Shown here one piece after another: positions 1 to 64,000 of a DNA stretch of 64,000 nt (position 1 is the stretch's first letter; each line of letters starts with the position of its first letter). A program made the position numbers and the translations under genes. This stretch comes from Candidatus Omnitrophota bacterium (GTDB taxonomy: Bacteria > Omnitrophota > Omnitrophia > Omnitrophales > Aquincolibacteriaceae): assembly GCA_022709525.1 (NCBI GenBank), contig JAKLIQ010000009.1, forward strand, positions 19,107-83,106, read 5' to 3'. A model generated the notes under the pieces. That model was not told the DNA's origin, ran no database searches, and worked only from the letters and a program-made list of their open reading frames with translations.

Positions 1-684
1 TTGGTAATTCTTTATTTTGTTGAACGCGCTGATCTTTTTTTCCGTAACGAGACTGAGATAATTAACGCCTCCCGAACGTTCCAGCCCCGAAAACGCGGGG
101 TCTTTCTCCCTTTGATCCAAGAGCGCCTTGATCTCTTCTTCCGATCGGAGGCAGGATTGGTAACCTTTTTGCGCGGCGGCAAGGTCATAATAGGTCACGA
201 TAAGCTCTCTGACGCGGTCGGTGACGACTTCCTTGATCTCGGCAAGGGCTACTTGATTCGCTTTTTTTTCTTTTCTGATGCGATAGATCGTGTTGGCATC
301 AAAAGAAAAATCCAGCAGCAGTTGCTGTCCCAGAAAGGGGCCGTGGTATTGTTTCAAACGCGTGAACATATCGACCGGTTTGACGCCGCTTGCGCCGAAC
401 TGAAGTTCGGGAAGCCACGCGTCGAGTTTGCTTACTTTGACGGCCAAACGGGCTCGGTCGGCGACAAGCGTTTTGGCTTTGATCTGGGGATCGACCTCCA
501 GAAGGCGGTCGATCGCGGCTCTGATCGAAAGATTGCCATAATCTATTTCGCCGGCTGCGGGGACCGGCTGGCTTGCGGTCGAAACACCCGTTTCCTGGGC
601 CGCCGCCAAAGGCGCGAAAACGGCTGCCAAAGCGAGCGTCGCAAGAACCGTCAGTTTTTTCCGCGTGTTATTCATCCCCATCAT
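1..684 (-). CDS. TolC-like outer membrane efflux protein (OEP family), N-terminal 228 aa; C-terminus runs off the window start
   Basis: Reverse-strand translation is open from the ATG at 684 to position 1: MMGMNNTRKKLTVLATLALAAVFAPLAAAQE (signal peptide), then IDYGNLSIRAAIDRLLEVDPQIKAKTLVADRARLAVKVSKLDAWLPEL, a typical TolC N-terminal helix pattern. It is not in the supplied ORF track. The + strand ORF 1..714 is its antisense shadow. Confidence 0.6.
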   Translation of the reverse strand, partial: MMGMNNTRKKLTVLATLALAAVFAPLAAAQETGVSTASQPVPAAGEIDYGNLSIRAAIDRLLEVDPQIKAKTLVADRARLAVKVSKLDAWLPELQFGASGVKPVDMFTRLKQYHGPFLGQQLLLDFSFDANTIYRIRKEKKANQVALAEIKEVVTDRVRELIVTYYDLAAAQKGYQSCLRSEEEIKALLDQREKDPAFSGLERSGGVNYLSLVTEKKISAFNKIKNYQ

Positions 685-717
685 GGATCCTTGAATTTTT
701 CGCAGCCCTTTTAAAAA

Positions 718-1980
718 TCATTCCAGGGCCTCTTCCGCATCCCACGGCTCATCCGTCCCGTCAAAACTGATCTTCGAACCTTGCGGCGGGATGATGTATT
801 TCAATTCGCCTGATTCGCGCAGACCGATCACAGAGCCCTTGGCGATCGCGACTCCCTGCATGCTCTGATCGGAGGCCAAAACGGCATATTCGAGATAGCG
901 GGATTCATAAAAACCGGCTTTGGTCCCTCCCGAACAAAGAATACCGTCGATCTCTTGATCCGCCGCAAGTTCGGCATATTGCAGGTAACCGGATCTGTAA
1001 AATCCCGCGGAGGTTCCCGCCGCGCAGCTGATCCCCTGGATCTTCTGATCCCCGGCAAGGACCGCGTATTGCAATCTTCCGGACTCATAAAAACCGGCCT
1101 TTCCGCCCCGCGCGCAAAAAATACCGTTGATCTCCTGATCTTCCGCGAGTATGGCGTATTTTAATTTTCCCGAAGGATAAAAACCCGTTGTGGACCCGCC
1201 GGAGCAACGAATACCCTGAACCTCTATGGTGGAAGCCAACAAGACCCAGTCGATCTCGCCGGATTCATGGAAACCAACACTCGGGCCTCCGGCGCAAGGC
1301 AGCCCCCGGATCGTGGCCGGCGAAGGAAGGAAAGCGCTTTTGATCCTTCCCGATTCATAAAAAACCATATAAGTGCTTTTGGCGAACGCGATCCCCTCGA
1401 TCCCCGTTCCTTGCGCCAGAGTGCCCGACTGCAATTTTCCGGATTCGTAAAAAACAACGGGGGTTCCTCCGGCTAAAATTATTTCCTGGATCGTTTGATC
1501 TTTACCCAAAACCGCTTGCTTGAGTTTTCCCGATCCAAAAAAGGCCACCTTGCTTCCCGACGCACAAAAGACGCCGTCGAATTCCTGACCCGCTTCGAGC
1601 ATGGCGTGATCAAGGCGGCCAGAATCTTCAAAATAGACCGAGGTTCCTTTTTGGAATTCGACGCCGCCGATCTTCTGGCTGCTGGCAAGATAAGCGTATT
1701 GCATTTTGCCGTCGGGATGGAAATAGACCGTAGCGCCTTGTTGAAAAACCGTTCCCTGAACGAACTGGTCGGCGCCAAGCAGGACATATTGGAGCTCTCC
1801 TTTTTCGGTAAAATGAACGGTGCTACCCGCCGGAAATTCCATGCCCTGAACCGTTTCATTTTTTGAAAGCGACCGTTCTCTGGTCAGAACGCCTGAGGAG
1901 GTCTTGAGCCCCGGACGCAGCCAGACCACAACCGTGACGGCCAAAAGCAGAACGGCGATGATCAGAATTGAACGACGCAA
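718..1980 (-). CDS. membrane-anchored tandem-repeat protein with about 12 repeats of 23 aa (consensus G-x4-FYESGKLxYAVLAxDQxIxGI); MORN/YwqK-like spacing, family not assigned
   Basis: 420-aa ORF with an N-terminal TM/signal anchor MRRSILIIAVLLLAVTVVVWL. The 69-bp DNA periodicity is visible at 900-1900 (recurring ttccggattcataaaaaccgg). It overlaps the upstream DGC gene by 19 nt, so an operon is likely. Confidence 0.6.
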   Translation of the reverse strand: MRRSILIIAVLLLAVTVVVWLRPGLKTSSGVLTRERSLSKNETVQGMEFPAGSTVHFTEKGELQYVLLGADQFVQGTVFQQGATVYFHPDGKMQYAYLASSQKIGGVEFQKGTSVYFEDSGRLDHAMLEAGQEFDGVFCASGSKVAFFGSGKLKQAVLGKDQTIQEIILAGGTPVVFYESGKLQSGTLAQGTGIEGIAFAKSTYMVFYESGRIKSAFLPSPATIRGLPCAGGPSVGFHESGEIDWVLLASTIEVQGIRCSGGSTTGFYPSGKLKYAILAEDQEINGIFCARGGKAGFYESGRLQYAVLAGDQKIQGISCAAGTSAGFYRSGYLQYAELAADQEIDGILCSGGTKAGFYESRYLEYAVLASDQSMQGVAIAKGSVIGLRESGELKYIIPPQGSKISFDGTDEPWDAEEALE

Positions 1981-3524
1981 TTTTTCCCCCTGTCTTTTGC
2001 CTGATAAAGGGCCGTGTCGGCTCGTTTAAGAAAATCCTGCGGGAAGATGTCCTGCGCGATATCATTTTCCGTAAAAGTGGTCACCCCGATACTGACCGTG
2101 ACCTTCATGTTTTTTCCCTGGACTTCCAGGAACATCTCCTCGGAGATCTTTTCTCTCAACCTTTCGGCAAGGGCATAAATACCTTCTTTGTCCGTTTCGG
2201 CCGCGAGGATCGAGAACTCTTCTCCTCCGTAGCGCGCGGCCACGTCCGATTCTCTCAGACATCCCTTGATCACTTCGGACATCTTAACGAGGATCTCATC
2301 GCCCGCCTGGTGCCCGTAGCGATCGTTGAACATCTTGAAATCATCGATATCAAGCATCATCAGCGACAGGCGTGTCCGGTAGCGTTTGGCCCGGTAGATC
2401 TCGGCCCTCAAGGTCTCGAAGAAATAAGTGTGCGTGTAAAGATGGGTCAATTCGTCCGTGATGGCCCTCTCCCGCTGGATCTCCAGCTCCGTTGTCATTT
2501 TGTCAAAGGACGCTGCAAGCTCGCCGATCTCGTCGTTCCGCCGGAGGTTGATCTTATGGCCGAGATTGCCTTCACTGATGATCTTGGTGCCGAGAAGCAA
2601 TTTCTTGACCGGAACCAGCATGCTATTGGCAAGAAGCAGGCCGATCACGATGGCGATCAAAACGCTGACGGCAAGCAGCAGGAATGATTGTTTTTTCATT
2701 TTTTCGACGCCGTAAAGGGCTTCCGCGGCGGGTTGCTTGATGACGACCGCCCCCATGATCTTGCCTTCGAGAGGCAGGTAGGCGTAAAGATCGTTACGGA
2801 GGTGGACGCTCCCGGTCTTACCTTTCAGGGCCGATCTCACGGCCTCATCCTGCCAAAGACCTCCCGCCTGAACCCCGCCGGTCCGATAAATAAGACCGCC
2901 CTTTTTATCGGTGACAACCACAACGCCATCCGACCCGACCCGTGTCTGGTCGAGTATGGGCCACAGACTCTTTAATTTCACCTCGGTCACCAGAACCCCG
3001 ATCCTTTTTTTGAAGTTATCCCGGTCGAAGATCGGGGAAGCGATCGTGATGAGCGGGTCACCGGTTTTTGAAAAAAAGACATCCGAAAGATAGCTTTTAC
3101 TTTTGGATCTGAGAAAGGCCTCTGTTTGCGAAAGGTCTTTATTCTGCTCCTGGGGGTTTCTTGAAGCTATCACAACCCCTGCCTCGTTCAGCACCGCGAC
3201 AGGGTCGAGCATCTCATGCTCGGAAACAACCTCGTAAACCAGCTTGTCGATCTGGGAAAGGTCAAGATCCTTGATTGCCGGCGTCAGCGTCATAAGTTCC
3301 ACGGAGCTTTGCGCCTGCCGTACGAAATTGTTGATCTTGTCCCTGACATTCTCGCAAGCGGCGAGGTTTTTCTTCAAAATGGCGTCGACGAGAGCCCTTT
3401 GACTTTGGTAGATAAGAATGGATCCGCTTAGAAAGGTGGCGGTGGCGACCAACAGAATAAAAATGGCTGTGATTTTGAAGTGAATGCTCGAAAAAAAACC
3501 GACCCGTTGAGCTGCTTTCTTCAT
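1962..3524 (-). CDS. sensor diguanylate cyclase (N-terminal TM, periplasmic Cache-like sensor, HAMP, GGDEF)
   Basis: GGDEF active-site motif ARYGGEEFSIL. Two TM segments flank a periplasmic domain. RBS AAAGGAG lies 7 nt before the ATG at 3524; the track start at 3545 lies inside the RBS. Confidence 0.85.
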   Translation of the reverse strand: MKKAAQRVGFFSSIHFKITAIFILLVATATFLSGSILIYQSQRALVDAILKKNLAACENVRDKINNFVRQAQSSVELMTLTPAIKDLDLSQIDKLVYEVVSEHEMLDPVAVLNEAGVVIASRNPQEQNKDLSQTEAFLRSKSKSYLSDVFFSKTGDPLITIASPIFDRDNFKKRIGVLVTEVKLKSLWPILDQTRVGSDGVVVVTDKKGGLIYRTGGVQAGGLWQDEAVRSALKGKTGSVHLRNDLYAYLPLEGKIMGAVVIKQPAAEALYGVEKMKKQSFLLLAVSVLIAIVIGLLLANSMLVPVKKLLLGTKIISEGNLGHKINLRRNDEIGELAASFDKMTTELEIQRERAITDELTHLYTHTYFFETLRAEIYRAKRYRTRLSLMMLDIDDFKMFNDRYGHQAGDEILVKMSEVIKGCLRESDVAARYGGEEFSILAAETDKEGIYALAERLREKISEEMFLEVQGKNMKVTVSIGVTTFTENDIAQDIFPQDFLKRADTALYQAKDRGKNCVVQF

Positions 3525-3560
3525 AAAAAGCTCCTTTCCAAGCACAATTTTTAGACGTTT

Positions 3561-3600
3561 GTGCCATGACTTTCAAGCAACTGTCATTTTGGCACACCCT
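3561..3600. promoter_or_regulatory. imperfect palindrome GTGCCATGAC-N12-GTCATTTTGGCAC in the DGC upstream region (candidate operator)
   Basis: Inverted repeat seen directly, 20-60 nt upstream of the DGC start codon. Confidence 0.3.
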
Positions 3601-3765
3601 GCCTTCGCTCGAACGTCTTCAGGAGACAATTCTCCCTTGCTCGTTCCGACCTTAGTTATCGGCCAAGCTGCGTGCGGAAGTTAGGATAATTTTTAGCTAA
3701 ACGCTTGAAGAGAAAGGACTTCTGAAAAAAACAAGGGATTGGATTTTTGGGGGGTATGGCTCATA

Positions 3766-3801
3766 AAAAAGGCGGCATCTTTTAAGATGCCGCCTTTTTG
3801 T
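3766..3801. terminator. bidirectional rho-independent terminator
   Basis: AAAAAAGGCGGCATC-TTTTAA-GATGCCGCCTTTTTG: a perfect 9-bp GC stem flanked by an A-run and a T-run, directly downstream of the small secreted protein gene. Confidence 0.8.
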
Positions 3802-3826
3802 GCAACTTTTTGATGACCCGAGGGGA

Positions 3827-4156
3827 TTATTTCTTTTCCTCGAGCTCCTTAGCCCCTTCCTCAAGCCCTTCTGAAGTGTCTTGCCCGAGGGTAGCGACGG
3901 GTTTTAAAATGCTCCCCGTCCCTTCAACGACCGTTTTGCCGATGTCGACTACCGCAGAACCGGTATTGACGACCGTTTGGCCGACAGCCTTACCCGCGGC
4001 GACAGTTCCTTTGCCGATACCTTCACCGGTCTTTTTGGAAGCGTCCACGAACTTATCGCCGGTTTCTTTCGCCGTTGGATTTTCCGCCATGACCGCGCTG
4101 CAAGCAAAACAAAAGACCATTGCTACTGCTAAAACCACACTTAAAAACTTGCTCAT
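3827..4156 (-). CDS. small secreted protein (Gly/Thr/Lys-rich, 109 aa), hypothetical
   Basis: Signal peptide MSKFLSVVLAVAMVFCFACSAVMA. Strong RBS AAGGAGG 7 nt upstream of the ATG at 4156. The track ORF 3827..4192 starts upstream of the RBS. Confidence 0.6.
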   Translation of the reverse strand: MSKFLSVVLAVAMVFCFACSAVMAENPTAKETGDKFVDASKKTGEGIGKGTVAAGKAVGQTVVNTGSAVVDIGKTVVEGTGSILKPVATLGQDTSEGLEEGAKELEEKK

Positions 4157-4326
4157 AGGTAATTCCTCCTTCATTTTGACTTCCCCAATCAAGGGGCACG
4201 TATTTTACACCAAATACCCGGCTTCCGCTATTGAAATTAATGCTTCTCATTTTTTCTAACTTATTCTATTTCAACGAGTTAGAACGAAAGATCCTTATCC
4301 TGTGAGGATGCAAGGAGGGTTTAGGC

Positions 4327-4494
4327 CTAGAAACTATGGACGACTTTGACTTTTTGCCCCGTAAGCTTGAGCTCGGTACTGTTCCCGGGATCGGTCTCAG
4401 TGGCTTTTTTCTCCTGGATCGTCGTGGAACACCCTAAAAAGAGGATGCCTACGCAAAATAGTGCTGTTATAAAGATCTTCATTTTGAGTTTCAT
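4327..4494 (-). CDS. putative 55-aa lipoprotein (MKLKMKIFITALFCVGILFLGC...), hypothetical
   Basis: Manual reverse translation. The signal peptide plus lipobox FLGC is protein-like. It is below the 60-aa cutoff of the track. The alternative-frame track ORF 4397..4594 looks spurious. Confidence 0.3.
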   Translation of the reverse strand: MKLKMKIFITALFCVGILFLGCSTTIQEKKATETDPGNSTELKLTGQKVKVVHSF

Positions 4495-4555
4495 GGGATT
4501 CCATTGAGACGCTTGAGGGCTGGCCAGGTCCCGATTGACCCGTTTCTTTTGATAA

Positions 4556-4590
4556 ATAAAAAATCGGGGCGCCCTGTCTTTTATTTATTT
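4556..4590. terminator. GGGGCGCCC palindrome flanked by A6/T-rich runs (candidate bidirectional terminator closing the hairpin-rich tRNA-Pro downstream region)
   Basis: aaaaaatcggggcgccctgtcttttatttattt. Confidence 0.4.
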
Positions 4591-4594
4591 CCAA

Positions 4595-4785
4595 AACCGA
4601 AGACAGGACTGCCTCCGATTACCGTACACGGCCATCCCCCAGCCGTGATGATATCGCACTTGTGTATTGGACACAAGTGTTGAACCGACCGAGGATTTGC
4701 CCCTGTGCTTTATGCACAGGGACTCCGCGGCGGGAACTTGTTGTTCCCGTCCGCGGGCATCCTCTCGTCCGCCTTCATAAACTCA
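4595..4785 (-). ncRNA. hairpin-rich structured region downstream of tRNA-Pro (four perfect or near-perfect hairpins); candidate structured ncRNA or REP-like cluster
   Basis: CACTTGTGT-ATTGG-ACACAAGTG; CCCTGTGC-TTTAT-GCACAGGG; CCGCGGCGGGAAC-TTGTT-GTTCCCGtCCGCGG; CACGGC-N9-GCCGTG. No convincing ORF. Confidence 0.3.
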
Positions 4786-4823
4786 AAAAGCCTGGAAGAT
4801 AAACGCCCAGGCTTTTTGAATTA
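4786..4823. terminator. rho-independent terminator immediately 3' of tRNA-Pro
   Basis: AAAAAGCCTGG-N11-CCAGGCTTTTTG. Confidence 0.7.
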
Positions 4824-4897
4824 TCGGGGCGAGAGGATTTGAACCTCCGACCGCACGCACCCCAAGCGTGTGCGCTACCAGGCTGCGCTACGCCCCG
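4824..4897 (-). tRNA. tRNA-Pro (anticodon GGG)
   Basis: Cloverleaf built by hand: acceptor CGGGGCG/CGCCCCG, D-arm AGCGCAGCCTGGTAGCGC, anticodon stem CACGC/GCGTG with loop TTGGGGT, T-arm GGAGGTTCAAATCCTCT. No encoded CCA. Confidence 0.85.
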
Positions 4898-5166
4898 ATC
4901 AACTTTTATTAAATTTTCAATGAAGATCGGGACAGTCCAAATTCACCCGTTCAATTTAGACCGAGAATTCGGACGCCCCGATGAACCTTAATTGAAAAAT
5001 ATAACAGACATCGGGAGCAGTCTTGATTTCCTTAAACTTTTTGGATAAAAATCAAGGCGCCCCGACATCGAAAAAACCTTTAAAACGAACCGAAAGTATA
5101 TCAAATTCCTGGAATTCTGTCTGTACTTTGGATGTGATTAGGTTATTTGAGAAGTAATTTGATTTT

Positions 5167-5628
5167 TTATTTCGATAGAACGGAGTCGAGACTGAACGGA
5201 TGTTCGTTCAGAAGGGCAAGGCGGATACCGATCGCGGTGTTGCAGATATCCATGATAAGGACTTGATAGGGTTGCATATGGAGGATGCTTCCCTCCCCAA
5301 AACAGCCGCAGTCAGCCGGGAGGCCGCCCGTCACAAGACGGGTCAACAAGATCAACAGCACAAAACTCCAGGACATGGCCGCCAATACCAGCGCGCTGAT
5401 CCGGCACTGATAGCCGACGATCATGAAGACGCCAAAGAAAAATTCGACCCATGGAATCACATGAGCCAGAAAAGGAATAAAAATATACGGGATGATCTCA
5501 TAAGCGGCCATGCCCCCTTGAAAATTTTCAACCGGCTCCATGAGCTTGGTGAACCCGGAATACGCGAAGATAAGCCCGATGAAAATCCGTCCCAGAAAAA
5601 GGATCTTGTAATTTTTCTCTGATGTCAT
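5167..5628 (-). CDS. DoxX/MauE-like integral membrane protein with CGCFG cysteine pair
   Basis: Four predicted TM helices, DoxX-like composition. The start overlaps the stop of the upstream DsbA-like gene (ATGA). Confidence 0.6.
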   Translation of the reverse strand: MTSEKNYKILFLGRIFIGLIFAYSGFTKLMEPVENFQGGMAAYEIIPYIFIPFLAHVIPWVEFFFGVFMIVGYQCRISALVLAAMSWSFVLLILLTRLVTGGLPADCGCFGEGSILHMQPYQVLIMDICNTAIGIRLALLNEHPFSLDSVLSK

Positions 5629-6416
5629 GGGGTTTTTTTATCAGATGTTGGTGCTGACGCGGGTGGTGGAGGAATCGCGGGCGGCGCTGGCTCCGGCACA
5701 GGAATAGGCGGCAACCCGAGCGCTTTACGGATCGCGTTCTCGCCCCGCTCCTGCATCTCCCTCGGACCGACAAATCTTTCTTCGCCAAGAAAAAGCGTCG
5801 GCGTGGCATTCACCTGGCGCTGATTTCCCTCTTCTTTTTCCGCATAGATCGCTTTCGTTACCGAAACATCGGACATGCATTTCCCGAACCGGTTCATATC
5901 GGCCCCGAGCTCCCGGGCGTATTGAAACATGATCTCCACGGGCGGCACGATGGAAGGCGCCCACTCGGGCTGTTTTTCATAAAGCTTTTCCTGGTACGGC
6001 CAGAATTTACCCTGGATATGCATGCATTCGGCGGCCTGGTGCGCATAAATGGACCAGCGGTGCGAAGTGAGCGGAAAGTGCTTGAAGGTAAGCTGGATCT
6101 TCCCGGGATATTCCTGGATGATCTTATGCAATTCTTGCTGGGCGACGCGGCAAGAAGGGCATTCGAAATCGCTGTATTCGATGATCTTGATCGGGGCTGT
6201 TGCGGGGCCCTGGGTTTTTGGAGCCGAAAGGTACGCGCCGGCCAAGGAAGGTGCGGGAACCGGCGCCGGCTTGCTCCGCTTCGCAAGCATCACGATACCG
6301 GTCAGGATGATCACGAGCGTCATGCCGGCCAGGACCGAACGAAAGTTCAGCTTTGCCGGCCAAAATCTTTTCTTTGTTTTCTCTTCAAGCTTGGTTGTTT
6401 CCACTTTCGGTCCCAT
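5625..6416 (-). CDS. DsbA-family thiol:disulfide oxidoreductase, membrane-anchored (thioredoxin fold, CPSC active site)
   Basis: IIEYSDFECPSCRVAQQEL motif; N-terminal TM anchor; Pro-rich C-terminal tail. Confidence 0.8.
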   Translation of the reverse strand: MGPKVETTKLEEKTKKRFWPAKLNFRSVLAGMTLVIILTGIVMLAKRSKPAPVPAPSLAGAYLSAPKTQGPATAPIKIIEYSDFECPSCRVAQQELHKIIQEYPGKIQLTFKHFPLTSHRWSIYAHQAAECMHIQGKFWPYQEKLYEKQPEWAPSIVPPVEIMFQYARELGADMNRFGKCMSDVSVTKAIYAEKEEGNQRQVNATPTLFLGEERFVGPREMQERGENAIRKALGLPPIPVPEPAPPAIPPPPASAPTSDKKTP

Positions 6417-6428
6417 GGTCTTTGGACG

Positions 6429-8282
6429 CTATTTTATGGGAACATGCCGCCCCGAATCAACGACGATCTGGCGGATGGCCTTGTTGCTTGGAAGTTTTTG
6501 CATCGCCTCAAGCGAGAAGGGCGCTACAAGCGACCAGTTCTGAGGCCCCATGCTGCCCGGAACATTGATGCGGTATTCCCATGAATCCCGCCCTTCGTAA
6601 TCCCCAAGCGCAAGCCAGTCCTGAAGGATCTGCAAGCTGAAGATGGAGCGGGCTTGATTCACGCTCGCCAGGGCTTTTGTGATGAATTCCTGCGAAACGC
6701 GGTGCTCGACCGGACCCGCCATACCCACGTAATGCCAGTACGACCTGCGCTCATCATGCGAGCTGAGATAGGCATCCACAAGATGCCAGGCCTCGTCGCG
6801 ATTCTTCCCCAGGATCGCTAAAAGCATTCCGACGCTTTCGATGCTCGCCTTCCAGCGAAGCCGGCCGTGACCCGAATGGGCTGTGTCAAAAAGTTTCTCT
6901 TTGAAAATGTCGAACGGGATCCCGCGTTCCTCGCATTTCTTGCGGAAGAACCACTCATCCACGGTCCCCGCTTCATGCTCCCACCAGGCGCAAAAGGGGC
7001 TTGTGTCATGCGTTGAAAGCATCGCCATGGAATTGTCCCGGTAGGCGTCCCCGGCCTTGAATTTGTAATCTTTACCCCAGTTGCGGACCCACCGCTGGAC
7101 GTCCGAGCCCGGGATCTTGTATTCCTCAAGGATCTCATACGAACATTTGGGAACTACGCCGAGGTCTTCGGCGCAAGGCAGCATTTTGGCGCTTTCAAGC
7201 ATCACATCGAGGATCTTCCGACCCTGCTCTTTCCAGACGTGTTCGTCTTTGGGGTCGAAATGGCCGTTCATGCCGGCATGTTCCGGGGGCTCGGAAAGCG
7301 AGATGGTCCAAAGACGGAACATCCCGACAAAGTGATCGATGCGGAAAAGATCAAAAAAATTCTCCGCATATTTTATTTTCCGCCGCAAGTAATGGAATTT
7401 ATCGGCGACGATCCTCCCCCAATTGTAAGGAGGCATTCCCCACCGCTGCCCTTGCGCAAAATAGAGGTCGGGCGGCGCGCCGGAGGAAAGATCCAGTTTG
7501 AAATATTCCTGATGGGCCCAAACATCCGCGCTGTCCCGGGAAACAAGAAACGGGATATCTCCCATCAGCAAAACGCCGCATTTTGCCGCATATTGCTTGG
7601 CCGCGCTCAGCTGCTCAAAGAGCTGCCACTGAAGCCACTCGTGGAACAGGATCTCCTCTTTATGTTTCCGGGAAAAATCTTCAACCGCCTTAGGCGATTT
7701 ATATTTGAACTCGTCAGGCCAATCCATCCAGCCGGCCATCTGGAACCGGCTTTTCAGGGTCTTGAAAATGGCGTAATCCTCAAGCCAATCTTTCTGGGCC
7801 TTCAGGTAGGCCAGGAATCTTTTTTCTTTTTTGGATTTCGGGGAGCTCAAGAAGATCTTCCATAGGAGTTCGAGTTTGGCTTTTTTGACCTCATAATTGA
7901 CCCTCGCTTTCCCGGCCGGAAATTTTTCGCGAAGCGCCTGGATCTCTTTGGCAAAAGCCTTAAGGTTGCATCCGGTAAGCCCTGTCAGGGAAAGGTACAT
8001 CGGGTCGAGCGCCATGCTGCTTTGGGCGTCATAAGGACGGAAATCAAAACCAACATCATTGAGCGGCAAAAGCTGGATGATGGAAAGCCCCGTTTTTTTG
8101 CACCAATCGATAAGAAGCTTCAGGTCGGGGGCTTCGCCGATCCCGATGCTTTGTTTTGAATAGATCGAAAAAAGCGGGGTCGTCACGCCGGCCCGGCGCT
8201 TTGCGCCGATCTTTTTCCATATTTTTCCGCATGCGGAACTTAAGAAAGGTTGGTAGTCGTATTTCATAAGGTGTCTAGGCAT
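6429..8282 (-). CDS. malQ: 4-alpha-glucanotransferase (amylomaltase, GH77)
   Basis: GH77 signatures GDIPFLVSRDSADVW, LSTHDT and DHF. The start is uncertain: TTG at 8306 or ATG at 8282/8264. Confidence 0.85.
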   Translation of the reverse strand: MPRHLMKYDYQPFLSSACGKIWKKIGAKRRAGVTTPLFSIYSKQSIGIGEAPDLKLLIDWCKKTGLSIIQLLPLNDVGFDFRPYDAQSSMALDPMYLSLTGLTGCNLKAFAKEIQALREKFPAGKARVNYEVKKAKLELLWKIFLSSPKSKKEKRFLAYLKAQKDWLEDYAIFKTLKSRFQMAGWMDWPDEFKYKSPKAVEDFSRKHKEEILFHEWLQWQLFEQLSAAKQYAAKCGVLLMGDIPFLVSRDSADVWAHQEYFKLDLSSGAPPDLYFAQGQRWGMPPYNWGRIVADKFHYLRRKIKYAENFFDLFRIDHFVGMFRLWTISLSEPPEHAGMNGHFDPKDEHVWKEQGRKILDVMLESAKMLPCAEDLGVVPKCSYEILEEYKIPGSDVQRWVRNWGKDYKFKAGDAYRDNSMAMLSTHDTSPFCAWWEHEAGTVDEWFFRKKCEERGIPFDIFKEKLFDTAHSGHGRLRWKASIESVGMLLAILGKNRDEAWHLVDAYLSSHDERRSYWHYVGMAGPVEHRVSQEFITKALASVNQARSIFSLQILQDWLALGDYEGRDSWEYRINVPGSMGPQNWSLVAPFSLEAMQKLPSNKAIRQIVVDSGRHVPIK

Positions 8283-8880
8283 TGCCCGGATCTTTAAAAC
8301 GGTCAAAAAGTTTACGGATATCGCCCTCGGCCGAGCGCACGATCTGGCTGCAAATGAAGATAAGGACCGAAAACTGCCAGCAATCTTCCGGGCCGATCAC
8401 AAGGCCTGTCGAAACATTCTCCTGGCGCTGAAGTTCGCGCGAAAAATGTTCGATGGCTTTCGCGAGCTTTTCTTCCCGGATATCCAAGGAGGTTATTGTA
8501 TTCTCATATTTCATGGAAGGAAAGCGGATACCGCGCACCAAAAGAAAGGTGGTGAGATAATCCTCGACCCCCGGGAACTTTTTTTCGAACTCGAACCCTT
8601 CAAATTGGGGTAAATGAGGCGGCAGGATGATCGACGGTTTATCGACCGCCACCTGTCCTTTTCGTATGACGGTGTCCCCATGATTCACGGCGGACTCGGC
8701 CAGAAAGATATAAGGGATCTGCGTGACCTCGAAGGTCTGGAGCGGCTGGATCCGGGGACGGACGATCTCGGTGCTTTTCAGGGCTTTGTCCCAGGAATCA
8801 TGAATGTCCATTTGAAATCCGTATGGGGTATGTCTTATATCGTAGAATCGCGAAATGTCGGTTTTGGCGACATACGACAT
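8275..8880 (-). CDS. hypothetical protein (201 aa)
   Basis: Long ORF with protein-like composition, co-directional and slightly overlapping the malQ start; no recognised domain. Confidence 0.4.
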   Translation of the reverse strand: MSYVAKTDISRFYDIRHTPYGFQMDIHDSWDKALKSTEIVRPRIQPLQTFEVTQIPYIFLAESAVNHGDTVIRKGQVAVDKPSIILPPHLPQFEGFEFEKKFPGVEDYLTTFLLVRGIRFPSMKYENTITSLDIREEKLAKAIEHFSRELQRQENVSTGLVIGPEDCWQFSVLIFICSQIVRSAEGDIRKLFDRFKDPGNA

Positions 8881-8900
8881 GCTATATATGATGCGCTGTT

Positions 8901-9341
8901 TTAATAAGAGATGCCGTTATGCAATTCGTTTTCATCGCCGGCTTGGCAAGGAAAACAAACCTTCAACTTCTCGCCGATGCGAAGAACGGCCTCCGAAATA
9001 CCTTCGGCAAATTTGCCCTTTTTGAAATGTTCCTGCATGATCCCGACCGCATCGCTCCAGAAGCCTTCGGGAACTTTTTCGTTGATGCCGACATCACCTA
9101 AGACAGCGAATTTCTTGTCATGGGTCGCCAAAAAGATCAGGACGCCGTTGCGCTGACGGGTTTTTGTCATCCCGATCTTCTGGAAGATTTTTTGGGCGTG
9201 GCCGTAAACCGGGCCCTTCGTTTTATACTCCAGATGGACGCGGATCTCGCCTGAAGTGTCCTGCTCGGCCTTCTGGATCGCCTCAAGAATTTGCTTTTTT
9301 TCTTTTCCGGAAAAAAAGAACATTGGATAAGCTATACGCAT
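8901..9341 (-). CDS. TPM-domain protein (TLP18.3/Psb32-like phosphatase fold), short paralog
   Basis: NGVLIFLATHDKKFAVLGDVGINEKV TPM core. ATG at 9341 lies 5 nt after the upstream TPM gene stop, with a GGAGG RBS; the track start at 9395 is unlikely. Confidence 0.7.
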   Translation of the reverse strand: MRIAYPMFFFSGKEKKQILEAIQKAEQDTSGEIRVHLEYKTKGPVYGHAQKIFQKIGMTKTRQRNGVLIFLATHDKKFAVLGDVGINEKVPEGFWSDAVGIMQEHFKKGKFAEGISEAVLRIGEKLKVCFPCQAGDENELHNGISY

Positions 9342-9345
9342 TGAA

Positions 9346-10095
9346 TTACCACCCTCCGCTCGCGCCGCCGCCGCCGAAACCGCCTCCCCCGCCACTAAAA
9401 CCGCCTCCGCGAAAACCGCCGCTCCGGAAACCTCCCCCCAGGGGGTAATACCCTCCGGGCCGTCTCCGGATACGGGATGAGCGCGAACTCACCCAAAAAT
9501 GAAAAAAGATAAGGACCATGAATAAAGCTACAAGTTTTCCGGCTTCGTTGAAGCGGTCTTTACCTTGCATCCCTTTGAATTCACCCTGCGTGGCTTTCAT
9601 GATCGCGTCGACACCGGCCGTAATCCCCGCCTCATAATCACCCTTGCGGAAATGGGGGGCGACCACCTGGCTGATGATCTGACCCGCCAACGCGTCCGGG
9701 AAAACCCCTTCGAGACCATAACCGACTTCGATGCGGATCTTGCGGTCGTTTTTGAAAATAAGAAAGATCACTCCGTTATCCCTGCCTTTTTGACCCACTT
9801 TCCAAGTCTCGGCAAGGCGTATTGAAAAATCCTCGAGCGAATCCCCTTCAAGCGACGGAAAGACGGCCACCACGACCTGATTTGAAGTTTTAGTTTCAAA
9901 ATTTCGGAGCGTCGTTTCGAGCTCTGCTTTCGTGGAGGGCGACAGCAGGCCGGCTCGATCCGTCACATAACCATCGGGGCGGGGCGGAACTTGAAGCGCC
10001 CAGAGCAGTGAAAGCGCAGAAAAGAGAAGGAGCGCAAAAAAAGAAAAAGGACGGACCGCTTTTTTAAGAAAAGAGATCCGTCCTTTTATTAACAT
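9346..10095 (-). CDS. TPM-domain protein with C-terminal TM helix and Gly/Phe/Arg-rich tail
   Basis: YVTDRAGLLSPSTKAELETTLRNFETKTSNQVVVAVFPSL, then the TPM core, then the tail GGGFRSGGFRGGGFSGGGGGFGGGGASGGW. Confidence 0.8.
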   Translation of the reverse strand: MLIKGRISFLKKAVRPFSFFALLLFSALSLLWALQVPPRPDGYVTDRAGLLSPSTKAELETTLRNFETKTSNQVVVAVFPSLEGDSLEDFSIRLAETWKVGQKGRDNGVIFLIFKNDRKIRIEVGYGLEGVFPDALAGQIISQVVAPHFRKGDYEAGITAGVDAIMKATQGEFKGMQGKDRFNEAGKLVALFMVLIFFHFWVSSRSSRIRRRPGGYYPLGGGFRSGGFRGGGFSGGGGGFGGGGASGGW

Positions 10096-10101
10096 TACAG
10101 A

Positions 10102-10698
10102 TTAAAACTTAACCTGGGGAGCGGTCTTAGCGTCCTGATCGGCCTGAAAATAGGATTTGCTTTTGAACCCCATGACATTGGCCACGACCACGTTCGGGAA
10201 ACTGCGGCGGAACGCGTTGAAATCCCGGGCCGCTTCATTGAAGCGTTTCCGCTCGACGGTGATCCGGTTCTCGGTGCCTTCAAGCTGGGTCTGAAGCGCG
10301 AGGAAATTCTGACTGGCTTTAAGATCCGGATAGCGTTCCACAACCACCATGAGACGGCTTAGGGCCGAAGTGAGCTGGGTCTGGGCGTCCTGGAATTTAG
10401 CGAGAATATCGGGATTGCTGAGCATTTCGGGAGAAACCCCCATGCCGGCGATCTTGGCCCGGGCTTCCACGACGTTCTGAAGGGTTTCTTTTTCGTGGGC
10501 CGCATATCCTTTGACGGTCTCGACCAGATTGGGCACGAGATCCAAACGCCGCTGATAAACGCTTTCCACTTGCGCCCATGCGCCGTTGACGTTCTCTTCC
10601 CGGATCACGAGATTGTTATAAATCCCTCCGAAAATGAGCGCCCCCAAAATAATGGCAGCGAGAACCACTCCGAGCGTGATAAGCAATCCCTTTTTCAT
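10102..10698 (-). CDS. lemA: LemA family protein
   Basis: N-terminal TM helix plus LemA signature; conserved LemA-TPM-TPM operon order. RBS AGGAGG. Confidence 0.85.
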   Translation of the reverse strand: MKKGLLITLGVVLAAIILGALIFGGIYNNLVIREENVNGAWAQVESVYQRRLDLVPNLVETVKGYAAHEKETLQNVVEARAKIAGMGVSPEMLSNPDILAKFQDAQTQLTSALSRLMVVVERYPDLKASQNFLALQTQLEGTENRITVERKRFNEAARDFNAFRRSFPNVVVANVMGFKSKSYFQADQDAKTAPQVKF

Positions 10699-10739
10699 AA
10701 GTTTCCTCCTAGATGATGCGGTGAAAAAACAGTGCGCGT

Positions 10740-10769
10740 ATTATAGCTCTTGACGGAAATCCTTGCCAA
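10740..10769 (-). promoter_or_regulatory. sigma70-type promoter for lemA-TPM operon (TTGGCA-18-TATAAT)
   Basis: Read on the minus strand: ttgattGGCAAGG...gagcTATAATacg, about 35 nt upstream of the lemA ATG. Confidence 0.45.
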
Positions 10770-10826
10770 TCAATTCAACCGCCCAAGAGTCCCCGGCTCT
10801 CGAGCCGGGCACCCGCCGGCGTTGCG

Positions 10827-11900
10827 TCAAAACGGTTTGTAAAAATCGGCTTGGGACGGAAGACGCAACCGCTTCAAAAGCCGCGATACAAGCATTGCCT
10901 CGGCGGCGTGCCAGCGGGCCCCGTCCTTATTCGCGCCGCGGACATGAAAACTGCCGCCGGCGACCATGTCATGGCCGCCCGCCTCCTTGCGGTCATCAAA
11001 AATATCCCGAAGGATCTCCGGCGTATCATCCGTCGGCCGGTTACTCCTCAGAGAAACATGAAGCTTGCCTTTATAACGCCCCGTGCAGATCGAGCGTTCC
11101 ATGCCTTTATAAGTGAGAAAAAAATCCGCGATCTCCGAAACAAGGTCCGGGTGCTCCACAGTTCCGAGATGCGATACGATCAAGCCGCGGAAGGCGCGAG
11201 CGCCCTGAAGCCCCCGGTTCAGCGTGATGAAGAATTTCTTTGATTTCGGAGGGTTCTGGATGCGGATCAGGGCCCGCATGTCACAGAGAGGCAGGATATC
11301 AAGATAAGTTTGAATAATATCCGCCCGGTGCGCGCGGTAGAGGTTCAACGTATCCGAAAGAATCCCGTAAGCCAAGGCGGTCGCGATCCGCTTCGGGATC
11401 TCAAGACCGCTTAAAAGAAGCGCCTGCGTCAGGATCACGCTTGTGGCGCCGCATTCCGTGTCGATGATGGCGAGCTCCGCGAGCGGGCGCTTGACATAAG
11501 GATGTTGGTCGATCACCAGCGTAACTTTTTTATTGCGGGGATACGGGTTATTCTCAAATTCCGGCTGAGTGTCAATCAGGGCGGCGTTTTCATAGGTTCG
11601 CAGGTCTGAAGGGCGGAACTTGTGCACCGGGATCTTCAGCAGACTTACCATCGCGCGGTTCTCCACGCGGCCGATGATCCCTTTGTAAACGATCCGCGAG
11701 CGGACCCCGTGAGCGCGCTCAGCCAGGTACTGGAGGGCCATGGCCGTAGCGATAGCGTCCGGGTCCGGATAGTCGTGCATCACGATCAAAAGCGGCGAGA
11801 TCGTTTTTTTCTTCTTTGTAAGGAACCGCAGCAGCTTCCGGCCGTGATGGGCCGCGATATTCATTTGCTTTTTATCGTGGATCGCGAAAGGAGGGACCAT
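10827..11900 (-). CDS. nrnA: DHH/DHHA1 phosphoesterase (NrnA-like nanoRNase/pAp phosphatase)
   Basis: DHH-family motifs, including the DHHA1 GGGH-type motif EAGGHDMVAGGSF. Confidence 0.75.
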   Translation of the reverse strand: MVPPFAIHDKKQMNIAAHHGRKLLRFLTKKKKTISPLLIVMHDYPDPDAIATAMALQYLAERAHGVRSRIVYKGIIGRVENRAMVSLLKIPVHKFRPSDLRTYENAALIDTQPEFENNPYPRNKKVTLVIDQHPYVKRPLAELAIIDTECGATSVILTQALLLSGLEIPKRIATALAYGILSDTLNLYRAHRADIIQTYLDILPLCDMRALIRIQNPPKSKKFFITLNRGLQGARAFRGLIVSHLGTVEHPDLVSEIADFFLTYKGMERSICTGRYKGKLHVSLRSNRPTDDTPEILRDIFDDRKEAGGHDMVAGGSFHVRGANKDGARWHAAEAMLVSRLLKRLRLPSQADFYKPF

Positions 11901-11918
11901 GCGGGCCTTGGAAAAGGT

Positions 11919-12290
11919 TCAGACCTTTACTTTAAGAGAAACGGCCTCGAGCCATTTCTGAAAAGGAAGATAATCGCGCAAGGGCTTCAGGTCCGGGTCC
12001 CGGCGAAGATGGTCAAGGTCCGTGAAACCCAGCCGGACTGCCCGCTTCAAGGCGGTCAGGGCCTTGGCAGTATAGCCCGAAAGGACGTAGCTGCAGGCAA
12101 GATTATAATGAACGATCGGGTCATCCTTGCAAAGAAAGGCCAGCCGTTTATCGATCTCAAGGCCTTTTTCAAAAAAACCACGGCGCGTATAGGCCTCCGC
12201 GAGCGGGGCGAGGGCATCAATGTAGTCGGGACGATGCTTCAAGACGCCTTCGAGAAAAGATATTTCGAAATCCAGGTCGTTCGATTTCAT
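11919..12290 (-). CDS. small TPR-repeat protein
   Basis: TPR-like helical repeats (AEAYTRRGFFEKGLEI, YNLACSYVLSGYTAKAL). Confidence 0.6.
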   Translation of the reverse strand: MKSNDLDFEISFLEGVLKHRPDYIDALAPLAEAYTRRGFFEKGLEIDKRLAFLCKDDPIVHYNLACSYVLSGYTAKALTALKRAVRLGFTDLDHLRRDPDLKPLRDYLPFQKWLEAVSLKVKV

Positions 12291-12358
12291 GAAAGCATGA
12301 TACCTTATCTTGCAACGTTTTCCATTTATTTTTAAGAGACAAAACTCCGGGAAGCGCC

Positions 12359-12763
12359 TTAATGCGCCAGATTCCGCTCCAGAACTTTTAAGAATTCATC
12401 GACCTTGAAAGGTTTTAAGATGAATTCTCGCACCCCGAGCCGCACGGCGGATTCTCGGACATGGTCATCGTTATAAGCCGTCAATACGATCTCGGGGATA
12501 GGATGCTTCTTGGCTTCGAGACAGTAATCCCGGACCGCCTGGATAACCTGCAAACCGTCCATGCCGGGCATACGGATATCCGTGATCAAAAGATCAAAAT
12601 GCCGCTGGGTGAGAAAGCCGAGCGCTTCCTGCCCGCCTGCCGCCACGACAGGTTCGTAGCCGGCTTCTTTAAGCAGGATCTCAAGCGATTTCCTCACAAG
12701 ACCGTCATCGTCGACGGCCAGGATCCTTTTTTTGCGGTGATGAATAGCGTGCTCCGTATTCAT
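12359..12763 (-). CDS. single-domain response regulator (CheY-like receiver)
   Basis: ILAVDDDGLVR ... LLITDIRMPGMDG ... ILKPF: receiver-domain hallmarks. Confidence 0.85.
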   Translation of the reverse strand: MNTEHAIHHRKKRILAVDDDGLVRKSLEILLKEAGYEPVVAAGGQEALGFLTQRHFDLLITDIRMPGMDGLQVIQAVRDYCLEAKKHPIPEIVLTAYNDDHVRESAVRLGVREFILKPFKVDEFLKVLERNLAH

Positions 12764-12781
12764 GATCCCCTTTCAGATATT

Positions 12782-13348
12782 TTAGGAACGCCCGTATCTT
12801 CCCATCAGGGCGCCTTCGGCAAGAATATGCCCCTTCATGGCCTCCAGCAGTTCTTTTTTCGTGATCCCCGGTTTCAATCGAAGCGCGATATCAAGCGCGT
12901 AAATTTTAAAAAAATAACGGTGTACTCCCCGTGGCGGACAAGGCCCCCCATAACCGATCTTCCCGAAATCCGTTTTGCCTTGGACCCCGCCTCGCAAAAG
13001 TTTTGGGGAATCCGAAACACCGGCCTGAATGGCCTCGAGGTAAGGAGGGATATCATAGATTACCCAATGGACCCAGTCTCCCCCGGGCGCGTCCGAATCG
13101 TCGACGATGGCCGCGATACTTTGCGCTTGAGACGGGATGCCCGACCATTCGACCGGCGGCGACATGTCCGCCCCGTCGCAGGTAAATTCGGGCGGGATCA
13201 AACCGCCGTCGCCAAACGCGGAACTCCACACTTTGATCTTTTCCATAGGCTCCTCGCACCATCCCGCTGGCTGAAAAAGAAAGGCGGCGGCTATCAAACT
13301 CCAACAAAACCAAAACCTTTTTTGAAGAAAGAATAGGATCATACCCAA
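12782..13348 (-). CDS. YbhB/YbcL family PEBP (Raf kinase inhibitor-like) protein, secreted
   Basis: DWVHWVIYDIP and GYGGPCPPRG motifs; N-terminal signal peptide. Confidence 0.8.
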   Translation of the reverse strand: MGMILFFLQKRFWFCWSLIAAAFLFQPAGWCEEPMEKIKVWSSAFGDGGLIPPEFTCDGADMSPPVEWSGIPSQAQSIAAIVDDSDAPGGDWVHWVIYDIPPYLEAIQAGVSDSPKLLRGGVQGKTDFGKIGYGGPCPPRGVHRYFFKIYALDIALRLKPGITKKELLEAMKGHILAEGALMGRYGRS

Positions 13349-13356
13349 AACGTTTT

Positions 13357-13929
13357 TCAGGACATGCTTTTAATGGAAACGCGGTCCAGGTAGCTCAGAT
13401 CTTCAACATTCAACCGGATCTTCTCGCCCTCGCTCACGAACTGCGGCACGAGGACTTTAAGCCCGTTCTCAAGCTCCGCTTCTTTGTAAGTGGTGTCACT
13501 TTGCCCTTTGACGCCCGGCGGCGTACTTGTCACCTTCAGCTCAACGATCTTCGGGAATGCGATGCTTAAGATCTTTCCTTCCCCAAAAAGAACGTCAATG
13601 ACCTCATTTTCCTTTAAAAATACCTCGTGTTTGCCGACCGCTTTGGCGGGAATGGGAAATTGTTCGTAATTTTCCATGTTCATGAAGATGAACTGGTCGC
13701 TTTCGCGGTAAAGATACTGCATCTTCACAAAATGGACCGGCACATCTTCAACTTTTTCCTCGGCCTTGAAGCTTTTTTCGATGATATGGCCATCCTCAAG
13801 GCTTTTTAACTTAAGATGCGCGCTTTTGCCGAATTTTCCCGTCCCGCGTATTTCCTGCGTCAGGACCTTACAAAGCTTTCCGTCGGCGCGGATCACATTC
13901 CCAACCCGAATATCCGAAGCGATGATCAT
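13357..13929 (-). CDS. efp: elongation factor P
   Basis: Length 190 aa; N-terminal KOW-like MIIASDIRVGNVIRADGKLCKV and OB domains typical of EF-P. Confidence 0.85.
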   Translation of the reverse strand: MIIASDIRVGNVIRADGKLCKVLTQEIRGTGKFGKSAHLKLKSLEDGHIIEKSFKAEEKVEDVPVHFVKMQYLYRESDQFIFMNMENYEQFPIPAKAVGKHEVFLKENEVIDVLFGEGKILSIAFPKIVELKVTSTPPGVKGQSDTTYKEAELENGLKVLVPQFVSEGEKIRLNVEDLSYLDRVSIKSMS

Positions 13930-13942
13930 GACGTACCCCCGT

Positions 13943-14452
13943 CTAGAATTTCCAGCCGAACATCATTTGCAAATAAGACCGCTTTTCGCGGTCGGCGGAA
14001 CCAAAACCGAATTTTTTTTCGAACTTTCTGATCGCGGAAGGATTTCCCTCGATCTCCAGGAACCATCCGAATTTTTTAAGGAAATCCAGCGTGATAAGCG
14101 CGCCGCCGGCCTTATAAAGTTCGCGGTGCTTGGCGTAACGCTTCCAAAGACGAAAACCCAAAATGCCGAGGATCGCCTTCGCGGCCGCGGGATCTAAAGG
14201 GGTTTCAATCTCCATGCGTTTCGTGAAATGCGCTTTAAGTTTAGGCCCTTTTAAGGTCAGTACCGCGGGACCTTTGCCGAATTTCCGGAGCCGCAGCGCT
14301 GTCTTTTTCCGGCAAAGAACGCCGCAACAGTCGTAAAATTCATTTTGCTCCAAACCGCTCGCGATCTTTCTGGCGCCTATTTTTTTAAGGACCTGACGCG
14401 CCGCGGAAGGGTCTTTCAGGCGGTATTTCTGTTCGACCTCGAAAAATCCCAT
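13943..14452 (-). CDS. CYTH-domain protein (class IV adenylyl cyclase / triphosphate tunnel metalloenzyme family)
   Basis: N-terminal ExExK motif (EVEQKY); 169 aa. Confidence 0.65.
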   Translation of the reverse strand: MGFFEVEQKYRLKDPSAARQVLKKIGARKIASGLEQNEFYDCCGVLCRKKTALRLRKFGKGPAVLTLKGPKLKAHFTKRMEIETPLDPAAAKAILGILGFRLWKRYAKHRELYKAGGALITLDFLKKFGWFLEIEGNPSAIRKFEKKFGFGSADREKRSYLQMMFGWKF

Positions 14453-14454
14453 GC

Positions 14455-15009
14455 CTAAGCCCGGATCACCATTTTATCGCGAAGCTCATTCGCCGTTTCC
14501 TTGCCGACGAGCTTTTTGACGATTTCGAGTGAAAATTCCAAGGCCGTCCCGGGCCCCTGGCTTGTGATGATATTTCCGTCCACGACAACGCGCTCTTTGG
14601 AATGAATGGCTTTACCTTTAAGATCGGATTCACATCCGGGATAGCAGGTCGCTTTTTTTCCGTTTAAAATCCCAAGAGGAATTAAAACGGTGGTAGGTGC
14701 GGCGCAGATCGCGGCGATGATCTTTCCTTCTGCGTTCATTTTTTTGACCAATTCCCCCACTTCCCGGGATTTGGCAAGATTGGTAGCGCCCGGGATCCCT
14801 CCCGGAAGGATCACCGCATCCGGAGTTTCCACCAGGTCTTTTAAAAGAATATCGGTTTGAACGCCGATATGGCGGGAGCTTTTAACCTGACGGTCCGCAA
14901 GTCCCGCGATCGTTACGCGCACTCCGGCGCGACGGAGAACGTCCACCGCGGCAATCCCTTCAACTTCCTCAAAACCTTCGGCCAAGATCACAACGGCGGT
15001 TTTAAGCAT
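14455..15009 (-). CDS. DJ-1/PfpI family protein (YajL/ThiJ-like)
   Basis: VVILAEGFEEVE ... nucleophile elbow AICAAP ... 184 aa. Confidence 0.8.
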   Translation of the reverse strand: MLKTAVVILAEGFEEVEGIAAVDVLRRAGVRVTIAGLADRQVKSSRHIGVQTDILLKDLVETPDAVILPGGIPGATNLAKSREVGELVKKMNAEGKIIAAICAAPTTVLIPLGILNGKKATCYPGCESDLKGKAIHSKERVVVDGNIITSQGPGTALEFSLEIVKKLVGKETANELRDKMVIRA

Positions 15010-15020
15010 CGGGGATCTCC

Positions 15021-15443
15021 TTATTTATCTTCCGGCGGACGGTTGGCGTCGACCTGCTCGACCACGAGCCGTTTTTGCCCGAAGATCTTATCGTTGGCGA
15101 AAATACGGAATTCATACTTGCCCGGGTGCATAAAACGGACGCCGCGAAGATTAAAGACAAGCTCGTGGGCGTCCAGCGGGCTCGGGACGCGCACTTCTTC
15201 CGGCATTTCGCTTTTTCCGATCAGCATGTCGCTTTGCAGATCGACGAGTTCGAGGCGAAAGCTGTACCCGCCTTGCGCGTCCGTCAGCTTGATATAGACC
15301 GACATCGCAAAATGCGTGCACGGGAATGTGGCGGCGCCGATATTCTCGAAAACGCCGATCAGGCTTTTTTTGTTGGTGCCGCGCTCTGTGATCACATAAT
15401 CACAGATGAGCATGGCGTTCGCTTTGGGGGTTGGTGATGTCAT
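15021..15443 (-). CDS. hypothetical protein (140 aa)
   Basis: ORF tightly packed between the cupin and DJ-1 genes, with an AAAGG RBS; no recognised domain. Confidence 0.45.
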   Translation of the reverse strand: MTSPTPKANAMLICDYVITERGTNKKSLIGVFENIGAATFPCTHFAMSVYIKLTDAQGGYSFRLELVDLQSDMLIGKSEMPEEVRVPSPLDAHELVFNLRGVRFMHPGKYEFRIFANDKIFGQKRLVVEQVDANRPPEDK

Positions 15444-15467
15444 AAGCGCCTTTCGTTAAAAATTCTG

Positions 15468-15749
15468 TTATCCGAATTTGTAGTGTTTTTTGACGGCCTT
15501 TTTGATGTCCCAAACGCACTGAAGGCCCTGTGGGAATGTCACAAGATCCCCTTTTCCGAAAGAGACTTCGCCATCAGGGGTTTTAACCGTCACTTGCCCT
15601 TCCAGAAAATAACAGACCTCTTTTTCTTCATAAGACCAATCGAAGACCGATGCCTCTTTGGTCCAGACCGGCCATGAAAGGACCTTCAGGGTATTCAGTT
15701 TTTCTTGTGTTGGTTTTTCTACCAGGATCTTTAACGCCGTTTTCGCCAT
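15468..15749 (-). CDS. cupin-fold protein (DUF861/cupin_3-like)
   Basis: ATG at 15749 with RBS AGGGGGT 4 nt upstream and 8 nt after the upstream gene stop. Beta-barrel cupin sequence (VCYFLEGQVTV..GDLVTFPQG). Confidence 0.65.
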   Translation of the reverse strand: MAKTALKILVEKPTQEKLNTLKVLSWPVWTKEASVFDWSYEEKEVCYFLEGQVTVKTPDGEVSFGKGDLVTFPQGLQCVWDIKKAVKKHYKFG

Positions 15750-15757
15750 AACACCCC

Positions 15758-16438
15758 CTATTTTCGGAATTTTTCCAACCAGCCGCAATACTCGCAATCC
15801 CCGGAGGCTCTCGGGGCGGGACCGTTTAGGATCCCGATCGCCCGACGCGCCAGATCTTTTGCGCGTTCCGGATCTGTCCCGATCTTGATCGGCTGGACCT
15901 CAAAATCCACCTGACCGTTCTCCCCGACCGTTTTGGGAGAATAATAGAGAAGAAAACCGTAGCCGGCCGTCTTAAGACCGTTCCCTTCGAGCATGAGCGC
16001 GTAACAGTCCAGCTGGGTCTGATAGTATTTAGTCGCATCCTCCTCATTGGTCGGCGATCCCTTGGTTTTGTAATCAAAGGGAATATAAGCGTCGCCTTTG
16101 ACAAGAAGATCGTCCAGCATACCCGAAAGCGACAACCCGTCTTCCTGGTATTGAAGGCCGGTCCGCCAATTGCGCCAACGTTCAAGTTGGGCCTGGTTTT
16201 CGTAAAGAGAGATCCCTTTAAAAGCGTCGATCTGAAGTTCCGGAGGCAGGATCCCCTTCACGCGAAAAGTGTCAAAATAATTTTTGATCACCCGGTCCAT
16301 GCCGCCGGGAAGCGACGGAAAAATACCGCGCGGCCGTTTGATGCCTTTGACCTTCTCAAGCCAAAAACACCGCGAGCAATCCTTAAAAAGGCTCAAAGCC
16401 GAAGGAGACAGTGTGATTGTTTTTGACATCGTTTTCAT
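15758..16438 (-). CDS. Cas4-like PD-(D/E)XK nuclease with 2+2 Cys cluster (stand-alone, no CRISPR nearby)
   Basis: Cas4-type N-terminal motif LSLFKDCSRCFWLE; catalytic D..DYK (GDAYIPFDYKTKG); QhxxY motif QLDCYALMLE; C-terminal CEYC. Confidence 0.65.
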   Translation of the reverse strand: MKTMSKTITLSPSALSLFKDCSRCFWLEKVKGIKRPRGIFPSLPGGMDRVIKNYFDTFRVKGILPPELQIDAFKGISLYENQAQLERWRNWRTGLQYQEDGLSLSGMLDDLLVKGDAYIPFDYKTKGSPTNEEDATKYYQTQLDCYALMLEGNGLKTAGYGFLLYYSPKTVGENGQVDFEVQPIKIGTDPERAKDLARRAIGILNGPAPRASGDCEYCGWLEKFRK

Positions 16439-16462
16439 TGGGATTTAACCGCCAGGCGCAAC

Positions 16463-16490
16463 ATTATAGGGCCCGCCCCATGGGATGACC
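16463..16490 (-). promoter_or_regulatory. candidate promoter for Cas4-like/cupin cluster (TGGTCA-16-TATAAT)
   Basis: Read on the minus strand: gcTGGTCAtcccatggggcgggcccTATAATgttg, about 25 nt upstream of the ATG at 16438. Confidence 0.35.
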
Positions 16491-16497
16491 AGCGCTT

Positions 16498-17436
16498 TTA
16501 AGAACCGCGACGGTTGCCCGGAAAGGGATTTACGGGATCGCGAAAATCCGGTAAAAAGGCGGCCTCCTCCCGTAGCTCCTGAGTATAGACCTTCTCAAAA
16601 CCCAATTCCCGGACAAGTCCCAGGACCTGGCCGTACTCCTCCGTCTGAAGGGTTCTTGTCAGTTTTTGTTTTTTCTCGCATCCCGGCACCGGCCGGAATT
16701 GACTCATGACTGAAAGCGGGATTTCGGGGCCGAATTCTTTGTATAGGGTCCTGAGAACCTTTAAGCTGTTCTCGGTATGCCCCGGCAGAACTAAATGGCG
16801 GACAAGGACTCCCTGTTTCGCCACTTGATTGCCCGTAACATCCCACGGCCTAAGAAACCCTTTAGCCCGGACCATTTCATGGATCGCCTCAAGGGCCAGC
16901 TCCGGATAACGCTCATCGCCCATACAAACTTGCGCGAGTTCGGGCTCGGCGAACTTGAAATCGGGAAGAAAGATATCCATCCACGCGGCATATTCCCTGA
17001 TTTTTTCCGGTCTTTGATATCCCGAACAATTAAAAAGCATGGGGATCTTGATCCCCTCTTCCCGTAAAGCACGGCAAAGCTCCTGAATATGAGGCCAAAA
17101 ATGATCAGGCGTTACGAAATTAAGATTATGGACGCCTTTGCGGATGAGCGACCTGGCCTCGAAAAGAAGCTCGGAGGGTGTGATCGTGCGGCCTTCATGC
17201 TCGATCGAGATCTGGTAATTCTGGCAAAAAAAACACTGGCTGGAACAACCGCTAAAAAAGATCGTCCCGGATCCGCGCACACCGGTAAAGGAAGGTTCTT
17301 CGCCGAAATGAGGTCCTATGAAGGAAACGCGGCAGATCGAGCTTTCCCCGCAAAAACCCAGAACCCCCTTGACGCGATCGCGCTTACAGTCCCGCGGGCA
17401 AAGCGCGCAGTGCCGGTAATCGGCAAAAGGATCCAT
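16498..17436 (-). CDS. radical SAM enzyme, PflA-like activase subfamily (AmmeMemoRadiSam-type N-terminal extra Cys motif)
   Basis: CxxxCxxC (GCSSQCFFCQN) plus N-terminal CALCPRDC...GFCG. Confidence 0.7.
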   Translation of the reverse strand: MDPFADYRHCALCPRDCKRDRVKGVLGFCGESSICRVSFIGPHFGEEPSFTGVRGSGTIFFSGCSSQCFFCQNYQISIEHEGRTITPSELLFEARSLIRKGVHNLNFVTPDHFWPHIQELCRALREEGIKIPMLFNCSGYQRPEKIREYAAWMDIFLPDFKFAEPELAQVCMGDERYPELALEAIHEMVRAKGFLRPWDVTGNQVAKQGVLVRHLVLPGHTENSLKVLRTLYKEFGPEIPLSVMSQFRPVPGCEKKQKLTRTLQTEEYGQVLGLVRELGFEKVYTQELREEAAFLPDFRDPVNPFPGNRRGS

Positions 17437-17439
17437 GGC

Positions 17440-18303
17440 TCAGGAAGACGTCAGCGAACGGAAGGCGTCGGGAAGAAAACGCAGAAGGTCGCTCGCCGTA
17501 AGACTGATCTCACCGATCTTTTTGGCGGCCATGTCGCCGGCCATGCCGTGAACGTGAACGCCGAAGCATGCGGCTTCAAAAGAAGAGAGTCCCTGCCCCA
17601 CAAGCGCCGCGATAACCCCCGTGAGCACGTCCCCGGATCCCGCGGTCGCCATACCGGGATTTCCCGTCGCATTGACATAGCTTTCGCCCTCCGGGGAAGC
17701 AACTACCGTATGATGCCCCTTTAAAACAATCGTGACTTGATGTTTTCTGGCGGCTTCGATGGCGCGTTTTTTCCGGAGCGCATCCGTTTCATCGAGCTTA
17801 CCGCCAAAAACCCTCAAAAATTCTCCGGGATGCGGGGTCAGTATCGTGCGGCCGCGACATGTTTTCAGAACTTCCAAATGCCCCTTGAGGGCATTCAGCC
17901 CGTCGGCATCGATCACCACCGGCAGCGTGGTTTCCTGAAGGATCTTGCGGACTAATTTCTGGGTCGGCATTTGTTGGGAAAGACCGGGGCCGATCGCAAG
18001 GACATCCTGCGTCGCGCAAAACCGCCGGATCTCGGCGGCGCCCTTGAAGGAAAGCGCGCCCTGCTTCGTCGATGGAAGCGGGCGCACCATGAGTTCGGAT
18101 TCGCGCTTGGCGACGATAAGATAAACGGCATCCGGAACGCCCACGGTCACAAGGCCCGCGCCGGAACGCAGCGCGGCCATACCCGCAAGATTAGCGGCGC
18201 CCGTCATGCCGCGCGAACCAGCGAGAACAAAAATGCGGCCCATGTCGCCTTTATGGGTTGTCGCCGGACGTTTGAGTTTTTTAGCGATGGTGTGGATATT
18301 CAT
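17440..18303 (-). CDS. nnrD: ADP-dependent NAD(P)H-hydrate dehydratase (YjeF C-terminal domain)
   Basis: HKGDMGRIFVLAGSRGMTGAANLAG carbohydrate-kinase signature. Confidence 0.85.
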   Translation of the reverse strand: MNIHTIAKKLKRPATTHKGDMGRIFVLAGSRGMTGAANLAGMAALRSGAGLVTVGVPDAVYLIVAKRESELMVRPLPSTKQGALSFKGAAEIRRFCATQDVLAIGPGLSQQMPTQKLVRKILQETTLPVVIDADGLNALKGHLEVLKTCRGRTILTPHPGEFLRVFGGKLDETDALRKKRAIEAARKHQVTIVLKGHHTVVASPEGESYVNATGNPGMATAGSGDVLTGVIAALVGQGLSSFEAACFGVHVHGMAGDMAAKKIGEISLTASDLLRFLPDAFRSLTSS

Positions 18304-18311
18304 GGTTTCAA

Positions 18312-18447
18312 AAAAGGGACTCGGGACTCGCGCCTCGCCTGGCTCTCATTAGTTCTTTATTGGAAGCCAGTGCAGCACTTTAAGTGCGGGACTCGTTTTG
18401 GCTTCCTGCCTTGTACGAGTCCCTAGTCCCGAGGAACAAGTCCCCTT
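18312..18447 (+). mobile_element. MITE-like palindromic element, copy A (about 135 bp; GGGACTCGGGACTCG / CGAGTCCCTAGTCCCGAGGAAC termini; internal GCACTTTAAGTGC hairpin)
   Basis: It fills the whole nnrD-pdxJ spacer. It is near-identical in inverted orientation to 42781-42910 and partly identical to 51206-51284. Confidence 0.6.
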
Positions 18448-18448
18448 T

Positions 18449-19189
18449 TTAATTGTTTTTTGCTTGTATGATCTTCTTCATTTCCTGGACCGCGCGGGCA
18501 ATCCCGACGAACATGGCGCGGCTGATGATCGAATGCCCGATGTTGAATTCCAGGATCTCCGGGATCTCCAGAAGCGGGAAAATATTTTCATAATTGAGCC
18601 CGTGCCCGGCGTGGATCTTCAGGCCGAGTTCTTTTCCTAATTGCGCGGCCTTGCGGATACGGAGAAGCTCTTTTTCTTTCTGCGCGCCGCGGGCGTTGGC
18701 GTAAGAACCCGTATGGATCTCGATGGCGTAGGCGCCGAGACGCGCCGCCTCCCGAACCTGTTTTTCAATGGGATCGATAAAAAGACTGACCTGGACTTCT
18801 TTGCCGGATAGGGCTTCCACGGTATCGGCAAGTTGTTTTCTTTTAGAAAAAAGATTCAAGCCGCCTTCGGTGGTAAGCTCCTGTCTTTTTTCCGGAACCA
18901 AACATGCTTTCTCGGGACAGGCCTTAAGCGCGATCTTGAGGATTTCCGGCGAGATCGACATTTCAAGATTGAGCGGCACATAGATCTTCTCGATAAGCTC
19001 GAAAACATCCGCGTCTTGGATATGGCGGCGGTCTTCCCGCAAATGGACCGTAATACTGTCAGCGCCGCCCTGTTCGGCATCAAGCGCCGCTTCGAGGACC
19101 GAAGGCTCTTCGGCAAGACGGGCTTGCCGCAGCGTGGCGACATGATCGATATTAACGCCGAGTTTTTTAGGGGAAGAAGACGCCGTCAT
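18449..19189 (-). CDS. pdxJ: pyridoxine 5'-phosphate synthase
   Basis: KLGVNIDHVATLRQAR ... characteristic PdxJ TIM-barrel motifs. Confidence 0.9.
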   Translation of the reverse strand: MTASSSPKKLGVNIDHVATLRQARLAEEPSVLEAALDAEQGGADSITVHLREDRRHIQDADVFELIEKIYVPLNLEMSISPEILKIALKACPEKACLVPEKRQELTTEGGLNLFSKRKQLADTVEALSGKEVQVSLFIDPIEKQVREAARLGAYAIEIHTGSYANARGAQKEKELLRIRKAAQLGKELGLKIHAGHGLNYENIFPLLEIPEILEFNIGHSIISRAMFVGIARAVQEMKKIIQAKNN

Positions 19190-19196
19190 GAGAGGA

Positions 19197-20135
19197 TCAA
19201 TCCGTCAAAGAGCGGACCGTCGCTTTGATCTTGATGGGTTCTTTATCCTTCAAACTCACATTTTCGGGAAGCACGACCTGAAGCGGCAGTTCATAATCCC
19301 CTTTCTTCAGGTCCCCGAGGTCCACATAGGCCAAAAGCGTTTCGGAAGTAAGTTTTTCAAGGTAAAGCTTCGATCCCTTAAGAACGAGCGATACCTTGTC
19401 GGGATCAAGATCAACAACGCCGCTAGCAGCGGGAGCCTTCAGGATCCGCACCGGAACATCCTTAAACTCTTTCTCGCTGAATTCTTCGCGGAGCGGAACA
19501 TAAACGCTCACAAGCGATTCGCTCATGGGTTTGACGCCCGGCGGCAATTTTACCTCAACGGAACGGTGAAAGGAGCGGATACGGCCCACAAGGTCGATCG
19601 GGCCGGTTTTGGCCGATTTCATTTGTTCGAGCACGCCTTTGGGCCCTTGGGCCAGAACCGCGTTCGGATCAAGCCGGATTTCATCTTCGAGAAGTTTATA
19701 GCCGATCGCCGGTTCGCCGACGAAATCAGGCTGGATCTCCAGTTTTTGAACGACCAATTCATCGAGCTTGACCGTCACGGTTTCCGGAACGATCTTCACA
19801 ACGCGGATCTGAAAGCTCGGTAAACGGATCTCGGAAGGCTCAAGGCGAAAAGAATATTCCCCGGCGGCCTTCGTTTCGGGTCCGATCTTATGCACGGCCT
19901 GGATATCCTGGCTCGCGAGGTTCACGATCAGGGCGCGGGGGGCCGACAAGGTAACCTCCACGAATCTATGGGAGATCTCGGAAACCGTCATCTCCGCGTT
20001 CGCCATCTGAATCTTGAGCGGGATCACGCGCGTCACTTCGATATTCTCTTCTCCGACGGCGTAATACCAGGTCCCGATCGCAAGCACCAGAGAAATGATC
20101 TTCAGGCCCCAGTTGCGGGTCAGCCACTGCATCAT
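19197..20135 (-). CDS. cdaR: CdaR (YbbR-like) regulator of diadenylate cyclase
   Basis: N-terminal TM plus repeated YbbR-like domains; overlaps the cdaA stop by 4 nt. Confidence 0.75.
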   Translation of the reverse strand: MMQWLTRNWGLKIISLVLAIGTWYYAVGEENIEVTRVIPLKIQMANAEMTVSEISHRFVEVTLSAPRALIVNLASQDIQAVHKIGPETKAAGEYSFRLEPSEIRLPSFQIRVVKIVPETVTVKLDELVVQKLEIQPDFVGEPAIGYKLLEDEIRLDPNAVLAQGPKGVLEQMKSAKTGPIDLVGRIRSFHRSVEVKLPPGVKPMSESLVSVYVPLREEFSEKEFKDVPVRILKAPAASGVVDLDPDKVSLVLKGSKLYLEKLTSETLLAYVDLGDLKKGDYELPLQVVLPENVSLKDKEPIKIKATVRSLTD

Positions 20136-20953
20136 ATTTTAGGGCTCTTTCCGTGAACTTGGAAAAGTTTTTTGTTCTTGTCGATAAAATCTTTGAAAAC
20201 GTTCTTGTTCTCCACGGGCTTGAAAAGGCCTTCCAGGATCTTCTTCAGGTCTTCGAGATCAAGCGCCTTGGTCAATTTCCCGAAAACCGAAACCGAAATG
20301 CTTCCCGTTTCCTCGGACACCACGATGCAAACCGCGTCATTTTCTTCGGTAAGGCCGATCGCGGCCCGATGGCGCGTACCGACCGAAGGCGGAAGGTCCG
20401 TGATCTGCGTCAGAGGGAAAAGCGAGCCGCAGGCGGCGATGCGGTCGCCTGTGATGATCACGGCGCCGTCGTGCGTGGGCGTATGCGGGTCAAAAAGACT
20501 GAGCAGAAGTTCCGCGCTCACCTTGGCGTCGATCATCATGCCGCTTTCGATGTAATTTTTAAGCCCGACATCCCGTTCAAGAGCGATCAAAGCGCCGGTC
20601 TTGTGGCGCGCCATATGGTCGCAGGCGCGGATCACTTCCTCAAGGGTGCCCCCCTTGCTCAAAAGCCCGGTCGACATGGCCGTGCCGATGCGCGCGAGCA
20701 CGCGGCGCATCTCCGGCTGAAAGATGATCAGAAAGGCAACGACGCCGACCGCGAAGAGTTTTGAGAGGACCCAGATGATGCTGTTCAGTTCAAAGAATTT
20801 CGCAACAAGGAAGATCACGACGAGGATGATAAGGCCCAAGAGGACCTGCATGGCGCGGGTCCCCTGGAAAAAACGGATCACGGAATAGATCAGGACCCAA
20901 ATGAAGAGGATCTCCACCAGAGGGCGCCAGAAAGAGATCAAGAGCTCGAACAT
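20132..20953 (-). CDS. cdaA: diadenylate cyclase CdaA (c-di-AMP synthase)
   Basis: Three N-terminal TM helices plus a DAC domain (DGAVIITGDRIAACG, TRHRAAIGL). Confidence 0.9.
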   Translation of the reverse strand: MFELLISFWRPLVEILFIWVLIYSVIRFFQGTRAMQVLLGLIILVVIFLVAKFFELNSIIWVLSKLFAVGVVAFLIIFQPEMRRVLARIGTAMSTGLLSKGGTLEEVIRACDHMARHKTGALIALERDVGLKNYIESGMMIDAKVSAELLLSLFDPHTPTHDGAVIITGDRIAACGSLFPLTQITDLPPSVGTRHRAAIGLTEENDAVCIVVSEETGSISVSVFGKLTKALDLEDLKKILEGLFKPVENKNVFKDFIDKNKKLFQVHGKSPKI

Positions 20954-20954
20954 T

Positions 20955-21170
20955 TTATTTTTTTCCGAAGATCGTGAAAGCGAGCGTAAGGATCAGGCTC
21001 AGCAAGATGCAGGTTGTGATGGGAAAATAGAAGGTAAAACTGCCCCGGCGGAGGAAAATATCGCCTGGCAGTTTGCCGAGCCCGGGAACCTTGTCAAAAA
21101 AGATCGTGAAGATCCCCATCCCCACGAGAATGAGACCGAAAAAGATCAGTGTTTTTGCAAGGTCGCTCAT
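20955..21170 (-). CDS. DUF2905 family small membrane protein
   Basis: GKLPGDIFLRRGSFTFYFPITTCILLSLIL matches the DUF2905 signature. Confidence 0.7.
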   Translation of the reverse strand: MSDLAKTLIFFGLILVGMGIFTIFFDKVPGLGKLPGDIFLRRGSFTFYFPITTCILLSLILTLAFTIFGKK

Positions 21171-21252
21171 GCCGCTTTCCCTCGAGATTTCGTTTAATAT
21201 AACACACTGCTCTCGGACGAGGCAAGGTAGTTAGTCGGAAAGTTGCCTGGAC

Positions 21253-22272
21253 CTAAAAAAGCTGTTTGGCGGAGGCGGGCGGCGTAAGGCCAAAGTGCTG
21301 GTAAGAGCGTTCGGTTAAAACACGGCCGGAGGAAGTGCGTTTTAAGAAACCGCGCTGGATGAGATAAGGTTCGTAGATCTCTTCGATGGTTTCGGCATCC
21401 TCTCCGACACCGACGGCGAGACTGTTGATCCCGACGGGACCGCCTTTACACTCCTTGAGGATATATTGCAGGATCCTCTTATCCATCGGGTCGAGTCCTT
21501 CCCCGTCTACGCCGAACATCTTAAGCCCTTTGTCGGCGACATCTGCCGTAATCTTGCCGTCGGCTTTCACTTGCGCATAGTCACGCACGCGGCGAAGAAG
21601 GCGGTTGGCGATCCGGGGCGTACCGCGCGAACGGCTTGCGATCTCAAAAGCTCCTTTTTCATCGACCGGAATCTCGAGGATCTTCGCAGAACGCTTGACG
21701 ATCGTGGCAAGGTCCTCGAATTCGTAATAATTAAGCCGCTCGACGATCCCAAAGCGCGAGCGCAAAGGCGCGGTCAGGAGCCCGCTGCGGGTCGTCGCGC
21801 CGATCAAAGTGAAACGCGGGATCTGCATCTTAACCGAACGCGCGTGCGGCCCTTTGTCGATCATGATCTCGATCGAATAATCTTCCATGGCGGAATAAAG
21901 GTACTCTTCGACGACATGCGGGATGCGGTGGATCTCATCGATGAAAAGCACATCGCCTTTTTCAAGATTCGTAAGGATCCCCGCCAGGTCACCGGCACGC
22001 TCGAGCACCGGCCCGGATACCGAGTGGATCTTGGCGTCCATGCGTTTGGCGATGATATGGGCCAGCGTGGTTTTCCCGAGCCCCGGAGGCCCAAAAAGAA
22101 GGATATGATCGAGCGGCTCTTTGCGCCCGAGCGCGGCTTCAATGAAAACTTTGAGGTTTTCTTTGACCTCGGTCTGCCCGATGAACTCATCGAGCGTCGC
22201 GGGCCGCAGCGTCACTTCGACTTCTAATTCTTCCGGTTTGAATTCCTGATCTAGGATCTTATCGTCTGCCAT
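21253..22272 (-). CDS. ruvB: Holliday junction branch migration DNA helicase RuvB
   Basis: Walker [10 protein letters not shown]; strong RuvB-type sequence throughout. Confidence 0.95.
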
Positions 22273-22278
22273 GATCGT

Positions 22279-22881
22279 CTATACGTGTTTGAGCGCCGTG
22301 CGGATGATCTCTTCCACGGAAACTTTTTTGCTGAGTGAAGTCTTGAGCACCTTTTGCACCGCGTCTTTTGCCTTTTGTTTGGTGTAACCAAGCGAGACAA
22401 GCGCGAGAACCGAATCCTCGACCGTCTGGTCAGAAATGCTCGCGTCATGAATTAATTCTTTACCGGCTGAAACTTCGGTGCGGCCGATCTTGTCTTTTAA
22501 CTCCACGATCACGCGTTCGGCGGTCTTCTGCCCGATCCCGGAAATCGCGGTGAGGACAGGAACATTTTTTTCCTGGATCGCGCGTTTGAGCTCCTGAAGC
22601 GTCACGCCCGAAAGAAGCGTGATCGCAAGCTTGGGCCCGATCCCGGAAATGGAAATAAGAAGTTTAAAAGCTTCGCGCTCTTCTTCGGTCGCGAACCCGT
22701 AAAGCGCCTGAAGGTCTTCGCGAACGATAAAATGCGTGAGAAGTTTTACGGTCTCCCCCGCATTCGGAAGACTTGAGAACGTGGAAAGCGGGACGCGGAC
22801 CTCGTAGCCGATCCCGTTCACATCCAGGACCACTGCTGTCGGCGTCTTCTCAACGATCTTTCCGTTCAGGTGGTGGTACAT
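22279..22881 (-). CDS. ruvA: Holliday junction branch migration protein RuvA
   Basis: [28 protein letters not shown] ... HhH motifs. Confidence 0.9.
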   Translation of the reverse strand: MYHHLNGKIVEKTPTAVVLDVNGIGYEVRVPLSTFSSLPNAGETVKLLTHFIVREDLQALYGFATEEEREAFKLLISISGIGPKLAITLLSGVTLQELKRAIQEKNVPVLTAISGIGQKTAERVIVELKDKIGRTEVSAGKELIHDASISDQTVEDSVLALVSLGYTKQKAKDAVQKVLKTSLSKKVSVEEIIRTALKHV

Positions 22882-23357
22882 AAGACCTTTCGTTTGGCGT
22901 TATGCAAATGACAAAGCGCGATGGCAAGCGCGTCCGAGGCGTCCGGCGCGGGAATTTCCTTCAAACGCAGAAGCTGTTTCACCATGAATTGAACCTGCTC
23001 TTTGGCCGCGCGGCCGTTGCCTGTGACAGATTGTTTTACCACGGTCGGAGCGTATTCTACCACTTCGACACCCTGTTTAGAAGCCGCGAGCATGGCGCAG
23101 GCGCGCGCTTCGCCGATCCGTTCGACGGCTTGGACGTCTTTGGCGTAAAAAAGTGCCTCAAGGGCGACAACGTCGGGCTGATAGCTTTCGATGGTTTTCT
23201 GGAGGGATTCAAAAATATGAAGAAGGCGTTTCGCGATGGGATCTTTGGAAGAGGCGCGGATGGTGCCGCAGATCACGACCTTATAATCGCGGCCGTCCGA
23301 TTCAAGGATCCCGAATCCTGTTTTGTGTGTTCCGGGATCAATGCCGAGAACTCTCAC
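22866..23357 (-). CDS. ruvC: crossover junction endodeoxyribonuclease RuvC
   Basis: [19 protein letters not shown] ... RNase H-like fold motifs. Confidence 0.9.
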
Positions 23358-24100
23358 GCCATTTCCTTCATGACTTCTTCGGGAATATCGGCGTTCGAAT
23401 AAACGTTCTGGACGTCATCGTGTTCTTCGAGCGCTCCGATCAGGCCCAGGACTTTGCGCGCCGTATCCGCCGAAACACTGACAAGGTTTTTGGGGATCAT
23501 GGTAAGCGTCGCGCTATCGATCTTGATCTTGGCTTTTTCGATCGCTTCGCGTACCGCCCAAAGATCGTGAGGGGCGGTCGTTACCTCAAAGACCTGGTCG
23601 GTCGAGGTCATGTCTTCGGCTCCGGCCCCTAATGCGATCTCCATCAACTGGTCTTCGGTGGTCGCGCTCTTCTGGATGACGATAAATCCTTTTTTCTCGA
23701 ACATCCAGGCGACCGTACCGGCGCTTCCCATATTGCCGCCGTTCTTGTTGAATACGCTGCGGATCTCGGAAGCCGAACGGTTCTTGTTATCGGTAAGACA
23801 GGCGACAAGCACGGCCGTACCCTCCGGCCCGAAACCCTCATAAGTCATTTCCTCGTAGGATACGCCTTCCAACTCCCCCGTGCCTTTCTTGATCGCGCGT
23901 TCGATATTGTCCGAAGGCATATTCGCTTCTTTGGCCGACTGGATGGCTGTGCGAAGCCGGGGGTTACTGTTGGTATCGCCGCCGCCCGTTTTGGCGGCCA
24001 CAGTGATCTCGCGGATGATCTTCGTGAACGCCTGCCCGCGTTTGGCGTCCACGATCGCTTTTTTATGTTTGATGCTTGCCCACTTTGAATGTCCTGACAT
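23354..24100 (-). CDS. yebC: YebC/PmpR family DNA-binding transcriptional regulator
   Basis: [32 protein letters not shown] conserved N-terminus. Confidence 0.9.
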
Positions 24101-24105
24101 GGTTC

Positions 24106-24211
24106 CCCCGTTAGAGTCTTAATCAAATTTTAAAAAGAATTCTTTAGCCCCGAATAATTTCAAAAATAACGTTATTTCGTCTCGTTAGAGCCATTTGAGA
24201 CTCTAACGGGG
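24106..24211. repeat. intergenic element with 14-bp perfect terminal inverted repeats CCCCGTTAGAGTCT (24106-24119 / 24198-24211) around an AT-rich core containing the palindrome AAATAACGTTATTT
   Basis: Seen directly in the yebC-folP spacer. Confidence 0.5.
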
Positions 24212-24220
24212 CGAGTCCTT

Positions 24221-25048
24221 TTACATAATAGCTTCGGTCATGCGGACCACGTCGCGCATCGCGCCCGCCTCATGCACCCGGACGATCTGGACCCCGTCCC
24301 GGACGCAAACGGCGACGCAGGCGGCCGTTCCAAACGAGCGATCCTTAGTCTCGCGGCCTGTGATCTTTCCGATAAAAGATTTCTGCGAAGGCCCCACAAG
24401 CACCGGAAAACCAAGCTCATGGAACGCTTTGATATTTTTTAAGATTTCGAGATTCTGTTCCGGCGTTTTTGCGAATCCAAGCCCCGGATCGATCACGATC
24501 TGTTCGCGATCGATGCCCGCGTCTAAAGCAAGTTTGACGCTTTCACGAAGCTCGCTCATGACATCCTGCACCACATCGCGATAATCCGTCAAATCCTGCA
24601 TTGCTCCTGGAGTACTGCGACTGTGCATCAACACAATCCCCGCCCCAGAATCTTTAACGGCTTTTGCCATCTCGCGGCCGGATCTTTTAAGCCCGGTCAC
24701 GTCATTAATGATCTCGACGCCGAGCTCAAGGCATTTTTTTGCGACCTCCGCCCTTGAAGTATCGATTGAGATCGGAACAAATACTTCTTTGCGGACCCGC
24801 TTAAGAACGGGCAGCAATCGATCCCATTCTTCCTTCGCAGTGACCGGCGTCGCACCCGGACGGGTGGATTCGGCGCCAAGATCCAGAATATCCGCGCCTT
24901 CTTCGACTAATTTCAGCGCCTGGCTAACCGCGGCTTCGGGATCGAGATAACGGCCGCCGTCCGAAAAAGAATCCGGGGTAATGTTTAAAATTCCCATTAA
25001 AAGCGTGCGGCCGAACGAAACGGTATTTTGGCGGATCTTCCAGATCAC
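24221..25048 (-). CDS. folP: dihydropteroate synthase
   Basis: LMGILNITPDSFSDGG pterin-binding signature. Confidence 0.9.
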   Translation of the reverse strand: MIWKIRQNTVSFGRTLLMGILNITPDSFSDGGRYLDPEAAVSQALKLVEEGADILDLGAESTRPGATPVTAKEEWDRLLPVLKRVRKEVFVPISIDTSRAEVAKKCLELGVEIINDVTGLKRSGREMAKAVKDSGAGIVLMHSRSTPGAMQDLTDYRDVVQDVMSELRESVKLALDAGIDREQIVIDPGLGFAKTPEQNLEILKNIKAFHELGFPVLVGPSQKSFIGKITGRETKDRSFGTAACVAVCVRDGVQIVRVHEAGAMRDVVRMTEAIM

Positions 25049-26991
25049 GCGGCAGGCTTTCCGGTCTCCGATGCGCCGTTCCCGTTCTCCGACGGCAAAG
25101 CGCTTTGAAGCCCGATGATCTTTTTGATCTCATCCGCGTCGATCACTTCTTTTTCCAGAAGCACATCCGCGAGCAGCTTGAGCTTGTCCTGATTCTGTTT
25201 CAAAAGATCCGTCGCTCTTTGATAGCAGCCGTCCACGATCCGGCGGACTTCGCTGTCGATCAAGACGGCGGTCTGCTCGGAATAATCTTTTTCGCGCATA
25301 AGATCGCGGCCCAGAAAGACCTGGCGGTCCTTTTTTCCGAAGGTCAAATGCCCGAGCTTGTCGCTCATGCCGAGTTCGCAGACCATGGTTTGCGCGTAGT
25401 GCGTCGCTTTTTCAAGATCGTCAGAAGCGCCGGAGCTGATCTCTTTGAAGGTGAGTTCTTCGGCGACGCGGCCGCCCAAAAGCACCGTGATGCGGTCTAA
25501 GATCTCGGTCTTGGTAATAAGGTTCCGGTCTTCGTCGGGGACTTGCAGCGTGTAGCCGCCGATCCCGTAGCCGCGCGGGATAATGGAAACTTTATGCACC
25601 GGGTCCGCGCCCGGCAAAAGAAGCGCGATCAGGGTATGCCCGGATTCATGGACGGCTTTGATCTTTTTCTCGCGCTTGGAGATAACGCGGCTTTTGCGTT
25701 CCGGCCCGACCATCACACGCTCGATCGATTGCTCTAATTCCGGCTGCCCGACAAAATCCTTTTTCCGGCGCGCGCCCAAAAGCGCGGCCTCGTTGACAAG
25801 GTTCGCAAGATCAGCGCCGGAAAATCCCGGGGTTTGACGCGCGATCTTGGCAAGGTCCACATCGGGGCCCAATTTTACGCCGACCGAATGGACCTTTAAG
25901 ATCTCTTCGCGCCCTTTAATGTCCGGCCTTTCGATCACGACCTGGCGGTCAAAACGGCCGGGTCGTAAAAGCGCGGGATCCAGCACGTCGGGGCGGTTTG
26001 TCGAAGCGATCAGGATCACGCCGATATGCGTGTCAAAACCGTCCATTTCCACGAGCAGCGCATTGAGGGTTTGCTCGCGCTCATCATGACCGCCGCCGAT
26101 CCCGGCAAAACGCTGCCGGCCGACCGCGTCGATCTCATCGATAAAAATAATAGCGCCGCGGCCTCCCGCTTTCGCCGCGCGCTTGGCTTGCTCAAAAAGG
26201 TCGCGCACGCGGGCCGCGCCGACGCCGACGAACATCTCCACAAAATCCGATCCGCTGATCGAGAAAAAAGGCACCTCGGCTTCACCGGCCACCGCCTTGG
26301 CAAGAAGCGTCTTCCCCGTTCCCGGAGGCCCCATCAAAAGAACCCCTTTGGGGATCTTGCCGCCGAGCTTTTGAAATCGCGGCGGGTCTTTTAAGAATTC
26401 GATGATCTCCTGCAATTCCTCCTTCGCTTCATCGACGCCGGCGACGTCCTTGAAAGTGATCGGGCTTTTTTCCTTATCAATAAGTTTGGCACGGGATTTT
26501 CCGAACGAGAAAACCTTGCCGCCGCCTTGCTGGACGCCCCGGTAGACAAAGAACCAGAAGAACGCGATCAGAAGAAGCGTCGGGAAGATCCCGGCAAAGA
26601 AATTGCGCCAGAAAGTCTGGGGCGGGCTGATCGTGAAATTGGCGACATTCTTGCGGATAAGCGGGATGATCTCGGGATCGTTGTAAGGGATATGGACCTG
26701 GAAAAAGGAACCCGTGATCATTTTGCCCTGGATCACGTTGTCGACCAGTTCGCAGGAAAGGATCTCGCCGGTCTCGGGATTGCGCGTAAGCATCCTGTAG
26801 AATTCCGAATAACTGAGCTCTTTAAGGTCAAAATTGGGGAATACGAAGACTTGAAGGATCAAAAAGATCGCGAGCGGTATCAGAAAAAGTGCGATCAGCC
26901 GCTTGCGGTCCGGCTCCCCCTGATTGGGAGGCGGTTTGCGGCCGTTCTGGGAACGCGTGACGTTCTTTCTTGTTTTATTGACAGGGCTCAT
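25045..26991 (-). CDS. ftsH: ATP-dependent zinc metalloprotease FtsH
   Basis: Two N-terminal TM helices, AAA+ Walker [22 protein letters not shown] zinc site. Confidence 0.95.
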
Positions 26992-27080
26992 ACTTTTTGG
27001 ATCTCTCTCATATTCCGGAGGAAAGGAAGGCGTAGTTTAGCATGGGTATTTGAAGATATCAAATCGGATTACTCAGGATG

Positions 27081-28085
27081 TTATTTTTTGTAAATAGTGA
27101 TGATTTTGGGAGTTAGCGAAAAATCGATCCCCTTGGGAAGAGTGCAACGGTAACGGGGCCGGATAAGCTCCCTGCGAAGCCGCTCCCAGGCTTCAAAAGA
27201 AAGCCCGCTTTGAGGATCAAGTTTCTTGAGGGCTTTTTCCGCCACCCGGAATTGAAGCGCGGAAGGATGTTGAAGAAAAAAGGATCGCCGAAGCTCCACG
27301 CAAGCGCGGCGTTTTCTCTTAAAACATTTTTGCCACGCTTTCGTTTCAAGCCCGGAAATAAGTTTATTTTCCTCGGCCGCGATCGCGGGGATCCTCGAAA
27401 GGGCTTCGATGACCCGCGGATTAAAATTCCGCTGAAGGACCGGGATCAATTTTAAGCGGATGCGGTTCCGGATGAATCGTGAAGAGTCGTTGCTTTGATC
27501 CGACCGGAATGGAATACTTCTTTCGTGAAGAAAATGCAAAAGTTCCTTTTTGGTAAAGGCAAGAAACGGCCGGATAAGGTTAACGCCGCCCATTTTGAAT
27601 TTTTCGCGAATGCCTTGAAGCCCGCGAAGCCCGGTCCCCTGCAGGATCCGCATCAGGACCGTTTCGGCTTGGTCGTTTTGGGTATGAGCTAAAACGACCG
27701 TGAAGATCTTCTTGGCCTTTGCCGTCCTCAGAAAAAAATCATAGCGCATCTGCCGCGCGCATTCTTCGATCGAAATCTTTTGCGTCCGCGCTTCGCGCTT
27801 AACATCGCCGGTTCCTCCGTAAAAAGGCACTTTGAATTTCCGGGCAAGACTTTTTACAAAACGTTCATCGGTCTTTGCCGCGCGCGGACGGAGCTTATGG
27901 TTAAAGTGAATAAGAGCGAGCCTCCAGCGGTATTCAGAGGCGAGCGCCTTCAAAAGATGAAAAAGCGCGACGGAATCGGGTCCGCCCGAACAAGCGATAA
28001 GGATCTTTTGCCGCGGTCGGAAAAAACGCTTTTCGAGGAGATGAGCTTTAAATCGCGAAAGAAGAGTTTGCGAGAAAGTTTTCAT
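27081..28085 (-). CDS. tilS: tRNA(Ile)-lysidine synthetase
   Basis: PP-loop SGGPDSVALFHLL. ATG at 28085 gives a 4-nt overlap with the upstream GIY-YIG gene; the track start at 28184 would overlap it. Confidence 0.85.
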   Translation of the reverse strand: MKTFSQTLLSRFKAHLLEKRFFRPRQKILIACSGGPDSVALFHLLKALASEYRWRLALIHFNHKLRPRAAKTDERFVKSLARKFKVPFYGGTGDVKREARTQKISIEECARQMRYDFFLRTAKAKKIFTVVLAHTQNDQAETVLMRILQGTGLRGLQGIREKFKMGGVNLIRPFLAFTKKELLHFLHERSIPFRSDQSNDSSRFIRNRIRLKLIPVLQRNFNPRVIEALSRIPAIAAEENKLISGLETKAWQKCFKRKRRACVELRRSFFLQHPSALQFRVAEKALKKLDPQSGLSFEAWERLRRELIRPRYRCTLPKGIDFSLTPKIITIYKK

Positions 28086-28339
28086 GCGCAATCGAGATGG
28101 TGACGCAACATTTGCTTCAGGGAGGATCTTCCTTTTGACGTTTTTAGGTATCGTTCCCGGCGTTTTGCATCCAAGCAATCGCAAAAAGCCTCGTAAAATA
28201 AAATCTCAAAGGGACGCCTGGATCTTGTTGCGATAACCTTACCCTTCTGATGTTCAAAAAACCTTTTCTTTAAATCAGAAGTAAATCCAATGTAAAGTTT
28301 TTTGTCTTTTAAACTTTTGAGTACATAGGTGTAAAACAT
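28082..28339 (-). CDS. GIY-YIG domain small nuclease (UPF0213/YhbQ-like)
   Basis: MFYTYVLKSLKDKKLYIGFTSDLKKRFFEHQKGK is a GIY-YIG core; 85 aa. Confidence 0.75.
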   Translation of the reverse strand: MFYTYVLKSLKDKKLYIGFTSDLKKRFFEHQKGKVIATRSRRPFEILFYEAFCDCLDAKRRERYLKTSKGRSSLKQMLRHHLDCA

Positions 28340-28408
28340 ATGATGATTATGAGGGGGTGCCGCCCCGCACTGCAAAAAATATTTTTTCTAAGCTTGATGG
28401 ATTGTCGT

Positions 28409-28460
28409 GGCATGAACCACGTTGGGTTCATGCCTACCCTACACCCAACGTGGTGTAGGG
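28409..28460 (-). ncRNA. dual-hairpin module immediately 3' of tRNA-Met (two perfect 9-10 bp hairpins, apical loops ACGTT and CAACG)
   Basis: Minus-strand sense: CCCTACACC-ACGTT-GGGTGTAGGG, TA, GGCATGAACC-CAACG-TGGTTCATGCC. It abuts the tRNA discriminator base. Confidence 0.5.
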
Positions 28461-28534
28461 TGCCGGGGGCCAGGATTGAACTGGCGACCTAGGGCTTATG
28501 AGTCCCTCGCTCTAGCCAACTGAGCTACCCCGGC
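28461..28534 (-). tRNA. tRNA-Met (anticodon CAT; elongator-type acceptor, could alternatively be tRNA-Ile2/lysidine)
   Basis: GCCGGGGTAGCTCAGTTGGCTAGAGCGAGGGACTCATAAGCCCTAGGTCGCCAGTTCAATCCTGGCCCCCGGCA; G1:C72 paired, so it is not the initiator. Confidence 0.85.
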
Positions 28535-28585
28535 AAAAAATTTGAAAAGGGGAAATAGAAACGATTTAAATTGTTTGAAAAGGAC

Positions 28586-28638
28586 GCCCCGCACCACATT
28601 GGGTGCGGGGCTGCCCTGAACCCAACGCGGTTCAGGGC
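28586..28638 (-). ncRNA. dual-hairpin module 5' of tRNA-Met (apical loops GCGTT and CAATG), same architecture as the 3' module
   Basis: Minus-strand sense: GCCCTGAACC-GCGTT-GGGTTCAGGGC, A, GCCCCGCACC-CAATG-TGGTGCGGGGC. A possible promoter TTGTGC-18-TAGTAT lies just upstream (28643-28672). Confidence 0.5.
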
Positions 28639-28743
28639 GCGTATACTAACATAGCTTCGCGCGAACGCACAAGCCCGCTTCCGCCTCCGGTATCGATCGG
28701 AAATCATCTTTACATGAGAGGACTAAGGGCGTAAACTGAGCTC

Positions 28744-29736
28744 ATGAAACAGAAGGTTGCCTCAAAATCTTCCGTCTTATCCCCCTCAAACGGAAAGGTT
28801 CAAGCGGACGCCATTATTTTTGACATCGATAATGTCCTGGTGGATACCCGCCGATCCTACCTCGAAGCCATCCGCAATACCGTGGAGCTTTACCTGACCC
28901 ATGGCCCGATCCCTTTCTTCAGCCGTTCGGCTGCGACGAAGTTCCCGAGCCTCCTCACGCCGGAAGACGTGGACCAATTCAAGCTTCTTGGCGGCTTTAA
29001 CGATGACTGGGATTGTTGTTACGGTCTGCTTGTCTATCTCCTCTCGCTCCCGGTAAAGAACAGGACCTTGGAATCGCTAAAAAAAACGGTTCAAATAGAA
29101 AAATTCGCCAAAACCGTCAAACAGCGGCCTCTTAAGGTCGCCGGCATTACCGCCCTTTTCGGCCGCCCCACGACCATCACGATCGAAAAAGTAGCGCGCA
29201 TCTTCCAGGAAGTTTATTTAGGCAAGGATATCTTCCCCCGGCTGACGCTTAATAAAATGCGCTATTGGAAAAAACGGGGCCTTATTCACCGGGAGAAACT
29301 TGTTTTTAAACGCCCTCTGCTCCAGAAACTCAAGGATCATGGATTGAAGCTGGGGATCGCGACGGGCCGCTCATTTTATGAAGCTTCTCATGCCCTCAAG
29401 CAATTTGGGATCGCGGACCTCTTCGACGCCATGACGACCATGGATGATGTTAAAAAAGAAGAGCGAGAAAAAAAAGAATCCCTGCGCAAGCCGCACCCTT
29501 TCTCGCTGCTTAAGACCGCTTACGCCCTTGGGGCCAAAAAAAAGTTCCTTTATGTGGGCGATCTGCCAGATGACGTCCTTGCCGCGAACCGCGCAAAGCA
29601 TTCGATCCACATCCGCTCGATCGCTTTTCCGACGCTTGCCGCCAACCCTTTTCAAGCCATCAAAGAACTGGAACTCGTCAAACCCGATTTTTTCATCAAA
29701 ACGCCCACGGATCTCTGCCGTCTTTTGAAGATCTGA
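28744..29736 (+). CDS. HAD-superfamily hydrolase (subfamily IA-like, capped)
   Basis: Motif I IIFDIDNVLVDT; KPHP; VGDLPDDV motif IV. Confidence 0.7.
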   Translation: MKQKVASKSSVLSPSNGKVQADAIIFDIDNVLVDTRRSYLEAIRNTVELYLTHGPIPFFSRSAATKFPSLLTPEDVDQFKLLGGFNDDWDCCYGLLVYLLSLPVKNRTLESLKKTVQIEKFAKTVKQRPLKVAGITALFGRPTTITIEKVARIFQEVYLGKDIFPRLTLNKMRYWKKRGLIHREKLVFKRPLLQKLKDHGLKLGIATGRSFYEASHALKQFGIADLFDAMTTMDDVKKEEREKKESLRKPHPFSLLKTAYALGAKKKFLYVGDLPDDVLAANRAKHSIHIRSIAFPTLAANPFQAIKELELVKPDFFIKTPTDLCRLLKI

Positions 29737-29743
29737 TCCGTTC

Positions 29744-29775
29744 CCGCGCTGCGGGTTCCCTTCCTTTTTAAAAAC
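29744..29775 (+). terminator. rho-independent terminator after HAD hydrolase gene
   Basis: CCCGCGCTGCGGG hairpin followed by a TTCCCTTCCTTTTT run. Confidence 0.5.
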
Positions 29776-29870
29776 CTTAAGAGTTCCGTTGCTTTTCGGT
29801 CGGGCCACCGTTAGAATTCTCCGGCTGTTAAACATCTTAATTTTTCCGGGAATCCGCCGACAGAGGGAAC

Positions 29871-30680
29871 ATGAAGCCGCTCGTCCTGTGGTCCTTGCTA
29901 CTCCTGGTCGTTTCTCCCCCCTTCCTTGCCGCCCATGCTTCCGACGCTCCGATGACCGCCGATGAACTTGTCTGCCTCCAAAAAATGATCTTTTTCCATG
30001 AATGCTCGGGAAAAACAGAGCGGATGACGGCATGGAACGAGGATGAAAATTTCCCGTCGTTCGGGATCGGGCACTTCATCTGGTACCCTCAAGACAAAAA
30101 AGGCCCTTACAAAGAACTTTTCCCCGAATACCTTTTGTTCGCGGAAGAACAAAAAGAGGAGATCCCCGCGTGGATCAAAGCTCTCCCGACCCGCGAAGCT
30201 CCCTGGCAGACCCGCGAAGAATTCTTAAATGATCTTTCAAGCGAGCGCATGATCTTTCTGAGGAATTTTTTGGACCAGACCCAAAAACTCCAGGCCCAAT
30301 TCATCATGCGCCGGATCGAAGGGGTCTTGCCTAAGATGCTTGCCGCAACGAGCGAAGAAAAACGGCCGGAGATCCAATTGAAATTCAAAATGGTCGCCGA
30401 CGCTCCTAATGGGATGTTCGCCCTGATCGATTACGTGAATTTTAAAGGCGAAGGGATCCTTGAGACGGAACGTTTCCAGGGACAGGGATGGGGTTTGTTG
30501 CAGGTGTTGGAAGAAATGCGGATCCCGGAAGAAAAAGAGGACGCGGTAAAAGAATTCGTGCGAGCCGCGAAAAAGGTCCTTGAGGACAGATGCCGTAATG
30601 CCCCGCCGGAGCAAGATTGCTCCAAACGCCTAAAGGGATGGAAAGCCCGGGTTAAGAATTACCTGAAAATCCGCTGCTGA
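29871..30680 (+). CDS. secreted hypothetical protein (269 aa)
   Basis: Signal peptide MKPLVLWSLLLLVVSPPFLAAHA; RBS GAGGGAA. Conserved-looking ECSGKTE..WNEDENFPSFGIGHFIWYP block, no family assigned. Confidence 0.55.
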   Translation: MKPLVLWSLLLLVVSPPFLAAHASDAPMTADELVCLQKMIFFHECSGKTERMTAWNEDENFPSFGIGHFIWYPQDKKGPYKELFPEYLLFAEEQKEEIPAWIKALPTREAPWQTREEFLNDLSSERMIFLRNFLDQTQKLQAQFIMRRIEGVLPKMLAATSEEKRPEIQLKFKMVADAPNGMFALIDYVNFKGEGILETERFQGQGWGLLQVLEEMRIPEEKEDAVKEFVRAAKKVLEDRCRNAPPEQDCSKRLKGWKARVKNYLKIRC

Positions 30681-30702
30681 TCTTTCTCCGGCGGAACGCC
30701 CG

Positions 30703-31782
30703 CTAGGAAAGAATGGCCCTGCGAAGAAGGTAAGTGCCGATCCCGATCAGGATGATGTTGGGGAGCCAAAGCACGATCACGGGCGGCAACCCTCCGCGCG
30801 ACGCGATCGATTGGGCGAGCGCAAAAAGAATGTAGTAAACGCTTGTGGCCGCCATCGAGATACCGAAACTGATGACCACTTCCCCGCGCTTGACGATCGA
30901 GGCGATCGGGATCCCGATAAAGGCAAAAACAAGGGAGCCGAACGCGAAGGCGATCCTTTGATGGAAGACCGCCCAAAGTTCGCGGCGGGTCTTCTTATCG
31001 GTCTTTTCCGAAACATCCACCAGGATCTCCGCCAGCGTCATGTCCTTTTTCTTTTTCCCCATCTTGCGGATATCGTCCTCGTCGAGCGTCGGGAACTTGT
31101 AGGTCTTGAACTGAACGGACTGAACGCCTTCATCTTGCGATTCTGAAACGCTGCCGTTGAAAAGCTGGACCTCGAGCTGGCCGGTATTCGGGTCCATCAC
31201 GATCTTGCCGCTTTCTGCGACGATCGTCCGCACGGGGTTCTCGGAATCGACGCCCTCATGGGCGACGATATCCTTCATTTCGTTACCTTCCACGCGTTTG
31301 GCGAGAAAAAGGATGTTGGAACTGATCTTCACGAAACGCCCGGGTTCGATCAGCGCCATCGGGTGTTGCATGATCATTTTCTTGGTTGCGCGGCGGAGCT
31401 CAAATCGCGCAGGAGGCCCGACCTGGTCATTAAAAACGAACATGAGAACGCTTAGCGCGAATCCCAAAATAAGGGGCGGCATCATGAATCTCAAAGGATG
31501 CACGCCGGACGCTTTCATGGCGCGGAATTCGTTATGCTGGGAAAAATTACCGAAGACGATCAGAACACCGGTCAGAAGGCTCATGGGAGCGGTATAGCTC
31601 ACGATCGAGGGCATGACAAGCAGAAGCACATAGAGGGTCTGCCCCAATGACACCCCCCGGCCGATGATCATGTCGGCGGCTTTGACCAGATACCCCGCCA
31701 TAAAAATGAACGAGAGCACCGTAAAACAAAGCACGCACGGCAAAAGCAGCTCTTTTAGCACATAACGTTGGAGAATTTTCAT
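30703..31782 (-). CDS. LptF/LptG family LPS export permease (YjgP/YjgQ)
   Basis: MKILQRYVLKELLLP... six TM helices plus a periplasmic beta-jellyroll; family hallmark N-terminus. Confidence 0.85.
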   Translation of the reverse strand: MKILQRYVLKELLLPCVLCFTVLSFIFMAGYLVKAADMIIGRGVSLGQTLYVLLLVMPSIVSYTAPMSLLTGVLIVFGNFSQHNEFRAMKASGVHPLRFMMPPLILGFALSVLMFVFNDQVGPPARFELRRATKKMIMQHPMALIEPGRFVKISSNILFLAKRVEGNEMKDIVAHEGVDSENPVRTIVAESGKIVMDPNTGQLEVQLFNGSVSESQDEGVQSVQFKTYKFPTLDEDDIRKMGKKKKDMTLAEILVDVSEKTDKKTRRELWAVFHQRIAFAFGSLVFAFIGIPIASIVKRGEVVISFGISMAATSVYYILFALAQSIASRGGLPPVIVLWLPNIILIGIGTYLLRRAILS

Positions 31783-31877
31783 TTTGAATAGCTTTTCAGA
31801 AGTATGGTTGACGAATGTTCACGTATCCTATGAGTCATGTCCGCCTTTGTCAAGGTGATGGAAACCGCCCCAAGGCC

Positions 31878-33077
31878 CTAAGGCCCTTCGGCGTATTTTT
31901 TCAGAATAGAGCCGCGGATCGCTCTGACGAATTGTGACGGCGAAACATAGCCGTTCATGCGAAGAGTTTTTACTTCGCGCCCTTTTTCATCGAGAAAAAC
32001 AATGGTCGGAACGCCGAAGACGCCGAACCGGCGGATCGCATCAAGAGTCTCGGCCGAGTCCGCGGAGGTGGCATCGACTTTGATCTTTCGGAAACGGCCC
32101 AAGGTCTCGATGACCCCGGGATCCGAGTAAGTGAATTGCTCAAGCTCATGACACGGGATACACCAATCGGCATAAAAGTCCAGAACGACCGGCTGCTCCG
32201 AGGCGGCCGCCTCTTCAAGGATCCCCGGGCGATAGTCTTCCCATACGAGGCCCGCCGGGGAACGGAACGAGACGATCCCCGTCATCATCATGACCCCTGC
32301 CGCCGTGATCAAAACCCCCGCCACACGTTTGAAAACGAGGAATTTTTTCGACGCATGGGCCGAACGCTCAAACCAGCCAAGATAGATCCCGCCCAGCGTG
32401 AAGGCGATCGGGACGATCCAGGGCACGATCGGCCAGCGGAACGCGATGATCAGATAAAAACAGCCGAAGGAGAACAATGCGACCGCTAGAAGTCTTTCGA
32501 ACCAGACCAACCACGCGCCGGACTTGGGCAGTTTCTTCAAGAGCCCCGAAAAAGTCCCGAGCACAAGGTAAGGCGATCCCAACCCCAATGCCAGCATGAG
32601 GAATGAGCCCGCTCCGAACACGATATTTCTTTCCTGGCTCACATGCGTCAAGAGGGCGAGAACGACCGGCCCCATGCAGGGCGCTGCAACGATTCCCACG
32701 AAAAGCCCCGAAAGGAAATAACTGAAAAGATTCACGTGAGAAACCCGGTGCTGCGGCACAAGCCAGGAAGGCGGCCGGAAAGTATAAAGACCGAACATGC
32801 TAAGCGACAACGCGATGATGAAAAGGCCGATCGCGAGAAGCACCCAGGAATTCTGGAGAAGCCCGCCAAAAAAATCGCCGGTGAACGCCGCAAAAATGCC
32901 GACGGAGGTGAACATGACCGCGATCCCCAGCACATAAAGGACCGCCCGGCCGAAAGCGCGCCATGAGGTATGGGCCTCGGAACCCCGGAAAAGCGAAAGT
33001 GTGATCGTGATCATGGGGTAAACGCAAGGCGTAAGGTTCAACCCCAATCCGAGGAGAAAATAACCGAGATACTCCAT
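31878..33077 (-). CDS. dsbD: DsbD/CcdA-type thiol:disulfide interchange protein with C-terminal thioredoxin domain
   Basis: TM core with LTPCVYPM and AAPCMGP Cys motifs; C-terminal WCIPC thioredoxin. Confidence 0.85.
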   Translation of the reverse strand: MEYLGYFLLGLGLNLTPCVYPMITITLSLFRGSEAHTSWRAFGRAVLYVLGIAVMFTSVGIFAAFTGDFFGGLLQNSWVLLAIGLFIIALSLSMFGLYTFRPPSWLVPQHRVSHVNLFSYFLSGLFVGIVAAPCMGPVVLALLTHVSQERNIVFGAGSFLMLALGLGSPYLVLGTFSGLLKKLPKSGAWLVWFERLLAVALFSFGCFYLIIAFRWPIVPWIVPIAFTLGGIYLGWFERSAHASKKFLVFKRVAGVLITAAGVMMMTGIVSFRSPAGLVWEDYRPGILEEAAASEQPVVLDFYADWCIPCHELEQFTYSDPGVIETLGRFRKIKVDATSADSAETLDAIRRFGVFGVPTIVFLDEKGREVKTLRMNGYVSPSQFVRAIRGSILKKYAEGP

Positions 33078-33102
33078 AAAAAGGTCCTTTTATGCCGAAA
33101 AT

Positions 33103-33720
33103 TTAAAATAAACTCGTGGGAAAATCGGCCTTAGGCGCCGTTTTGCCTAATAATGCTTCCGCCGTTTTTTTCCAGGATACGGGGATCTCGTAGGTCTTGA
33201 AATCCCAGGTGGAAGTAAAAAAGATCTTTCCCTCGCGGCAACCGTACTCGTAAATATCTTTCGTGAGGCGCACATCGTCCTGGCAGTATTTTTTTAGTTC
33301 GTCCATGCGTCCCTCTTTGAAAAGGATAAGGGCTTCGGCGCCGTCGCCGGTCTTTCCTTGCTTGAGCGTTGCGCGGGCGACGCTATCTAGGCTTGCCCGG
33401 TGGCCGCGGGCCTTTTCGATATCATCCAAAAGATCCAGCACGGGAAATTGCTCAATAGGCTTAAAAAGGTAGGGCTGGAGCACGGGCATGTCAAAACGGC
33501 GGATGTTAAACCCTATGATAAGGTCCGCGGTCTGAAGGCGCCGGTCAAGAGCCATCATGTCTTTTTCTTCGTAAGAAGAATATTCGCCGGTCAAATAATC
33601 GTAAAGGCAGACAACGGATACCTTCAGCTTTGCAAGGCTCATCGCCTTTGATTTGCCGATTTCTTTAAAGGATTTCTGCGTTTCAAGGTCTAAGACCAGG
33701 ATATTTTTGTTGTCTGTCAT
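33103..33720 (-). CDS. DEDD-type 3'-5' exonuclease (RNase H-like fold)
   Basis: Exo I VLDLETQ, Exo II FNIRRFDMPVL, Exo III YCQDDVRLTKDIY. Confidence 0.65.
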   Translation of the reverse strand: MTDNKNILVLDLETQKSFKEIGKSKAMSLAKLKVSVVCLYDYLTGEYSSYEEKDMMALDRRLQTADLIIGFNIRRFDMPVLQPYLFKPIEQFPVLDLLDDIEKARGHRASLDSVARATLKQGKTGDGAEALILFKEGRMDELKKYCQDDVRLTKDIYEYGCREGKIFFTSTWDFKTYEIPVSWKKTAEALLGKTAPKADFPTSLF

Positions 33721-33731
33721 TTTTGATCCTT

Positions 33732-34455
33732 TTAAATTAACTCTTTCAAATCGCGGATCACGGTCACGAATTCTTTATGTTCCTGGGTCAATCCGCCGTG
33801 CCTTCCCGACCGGTCAAGCCAGATCCCTTGGATGCCGGCCAAGTGCGCGCCTCGGATATCATCTTCCAGACTGTCGCCAACATGAACGGCGTCGGCGGCC
33901 GGAACATTCGCCTTTTTAAGGGCCTCGAGAAAAATCTTCGGGTTGGGTTTCGCCGCACCAAAAACGGCTGAGATCACTTTAAAATCAAAATAGGAATCGA
34001 TCCCAAGCCCTTCGCACAATTTAAAAAGCCGGCTGTCCCAGTTCGATACAAGCCCGAGAATGAATTTTTTCTTTTTAAGCGATCGAAGCACTTCCTCGAC
34101 TTCGGGATAAAGCTTCCAGACACGCGGCTCCGCGAAAAGATCATGAAGCTCATCAAAAAAAGGATCGAAGACCCGCAGGCCCTCGAAATCCTTAAAAACG
34201 GCCGTCACGATCTTGCGCCAGAATTCTTTTTCGATCTTCTCATCCGAATGGCTGCGTAGATCGCCGATCCCGTCGTGCTCGCTCCACACACGCCGGAACG
34301 CGGCCTCGACATCTTTTTCGCTTACCCGGCAGCCGTGCTTTGCCGCAACCATACTATAATAATATCCGACGGACGGAAACGGGCGAAAAAGTGTCCCTCC
34401 GGCATCAAAAAGGATCGCCCGGGTCCCGCGAGGAATCTTACCGGCTTTGTTCACC
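33732..34455 (-). CDS. HAD-IA family hydrolase
   Basis: Motif I ILFDAGGTLF, LVSNWD, GDSLEDDIRGA. GTG start at 34455 with a GGAGGAG RBS. The track ORF extension to 34715 overlaps the upstream TPR gene and lacks an ATG. Confidence 0.7.
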
Positions 34456-35265
34456 GCTCTCTTCTCCTCCGCCACCGCCAAAATTCTGCATGAGCATTTG
34501 CCCGAGATAAGGCAGCGCTTGTCCGATCCCCGCTTGCTGTTGCTCGGTCGGATCTTTTCCCATGGCAACGGCGGTCCGCTGGTCCATAGTGAAATTACCG
34601 CCTGAAGAAGGCATTCCGAATGGGACGGAAACGCTCTCGCTTTCGGGAGCCTTCCGCTTGGCGTCCATTTCACGGATCGCTTCCTGAATATCTTCGTTCC
34701 CGTAATCGAATTCACGGGCTTTCAGGAACGCTTCCTTAGCTTCACTAAAAAATCCTTGTTCGCTATACACCATCCCGATCTGGAACCACGACGCGCAGAT
34801 CAGATAGGCATCCTCTCCGGGATCGGCAAGCTGGATCGCCTTCCGAAGCTCCTCCCGCGCGCGTTCCATCTGGCCCATGCGTTTATAGACGACGCCGAGA
34901 TTGTAATGCGCGACTTTATCTTTCGGACGGATCATCAGGACCTTTTCAAGGGCGTCCCGGCTTTTCGCGATCCACTCGAGGGATTGTTTCCCTTTTTGCG
35001 TGCGCGTTCTGTCAAAAAGCGTCGCGTAAGCCGTGGAAAGCTGGTAATAGAGATCCGCGTTCCCGGGATCCTTGCCAAGTTTCGCCTTAAGCGCCCGCTC
35101 CATCCCGATCAATTCGGCTTCGGTTTTCTGGGAAAGGTCTTCCTCTCCCATGGCCTGTCCCGACATAAAATCCCGGTCATCTTCCTCATAGGTTTGAGCC
35201 GGTAACACGGAGGGACAACTCAGCACGATCAAAAAAAGAAAACAAAGAATACGCTTAGAGGCCAC
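34438..35265 (-). CDS. secreted or lipo-anchored TPR-repeat protein
   Basis: TPR repeats (LYYQLSTAYATLFD, AHYNLGVVYKRMGQMERAREELRKAIQL). The likely GTG start at 35265 gives MASKRILCFLFLIVLSC (lipobox-like VLSC). The track ATG at 35313 would overlap the upstream gene by 59 nt. Confidence 0.65.
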   Translation of the reverse strand: MASKRILCFLFLIVLSCPSVLPAQTYEEDDRDFMSGQAMGEEDLSQKTEAELIGMERALKAKLGKDPGNADLYYQLSTAYATLFDRTRTQKGKQSLEWIAKSRDALEKVLMIRPKDKVAHYNLGVVYKRMGQMERAREELRKAIQLADPGEDAYLICASWFQIGMVYSEQGFFSEAKEAFLKAREFDYGNEDIQEAIREMDAKRKAPESESVSVPFGMPSSGGNFTMDQRTAVAMGKDPTEQQQAGIGQALPYLGQMLMQNFGGGGGEESGEQSR

Positions 35266-35611
35266 GGAATTTCTCAAGACCGGGAGGAGGGCCCGAAAGT
35301 TTGACGCGCGCAATGCGGCGGATCAGGAGCCGGCCCTGCGCGCCTTCCACATAATCGATGCTCACGACCTGGCCGGACCGCAGATCGGTAAGCTTAGGGA
35401 TACCGCTCAGGCCTGTTTGATCGTCGACATAAAAAACAAGGCGCTGGATCTTTTCGGTGGCGGGATGACGGAAGTCCACTTCAATGCTGGAACCGTCCTT
35501 GGCGGGCTTCACGACATGCGCCGAAAGCGTTTTCATTACCGGCTCCGCGCACCGAGCGTGAACCGGAAGGATCAAAAATGCCGCGAAAAGAAGAAAAAAA
35601 TATTTAGACAC
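35255..35611 (-). CDS. secreted hypothetical protein (about 118 aa)
   Basis: Signal peptide (M)SKYFFLLFAAFLILPVHA from a GTG at 35611 overlapping the tpx stop. The track N-terminal extension overlaps tpx. Confidence 0.5.
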   Translation of the reverse strand: MSKYFFLLFAAFLILPVHARCAEPVMKTLSAHVVKPAKDGSSIEVDFRHPATEKIQRLVFYVDDQTGLSGIPKLTDLRSGQVVSIDYVEGAQGRLLIRRIARVKLSGPPPGLEKFRGL

Positions 35612-36128
35612 AGGTTTTAAGGAATTCCAGCACTTTTTCATAATCCGGATGACGCGCGATCTCCCGAACATATTCCACATACCGGATCTTGTCATCCGTT
35701 CCGATCACAAAAATAGCGCGCGAAAGAAATTTCAATTCTTTGATGAAAACTCCGTAGGCACGACCGAAGGCGTGATCCTGATAATCGGAAGCCAGCTTGA
35801 TCTTGTCGGTGGCCGCAAGTTTGCACCATCGCCCCTGAGCAAACGGAAGGTCCATGCTTACTCCCAACACCGCAATGGAATCGGGAAGCTTTGCCGCCTC
35901 CTGATTGAAACGCCTGGTTTGGAGATCGCAGACGGGCGTATCGATCGAAGGCACCACGCTGATGAGCCGGATCTTCCCTTTGGAATCGGCCAAGGTTACC
36001 GGCTTCAGATCTGTGCCGGTAAGTTTGAAATCGGGCGCCTGATCGCCTGCTTTGAGCTCCGGGCCGACCAAGGTTAACGGACTGCCCTGAAAAGTTGCGG
36101 CACCCCTTCTTTCTTCCGGCATTTTCAA
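35604..36128 (-). CDS. tpx: thiol peroxidase (Tpx-type peroxiredoxin)
   Basis: SVVPSIDTPVCDLQTRRFN peroxidatic Cys motif. Confidence 0.9.
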   Translation of the reverse strand: MKMPEERRGAATFQGSPLTLVGPELKAGDQAPDFKLTGTDLKPVTLADSKGKIRLISVVPSIDTPVCDLQTRRFNQEAAKLPDSIAVLGVSMDLPFAQGRWCKLAATDKIKLASDYQDHAFGRAYGVFIKELKFLSRAIFVIGTDDKIRYVEYVREIARHPDYEKVLEFLKTCV

Positions 36129-36146
36129 TACCTCCTTGAGGATCCT

Positions 36147-36518
36147 TCAGGGATTCTTTTTGCGGGATTTTGAGTAATTCGCCGAAACGATCGTATGAAG
36201 GCCTCCGCGTACAAAGAAATCGGCCTCAACCGACATGTGACGCGGCCTTACGGCTTTAACAAGATCGTCCAGGATCTTGTTGGTCACGGCTTCATGGAAT
36301 GCGCCTTCGTTCCGGTAACTCCAAAAATAAAGTTTAAGACTTTTCAGTTCCACGCAGAATTCGTCCGGAACATAGGCGATGCGGATCGTGGCGAAATCCG
36401 GCTGGCCCGTCTTCGGGCAAAGACAGGTAAATTCCGGACATTCGATCTGGATATCATAATCGCGCCGGGGATTCGGGTTCCGGAAGATCTCAAGTTTTTT
36501 TGACGGTTGTGAGGGCAT
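36147..36518 (-). CDS. queF: NADPH-dependent 7-cyano-7-deazaguanine reductase (unimodular QueF)
   Basis: [15 protein letters not shown] QueF motif. Confidence 0.85.
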
Positions 36519-36528
36519 AGAAAAAACC

Positions 36529-37173
36529 TTATTTCGTGATCACAAAGACGGCGTTCTGGGCGAAAAGGTTCGGAAGGACGCGGACGCGCCCCTGCGCGTC
36601 AAGGTAATGCGCAGCCAAAATTTTATACCCTTTCGCGGCACAGAAGGATTTGAAATCCTTGATCGAAAGAAAGCGCAGGTTCGGCGTGCTGTACCATTCG
36701 TAAGGAAGCGAGGAAACGATCGGTGCCCTGCCTCCGAAAAACATCAGGATACGCGCCTCCAGATAAGCGAAATTCGGGAACCCGATGATGACTTTCTTGC
36801 CGACACGCAGCGCTTCCGAGATCACGCCCTCGACGCGTTTGGCTTCCTGCAAGCTTTGGTTCAGGATCACGTAGTCGAACGATTGGTCCGGATAATACGG
36901 CAGGCCGCTGTCGATATCGCTATGGAAAACGCTCAATCCTTTTTCGACACAGGCATGGATGGCATCATTATTGAGTTCGACGCCTTGCCCCTTGACGCCT
37001 TTGCGTTCGACAAGAAGCGCGAGAAGGTCCCCGTTGCCGCAGCCCAGGTCCAGGACTTTGGAGCCCGTCTCCACGATCCCGCAGATCGCCTGATGGTCTA
37101 GCCGTTTGACGGCCGGTGTTATTTTCTGTTTCTCCATAGGAAAGATGGTATTCCCCTCTTGCGTTTTTTTCAA
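36529..37173 (-). CDS. metW: methionine biosynthesis protein MetW
   Basis: [15 protein letters not shown]-MTase-like fold; [12 protein letters not shown]; [13 protein letters not shown]. Close match to MetW. Confidence 0.85.
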
Positions 37174-37189
37174 GGGAAGAAAAAGGGGC

Positions 37190-38305
37190 CTATTTCCTCT
37201 TCGCGAGAAAATGCTTAATAAGGTGAGACTGTTTTGCCGCTTCGCTTTCGATCAAGAATGAATCATGCCCGTAAGCGGCGTCGATCTCGCAATAGGTCGC
37301 ATCGATCTGTTTCATCTGAAGCTGGCGAACCATGTCCTGCGACTGGGCGGACGGGTAGAGCCAATCGGATTTGAAAGCGATCACGAGAAAACGGGTTCCC
37401 GGAAGCCCCTCGGGAGGGATCCATTTCGCGTCCGAAAGATCGAAATAGTCCATGGCCTTCGTGATGTAAAGATAGGAGTTCGCGTCGAACCGCTTGACGA
37501 AGCTCTGGCCGCGATGCTGGAGGTAGCCCTCCACTTCAAAATCGGCGGAAAATTTAAACCCCGTATTGTCGTCTTTAAGGCGGCGCGAGAATTTCTGTTC
37601 CATGGAATCATTACTCATATAGGTGATATGCCCCACCATGCGGGCGACTGCAAGGCCCTTCTCGGGCGGAGTGCCGCCGTAGTAATCCCCGTTATTCCAT
37701 GCGGGATCGGCCATGATGGCCTGCCTGCCCACCTCGTTGAAAGCGATCTGCTGCGGCGAATGCTTGAGCGTCGCGGCGATCGGGATCACACATTCCACCG
37801 TACCGGGATAGGACGCGATCCATTGGAGCGCGAGCATCCCGCCCATGGAGCCGCCGATCACGCCGTGAAGTTTTTTGATCCCGAGATGATCGATCAATGC
37901 TTTCTGCGCGCGAACCATATCCCCGATCGTCACAAGGGGAAAATCGAGGCCGTAAGGTTTTCCCGTTTTCGGATTGACCGACGACGGCCCGGTGCTCCCT
38001 TTGCATCCTCCGATCACGTTGATACAGATCGCAAAATACTTTTCCGTATCAAGCGCTTTGCCGGGACCGACCATAAAATCCCACCAAGCAGGATCTTGAT
38101 CAGCCGTCACTGGGCCGGCAACATGCGCACTTCCGGAGAAAGCGTGCATGACAAGGACGGCGTTCGTTTTCTCGGAGTTCAGCTGGCCATAAGTTTCATA
38201 AGCAAGCGTGATGGGGCCTAATCCGCGCCCGGATTCAAGTTCGAACCCCTGCGCCTCGGCGAACGTGAAATACTTTGTTTCAGTCGGACCCACGCTTTTT
38301 TTCAT
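37190..38305 (-). CDS. metX: homoserine O-acetyltransferase
   Basis: [27 protein letters not shown] at 38305 overlaps the cysK stop (ATGA); the track start at 38422 is inside cysK. Confidence 0.85.
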
Positions 38306-39234
38306 CCCAAAAATTCCTGGAAAAGCCATGTTGAAAGATACCTTTCTCCTGTGTCGCAGATCACGGTCACAATCACTTTGCCTTTGGATTCCTTGCGTTT
38401 TGCCACTTCCAAAGCCGCCCAAACATTCGCTCCTGCTGAGATCCCTCCGAGGATCCCTTCCTGACGCGCAAGCTGCTTGGCGACCTGCCCGGCATCCTCG
38501 TGGCGGACCTGAATGATCTCGTCATAAATTTTCGTATTCAGGATGCCCGGCACAAAACCGGCGCCGATCCCCTGGATCTTGTGCATCCCAGGCTTGCCGC
38601 CTGAAAGCACTGGGGAATCGACCGGCTCGACGGCGATAATTCTAGCAGAAGGTTTCCTTTTTTTCAGCACTTCTCCGACGCCTGTCAAAGTACCGCCGGT
38701 TCCGACGGCCGCCACAAAAATATCGACGGTGCCATCGGTGTCGTTCCATATTTCTTCGGCCGTGGTCTTGCGATGAATTTCGGCATTGGCGGGATTATCG
38801 AATTGCTGAAGGACGATGCTTCCCGGGATAGTCTTATTGATCTCGGCGGCTTTTTCGACGGCGCCGCGCATTCCCTTCGCGCCCTCGGTTAAAACCACTT
38901 CCGCGCCAAGGATCCTCAAAAGCTGGCGCCGCTCCATGCTCATGGTGTCCGGCATGGTCAAGATCAGTTTATAACCGCGGGCCGCGGCCACAAAGGCAAG
39001 CGCGATGCCGGTATTCCCGCTCGTCGGTTCCACAATAACGCCACCCGGCTTGAGCCTGCCGTCCCGTTCCGCCGCTTCAATCATCGCGACCCCGATCCTG
39101 TCCTTGACGCTGGAAAGAGGATTGGCAGATTCAAGTTTCACGGCGATCCGAGCGCCGGAATCTTTCCCGAGCCGGTTCAACCAAACCAAAGGGGTTTTCC
39201 CTACTGTTTTTGTGACATCTTGATAAACATTCAT
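38302..39234 (-). CDS. cysK: cysteine synthase (O-acetylserine sulfhydrylase)
   Basis: PLP Lys motif SVKDRIG; GNTGIALA. Confidence 0.9.
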
Positions 39235-39272
39235 AAAATCCTCCTTTTCATCATCTTAAAACGGCCGCCTCC

Positions 39273-40169
39273 TTAAAACCCATAGTGGAGACTGACGGTA
39301 AAACCATTACCGAGACCAACTTCGCTTTTCGACTTCTGGTCTCCCGCATAAACCCAAGCGCCGACTAAGGTCAGCTTGTCGTTGATCAGCCATGCCGCAT
39401 GGACATCCTGATAATCCGCGTCATGCCAGCCATGATATTTAGCGCCTTGCTTATATTCATATCCAACCGCCAGATGCTTGAACAGGATCACATCGGCATT
39501 GGCGAACCAAGTAAACCGGTAATTATGGTCATAGCCAAAAACGCCGGTGGTCCGGCTGTTCGTTGCGATCAGCCCGCCGGATACCAAGACCGGTAACGGC
39601 GTTTCTTTGATCAACTTGGTCGCGACAAGATAAATATCATCGCCGACGCTTTTCGTTCCTGACGGCACATCGTCCGTGATCTTCAAGATATTCCCGATCG
39701 ACACCGCCGGAATAAATTTATGATCGCCCGCGTTTTCCGGGATCAAAAGCAGTTTGGCGCCGATGTTATTCTTATAGATCGTACTGGCCCCATGCGGCGC
39801 CACGGCTTCCCAGCCGTACGAAATTTCTAACCGGTCGCCGATCGAAAATGCCGTACCAAGCGCTGTCCAGTCGACATGTGCTTGCGGCAATCGCACATAC
39901 CACGCGCCGGCTTGCGGCTTGCTGATCTTGCTTAAAAGCCCGAAGCCATCGTAAGCTTTTTTTGATCCTTCTTCCGGCTTCTCGACCGTTTCTGTCTTAG
40001 GTGTTTCTTTTTTCCACTTACTACCAGCATTGACCAGATAAGCCAACGGATTGAACGCAATACCGCCGACGCCTTCCAAATTGTTCAGCGGAACTCCCGC
40101 ATAAGAAACCACCGTAAACTGCCAGCCGACCACTGAGACTAACAGCCCTAACACAACGAACTTCTTCAT
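39273..40169 (-). CDS. outer membrane beta-barrel protein (porin-like, C-terminal HYGF), embedded in the sulfur amino-acid operon
   Basis: Signal peptide; alternating amphipathic strands; terminal Phe. Confidence 0.6.
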   Translation of the reverse strand: MKKFVVLGLLVSVVGWQFTVVSYAGVPLNNLEGVGGIAFNPLAYLVNAGSKWKKETPKTETVEKPEEGSKKAYDGFGLLSKISKPQAGAWYVRLPQAHVDWTALGTAFSIGDRLEISYGWEAVAPHGASTIYKNNIGAKLLLIPENAGDHKFIPAVSIGNILKITDDVPSGTKSVGDDIYLVATKLIKETPLPVLVSGGLIATNSRTTGVFGYDHNYRFTWFANADVILFKHLAVGYEYKQGAKYHGWHDADYQDVHAAWLINDKLTLVGAWVYAGDQKSKSEVGLGNGFTVSLHYGF

Positions 40170-40280
40170 GACATTCTCCTTTTCCGATCATGTTTGCCTT
40201 ACATCCCGTGGTCGGGTCGGAAAGGCGAATGTTTGATTTTTTCAGCCGGTTGTCCGGTTGTTTTTAAAATTTATGGTCTC

Positions 40281-40481
40281 CTAAATACCGCTTCCCTGCT
40301 CCAAGCCGCGATAATTGTCATAGCGGGTTTTCTCGGTCTTTTCAACCTGAATGATCCTTGAATCATGAACTTTGATCACAATATCCCCATATCTTAACGA
40401 GGCGATGATCCCTGAAAGTTCTTGAAGGATCTTTCCGTTAAGCAAACCCCATTTTTCGGTTTTTTGAATATCGTTCGTCAT
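40281..40481 (-). CDS. YezD/DUF2292 family small protein (66 aa)
   Basis: MTNDIQKTEKW...YGDIVIKVHDSRIIQVEKTEKTRYD matches the DUF2292 core. The track ORF 40281..40739 is an artefactual N-terminal extension (Arg/Ser-rich) overlapping metY. Confidence 0.6.
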   Translation of the reverse strand: MTNDIQKTEKWGLLNGKILQELSGIIASLRYGDIVIKVHDSRIIQVEKTEKTRYDNYRGLEQGSGI

Positions 40482-40503
40482 GACACATGCCTTGCCCTTC
40501 AGA

Positions 40504-41817
<1,314 letters not shown>

Positions 41818-41827
41818 TTAAATTGAA

Positions 41828-42280
41828 TTAAATGAAATACATGGCTTCTTGGCTTGTATTTCGCATTCGATCGTGAATTTCCTGAAATGTTGTAATATTA
41901 AGAATGCTTGAGGTCGTCCGGTAGACCTCCTGCATGACCATATGGATCCCGCAAGTCGTCCCTTTTTTGCACTCCTCGCAGCGCTTATGCGCCGAAGAAT
42001 TCAGGCATGGCAGCGCGCCAAAAGGATTTTCGAAGATCCCGATCACTTCCCCAAAGCTGATCTGATTGGGCGAGCGCGCCAAAAGATACCCGCCGCCTTT
42101 CCCTTTCTTGCTTTGCAGGAGACCTTTGTTCTTAAGCTCCAAAAGGATCGATTCCAGGAATTTCTTTGGAATTGATTCCGATTCCGCGATCTGCGCGATA
42201 AGGACCGGTTCTTTGGAGGCGTATTTCTCCGTCAGCATAAGAACGGCTTTAAGAGCGTATTTTGTCTTCTTGGATATCAT
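41828..42280 (-). CDS. Rrf2-family transcriptional regulator (IscR/CymR-like, 3 Cys)
   Basis: wHTH N-terminus MISKKTKYALKAVLML; Cys cluster CLNSSAHKRCEECKKGTTC. Confidence 0.85.
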   Translation of the reverse strand: MISKKTKYALKAVLMLTEKYASKEPVLIAQIAESESIPKKFLESILLELKNKGLLQSKKGKGGGYLLARSPNQISFGEVIGIFENPFGALPCLNSSAHKRCEECKKGTTCGIHMVMQEVYRTTSSILNITTFQEIHDRMRNTSQEAMYFI

Positions 42281-42287
42281 AGTCTAC

Positions 42288-42339
42288 TAACCCCATAGAT
42301 TAATGGGTGTAATATACCTCCTTCGCTTTTCTGTGTCAA
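42288..42339 (-). promoter_or_regulatory. sigma70 promoter TTGACA-17-TATATT for the Rrf2-metY-cysK-metXW operon, with overlapping inverted repeat CCCATTAATCTATGGG (candidate Rrf2 operator)
   Basis: Minus-strand read: TTGACAcagaaaagcgaaggaggTATATTacaCCCATtaatctATGGGgttagtagactATG. Confidence 0.55.
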
Positions 42340-42406
42340 ATTTATTTTTCATCTTTTTTGAACGCCTCTTACGGCCTTTTTCCGCTTGGAAAGATCGAAA
42401 TTATCC

Positions 42407-42430
42407 CTAAAGAATCTATCATAAATAGAT
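42407..42430. promoter_or_regulatory. perfect palindrome AGAATCTAT-N5-ATAGATTCT in the divergent intergenic region
   Basis: Seen directly, between the Rrf2 operon promoter and the small ORF at 42525. Confidence 0.35.
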
Positions 42431-42524
42431 TCTCTCAAACCGTTTCGGTTCCCTTCTCTTTTAAAGACCGCGAACACTCGTTAGGGTTGAACATAAGAAA
42501 TCGGTCATAAAGGGGGTAAAAACC

Positions 42525-42770
42525 ATGAGTATCACCACAAGACAAATATGGGAACATCTGGTCCGGGACTTTCTGGAGATCAAATGCACCCTGAAGGAAC
42601 CGGAGCAGGAGTTTCTCCTGGATTTTCTTAAAAACAAGGGGGTCAAGGCCGAAGCCATCCAGATGCATCCGGCTTTTTCGGTCGATGACCACTTGGTCGT
42701 GATCATGGAGGATTCGGACCTGAAAAAGCGCTTTTTCTACCATCCTCAAAAACAAACGATCGAAGAATGA
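42525..42770 (+). CDS. small hypothetical protein (81 aa)
   Basis: Good RBS AAGGGGGT 6 nt before the ATG; acidic protein-like composition; no known domain. Confidence 0.45.
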   Translation: MSITTRQIWEHLVRDFLEIKCTLKEPEQEFLLDFLKNKGVKAEAIQMHPAFSVDDHLVVIMEDSDLKKRFFYHPQKQTIEE

Positions 42771-42780
42771 TTCAAAAAAC

Positions 42781-42910
42781 GGGGCTTGTTCCTCGGGACT
42801 AGGGACTCGTAAAAGCAAAGAAAAAAGACGATTCCCGCACTTAAAGTGCTGCGTTGGCTTCCAATAAAGAATTAAAATAAGAGCCAGCGAGGTGCGGGTT
42901 CCGAGTCCCC
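42781..42910 (-). mobile_element. MITE-like palindromic element, copy B (inverted relative to copy A)
   Basis: The reverse complement of 18312-18447 aligns along its whole length (GGGGCTTGTTCCTCGGGACTAGGGACTCGTA...GCACTTAAAGTGC...CCGAGTCCCC). It abuts the rluB stop codon. Confidence 0.6.
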
Positions 42911-42911
42911 T

Positions 42912-43646
42912 TTACAAATCAACGGCTTTGCGGAGTTCGCGGGCTTCAAAAGAAGTGAGAAAGCGGCCTTGGCCGGGAGCAAGATGGCCCAGCTTGAGGG
43001 GCCCGAACGAAAAACGATTGAGCATGATCACTTCGTAACCAAAGCGTTTGAAGACCCGCCGGATCTGGCGCTTTTTCCCCTCCCGGAGTTCCACCATCAG
43101 GATCCTCGGCGACACCGGCCGGACCTCCTCCACTTTGAGAAAACCGTCATACGAATGAAAACCTTCCAAAACTTTATGGCGGTCTTTTATGTCCCAGGCA
43201 CGGTTCAGCTTGACCTGATACCATTTTTCGACGTGAAAACGCGGATGGATCAAGCGGTTCGCGAGTTCTCCGTCATTGGTCATGAGGAGCAGGCCCGAAG
43301 AATCTTTATCGAGCCGGCCGACCGGAAAAACCCGAACCTTGCTTGTAGCGGATTGACGCGTCGCGTTCACAAGATGGCGCGGCAGAAGGTCAAAGACCGT
43401 TTTCTTGGCATGCATGTCCTGCGCCGTCACAACATAGCCCTCGGGTTTGTTCAGAACATAGTAAACATGCGGCGCGGCCTGGAGGACCTTGTTGCGGTAC
43501 ATGATCGTGTCATTTTCAAAATCCACTTGCCGGCCGAGGTCCCGCACCACCTCGCCATTGACAGAAATGGCGCCGTTAGCGACAAAAACTTCGCATTTCC
43601 TGCGCGAACCGAGCCCGGCGCTGGCTAAAGCGTGCGCGATCCTCAT
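42912..43646 (-). CDS. rluB: RluB/RsuA-family rRNA pseudouridine synthase
   Basis: S4 domain N-terminus; catalytic GRLDKDSSGLLLMTNDGELANRL. Confidence 0.85.
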   Translation of the reverse strand: MRIAHALASAGLGSRRKCEVFVANGAISVNGEVVRDLGRQVDFENDTIMYRNKVLQAAPHVYYVLNKPEGYVVTAQDMHAKKTVFDLLPRHLVNATRQSATSKVRVFPVGRLDKDSSGLLLMTNDGELANRLIHPRFHVEKWYQVKLNRAWDIKDRHKVLEGFHSYDGFLKVEEVRPVSPRILMVELREGKKRQIRRVFKRFGYEVIMLNRFSFGPLKLGHLAPGQGRFLTSFEARELRKAVDL

Positions 43647-44251
43647 CGTTTTTTCAACTCCGCGTAAAAAAGAGGTCTGCCTTCCGCCTCAAATTTCAAT
43701 TCATAATTGGTTTTCATGGCGCCGCCTAGAATTCGCTCGTTGACTGTTTCGCGCACATTCTCCCAGAGTTCGGAAGTAGCCGCTATGGTTTTCTTCATCA
43801 TCTCAAAATAGTCCTTATCATCCGTCGCGATCTCGATAAGCCCCTGCGGGACAAGGCACACGTGAAGAAGCTTAAGAAGCTCCGCCGTAAAAACACGGCG
43901 AGTCTGATGACGGCGTTTGGGCCATGGGTCCGGAAAATAAATATGAAAAATGATGACGCTTCCGGGAGCGACCGCTTCGGCGAGGAACGCCCTGGCTTCG
44001 GCCCGGATGAACCGGATATTTGGAAGCGTCCTCTTTTGCGCGCGCGTTTTCCCAATATTCATGAATTTGCTGATACGGTCGATCCCGAGAAAATTCGTGC
44101 CGGGATTTTCCATGGCGCGCGCGACCAGGAACTTACCCTTCCCGCAGCCGATCTCCATTTCGACGGAATTCGAATTTCCGAAAAGTTCGCCGAAAACGAC
44201 AGGGGCGTATTTTTCTTTTACAAGATTTGAAACTACGAGCGCTCGAGCCAT
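43643..44251 (-). CDS. trmB: tRNA (guanine46-N7)-methyltransferase
   Basis: EIGCGKGKFL; FPDPWPKRRH. Confidence 0.85.
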   Translation of the reverse strand: MARALVVSNLVKEKYAPVVFGELFGNSNSVEMEIGCGKGKFLVARAMENPGTNFLGIDRISKFMNIGKTRAQKRTLPNIRFIRAEARAFLAEAVAPGSVIIFHIYFPDPWPKRRHQTRRVFTAELLKLLHVCLVPQGLIEIATDDKDYFEMMKKTIAATSELWENVRETVNERILGGAMKTNYELKFEAEGRPLFYAELKKR

Positions 44252-45345
44252 ACCAGTGTTTCCAGATGCCGGGTCCTTGGGAAAAAATCGAACGGCATGA
44301 TCTTGCGGATCTTCCAGCCCCCTTGCAACAAGGCCCTAAGGTCCCGGGCCAGCGATTCCGGCGAACAGGATAGATAAAAAAGAGACCCCAGCTTCTTCGC
44401 ATGATTCAGCGTTTGAATGGCTGAAGGCGCAAGCCCGCCGCGCGGCGGATCGATGAAAGCGACGCACGGTTTCCGACCCAACTCCTTCAAGACCTCCGGT
44501 AAATGCGCCTCGACTTTCCCGACAAGGGTCCGGATATGTTTGAAGCCATGGTAGGCGATATTGTAGTTCGCGAGATCGACGGAATCCGCGCCTTCTTCGA
44601 TCATGACCACTTCCTGGGCGCGATCCGCTAAAGCGATCCCGAAAAGGCCGACGCCGGAATAAAGATCCAGAAAAACAGTGTCCTCGAGCCATGGGATGAG
44701 TGATTCGACTTTGGAGACGATCTTTTCCAGAATCGGCAGATTCGCTTGGAAAAAGGTATCAAGCGCGTAAAAAATTTTCCGGCCGCGCACAGTCACAAAA
44801 AAATAATTTTCTTCTTTCATCTTGAGGGACCGCCGGCCGATCCCGCCCCAAAAAACCCGTCCGCCTTCCCCGACTCTCACCACAAGATTCGCGACTTTGT
44901 ATTTCGGCGGAAAAATTTTGATCGCTTCTGCTTTAAGGGCCGGAAGGAAATCGTTGATCTCTTGACGCGCGAGCGGGCAGGCCGCCACCTCCTGGAGCCG
45001 CTGCGTTCCCTGGAGCATGAATCCCATCTGCCATTCCCCGTTATTGCGGCGCCTCAACGTAAGATCGAGACGGTTGCGGTAATGATACGCCTCAGGCGAC
45101 GAGACAATCGGTTCAAAAACCCGGTCCGAAAGGCCAAGTTGCGCCGTTAAAAGATCTTTGAGCGTTATTTCTTTGCGGGAAAGCTCTTCCTCATAGGGAA
45201 TATCCTGATACTGACATCCCCCGCAAGTCCCGAAAAGCGGGCACAGAGGTTTTGTCCGGGTTATGTTGGTCTCGGAGACTAGCATGATGGGATAGTTTAC
45301 GGAGAAGCTCCGGCTCCGTCGAGCGCTCTTTTCAGCCCTAACCAT
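44233..45345 (-). CDS. RlmD/RumA-family 23S rRNA (uracil-C5)-methyltransferase with [4Fe-4S] Cys cluster
   Basis: CPLFGTCGGCQYQ cluster; SAM-MTase motifs; C-terminal catalytic Cys. Confidence 0.8.
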   Translation of the reverse strand: MVRAEKSARRSRSFSVNYPIMLVSETNITRTKPLCPLFGTCGGCQYQDIPYEEELSRKEITLKDLLTAQLGLSDRVFEPIVSSPEAYHYRNRLDLTLRRRNNGEWQMGFMLQGTQRLQEVAACPLARQEINDFLPALKAEAIKIFPPKYKVANLVVRVGEGGRVFWGGIGRRSLKMKEENYFFVTVRGRKIFYALDTFFQANLPILEKIVSKVESLIPWLEDTVFLDLYSGVGLFGIALADRAQEVVMIEEGADSVDLANYNIAYHGFKHIRTLVGKVEAHLPEVLKELGRKPCVAFIDPPRGGLAPSAIQTLNHAKKLGSLFYLSCSPESLARDLRALLQGGWKIRKIMPFDFFPRTRHLETLVWLERS

Positions 45346-45370
45346 TTCAAGCTACGAGGTTGAAATGGTT
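45340..45370. promoter_or_regulatory. perfect 11-bp inverted repeat AACCATTTCAA-N9-TTGAAATGGTT at the rumA/folB divergent start region (copy 1 of 2 in window)
   Basis: Seen directly. The left arm contains the rumA start codon; the repeat lies 25 nt upstream of the folB ATG. Confidence 0.5.
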
Positions 45371-45394
45371 CCGGCTTGACGTTACACTACCGGC

Positions 45395-45745
45395 ATGGCT
45401 GACAAGATCTTTATCGAAAAATTGGAAATTCGCTGCATTATCGGTACGCTTCCGAAAGAACGCAAAAAGAAACAAAAAATCGTGATCGATATGGAGTTCC
45501 CTGCCCCCGTTTCAAAACCGGCTAAACGGGACGACCTGCGTGATGCTTTAAACTATAAAAAGATCGCTGACCATACCGTAAAGTTCGTTTCTCGAAGCTG
45601 TTTTCATCTGATCGAGACCTTGGCGGAGCGGCTTTCGCGCCAACTTTTGAAGGAATTCGAACTAAAGCGCATTTTGCTGCGGATTTCAAAACCTGGCGCG
45701 ATCCGGAATGCGAAGAACGTAGGGGTAGAGATCCAAAGGCCTTAA
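45395..45745 (+). CDS. folB: dihydroneopterin aldolase
   Basis: IFIEKLEIRCIIGTLPKER...NYKKI; FolB family length and motifs. Confidence 0.8.
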   Translation: MADKIFIEKLEIRCIIGTLPKERKKKQKIVIDMEFPAPVSKPAKRDDLRDALNYKKIADHTVKFVSRSCFHLIETLAERLSRQLLKEFELKRILLRISKPGAIRNAKNVGVEIQRP

Positions 45746-45753
45746 GGAAGCAA

Positions 45754-46065
45754 TTAAAGGGCTAAAGCCGCGTACTTCGCGTAGGGCGCGGCACCTTGAG
45801 CGACATCCGCGACCCCGCTTACGAGGCCGGTGATCATTTTAAAAGTCCCCCGAACGGCCCCCGTCACAAGCCCAAAGGGGAACATGACCCGCCGGGAGTC
45901 CTCCAGCATACTGCTCGGAATTGCGAACGCGCTGCTGACGAGTTTTCCCGTTCCGCGCGCGGCGTAGGAAATGTCCTCCCCAACGGTGCTGGCGTAGGCG
46001 GGCGTTGCCAACAGGAAAAAAGCGAGAGCGAGCGAAAGAAACGCCGGAATTCCAGATTTTTTCAT
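45754..46065 (-). CDS. small secreted protein, hypothetical
   Basis: Signal peptide MKKSGIPAFLSLALAFFLLATPAYA; Gly/Ala-rich mature part. Confidence 0.5.
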   Translation of the reverse strand: MKKSGIPAFLSLALAFFLLATPAYASTVGEDISYAARGTGKLVSSAFAIPSSMLEDSRRVMFPFGLVTGAVRGTFKMITGLVSGVADVAQGAAPYAKYAALAL

Positions 46066-46138
46066 GATCGGATCTCCCCTCTCATTGTCGGCATTTTAGA
46101 TTTGAACTTTCGGGAAATTTGACTATGATAGCGGGCCT

Positions 46139-47056
46139 ATGAAAAATATCCTCGTCACAGGCGGTTCCGGCTTTATCGGCTCCAATATCGCCTTGGAACT
46201 CCAAACCCGCTACCCTGAAGCTTCCATCACCGTCCTCGAAGACTTCCGGAGCTCCTGCTTCAAAAATCTCCTTGGATTCAAAGGGGACCTTCTGGCTTAC
46301 GACTGCGCGGATAAAAGCTGGATGAGTTGGGCAAAGGGAAGAAAACTCGACATCATTTACCACATGGCCTCCATTACGGATACGACCCTGCTCGATGAAC
46401 AAAAAATGATGTACGACAACGTTGAAGGCTTTCGTAACATTCTTGATCTCGCCGCCGAAAAGAAAGCCGCGGTGGTCTACGCGTCCTCGGCTGCGACTTA
46501 CGGCTCGATCGACCGCCCTATCAAAGAGTCGGATGCGGGGAATCCGAACAACATCTACGGCTACTCCAAGTGGATCATGGATCAACTCGGCCGGACGTAT
46601 TATAACAAAATCAAGGTCGTCGGCCTGCGTTTTTTCAATGTCTTCGGGCCTCGCGAATATTACAAAGGCCACGCCGCCAGCATGATCTACCAACTTGCGC
46701 TTCAAATGCAAACCGGAAAACGCCCCCGGATCTTCAAATGGGGCGAGCAAAAACGCGATCATATCTACGTTAAAGACGTGGTCGAGGCAACGCTTATGGC
46801 CCACAAATCCAAAGAATCAACCGTCATGAACCTTGGCACCGGGCAAGCAACCTCTTTCAATGAAATTGTGGATGCCCTCAACGAGGCGCTTGGCACTCAT
46901 CATAAACCCGACTATTTCGACAACCCCTATCCTTTCTACCAGAACTTCACGCAGGCGGACATGAGCCATCATGAAAAGATGACCGGCTTCCGCTGCCGCT
47001 TCACGACGCGTGAAGGCATCCTCGATTACGTCCGGAATGACCTCTTAAAGAAGTAA
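46139..47056 (+). CDS. hldD: ADP-L-glycero-D-manno-heptose 6-epimerase
   Basis: VTGGSGFIGSN; YASSAATYG; NIYGYSK; FNVFGPRE; FTQAD. Close to RfaD/HldD. Confidence 0.9.
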   Translation: MKNILVTGGSGFIGSNIALELQTRYPEASITVLEDFRSSCFKNLLGFKGDLLAYDCADKSWMSWAKGRKLDIIYHMASITDTTLLDEQKMMYDNVEGFRNILDLAAEKKAAVVYASSAATYGSIDRPIKESDAGNPNNIYGYSKWIMDQLGRTYYNKIKVVGLRFFNVFGPREYYKGHAASMIYQLALQMQTGKRPRIFKWGEQKRDHIYVKDVVEATLMAHKSKESTVMNLGTGQATSFNEIVDALNEALGTHHKPDYFDNPYPFYQNFTQADMSHHEKMTGFRCRFTTREGILDYVRNDLLKK

Positions 47057-47103
47057 CGGCTTCCGCTTGCTAAAAGCGGGGAATTCGCTAAACTGGAGGG
47101 GCT

Positions 47104-48156
47104 ATGAAACGCGAACAGTTCATTTCGTTTTTCTTTATCGGCATTCTCGCTTTCATCATCTACGAGGTCTTCAGGATCTTTTCCCCTTTTTTTACGGCCA
47201 TTTTCTGGGCCGCCATCCTGGCCTTCGCTTTTTATCCGCTCTACGCAAAATTAAGGAAACTCTTCCCCCGGCGAAGCGGTTCGATCGCGCTTCTCATGAC
47301 CATTGTGGTATTCCTGATTGTCATCCCGCCGCTCATCATGATCCTGATCAATATGACCAAGGAAGTGATCGAATTCTCGCAGTGGGCTTATACGTACGTG
47401 CGGGAAGGAAGATTGGAAAAATTGATCGAACAGGTCCGGGAGGTGCCCTGGCTCCACAAGGTCGAGACCCATATCGTGGCGTCTCAGGCGATCAAAGACA
47501 ACCTCTCCTCCTGGGTGCTTGGCGGCGCCAAAAAACTCGGCAATCTGGCCGCTTCACAGGCGGGAACTTTCACCAAAAACATGTTCTTTGTGTTCTTGAA
47601 TGTCTTCTTTATGTCGTTCCTGACCTTTGTCTTTTTTAAACACGGGGAACGGATCTACAATTTCATCTACGAAATAGCCCCTTTCGAAAGAGAAACCAAA
47701 AAGGACCTCTTCAAACAGATCCACGACACGTTCGTGGCCGTGATCCGCGGGCAATTGTTGACAAGCGTCGCCCAGGCGAGCGTCGCGGGTATTCTTTTTA
47801 CGATTCTGGGGGTTCCGATCCCGCTTTTTTTCACGTTCCTGATCTTTTTGACTTCCCTGATCCCTGTTCTCGGCGCGGCAAGCGTATGGTTCCCGATCGC
47901 TCTTTATTTCCTGGTAACGCATCTGTATGTGAAAGCGATCATTCTCTTTCTGGTCGGGTTCTTCGGGATCAGCTTGCTGGATAACATCATGAAGCCGGCG
48001 ATCATCGGGGAAAAAACCAAGCTCCCCTATTTTCTCCTTTTCTTCGGGATCATGGGCGGGATGAAGCTTTACGGCCTGATGGGGATCTTTCTGGCGCCGG
48101 TAGTGCTTTCGCTTTTTTTCGCGCTGATCAAGATCTATCGCGGGAAATACGTTTAA
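47104..48156 (+). CDS. AI-2E family transporter (PerM-like)
   Basis: Eight TM helices with AI-2E family signature composition. Confidence 0.8.
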   Translation: MKREQFISFFFIGILAFIIYEVFRIFSPFFTAIFWAAILAFAFYPLYAKLRKLFPRRSGSIALLMTIVVFLIVIPPLIMILINMTKEVIEFSQWAYTYVREGRLEKLIEQVREVPWLHKVETHIVASQAIKDNLSSWVLGGAKKLGNLAASQAGTFTKNMFFVFLNVFFMSFLTFVFFKHGERIYNFIYEIAPFERETKKDLFKQIHDTFVAVIRGQLLTSVAQASVAGILFTILGVPIPLFFTFLIFLTSLIPVLGAASVWFPIALYFLVTHLYVKAIILFLVGFFGISLLDNIMKPAIIGEKTKLPYFLLFFGIMGGMKLYGLMGIFLAPVVLSLFFALIKIYRGKYV

Positions 48157-48183
48157 CCGGAGTTTCTCTCTTCCGAATCTTCC

Positions 48184-49290
48184 TCAATCCCCGAGGATCT
48201 TTGTGTCCTGACCGATGCGGATCCCCTTCATTAAGGCCTGTAGGTCTTCCGGGGATGGGCTTGCGGCGGCGGCCGTTTCCGGGCTGATCAACCCGGCCTT
48301 CCAAAGTTCCAGAATGGACTGGTTCATGGTCTGCATTCCTTCTTCGTGGGCATTGCGGATCGCCTGGGATAATTTATCGATCTTTTGATCGAGGATCAGC
48401 TGCCGGGTCGTGTAATTCCCTAACAGGATCTCGGCAGCGGGCACAAGGCCTTTTCCGCTTTTTTCCACCAGAAGTTTCTGGACCATGACGCAACTCATGT
48501 TCGCGGCAAAATAACGCAGGACCGCTTCGCGCTGCGAGGGCTCAAAGAAACCCAGGATGCGGTCGAAGACCTGATCCGCCGATTGGGCGTGGATGGTCGA
48601 GATCACCAGCCTTCCCACCTCCGCCGAAGAAAGGGCAAAATTGAAGGACTCGGCGTCGCGCATCTCGCCGATCACGATCACGTCGGGCGATTGGCGCACC
48701 ACATATTTCAGGGCCGAGCTGAAACTTTCCGCATCGCGGCCGATCTCGCGCTGCTGGATCAGGCACTGCTTATCCTCGTGAAGATATTCCACGGGGTCTT
48801 CGATCGTGAGGATGTGCTTTTGGACACTTTCGTTCATGGCCCGGAGGATCGCCGCCACAGTCGTTGTTTTGCCGGATGAAACCGCTCCCCCGATCAGGAT
48901 GATGCCTGACTTTTCCTGAGCGATCTTCTTCAGGACGAGCGGCAGGCGAAGCTCCTCGAAGCTTGGAACCCCTTTCCAAAGCAGGCGGAATACCAGCGAA
49001 AGATCCCCTTGCTGGTAAAACGCGTTGCAGCGGAAACGGCAGTCCTTTTCATGGAAAGAGAAACCGAAATCGACGCTTTTATTCCGCTCGAGCATTCCCT
49101 TTTGCTTGGCGTCCAATAGTTCTTCCGTTAGGCGGGCGACTTCTTCGCCCGTAAGCGCCTTGAGCGGCAAAGGGGTTACCTGATCCCCTAAACGCATCCG
49201 GGGCGGGGTGCCGGCCTTGAAGAAAACGTCCTGGCCTTTCTGCTCGATCACTTTTTCAAGACAAGATTTCAGGAAAGCGCTGGTATCCAT
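48184..49290 (-). CDS. pilT: type IV pilus retraction ATPase PilT/PilU family
   Basis: Walker A GGAVSSGKTTT; TIEDPVEY; His-box. Confidence 0.85.
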   Translation of the reverse strand: MDTSAFLKSCLEKVIEQKGQDVFFKAGTPPRMRLGDQVTPLPLKALTGEEVARLTEELLDAKQKGMLERNKSVDFGFSFHEKDCRFRCNAFYQQGDLSLVFRLLWKGVPSFEELRLPLVLKKIAQEKSGIILIGGAVSSGKTTTVAAILRAMNESVQKHILTIEDPVEYLHEDKQCLIQQREIGRDAESFSSALKYVVRQSPDVIVIGEMRDAESFNFALSSAEVGRLVISTIHAQSADQVFDRILGFFEPSQREAVLRYFAANMSCVMVQKLLVEKSGKGLVPAAEILLGNYTTRQLILDQKIDKLSQAIRNAHEEGMQTMNQSILELWKAGLISPETAAAASPSPEDLQALMKGIRIGQDTKILGD

Positions 49291-49481
49291 GGCGGTCCTT
49301 TCAGGTTTTCGACGGCGGTATCAATGACGGCTTATTCTAACAGCACCTTGAGGGCTGGGCAATCCTTCCCTCCCGGAGGTTTTAGCGAAAAAATAAAGTT
49401 CCTTTTTGCGGCGGGCTTGGTTATTATGATGAAGACGTTCTTTAAGAGAGCATAGCCCTTTCATCCAGGATACTGACCGCC

Positions 49482-50855
49482 ATGAGAATTACCGCAAGAA
49501 CGCCGGTTGAGGAGATCTACCAGAAGGCTTATCAGCTTTACCGTCTCCGCATCCTTGTCATTCTTTTCCTCATCCCCCTTTACATCCTGACCTGCAAATG
49601 GGGGGATCTGACGGTCAAGAACCTTTGGCCTCTTTTCCTGGTGATCCTGATCGAAGTCCTGGTCAACCGCCCTTACAAGATCTTCTTCCAGGACGCCCAA
49701 TCCGGTTCGGAAGCTCTCATCGCCTCCGTGATCATTGACTTCTTGGCCGAAACCGCGGCCCTTCATCTTCTGGGGAACGTCGACCTTTTTATTTATGCCT
49801 CCTGCTTTTTCATCTCGATCGTCTACTGCGCGCTCAACCTGCCGACCTTCCTGACCATGGAGCTGGCCACTTTGGCCTCTTCGCTCTACGCAGGATTGAT
49901 CGTCCTCGGACATTTCAATATCATCCCCCAAACGGTTTCGTTCGGAGAAGGTCTGAACGCGGTGCAGGAAACAGCGATCGTGGTCCGACATATCGCCTTT
50001 TTCTACTTGATCGCCATTTTTGTCAGGGCGCTGGCCTCGGCCCTCGTAAAAAAAGACGAACGCTTGGAGGAGCTTCTCTGGGAACTCCGCGAAACAAGCG
50101 ACAAGGTGAAGTATTCCTACCATATGCAGACCGATTATTTCGCCCGCATGAGCCATGAGATCCGGGCGCCGCTGAATTCCATCTTGGGATTCTCCCAGCT
50201 TTTATTGGAAAGCCCGACAGAACCGCCCACCGAAAAACAGAAAGATTTCCTTTCCCGCATCGAACGCAGCGCCAAGCATCTGCGCGAATTGATCAACGAC
50301 GTGCTCGACCTTTCCAAGGTGGAAGCCAAAAAGATGCAGCTTGTCGCCCATGAGATCGACCTGGTAAAGGTCGTCAACACGGTCCTGGATATGTTCTACG
50401 AAGAAGCTGTTCACAAACAGCTGAATCTCGCGTTCACCGAAAAACCGGCTTCCTTGAAGATTACGGCGGATGAACTGAAGATCCGCCAAGTGCTTTACAA
50501 TCTTCTTTCCAATGCCCTTAAATTTACCCAGCATGGTTTTATCCACGTTCATCTCGCCAAAGAAGCTGACGGCGGCGCGAAGGTCGTCGTTGAGGACACG
50601 GGGCCCGGGATCACGGCCGAGAACCGGGAAGCGATCTTCCGGCCCTATGAACAAGCGGGACGTACGACGGCTCCCCATATCAAAGGGACCGGCCTCGGCC
50701 TTGCGATCAGCAAGCAATTCGCGGAAATGCACGGCGGGAAGCTTTGGGTCGAAAGCGAGATCGGCAAAGGATCAAAATTTATTTTGACCCTCCCTCAAAC
50801 CCCGGTGATCCCAAAAACCGAGGAAGCGGCCTTGGCGGCGAACACCGTCGCTTGA
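49482..50855 (+). CDS. membrane sensor histidine kinase (multi-TM N-terminus, HisKA, HATPase_c)
   Basis: H-box FARMSHEIRAPLN; N, G1 and G2 boxes (GTGLGLAI). Confidence 0.85.
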   Translation: MRITARTPVEEIYQKAYQLYRLRILVILFLIPLYILTCKWGDLTVKNLWPLFLVILIEVLVNRPYKIFFQDAQSGSEALIASVIIDFLAETAALHLLGNVDLFIYASCFFISIVYCALNLPTFLTMELATLASSLYAGLIVLGHFNIIPQTVSFGEGLNAVQETAIVVRHIAFFYLIAIFVRALASALVKKDERLEELLWELRETSDKVKYSYHMQTDYFARMSHEIRAPLNSILGFSQLLLESPTEPPTEKQKDFLSRIERSAKHLRELINDVLDLSKVEAKKMQLVAHEIDLVKVVNTVLDMFYEEAVHKQLNLAFTEKPASLKITADELKIRQVLYNLLSNALKFTQHGFIHVHLAKEADGGAKVVVEDTGPGITAENREAIFRPYEQAGRTTAPHIKGTGLGLAISKQFAEMHGGKLWVESEIGKGSKFILTLPQTPVIPKTEEAALAANTVA

Positions 50856-50888
50856 ACGGAAACCTCTAGCCGCTTTAAAAAGGCGGGG

Positions 50889-51200
50889 TCAGCGGCCCTT
50901 CAGCCCCTCACAATAACCAAAACTTCGTTCGGTTTTCCATTGAAGCGGGAAATCCCGGCATTGCGCGGGCCTAGACTCATACACCGAACAACCCTCTTTC
51001 CCTAAAAAAAGACAGCTTTCATCCGTCTGTTTTTTAAGGGCTAAGTGGCGGCGATCGAGCAAGAGGCAATAGGTTTCCGTGAATTTATAGACATCCATGC
51101 CAAAAGCGGCAGCGAGGCGCTCAGCATCTTGGGGGGTGAGATAAACAAAGCCGGGTTGACGGCAACAGGCGCTACATCGCCGACATCGGAAAGAAGCCAT
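50889..51200 (-). CDS. YkgJ-family cysteine-cluster protein (UPF0153)
   Basis: CRRCSACC...C...C...C pattern typical of the YkgJ Fe-S/Zn family. Confidence 0.7.
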   Translation of the reverse strand: MASFRCRRCSACCRQPGFVYLTPQDAERLAAAFGMDVYKFTETYCLLLDRRHLALKKQTDESCLFLGKEGCSVYESRPAQCRDFPLQWKTERSFGYCEGLKGR

Positions 51201-51205
51201 AAAAA

Positions 51206-51284
51206 GGGATTCGTTCCTCGGGACTAGGGACTCGTATTGGTTTCTTGTTCTTTACGAGTCCCGAGGTGCGAGGAACGAGTCCCC
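51206..51284. mobile_element. MITE-like palindromic element, copy C (about 79 bp mini-copy: long termini retained, interior deleted, folds as a single near-perfect hairpin)
   Basis: GGGATTCGTTCCTCGGGACTAGGGACTCGTA-ttggtttcttgttcttt-ACGAGTCCCGAGGTGCGAGGAACGAGTCCCC. It sits 5 nt from the DUF4870 stop and 5 nt from the YkgJ start. Confidence 0.6.
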
Positions 51285-51288
51285 ATTA

Positions 51289-51633
51289 TTATTTTTTCCC
51301 GAGCTGCTGTTCGACGAAATCGCCGACTACCGGCAGCTTATAACGTTCCCCTTTGTAGGATTTCACCATCAGGATGATCCAAAGCACGACGCCTAACGGG
51401 AAAAGCACAAGGTTCACCAAGATCCCCAGGACCGGGATAAGGCCGGCCACGAAGGACAGGATGAAAAGGCCGAGGAAGGTCACAAGCGACTGCAGCGCGT
51501 GAAAACGAACGAACGCGTTCTTTTGTTCCAGTAGCAGAAAAACGAGGCCCGTGATCCAGCCGAGTACATAGCAAAAAAGGGCCTCGAGATTTTCCGTAAC
51601 GCCTAATACCGTGTTCTTATTCTCTTCCGCCAT
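51289..51633 (-). CDS. DUF4870 family membrane protein
   Basis: Three TM helices; conserved FHALQSL block. Confidence 0.7.
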   Translation of the reverse strand: MAEENKNTVLGVTENLEALFCYVLGWITGLVFLLLEQKNAFVRFHALQSLVTFLGLFILSFVAGLIPVLGILVNLVLFPLGVVLWIILMVKSYKGERYKLPVVGDFVEQQLGKK

Positions 51634-51749
51634 CTTAAACCCCCTGTTCTAAAGAGTGCACTACGGGATATTGTATCGTATTTCCTTAAAAAAACTATAC
51701 CGCGCTTTCTGAAGCCGTTTTAGAATACGAGGCAAAGGAGACACGCGCC

Positions 51750-52145
51750 ATGCCTACGATTTTTACCAAGATCCTCGCGGGAGAGATCCCGGCCCACAAG
51801 ATCCTTGAAAACGACAAGTACCTCGCCTTCCTGGATATCCGCCCCGTGAATCCCGGCCATACGCTGGTCATCCCAAAGCAGGAGATCGATTATATTTTTG
51901 ATATCGAGGACGAGCTCCTGAAAGGGCTGATCGTCTTCGCCAAAAGGGTTGCGAAGGGCGTCCGCAAAGCTGTCCCCTGTAAAAAAGTGGGCGTGATGGT
52001 CGCCGGGCTCGAAGTCCCCCATGCGCACGTCCATCTTATCCCGATCATAGAGAGTCTCACGGAGCTCAATTTCGCCCTTGCCAAAAGCATGCCTCAGGAA
52101 GAACTTGCGGAGATCGCAGAAAAGATCCGGAAAAATCTCGGTTAA
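51750..52145 (+). CDS. HIT family protein (histidine triad nucleotide hydrolase)
   Basis: HxHxHxx motif VPHAHVHLIP. Confidence 0.9.
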   Translation: MPTIFTKILAGEIPAHKILENDKYLAFLDIRPVNPGHTLVIPKQEIDYIFDIEDELLKGLIVFAKRVAKGVRKAVPCKKVGVMVAGLEVPHAHVHLIPIIESLTELNFALAKSMPQEELAEIAEKIRKNLG

Positions 52146-52147
52146 TT

Positions 52148-52744
52148 TCAGGCGGTTTTCAGGAACGCGGAAAGAAGTTCCCGGTAGGTCTTCGTCACGG
52201 GAAACCGGGGAAACTGACGGATGATCTTGGCGGGAGGGCGGAAAAGGATCCCCCGGTCCGCCGCGCGCAGCATTGCAATGTCGTTGTAAGAGTCTCCTGC
52301 CGCAACAACTTTAAATCCCAGCCGCTTCAATCCTTTCACGGCCTCTTTTTTGCCGTTCTTCTGCCGCAAATGATACTGGCTGATAAACCCCTTCTTATCC
52401 GCTGAAAGCCAATTGCAGAAAAGAGCCGGATAGCCCAGTTTCTTCATCATGGGTCCGGCGAATTCGTAATAGGTGTCGGAAAGAATGATCACCTGATAAC
52501 GGGTCCGAAGTTTGGCCAGAAATTCTTTGGCACCGGGAAGCGGGCGCATGCTTTGGATCACATTTTGAATATCCCGCAGACGGATCCCCTGTTTTTTAAG
52601 GATCCCCAGCCGGTAACGCATCAGCTTATCGTAATCCGGTTCATCGCGCGTGGTGATCTCAAGCGCTTTGATGCCTGTTTTTTTTGCCACATTGATCCAT
52701 ATTTCCGGGATCAACACACCCTCGAGATCAAGACAGCAGATCAT
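52148..52744 (-). CDS. thrH: phosphoserine phosphatase / homoserine phosphotransferase ThrH (HAD)
   Basis: Near full-length similarity to ThrH: ICCLDLEGVLIPEIW, ILSDTYYEF, AAGDSYNDIAML, ILFRPP. Confidence 0.85.
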   Translation of the reverse strand: MICCLDLEGVLIPEIWINVAKKTGIKALEITTRDEPDYDKLMRYRLGILKKQGIRLRDIQNVIQSMRPLPGAKEFLAKLRTRYQVIILSDTYYEFAGPMMKKLGYPALFCNWLSADKKGFISQYHLRQKNGKKEAVKGLKRLGFKVVAAGDSYNDIAMLRAADRGILFRPPAKIIRQFPRFPVTKTYRELLSAFLKTA

Positions 52745-52814
52745 GTTCCGGCTCCTTTTCACGAATTCGAGAAAAGATTATATCTGAACAGGAATATTTT
52801 TAAAAAACAATCTT

Positions 52815-52849
52815 TTAACCATTTTAACTGCGCTAGTTGAAATGGTTAA
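52815..52849. promoter_or_regulatory. inverted repeat TTAACCATTTTAA-N9-TTGAAATGGTTAA (copy 2 of the AACCATTTYAA IR), overlapping the thiD stop and upstream of thrH
   Basis: Seen directly; 1 mismatch between the arms; same core and spacer length as 45340-45370. Confidence 0.5.
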
Positions 52850-53606
52850 CGGGGCCCATCCCGCGCCCGATACCGGGATTTTTACGGATCGCGCATGTAA
52901 TGAACTTTTTCGCCGAAGTGATCGCCGAAAAAAGTGTTTCACCCCGGGCAAGACCGGCCGTGATCGCGGCCGAATAGGTGCAACCTGTGCCATGCGTATG
53001 GCGGGTTGCGACACGAGAAGCGCTAAAAAAACGAACGCGGCCGCCCCGATACAAGAGATCTGTCGCTTTTCCCTTCAAGTGCCCCCCTTTGACAAGCACC
53101 GCCCGAGGACCGAAACCCGCGATCATTCGCGCGGCCTTCTCCATATCTTCAAGGTCCAGAACCTTGATCCCCGTCAGCGCTTCGGCCTCCAAAAGATTGG
53201 GCGTAACGAGCGCGGCGTACGGAAATAAATTTTTAATGAGCGCCTGAACCGCATTTTTGTTAAGAAGCGGAGCGCCGTGTTTACTGATCATGACCGGATC
53301 CACCACCAAAGGAAACCGGAAATGCCTCGCTTGGGCAGCGATCGCCCGGATGATCCCCTCATCCCCCAAAGCGCCCGTCTTAGCCGCCCGGGGCGGAATA
53401 TCCGAAAGCACGGCTTCAAGCTGGCGTAACACCTGAGCGGGTTTCATGACATAAACCGCCCGGACACCGCGCGTATTCTGAACGGTAAGAAGCGTGATCA
53501 CGGACATACCATAAACCTTGTAGCGATGGAACGTCTTGAGATCGGCCTGAATACCCGCGCCGCCTGAAGGGTCAGAACCGGCGATCGTAAGGGCGGTTGG
53601 AATCAC
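52833..53606 (-). CDS. thiD: hydroxymethylpyrimidine/phosphomethylpyrimidine kinase
   Basis: TIAGSDPSGGAGIQADLKT; ribokinase-fold motifs. Confidence 0.9.
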   Translation of the reverse strand: MIPTALTIAGSDPSGGAGIQADLKTFHRYKVYGMSVITLLTVQNTRGVRAVYVMKPAQVLRQLEAVLSDIPPRAAKTGALGDEGIIRAIAAQARHFRFPLVVDPVMISKHGAPLLNKNAVQALIKNLFPYAALVTPNLLEAEALTGIKVLDLEDMEKAARMIAGFGPRAVLVKGGHLKGKATDLLYRGGRVRFFSASRVATRHTHGTGCTYSAAITAGLARGETLFSAITSAKKFITCAIRKNPGIGRGMGPVNHFN

Positions 53607-54058
53607 TGCGTGGCGGGCTCGAAAAGTTCGATGAATTCTTCAGGGGTCACGCCGGTATAAAGCTGCACCGCGCGCGCCGGCTGGGGCGGGTGAAGAAAAA
53701 AGGAAGGAAAGCCCCGGATCCTGTATTTCATCGCGATCCCCTTTTCCCGGGAACCGTGATCGGGATCCACGCTTACCTTGATCTTATCTTTTAAAAAATC
53801 CATCACAAGCGGAGAAGAGAGGACGTCTTGTTCGAACCGCCGGCAATAGGGGCACCATCCCACATTGATATAAACGACCATGGGCCGGTTGGTCCTTTGA
53901 TATTCGTCCACTGCCTGGTTATAACCTTCGGCGCCCTGATACCATCCGTCCGACCATTTCGCAGCCGACGCATCCGTTTCCGAAGTCCCGGCGCAACATT
54001 CGGCGCCGCCCAAAATACAAAACATAAAAAGAATCGACGCTATTTTTTTCAAAAACAC
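53603..54058 (-). CDS. secreted thioredoxin-fold protein (WCPYC active site)
   Basis: GTG start with GAGGA RBS, signal peptide, VYINVGWCPYCRRFE. The track N-terminal extension is unlikely. Confidence 0.65.
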   Translation of the reverse strand: MFLKKIASILFMFCILGGAECCAGTSETDASAAKWSDGWYQGAEGYNQAVDEYQRTNRPMVVYINVGWCPYCRRFEQDVLSSPLVMDFLKDKIKVSVDPDHGSREKGIAMKYRIRGFPSFFLHPPQPARAVQLYTGVTPEEFIELFEPATQ

Positions 54059-54078
54059 CCTGTCCTCACTTTCCGATT

Positions 54079-54522
54079 CTATTGAGATTGCTTGATAAGT
54101 TGATCGAGCGAAGAAGCTGTGAGCATTAAGACAGCGATCGCGAGAAAAGCGATCAAGATCACAAGGATCGTCCAAAGGATCTTAGCAGTCCTCGAAAATC
54201 TTGCGCTCTGCCACAAAAGAGGGACCGCGAACGGGCCAACCAACAAAAGCATGGCGATCACATAAAAAACAGAATTGCCCGCAAACGTCCTGGGTTTGCC
54301 TGAAGCCGTCTGAAAAGCGTCCGAAGCGGCGGGGATCATGACGGCCAGATAGATCAATCCCATGAGAAGCCATGACAAAGGCGTATGGCTGATCGCAAGG
54401 CTTATCCAAACACCCGCTGCCATACAAAGAAGCGTCCACCCTTTGGCGCGCTCCCCGAGATAGAGCTGGCCCAGGCCGGGCGCTAACAATGAATATAAAA
54501 AAGCGAGAAAAGGATTTTTCAA
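54079..54522 (-). CDS. hypothetical integral membrane protein (four TM helices)
   Basis: N-terminal LLAPGLGQLYLGE motif, also shared by the protein at 55555..55935. Confidence 0.5.
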   Translation of the reverse strand: MKNPFLAFLYSLLAPGLGQLYLGERAKGWTLLCMAAGVWISLAISHTPLSWLLMGLIYLAVMIPAASDAFQTASGKPRTFAGNSVFYVIAMLLLVGPFAVPLLWQSARFSRTAKILWTILVILIAFLAIAVLMLTASSLDQLIKQSQ

Positions 54523-55550
54523 GAAAGGGCCGGTTTTGTTTCTGGAGTGATCGTTTTTTCAAGGATCTTGCCGCGGCGGCGGATCTGGAACGTCTGAGGC
54601 TCCCCTTCTTTTTGCTTCAGGATGATCCGGTAATACCGCTTCCAGCTATCGAGCTTCTCACGATTCTGCTCAAGAAGAATATCTCCCGGCAACAAACCGC
54701 CCTGCTCTGCGGGCGAGCCGGCCCGTACCTTGGCAACCTTGAAATTCAGGGTTTCCGGATCCCGGTCGACGCGAAATCCGAGACGCGGAGCATCGGGATT
54801 CAGTGAAAAGATCACGACGGGAAGCTCAAGTTCTCCGTCTTCACGGCGGATCATGAATTTCCGGAGCGCTTCCCCCGGAATGTTCAGGAAAAAACCGAAA
54901 AGATTCCCCGGCGTCACATCCTGACCGTCGATCTTCATGAGGACGTCCCCGTTCCGAAGGCCCTGCTCATAGGCCAGCGAGGACGGATCGGCCCCGATGA
55001 TGAAATAATGGGCCGTTTTATCGTCATAATGGAGGTCGCACCCGAGGATCACGCTTTTCATCCCTGGAAATTTTGTTTCCACAAGCCGTTCGTGGATATT
55101 CTTCGCCAAGGACCCTTCAAAAACCCCACGGGAACCGTCCCGCTTCCGGAAACCTCTGGAAGAAAGGCCCGTCTTTCTTTTGAAATAAGCCCTGATCCCG
55201 ACGACCGTCATGGTGGGGTCTTTTTCCACTACCCCGATCTCAAGCACGCAAAATCCGCTGGAAGACAGGGTCGGCGCTTTCGCCCATTCCTTGTATTCTT
55301 TTTTATACAAAGGAAAGGTCGCCGTCTGGATATAACCATTCGTCTTATCAGTGACTGCAAGCGGGATCTTTTCTTCTTCCAAGATCGCCGTTGTGGCGTT
55401 CCAAACCTCTTCGAAATTCCCGGGAAGCGGGAACGAACGCCCTTCGGTTTTAGAAGAAGAGAGGGAGAAACCGGAGAAAAGAAAGCATAAAAAAAGCAGG
55501 CCGCAAAACACAAGCGGCCTGCTTTTCTGGAAAAAAAGGAACCGTTTCAA
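54519..55550 (-). CDS. secreted PDZ-domain protein
   Basis: Signal peptide. PDZ-like blocks: GADPSSLAYEQGLRNGDVLMKIDGQDV and AGSPAEQGGLLPGDILLEQN. Confidence 0.65.
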   Translation of the reverse strand: MKRFLFFQKSRPLVFCGLLFLCFLFSGFSLSSSKTEGRSFPLPGNFEEVWNATTAILEEEKIPLAVTDKTNGYIQTATFPLYKKEYKEWAKAPTLSSSGFCVLEIGVVEKDPTMTVVGIRAYFKRKTGLSSRGFRKRDGSRGVFEGSLAKNIHERLVETKFPGMKSVILGCDLHYDDKTAHYFIIGADPSSLAYEQGLRNGDVLMKIDGQDVTPGNLFGFFLNIPGEALRKFMIRREDGELELPVVIFSLNPDAPRLGFRVDRDPETLNFKVAKVRAGSPAEQGGLLPGDILLEQNREKLDSWKRYYRIILKQKEGEPQTFQIRRRGKILEKTITPETKPALS

Positions 55551-55554
55551 AGGT

Positions 55555-55935
55555 TTAACGCTCGAGCGTCTCGCCCTTCATCCCCACTTCCGGCCCGATC
55601 GGGACCTTCGCAAAAGCATCCACGGCGCTCCAGATGTGGTTGAACATCAGGATACCGATACCGACCCAGATCACCGGGTACCCAACGAGGGTCCCGAGAA
55701 GGATCGTCGTCACAATGCCGCCGATCTCAAGCACGATCATCGTGCCGGTCTTGATCTTACCGCTCTTGGTATCCAATTCGTCGTTCAGATATTGCCCCCA
55801 ACCCGGCAGCACCAACGATGCCGCGCCGCGAGTCAGGCTTTTGCCCGCGTTACTATCTTCCGAAGCATATGCCACGCCGCTGACCGCCATGATCATGGCA
55901 ACCGCCAACGTCATACTCAGGATCTTTTTAAACAT
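55555..55935 (-). CDS. hypothetical membrane protein with LPGWGQY motif
   Basis: Signal peptide or TM, then SLVLPGWGQYLNDE, then two TM helices. Confidence 0.5.
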   Translation of the reverse strand: MFKKILSMTLAVAMIMAVSGVAYASEDSNAGKSLTRGAASLVLPGWGQYLNDELDTKSGKIKTGTMIVLEIGGIVTTILLGTLVGYPVIWVGIGILMFNHIWSAVDAFAKVPIGPEVGMKGETLER

Positions 55936-56051
55936 GACCCCTCCCTTTTGGTTATTTTTATGACAGCTTTACCTATCGGCTAATTTCGATGAGATTTTAG
56001 TTCTAAGTGACGCCAGCGTCAAGGGTCATAACCGGCGCCCCGAACGTTTTT

Positions 56052-56879
56052 TTAATAAAAGATCCCGATCCGGGCTTCCACCTTAAAATCATAAAAAGTA
56101 TAAAAATCCGAGGAGTCGCCGCTATAGTACATGGGAAAACCGAACTCGACGGAAAAAACGGCTTTGTTGGGTATCGTTTTCCCGATCATGGCATTAAAGG
56201 GCAAGAAAAAGTTCCCATGATCGCGAAGATTGATCTGGATGTCGGTGGAGGGGTAGGTGGTCACGAACCAATGCCGCGGCATCATCCAGTTGAATGAGGG
56301 GCCGAACTCGAGCGTGCTGATGCTTCGTCTTTTGTGAGAGCCTGCGTAATCGAACGCGTAACGCGTGGTCAAAGTAAAGAAGCTCCCGTCGCTTATGCCC
56401 GGGAGCTTTCGCCCGACGGCTACCGTGGGAAGTAATTGGTATTTCCCCGACCCTAAGGTTTCGCCCGTCGCGGTCGGAAAAATGAACCGGGACCCCGCGG
56501 CCGCGCCCCATTCATGACCGATTTTTTCCGTCAGCAAAGCTTCGGCCAAGACATCCCCGAGGCCGAATCGATACTCTTTGGCCGGTGTCCATTGGGTATT
56601 TTTATTCGTCAGAACGCACGGGATATCGAGGCGCGTGTTGATCTCCCATGCCTCATTGAGGGGAATAGGCCGGTCCGTTCTGAATATAAAGGTGTTTTTG
56701 GAAAGTTTTTTTCTTAGAAGTTTATATTGATAGCGAAAATCAAAACGGGCAAGCGGCCGGGTGGTATCCTGACCGTTATTCAACGCCTTAAGGAGATGGA
56801 ACCTTCTGTGTTCCGCTGAGGCGACATCGGCAAAAAGAAGCACGATCAAAACAACCAGCGCAAAATGCTTTTTAGGCAT
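56052..56879 (-). CDS. outer membrane beta-barrel protein (hypothetical)
   Basis: Signal peptide MPKKHFALVVLIVLLFADVASA; amphipathic strands; C-terminal RIGIFY. Confidence 0.55.
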   Translation of the reverse strand: MPKKHFALVVLIVLLFADVASAEHRRFHLLKALNNGQDTTRPLARFDFRYQYKLLRKKLSKNTFIFRTDRPIPLNEAWEINTRLDIPCVLTNKNTQWTPAKEYRFGLGDVLAEALLTEKIGHEWGAAAGSRFIFPTATGETLGSGKYQLLPTVAVGRKLPGISDGSFFTLTTRYAFDYAGSHKRRSISTLEFGPSFNWMMPRHWFVTTYPSTDIQINLRDHGNFFLPFNAMIGKTIPNKAVFSVEFGFPMYYSGDSSDFYTFYDFKVEARIGIFY

Positions 56880-56913
56880 ACTCCCCCAGGGACTTCCCGG
56901 TCCGGGCTGAGTT

Positions 56914-58881
56914 TTATTTACTGGATTGAAGACCGAACGTGAAACCCTGCTTCACTTTTTCGACGAGTTCGGGAAGGACTTCCCGGTAGTCGCGGACGAT
57001 CCCGAAATCAGCGTGACGGAAGATCGCGGCCTGCGGGTCCTGATTGATCGCGATGATCGTTCCCGATTCCTTCATGCCCGCAAGATGCTGGATCGCGCCG
57101 GAAATGGCTACAGCGATATAGATCTTGGGCCGGACGGTTTTCCCCGTCTGTCCGACCTGGCGCGCATAAGGCGCGTAACCGTTATCGACCGCATGGCGGC
57201 TTGCGCCCCAATCGGCGTTGATCCCCCGCTCCTGGAGCGCTTGGGCTAGCTCTTTGATCAATTCAAAATTGTCATGTTCCCCTGCCGGCCGGCCGCCGGC
57301 AATAATGATGTCCGCGATAAAAAGATTGTCCCCTCCGCCCGCTTCACGCTTGGTTTCAAGCACTTCGACGGCGAAATCGCTTTCTCTGAAAGTCGGCGTA
57401 AATTCGCGGACCGTTCCTTTGCGGGATGCGTCCTTCGGGAGGATCTTGAAAGTTCCGGCGCGCGCCGTCGCCATTTGCGGGCACCAGAATCCGACGATCG
57501 TCGCAAGCTTGCTTTCCCCGTAAGTCGGACGGATCGATTCCAGGACAGGATAAAAAACCGATTTTTTCATGCGGTGGACATATTCGCCCACTTCAAGACT
57601 GGTGCAGTCGGCGGTCACGCCGGCGCGCACGCGGCTCGCGATCCTTGGGGCAAGCTCGCGGCCTGACGTGGTGGCCCCAAAAAGCGCGATCTCGGGCCGT
57701 TTTTGTTCCATCCATTGCGTCAGAACGGCCGCGACCGGCAGGATCCTGTATTCTTTAAGCCGCGGGTCATCGACGATCACGACTTCCTCAGCCCCGTAAG
57801 CGATGATCTCGGGCGCCACAGACTTGACATTATGACCGGTCACGATCGCGGTCACTTGGGTTTGAAGCTTGTCCGCTAATTTCCGGGCGGGGTTTAAAAT
57901 CTCAAGGGAAGACCGCGCGGGCGCCTGGCCGTGCATTTCGATCCAAACCAAAATGCCGCGCGCATCTTTGCGGAAATCCACTCTGGGAAAATCTGTTTCG
58001 GTTTTGGCTTTCTCCCCGGCCGGATTTTTCTGATCCGCGGTTTCTTTGTGCGCGCCGTGGCATCCGCTGATCCGGTCCTTGATCTTTTCGATCTCGGAAA
58101 CAAGCGTCGCCGCGAGATCTTTGGGTTCATGCCCCGAGATCATGTTTACAGGCGGCCTGTCTTTCTGGATATCCACCACCTTCGCGACAAGCGTCGGCGA
58201 ACCCGTAAGGCCCACTACCCCCGCATCGGCGCCGGTCTGGTCAAGCGTCCAAACTTCTGTCTTGGTGTTCTTCGCCCGGATCGCGCCCTTAAGAGACGGA
58301 CGCCGCGCAGGCGTCGCTGTCGGGGCGATCGAAATAAGGCAAGGGATCGGCACTTTCAGGACCTGGAAACCGCCTTCGATAATGCGGCGGACCTTTAAAT
58401 GATCGCCCCGGTATTCCACCTTCTCCACGAACGTCGCCTGCGGAATACCGAGATTTTCCGCCGCTTGGGAGGGTACATGTGCCGTGTCTCCGTCCGTGGT
58501 CTGACGGCCGGAAAAAATAATAAAGGGCTCCTTGGCATGTCGATCAAAACCGAGTTTCTTAAGAAGCGAAGCGATCGCATAACCCGTGGCAAATGTGTCA
58601 GATCCGCCGAGCTTGCGGTCGGAGAGAAGGATCGCGCGGTCATAGCCCATCGCCAATGCTTTTTTAAGCGATTGCTCGAAACTCGGAGGCCCCATCGAGA
58701 CCACGATCAACTCGGCATCCGGCACATGTTTTTTGATCTGGAGGCCCTGTTCCAGGCCGAACGTGCAATCCGCATTGATCATGGACTTTGCTTTGGTACG
58801 GTCCATGAGCCCGTCCGCGCCCATCCGCATTTCGGTCGGGAGCGGCACCTGTTTCATGATGGTAATAACTTTAAGTCCCAT
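56914..58881 (-). CDS. etfBA: fused electron transfer flavoprotein beta-alpha (EtfB-EtfA fusion, 655 aa)
   Basis: The N-terminal 260 aa are EtfB-like (KQVPLPTEMRM...). The C-terminal part is EtfA-like, with FAD-binding IYIAVAISGAIQHLAGMKESGTIIAINQD. Confidence 0.85.
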   Translation of the reverse strand: MGLKVITIMKQVPLPTEMRMGADGLMDRTKAKSMINADCTFGLEQGLQIKKHVPDAELIVVSMGPPSFEQSLKKALAMGYDRAILLSDRKLGGSDTFATGYAIASLLKKLGFDRHAKEPFIIFSGRQTTDGDTAHVPSQAAENLGIPQATFVEKVEYRGDHLKVRRIIEGGFQVLKVPIPCLISIAPTATPARRPSLKGAIRAKNTKTEVWTLDQTGADAGVVGLTGSPTLVAKVVDIQKDRPPVNMISGHEPKDLAATLVSEIEKIKDRISGCHGAHKETADQKNPAGEKAKTETDFPRVDFRKDARGILVWIEMHGQAPARSSLEILNPARKLADKLQTQVTAIVTGHNVKSVAPEIIAYGAEEVVIVDDPRLKEYRILPVAAVLTQWMEQKRPEIALFGATTSGRELAPRIASRVRAGVTADCTSLEVGEYVHRMKKSVFYPVLESIRPTYGESKLATIVGFWCPQMATARAGTFKILPKDASRKGTVREFTPTFRESDFAVEVLETKREAGGGDNLFIADIIIAGGRPAGEHDNFELIKELAQALQERGINADWGASRHAVDNGYAPYARQVGQTGKTVRPKIYIAVAISGAIQHLAGMKESGTIIAINQDPQAAIFRHADFGIVRDYREVLPELVEKVKQGFTFGLQSSK

Positions 58882-58882
58882 A

Positions 58883-60547
58883 TCAGAGATTCTCGTATTC
58901 GGGCCCGTCGCCCCCGTAAGGGACAGCCCATTCGATATTACCGAAAGGATCTTTGATGTCGCAGGTTTTGCAATGCACGCAGTTAGCCGGATGGAGATGA
59001 AGGTCTTTTTTCCCGGTCTTCGGATCCGTCACGATCTCATAAACTTCCGCGGGACAAAAACTCTGGCATGGCCCGCCGTATTTCGGGATGCAGATATCCC
59101 GGCAAAGATCAAAATCCAGCACCCGCAAATGGCACGGCTGCTCTTCGTCGTGCTTGGAGCCGGAGAAATAAACATCGGTCACTTTATCAAAGGTCAGTTG
59201 TTTATCAAAGGCCAGCTCCTTGGCGAATTTTTTACAAAAAGGGTTTTTGATGCCCGCGAGCTTTTTATAACAAGCCGCATCCTCATGGGTTTTCATCTTG
59301 CCCGAGGGCGTGATCCCCCGGCCGCCGGTCAGGATCTGGGTCGCGAAATGGAACGCGCCCAGGATCATGCCGTAGCCGAATCCCGCGCGGAAATTACGGG
59401 TCCTGGCAAGGGTCCGGTAGCCCGCGCTTTTTTTGAAAAGCGCATCGTAAAGTCCGAGCTGTTCTTTAGAGAAATCTTTTTTCTTGAGCGCCTCGAACGC
59501 GGATTTGGCGGCGAGCATGCCGGATTCGATCGCAAGGTGAACGCCTTTAAGGCTCGGCATGCTTAAGAACCCTGCGGAGTCCCCGGCGATCATGACTCCG
59601 TCATGGCAAAGCTTGGGAAGCGAGTAAAGACCACCCTCGGGGATCGTCTTTGCGCCATAGCGGAGGATCTTCCCCTTTTGAAGGATCTTTGCGATCAGCG
59701 GATGTTTTTTATAAAGCTGAAGAGCGGCGTGAGAATCAAAGGTTGGATCTTTATAATCGAGGCCCGCAGCGATCCCGACAGCGACCTGGCGGCCATTCAG
59801 GCCGTAGACGAACCCGCCGCCAAAGTGATTGAATGAAAACGGAAATCCAAGCGTGTGCATGATGCGCCCGGCCTCGAAAGTCCCTTCCGGCAGGTCCCAA
59901 AGCTCCTTAACCCCGGTGGAATAAACCTGCGGATTACTGCTTCGATCCAGCTCGAATTTTCTGACAAGCTGCTTGGTAAGACTCCCCCGGGGGCCTTCGG
60001 CAAGGATCGTGATCTTGGCGCGGATCTCGTTACCCGGCTGGAAATTGTCCATCGGTTTCCCGTGTTTATCGACGCCGGTATCGATCGTCTTGGCGCCAAC
60101 AACGCGCCCATTCTCATAAAGCATCTCCGAAACACTGAACCCGGGGTAGATCTGAATGCCTTTTTTTTCGGCGATCTCCGCCAGCCAGCGCGTAAGCTTC
60201 CCGAGAGAAGCTACAAAATTCCCGTGATTGCCCATGAAAGGCGGCGTCAAAGGGGCTTTAAACGCGAATTTTGGTGTCAGGAAATAGACGCCCTCTTTTT
60301 TGACGGGAGATTCGAAGGGAAAGTCTTTTTCCGGAATATCAGGTAAAAGGGCCCTCAGCGTGGAAGGGTCGATCACGGCGCCGGAAAGCGTGTGGCTGCC
60401 GATCGCGCTTCCTTTTTCGAGAACCAGGATCCCCGCTTTTTCGCCCGCAGCGGCGTTAAGATCGGCAAGATGGATGCCTGCGGCCAATCCTGCGACCCCG
60501 CCCCCGACGATCAGAATGTCTGTTTCAATGATTTCGGATTTTGACAT
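58883..60547 (-). CDS. electron-transferring-flavoprotein:quinone oxidoreductase (ETF-QO) with C-terminal 4Fe-4S domain
   Basis: FAD motif DILIVGGGVAGLAAG; C-terminal CPAEVYEI...CVHCKTCD. The ATG at 60547 preferred over the TTG-initiated track start at 60580. Confidence 0.85.
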   Translation of the reverse strand: MSKSEIIETDILIVGGGVAGLAAGIHLADLNAAAGEKAGILVLEKGSAIGSHTLSGAVIDPSTLRALLPDIPEKDFPFESPVKKEGVYFLTPKFAFKAPLTPPFMGNHGNFVASLGKLTRWLAEIAEKKGIQIYPGFSVSEMLYENGRVVGAKTIDTGVDKHGKPMDNFQPGNEIRAKITILAEGPRGSLTKQLVRKFELDRSSNPQVYSTGVKELWDLPEGTFEAGRIMHTLGFPFSFNHFGGGFVYGLNGRQVAVGIAAGLDYKDPTFDSHAALQLYKKHPLIAKILQKGKILRYGAKTIPEGGLYSLPKLCHDGVMIAGDSAGFLSMPSLKGVHLAIESGMLAAKSAFEALKKKDFSKEQLGLYDALFKKSAGYRTLARTRNFRAGFGYGMILGAFHFATQILTGGRGITPSGKMKTHEDAACYKKLAGIKNPFCKKFAKELAFDKQLTFDKVTDVYFSGSKHDEEQPCHLRVLDFDLCRDICIPKYGGPCQSFCPAEVYEIVTDPKTGKKDLHLHPANCVHCKTCDIKDPFGNIEWAVPYGGDGPEYENL

Positions 60548-60647
60548 TGGAATATAAGATCTTTTGTAGGGAAGTCTCAAAATTAAGGCCGTATTCTAGC
60601 ATAAAACCTTGACCGGAAAGAGAGAAAAAGGTGGGATGGGCTGAATC

Positions 60648-61337
60648 TTAGAAGGAAATCTTAAGGCTGGTTCCCAGGACATTGAGCGCGGTCCATTTCC
60701 CGGCCGCGTCTTTTTTGGATTGGCGTAAGTAGAAGATCGATCCGTAAAATGGGCCCCACCAGTGGGCTTTAAATCCCGAATAGAGCCGGTCCTCGGTCAT
60801 ACCATTTCTATTCGTCTCCAGAAAGATCTCATTGGCAACATAGGGCTGAAACTCGAACAACGTCCATTTCCAAGGGGACGTGAGCGTGACCATGTTGCGG
60901 TACACCATCGCAAATTTTGATTCCTGCCGCCAGCGGAATGACAGCATGTTCCGGTTTTCCAAAAGGAACCCGTGAATCGGAAGCTGCGGCGTCATATAAA
61001 TGCGCGGCTCGGATTCCCAATACCAGATCTCATCGTTCTTTTTAGTCCGGGATGCGCGGTTTTCGAGATACAGGGCGCCCAAGGCTAGATACTTGAACGG
61101 CTGATAGTTTGTCCCTATATGGGTTTCGGTATAGTAGATCCCGTTATGTTCCCGGAAACGCAGCTCTTCGCCGGCCCATATTCTCCATTGTTTGTTCAGT
61201 TTCTTTTCGACGTCATAAGTGTTCCAGACGCCGAAACCTTCGTCCCGCGTGCGCGCGGCCAAAGCAGACGGCATGCCAATCCCCTGGATCAGCAAAAGAG
61301 CGGCTATAAAAAAACGGGTTATTTTGAAAAACTTCAT
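60648..61337 (-). CDS. DUF2490-family outer membrane protein
   Basis: Signal peptide; Trp/Tyr-rich beta strands; C-terminal LKISF. Confidence 0.6.
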   Translation of the reverse strand: MKFFKITRFFIAALLLIQGIGMPSALAARTRDEGFGVWNTYDVEKKLNKQWRIWAGEELRFREHNGIYYTETHIGTNYQPFKYLALGALYLENRASRTKKNDEIWYWESEPRIYMTPQLPIHGFLLENRNMLSFRWRQESKFAMVYRNMVTLTSPWKWTLFEFQPYVANEIFLETNRNGMTEDRLYSGFKAHWWGPFYGSIFYLRQSKKDAAGKWTALNVLGTSLKISF

Positions 61338-61451
61338 AAATTCCCCCTCAAAATACCATCGACCTGGGGAAAAGTTACCTAAGCGCTATTTCCCTTAATA
61401 TCTTTTTTACAAAAACCCTCTATGATAGAATCCTTTGGAGATTTTCCCTGT

Positions 61452-62141
61452 ATGCCAAATGAGACCATCCTCGTTATTGAAGATGAAAAAAATATCCTCG
61501 AGCTTGTAAAATACAACCTCGAAAAGGAAGGCTTTCGCGTCCTCACAGCCCTCAAAGGCAACGCGGGACTCGACATGGCCCTTAAGGAAAAACCCTCGCT
61601 TGTGATCCTTGACCTCATGCTGCCCGAGATCGGCGGCCTTGATATCTGCAGGATCCTGAAACAGAACGATAAAAGCCGAGGCATCCCCCTCATTATGCTC
61701 ACGGCCAAAGGAACAGAAGCCGACAAAGTCGTGGGGCTCGAGCTCGGGGCTGACGACTATATGACCAAACCTTTCAGCCCCCGGGAACTCATTGCCCGCA
61801 TCAAAGCGGTCTTGCGTCGCGTCAAGGACAAGTCCTCCGCTAAGGTCCTAAAAGCGGGAACGCTTGAGCTTGATGCCGCGAAACACGAACTTCGTCTTAA
61901 AGGAAAACCCGTTGAATTGACGGCCAAAGAATTTGAACTCCTTAAGACGCTGATGGAGGCGAGCGGCCGCGTCCTCTCGCGCGAATTCCTCTTGGAGCGG
62001 GTCTGGGGTTATGATCATTCGGTCCATATTGAAACCCGGACCGTGGATATGCACGTCGGAGGGCTCCGGAAAAAGATCGGGAAAGAATCGGAGCGGATCG
62101 TCACCGTTAAAAGCGTCGGCTATCGCTTTGATGAGGAGTGA
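61452..62141 (+). CDS. phoB: OmpR/PhoB-family response regulator
   Basis: Receiver (ILVIEDE...LDLMLP...K) plus winged-helix (PFSPRELIARIKAVLRR, TVDMHV). The ATG at 61452 has an upstream GGAG. Confidence 0.85.
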   Translation: MPNETILVIEDEKNILELVKYNLEKEGFRVLTALKGNAGLDMALKEKPSLVILDLMLPEIGGLDICRILKQNDKSRGIPLIMLTAKGTEADKVVGLELGADDYMTKPFSPRELIARIKAVLRRVKDKSSAKVLKAGTLELDAAKHELRLKGKPVELTAKEFELLKTLMEASGRVLSREFLLERVWGYDHSVHIETRTVDMHVGGLRKKIGKESERIVTVKSVGYRFDEE

Positions 62142-62142
62142 T

Positions 62143-63915
62143 ATGCCTTTTCCAAAACTCGGGTTCGCGAAACGCCTTCTTTTCTTCTACGGATTTGTTT
62201 TTATCGCGGTGCTCCTCCTCACGGATTGGTCCCTTTCCCGGGTCCTTGAGAAACGCGAGCTGGAACAGCTCCAAGATTCCCTGACGCGTCAATCCATCCT
62301 GATCCGCGAAGTCGCCTCCCCTCTTCTTGAAAGGACATTGGACCTTCAAAATGAGATCAAAAAACTGGCCGAAGGGACCGGTTTGCGCATTACCGTTGTG
62401 AATGCTGAGGGCACTCCCCTGGCGGATTCGAGCGAAACCCATGAAACCTTGGCCAATATGGATAATCACGCCATGCGTCCCGAGATCGCGGCGGCGCTTA
62501 AGGAACAAACCGGGATGAGCATCCGTTACAGCACCACAGTAAAAACCAGGATGCTTTACGTGGCGGTCCCGATCTTTCAGGGCGAAAAAATCTTGGGTGT
62601 TGTCCGCGCGGCCATGCCGATCGCGCGCGTGGACCGCATCCTTGCCTCCGCAAGGAAGCCCGTTATGGTCACGGCGCTTTTAGGCATCTTGATGGTCCTT
62701 GCGGCGGGCATTCTTTTTGCCGGTCGCCTTACCGCGCGGATACGCCGTATCACTTCGGTCGCGGAACGTTACGCGCAGGAAGACTGGTCTGAAAAGATCC
62801 TGATCGACGGCCGTGACGAGCTTAAAATGCTCGCCGATACCATGAACAAGATGGCTTCTTCGCTCAAGACCCGCATCGACGATCTTGAAAACGAAAAAGG
62901 CAAGGTCGCAACGATCCTGACCCATATGAACGAAGGTGTCATCGCGATCGGACCGCGGAAACAATTTGTGATGGCAAATCCCACCGCCGAAAGATTTTTT
63001 GGTTTCGAAACAAAAACCGTGGGCGGAAAAGGATTGATCGAGGTTACCCGCCACCCTCAGCTTGAAAGGATCGTGGACCGGGCATTTGAAGCCCGTAAAA
63101 ACCTTTCTGAAGAGATCCAGATCCCCGGGAATATCAAAAAAACATTCCGCGTTAACGTTTTGATGCTGCCCCCCCAGATCCGCGAGATCGGCTGCATCCT
63201 GGTATTCCATGACATGACTGAGATCCGGCGCCTCGAGAACATCCGAAAAGAGTTTGTCGCAAATGTTTCCCACGAGCTAAGAACACCTTTAACCTCCATC
63301 CGGGGATTCATTGAAACGCTGTTGGGCGGAGCCCTGAAAGAACCGGCTACAAGCGAACATTTCCTGCGTATCATGGAGGAGGAAACAAAGCGCCTGGGGC
63401 GGCTCGTAGAGGATATTTTGACGCTTGGGGAGATCGAGCAGAGGGCCACGCTGCTTCGAAAAGAAAAGATCGATCTGGCCCTTGAACTGTCAACGGTCCT
63501 GGAACGCTTCAAACCGAGGATCCAGGAGAAAAGGATCGCCGTCGAAAACCGTATCCTGGGCAAGTCTTTCGTTGTCTCCGGGGACAGAGACAAAGTCCAG
63601 CAGGTTCTTGTGAATTTGATTGATAATGCCATCAAATTCAATAAGGAGGAGGGAAAGATCGTCCTTTCGGCGGATCAGCGAGCCGAAGGTTTGGCTATCA
63701 CGGTAGAAGATACCGGGATCGGGATCCCTCAGGGGTCCATCGAACGTATTTTTGAAAGGTTCTTCCGGGTGGATAAAGCGCGTTCGAAGGAGCTGGGAGG
63801 AACGGGATTGGGCCTCGCGATCGTCAAACATATCATGGAAGCCCATGGAGGCCACGCTGTTTGTTCCAGTACTCTCGGAAAAGGGTCCCGTTTTACCGTC
63901 TTTTTCCCGGGATAA
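62143..63915 (+). CDS. phoR: PhoR-like sensor histidine kinase (TM, periplasmic loop, HAMP/PAS, HisKA, HATPase_c)
   Basis: H-box FVANVSHELRTPLTSIRGF; G-boxes GGTGLGLAIVKHI. The ATG lies 2 nt after the RR stop (coupled). Confidence 0.85.
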   Translation: MPFPKLGFAKRLLFFYGFVFIAVLLLTDWSLSRVLEKRELEQLQDSLTRQSILIREVASPLLERTLDLQNEIKKLAEGTGLRITVVNAEGTPLADSSETHETLANMDNHAMRPEIAAALKEQTGMSIRYSTTVKTRMLYVAVPIFQGEKILGVVRAAMPIARVDRILASARKPVMVTALLGILMVLAAGILFAGRLTARIRRITSVAERYAQEDWSEKILIDGRDELKMLADTMNKMASSLKTRIDDLENEKGKVATILTHMNEGVIAIGPRKQFVMANPTAERFFGFETKTVGGKGLIEVTRHPQLERIVDRAFEARKNLSEEIQIPGNIKKTFRVNVLMLPPQIREIGCILVFHDMTEIRRLENIRKEFVANVSHELRTPLTSIRGFIETLLGGALKEPATSEHFLRIMEEETKRLGRLVEDILTLGEIEQRATLLRKEKIDLALELSTVLERFKPRIQEKRIAVENRILGKSFVVSGDRDKVQQVLVNLIDNAIKFNKEEGKIVLSADQRAEGLAITVEDTGIGIPQGSIERIFERFFRVDKARSKELGGTGLGLAIVKHIMEAHGGHAVCSSTLGKGSRFTVFFPG

Positions 63916-64000
63916 AATGCGAAGAAAAGGTCGATTCTAGAAGAAAATCTTTGTCGCGGCGTAGGAGATCGCCGAGATCGCCGCGGAACAAGGAATGGTA

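Follow-up and report, generated by a model that had tools for sequence, protein, structure and literature searches.

Two palindromes of 31 bp lie at gene boundaries in the 64-kb stretch of Omnitrophota DNA analyzed here (the window), and the question they raise is whether they form the operator of a regulator shared by the adjoining genes, as an earlier note on this DNA had thought most likely, or belong to a repeat of another kind. We consider, with a probability of roughly 0.85, that they are REP elements of a RAYT, i.e., parts of a REP/RAYT system, and not a regulator-binding site. In such a system, the REP is a short non-autonomous DNA element that forms a hairpin when single-stranded, and the RAYT is the HUH/Y1 tyrosine transposase, with a single gene at another place in the genome, that recognizes, cuts, and copies it. 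This arrangement has been described for Proteobacteria (PMC3116915, PMC5581495, PMC3733652, PMC3479197), and our literature search returned no paper mentioning Omnitrophica together with RAYT or REPIN. The positions of the palindromes and of the genes around them are given in Table 1.

Table 1. Features at and around the two palindromes, in positions of the window.
Feature	Position	Strand	Remarks
Proposed REP, copy 1	45340..45370	-	minus-strand read AACCATTTCAA-CCTCGTAGC-TTGAAATGGTT, equal to the Omnitrophota consensus
Extended imperfect palindrome around copy 1	45334..45376		repeat I4; 20-nt arms (45334-45353 and 45357-45376), 85% complementary
Proposed REP-like copy 2	52817..52847		repeat I18; wider palindrome 52815-52849
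rlmD/rumA ORF as called	44233-45345	-	370 aa; uses the ATG of the REP arm
rlmD-type RNA uracil-C5 methyltransferase gene, probable true start	44233..45285	-	ATG at 45285
folB (dihydroneopterin aldolase)	45395..45745	+	begins 25 nt past copy 1
Promoter-like site of folB	45360..45388	+	TTGAAA-17-TACACT, ATG six bases on
thiD	52833..53606	-	right arm of copy 2 encodes Asn-His-Phe-Asn; stop codon (52833-52835) in the spacer
thrH ORF as called	52148-52762	-	gene call in the window
thrH, probable true start	52148..52744	-	ATG at 52744, giving 198 aa, the same as in relatives

The forward letters of copy 1, AACCATTTCAAGCTACGAGGTTGAAATGGTT, divide into AACCATTTCAA GCTACGAGG TTGAAATGGTT, a perfect palindrome of 11+9+11 nt as the earlier note had reported, whose 11-bp stem can be extended by two more pairs and a CGT apex inside the 9-nt spacer. 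Copy 2, AACCATTTTAACTGCGCTAGTTGAAATGGTT, divides into AACCATTTTAA CTGCGCTAG TTGAAATGGTT and shows the single arm mismatch (G-to-A) noticed before, its arms being otherwise intact; its loop has diverged to CTGCGCTAG, yet lengthens the stem. The two copies indeed have the same core and the same 9-bp spacer geometry. The coordinates given for them were also right, but both palindromes run further than had been stated, with outer pairs AGCC..GGCT in the wider arms of copy 1 and 93% pairing between 52815-52829 and 52835-52849 in copy 2. As DNA, copy 1 folds into a hairpin of -8.3 kcal/mol (z -6.4) in the minus orientation and of -11.5 kcal/mol (z -8.7) in the opposite one, and copy 2 into a hairpin of -8.6 kcal/mol. 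A covariance model, built from element copies and used to find copies in metagenome contigs, scores copy 1 at 55.4 bits (E 1e-12) and copy 2 at 47.4 bits, the latter value being inflated because the sequence of copy 2 itself went into model building.

Chance recurrence had been called negligible, in line with our finding that the palindrome pattern occurs in none of 100 dinucleotide-preserving shuffles of the window. The 11-nt arm is not found on its own anywhere in the 64 kb, and the one further arm match with a single mismatch, at 55540, is within chance expectation. Scanning the window with the covariance model revealed no additional diverged copies, and neither site matched an Rfam family at the gathering thresholds or gave a hit in a tRNA scan.

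The wider pattern search that the earlier note had suggested did yield further copies. The pattern ACCATTTYAA-N9-TTRAAATGGT, scanned in one genome per species, gave 30 loci, mostly with single matches, among which two MAGs stand out, Omnitrophica bin-1187 with four copies and Elusimicrobia bin N2.88 with five. The spacer is conserved in both MAGs, as CCTCGTAGC or CCTCGTAGG, and the full 31-mer AACCATTTCAA-CCTCGTAG(C/G)-TTGAAATGGTT is the recurrent form in these MAGs and in 19 metagenome contigs, mostly of 50-55% G+C, that were retrieved by a loop-specific scan. Copy 1, read on the minus strand, equals the bin-1187 form at 31/31 bases, and this 31-mer, spacer included, is present at about 25 more intergenic sites in Omnitrophota MAGs and metagenome contigs, while the five copies of bin N2.88 carry it with one changed base. 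The spacer is consequently not the free N9 of the earlier pattern: throughout the family, the spacer seen in copy 1 is conserved, and it lengthens the hairpin. It pairs with itself (CCT/AGG around CGT), which brings the stem of the family hairpin to 11-14 bp. The hairpins of the family reach -8.3 to -13.5 kcal/mol as DNA (z -6 to -10) and -11 to -14 kcal/mol as RNA, and the consensus forms, as DNA and RNA, have z values of -5.5 to -9.9. Copy counts amount to two per 64 kb in the window and 4-5 per MAG, and cover exact-pattern matches in 8-kb loci only.

The loose pattern also has about twenty matches in genomes that are AT-rich, among them those of Coxiella, Acinetobacter, and Flavobacteria; the spacers of these matches are unrelated, and the matches represent chance or a different element. 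A scan of viral contigs with the element pattern gave zero copies, which leaves a phage or CRISPR-mimic origin unsupported, and no tandem array was seen that would indicate a CRISPR repeat. Integron attC sites, dif/Xer sites, parS, hix, DNA uptake sequences, and RAT/antiterminator hairpins disagree in sequence, length, copy pattern, or housekeeping context.

The element is indeed present in two phyla, Omnitrophota and Elusimicrobiota, given that the RlmD relatives of the window organism (63-79% identical) are Omnitrophota wherever they are named, and that the ParB encoded beside one of the N2.88 copies has relatives named Elusimicrobia down to 54% identity. The elements of the two phyla agree at 30/31 bases. 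This agreement is unexpected, since REPIN/RAYT systems are usually described as vertically inherited (as mostly so in 10.1101/2022.05.22.493013).

In related contigs, the repeat flanks a gene. An ORF of 217 aa in the metagenome contig L037 has one copy on each side, at 266-298 and at 967-997, with a third copy at 1070-1092. Altogether, copies flank a gene of 184-223 aa in four independent contigs, on both sides in L037, L050, and L052 and upstream only in L051, whose contig ends 33 nt past the gene; the flanking pair is inverted in L037 and L050 and has the same orientation in L052. The L037 ORF matches Pfam Y1_Tnp (PF01797, 'Transposase IS200 like', E 2.9e-8) and scores 76.4 bits (E 2e-21) against the NCBIfam model NF047646, 'REP-associated tyrosine transposase', for which the curated cut-off is 80. 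It carries an HUH motif (THLHLIL) and a Y motif (RYVHLNPV; YxxxNP), and the closest solved structure is that of E. coli TnpA_REP (4ER8, E 1.8e-5, against 0.12 for ISDra2 TnpA), which is alignable through both motifs.

This ORF has 1268 homologues at E <=1e-10, and those that are named are nearly all from Omnitrophota/Omnitrophica. We inspected the flanks of three of them. The homologues in L050 and L051 (84% and 90% identity) have the same hairpin on their flanks, as an inverted doublet upstream of the gene and, in L050, also as a copy directly after the stop codon. The L052 homologue, which is 64% identical, is flanked by the variant CATTTCAAGCTGCGGGGTTGAAA, with the loop GCTGCGGGG; the hairpin variant thus shifts together with the divergence of the protein. 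This arrangement is that of REP/RAYT, and the last guess of the earlier note, another small repeat family, is the right one, the element being a dispersed repeat that has a conserved loop and brackets a RAYT-type gene in related contigs. Doublets are found only beside the RAYT (L037 967-1092, L050 1437-1560, and L051 1710-1837), with about 72 nt between the copies. The transposase genes of L037 and L050 have the same neighbors to the left and to the right, at 78-82% DNA identity, which indicates that this locus is inherited and not freshly inserted. A tnpB gene is absent next to the transposase gene in the loci examined. The 64-kb window itself contains no RAYT gene, and its genome is predicted to encode the cognate RAYT outside these 64 kb.

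The surroundings of the copies are those of a dispersed element. Copies are intergenic or overlap a gene by a few codons only, with gaps of 0-111 nt to the gene ends; most lie between tandem genes, some between convergent genes (L013, L039, and possibly L040), and copy 1 of the window lies between divergent genes. Some are located within operons, 1-14 nt from stop or start codons, where there is no space for a promoter. Relative to transcription, the element points mostly one way in Omnitrophota-type contigs and is mixed in Elusimicrobia. The neighbors include recR, dxs, parB, and genes for a tRNA-binding protein, a pseudouridine synthase, a glycosyltransferase, an XerC-like recombinase, and pentapeptide-repeat proteins. 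They make no coherent regulon, so the neighbor analysis that had been proposed along with the pattern search gave no common function, and the cofactor and amino-acid theme seen in the genes downstream of the window copies is coincidental. A likeness of the loop CUCGUAG to the anticodon loop of tRNA-Thr(CGU), considered in view of thrH, was set aside, other copies preceding unrelated genes and the reverse orientation being equally common.

The gene assignments made in the earlier note (rumA, folB, thiD, and thrH) hold, rlmD/rumA and folB being divergent and thiD being followed by thrH on the same, minus, strand; the distance of 25 nt between copy 1 and folB was also given correctly. The -35 hexamer of the promoter-like site of folB is made up of the six bases with which the right arm of copy 1 begins. 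TTGAAA-17-TACACT-6-ATG is invariant in 4/4 genomes (the window and three relatives), and GGTTGAAA and CGTTACACTACC at this promoter are invariant in the three relatives, which lack the palindrome. The folB mRNA is probably leaderless, since the -10 box is only six bases from the ATG. For thrH, a promoter-like TTTAAA-16-TATAAT, conserved in relatives, is found at 52804-52777 and is separated from copy 2 by 12 nt. The right arm of copy 2 had been said to encode the end of thiD, which is true of the last residues (Asn-His-Phe-Asn) and not of the stop codon, which falls in the spacer. The family domain ends in a conserved Asn-His-Phe (TIGR00097 is aligned to residue 256/257), which is also found in relatives devoid of the palindrome.

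Three relatives, with RlmD 72-78% identical, share the gene order from thiD-thrH through folB/rlmD. The palindrome is absent at both window sites in all three of these syntenic relatives, and the promoters are nevertheless conserved, so that the conservation in orthologous promoters suggested as a check is not observed. At site 1, CCATTTCAACC of the window, the complement of the folB -35 region, corresponds to CC(T)TTTCAACC in the relatives, and the 17-nt spacing to the -10 box is kept. At site 2, they have AACCATTTC (AAC CAT TTC), the ThiD Asn-His-Phe codons, and no palindrome. One arm per window site therefore coincides with sequence that is already there in the relatives. Arm matches of at least 9/11 bases occur about 8 times per 21 kb, both strands counted, or about 2e-4 per position, and with such a background, in-register matches at both sites are unlikely to be due to chance, the rough estimate being 1e-3 per site. 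The variable stretch measures 47 nt with and 45 nt without the palindrome at site 1, and 16 and 13 nt, respectively, at site 2. Set against the nearest relative, neither site resembles a clean insertion of 31 bp, and the variable regions at both sites also differ among the relatives, which makes insertion and replacement inseparable. Target choice by arm pairing, templated conversion, and template-switch mutation are possible causes of these half-sites; template switching most plausibly fits copy 2, because its loop is unlike the family loop.

At two other loci, the element is retained in pairs of diverged genomes, upstream of dxs in the pair L017/L049 and upstream of the gene for a tRNA-binding protein in the pair L031/L020. 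In both pairs, the arm bases are 22/22 identical and the flanks 65-75% identical; for 22/22 at a flank identity of about 75%, the chance expectation is roughly 1 in 500. The loop is flipped in place between L031 and L020, which explains the mixed orientations. Relatives of the Elusimicrobia parB locus have no REP, a comparison that is weak because the upstream synteny is broken.

In classical REP families, the copies per genome number tens to hundreds. In the GTAG super-family, one end of the hairpin bears a GT(A/G)G tag that is unpaired (Di Nocera 2013, PMC3733652). With 31 bp, the present element lies within the 20-40 bp of REP stem-loop palindromes, but it departs from the classical GTAG-tagged REP in having G-N-A-G in the loop and few copies, mostly singlets. 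The loop motif is GTAG in CCTCGTAGC, with the variants GCAG (L026, L046, L052) and GAAG (L049), the flanks adjacent to the stem are not conserved, and no unpaired GT(A/G)G tag is seen at the hairpin end. A REPIN is an inverted pair of REPs that folds into one longer hairpin and replicates as a unit; no such doublet is seen in the window, where both copies are singlets, as are most dispersed copies.

Like the REP/BIME elements of E. coli with their TnpA_REP (the RAYT YafM; 4ER8), the element is a short extragenic hairpin that flanks a presumably single HUH/Y1 gene and has copies between tandem and convergent genes. It differs from them by the position of G-T-A-G, which is in the apical loop here and unpaired at the 5' foot in E. 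coli, by perfect AT-rich 11-mer arms, by a few copies per genome instead of hundreds, and by its hosts, Omnitrophota and Elusimicrobiota instead of Gammaproteobacteria. With the REPIN/RAYT systems of Pseudomonas (Bertels and Rainey; PMC3116915, PMC5581495), it shares a RAYT flanked by its own repeat, a repeat that persists at orthologous positions and whose sequence tracks the RAYT lineage, and an inverted doublet with a gap of about 72 nt beside the RAYT, as in L037, L050, and L051. The differences are that the dispersed copies are here mostly singlets of low abundance and that the same repeat is found in two phyla.

These observations have to be weighed against other explanations. An operator at which a dimeric transcription factor co-regulates cofactor and amino-acid genes is, in our view, extremely improbable, even if a perfect palindrome that overlaps the -35 box of folB in copy 1 and sits 12 nt upstream of the -35 box of thrH in copy 2 could be read in this way, and even if arms are conserved at orthologous sites in two genome pairs. 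The 11-N9-11 geometry also resembles the 9-N9-9 of the CIRCE/HrcA operator (TTAGCACTC-N9-GAGTGCTAA), which is likewise conserved across phyla and has inverted arms around a 9-bp spacer. The CIRCE spacer is variable, however, and CIRCE lies upstream of chaperone operons only, whereas the spacer is here conserved and self-pairing, the flanking genes share no function, and the copies bracket a transposase gene and also occur between convergent genes or too close to start and stop codons within operons. Where an operator should mark a coherent regulon and conserved orthologous promoters, we find neither, and the operator reading fails on the absence of the palindrome from relatives with identical synteny and conserved promoters, one of the outcomes by which the earlier note had itself proposed to judge it. 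It is also very unlikely, albeit less so, that the copies were left behind by an active insertion sequence of the IS200/IS605 family, as remnants of its ends or as miniature derivatives (PATE/MITE), and do not belong to a domesticated REP/RAYT. The subterminal hairpins of these elements (IS608, ISDra2) are recognized as single-stranded DNA by a Y1 HUH enzyme, and the target is chosen by pairing with the element, to which the pre-existing arm-like sequence at the window sites is a possible parallel; moreover, the flanked protein belongs to Pfam Y1_Tnp and stays just below the cut-off of the RAYT model, the copy number is low, and a 31-mer in two phyla suits horizontal movement better than vertical inheritance. 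Against this, the shared neighbors at 78-82% DNA identity point to an orthologous locus without fresh insertions, the hairpin is the same on both flanks in place of the distinct left and right ends of IS200/IS605, the dispersed copies consist of the bare 31-mer only, the transposase is probably not multi-copy and has no adjacent tnpB, and the nearest structure is TnpA_REP and not the TnpA of IS608 or ISDra2.

Two further alternatives concern how the copies arose or what they do. Copy 2 may not have been transposed at all, but be the product of a local template switch (a quasi-palindrome mutation) in which the 3' end of thiD was copied as its complement, its likeness to a REP being due to ThiD ending in AAC CAT TTC. 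The presence of AACCATTTC without a palindrome in the relatives, the similar length of the post-stop stretch with and without the second arm, and a loop unlike that of the family would all fit, but we regard this origin as unlikely, given that a perfect family copy lies 7.5 kb away in the same organism and that copy 2 agrees exactly with the family in arm length (11), in spacer (9), and in its outer AACC/GGTT ends. In addition, matches of at least 9/11 arm bases are common, yet only one such palindrome is seen, and the loop of copy 2, once shifted by 1 nt, shares CTA, CG, and G with the family loop. Quite improbable as well, and more so than the template switch, is that the host uses the element primarily as a transcribed intercistronic RNA hairpin (an mRNA stabilizer, a processing site, or a translational brake at stops), transposition being secondary. 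The location in gaps between tandem genes in mostly one orientation in Omnitrophota-type contigs, the stable RNA fold, the perfect arms despite diverging flanks, and the start of copy 2 at the thiD stop codon are compatible with such a role. The orientation is mixed in Elusimicrobia, however, and flipped between the orthologous L031 and L020 loci, close relatives have no element at either window site, structure alone needs no fixed sequence, and, should the conserved promoters of folB and rlmD be genuine, copy 1 would be upstream of both start sites and untranscribed.

With the REP/RAYT reading, which we prefer, the RAYT is predicted to bind and cut the hairpin as single-stranded DNA, the unpaired G-N-A-G in the loop would stand in for the GTAG tag of classical REPs, and replication forks would supply the single-stranded DNA through which the copies spread. 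In the window, both copies are most likely passengers whose side effects are local only. Copy 1 would carry the -35 hexamer of folB and sit upstream of the rlmD promoter, whereas copy 2 would supply the last ThiD codon and the stop codon, and the thiD message would carry the stable hairpin of copy 2 at its 3' end, directly before the thrH promoter. If E. coli REPs are a guide, this hairpin could stabilize the thiD message or slow ribosome release; work by Liang, Rudd and Deutscher from 2015 reportedly found that ribosomes stall in E. coli when a REP is no more than about 15 nt away from a stop codon.

It is conceivable, although we hold it to be rather doubtful, that the family is built at arm-like sites, with a loop and a second arm added beside a pre-existing AACCATTTC or TTTCAACC, that it crossed between Omnitrophota and Elusimicrobiota recently, and that the host or the RAYT keeps the arms perfect. 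Such building could proceed by base-pair-guided integration, comparable to the target choice of IS200/IS605, or by templated conversion, and, if true, the hairpin would be regenerated while essential sequence, be it a -35 box or the final codons of a gene, is spared. A small and very uniform family like this one may suit questions about REPs that concern target choice, the perfection of arms at orthologous sites, and movement between phyla. The REP/RAYT reading also documents the system in Omnitrophota and Elusimicrobiota, two phyla that are uncultivated, and removes a false lead, as there is no new regulon for cofactor genes.

A last point concerns annotation. The arms hold an ATG and run into stop codons, so that gene calls are distorted. 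The rumA start codon had been placed in the left arm of copy 1, and an ATG is indeed found there, at 45345, but it is probably a false start of rlmD, since most orthologues have 342-351 aa, compared to 370 in the window, and their conserved ...CATCATG start aligns with the ATG at 45285. A conserved promoter-like TCGACG-17-TAAACT is located immediately before this second ATG. The rlmD call in the window would accordingly be 20 codons too long, and the end of thiD falls within the repeat.

Upstream of the divergent genes folB and rlmD (window 45285-45395), -35/-10 pairs that end 6-8 nt upstream of each conserved ATG are conserved in four Omnitrophota genomes, and both genes appear to be leaderless. 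At window 45285-45345, the start ATG of the 370-aa rlmD ORF comes from an arm of the 31-bp hairpin repeat (REP), and three public gene calls (L053-L055) have the same length and likewise start at the repeat-arm ATG. Orthologues of rlmD are mostly 342-351 aa long, and therefore the ORF is probably over-called by about 20 codons.

At two orthologous REP copies upstream of the same tRNA-binding protein gene, L031:373-403 and L020:5985-6015, the arms are identical and the 9-nt loops point in opposite orientations (CCTCGTAGC and GCTACGAGG, respectively): one hairpin is inverted relative to the other at an unchanged position. In Elusimicrobia, the copies at L013:4304-4366 and L022:1-63 share 32 identical bases upstream of REP and adjoin paralogous pentapeptide-repeat genes; this repeat was probably carried along in a segmental duplication. 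The parA-parB gap of Elusimicrobia relatives holds a different short hairpin, CCCTTAATTTTTAAGG (L062:1120-1150; L063 and L064, about 1130-1160), at approximately the position of the REP found upstream of parB in the Elusimicrobia MAG bin N2.88.

Additional small hairpins lie alongside some REP copies: L034:601-620 (CCCAAGCTACGGGGTTGG) shows the family loop again with a shorter stem, and L014:1388-1418 is a weak (24 bits), G+C-rich match 40 nt from the main copy.

The loose pattern, an arm-N9-arm search without a fixed spacer sequence, also had hits in several Coxiella-like genomes, where it matched another conserved palindrome, TTGACCATTTTAAG-N-TG-N-CA-N-CTTAAAATGGTCA. The spacers of this palindrome are alike at each occurrence, and it is apparently a conserved site in its own right.

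Another dispersed repeat, unrelated to the 31-bp REP, occurs at window 18350-18445, 42773-42909, and 51198-51283. Inverted partners of its segment GGGGCTTGTTCCTCGGGACTAGGGACTCGTA are present in the window, its inner segments CACTTAAAGTGC and CTTCCAATAAAGAA are also found in 18350-18400, and GGGACTCGTA, with at most one mismatch, occurs 9 times in the window against 2 expected. This second repeat, which lies in intergenic gaps, resembles a MITE or an element of the REPIN type.

Repeats distinct from the 31-bp REP
Feature	Location	Length	Source
Second repeat, palindromic form	51206-51283	78 bp	window
Second repeat, longer unit	42781-42909	~130 bp	window
TTGACCATTTTAAG/CTTAAAATGGTCA palindrome	L005, L006, L009, L012, L021, L025		Coxiellaceae, Chlamydiae, Gammaproteobacteria MAGs
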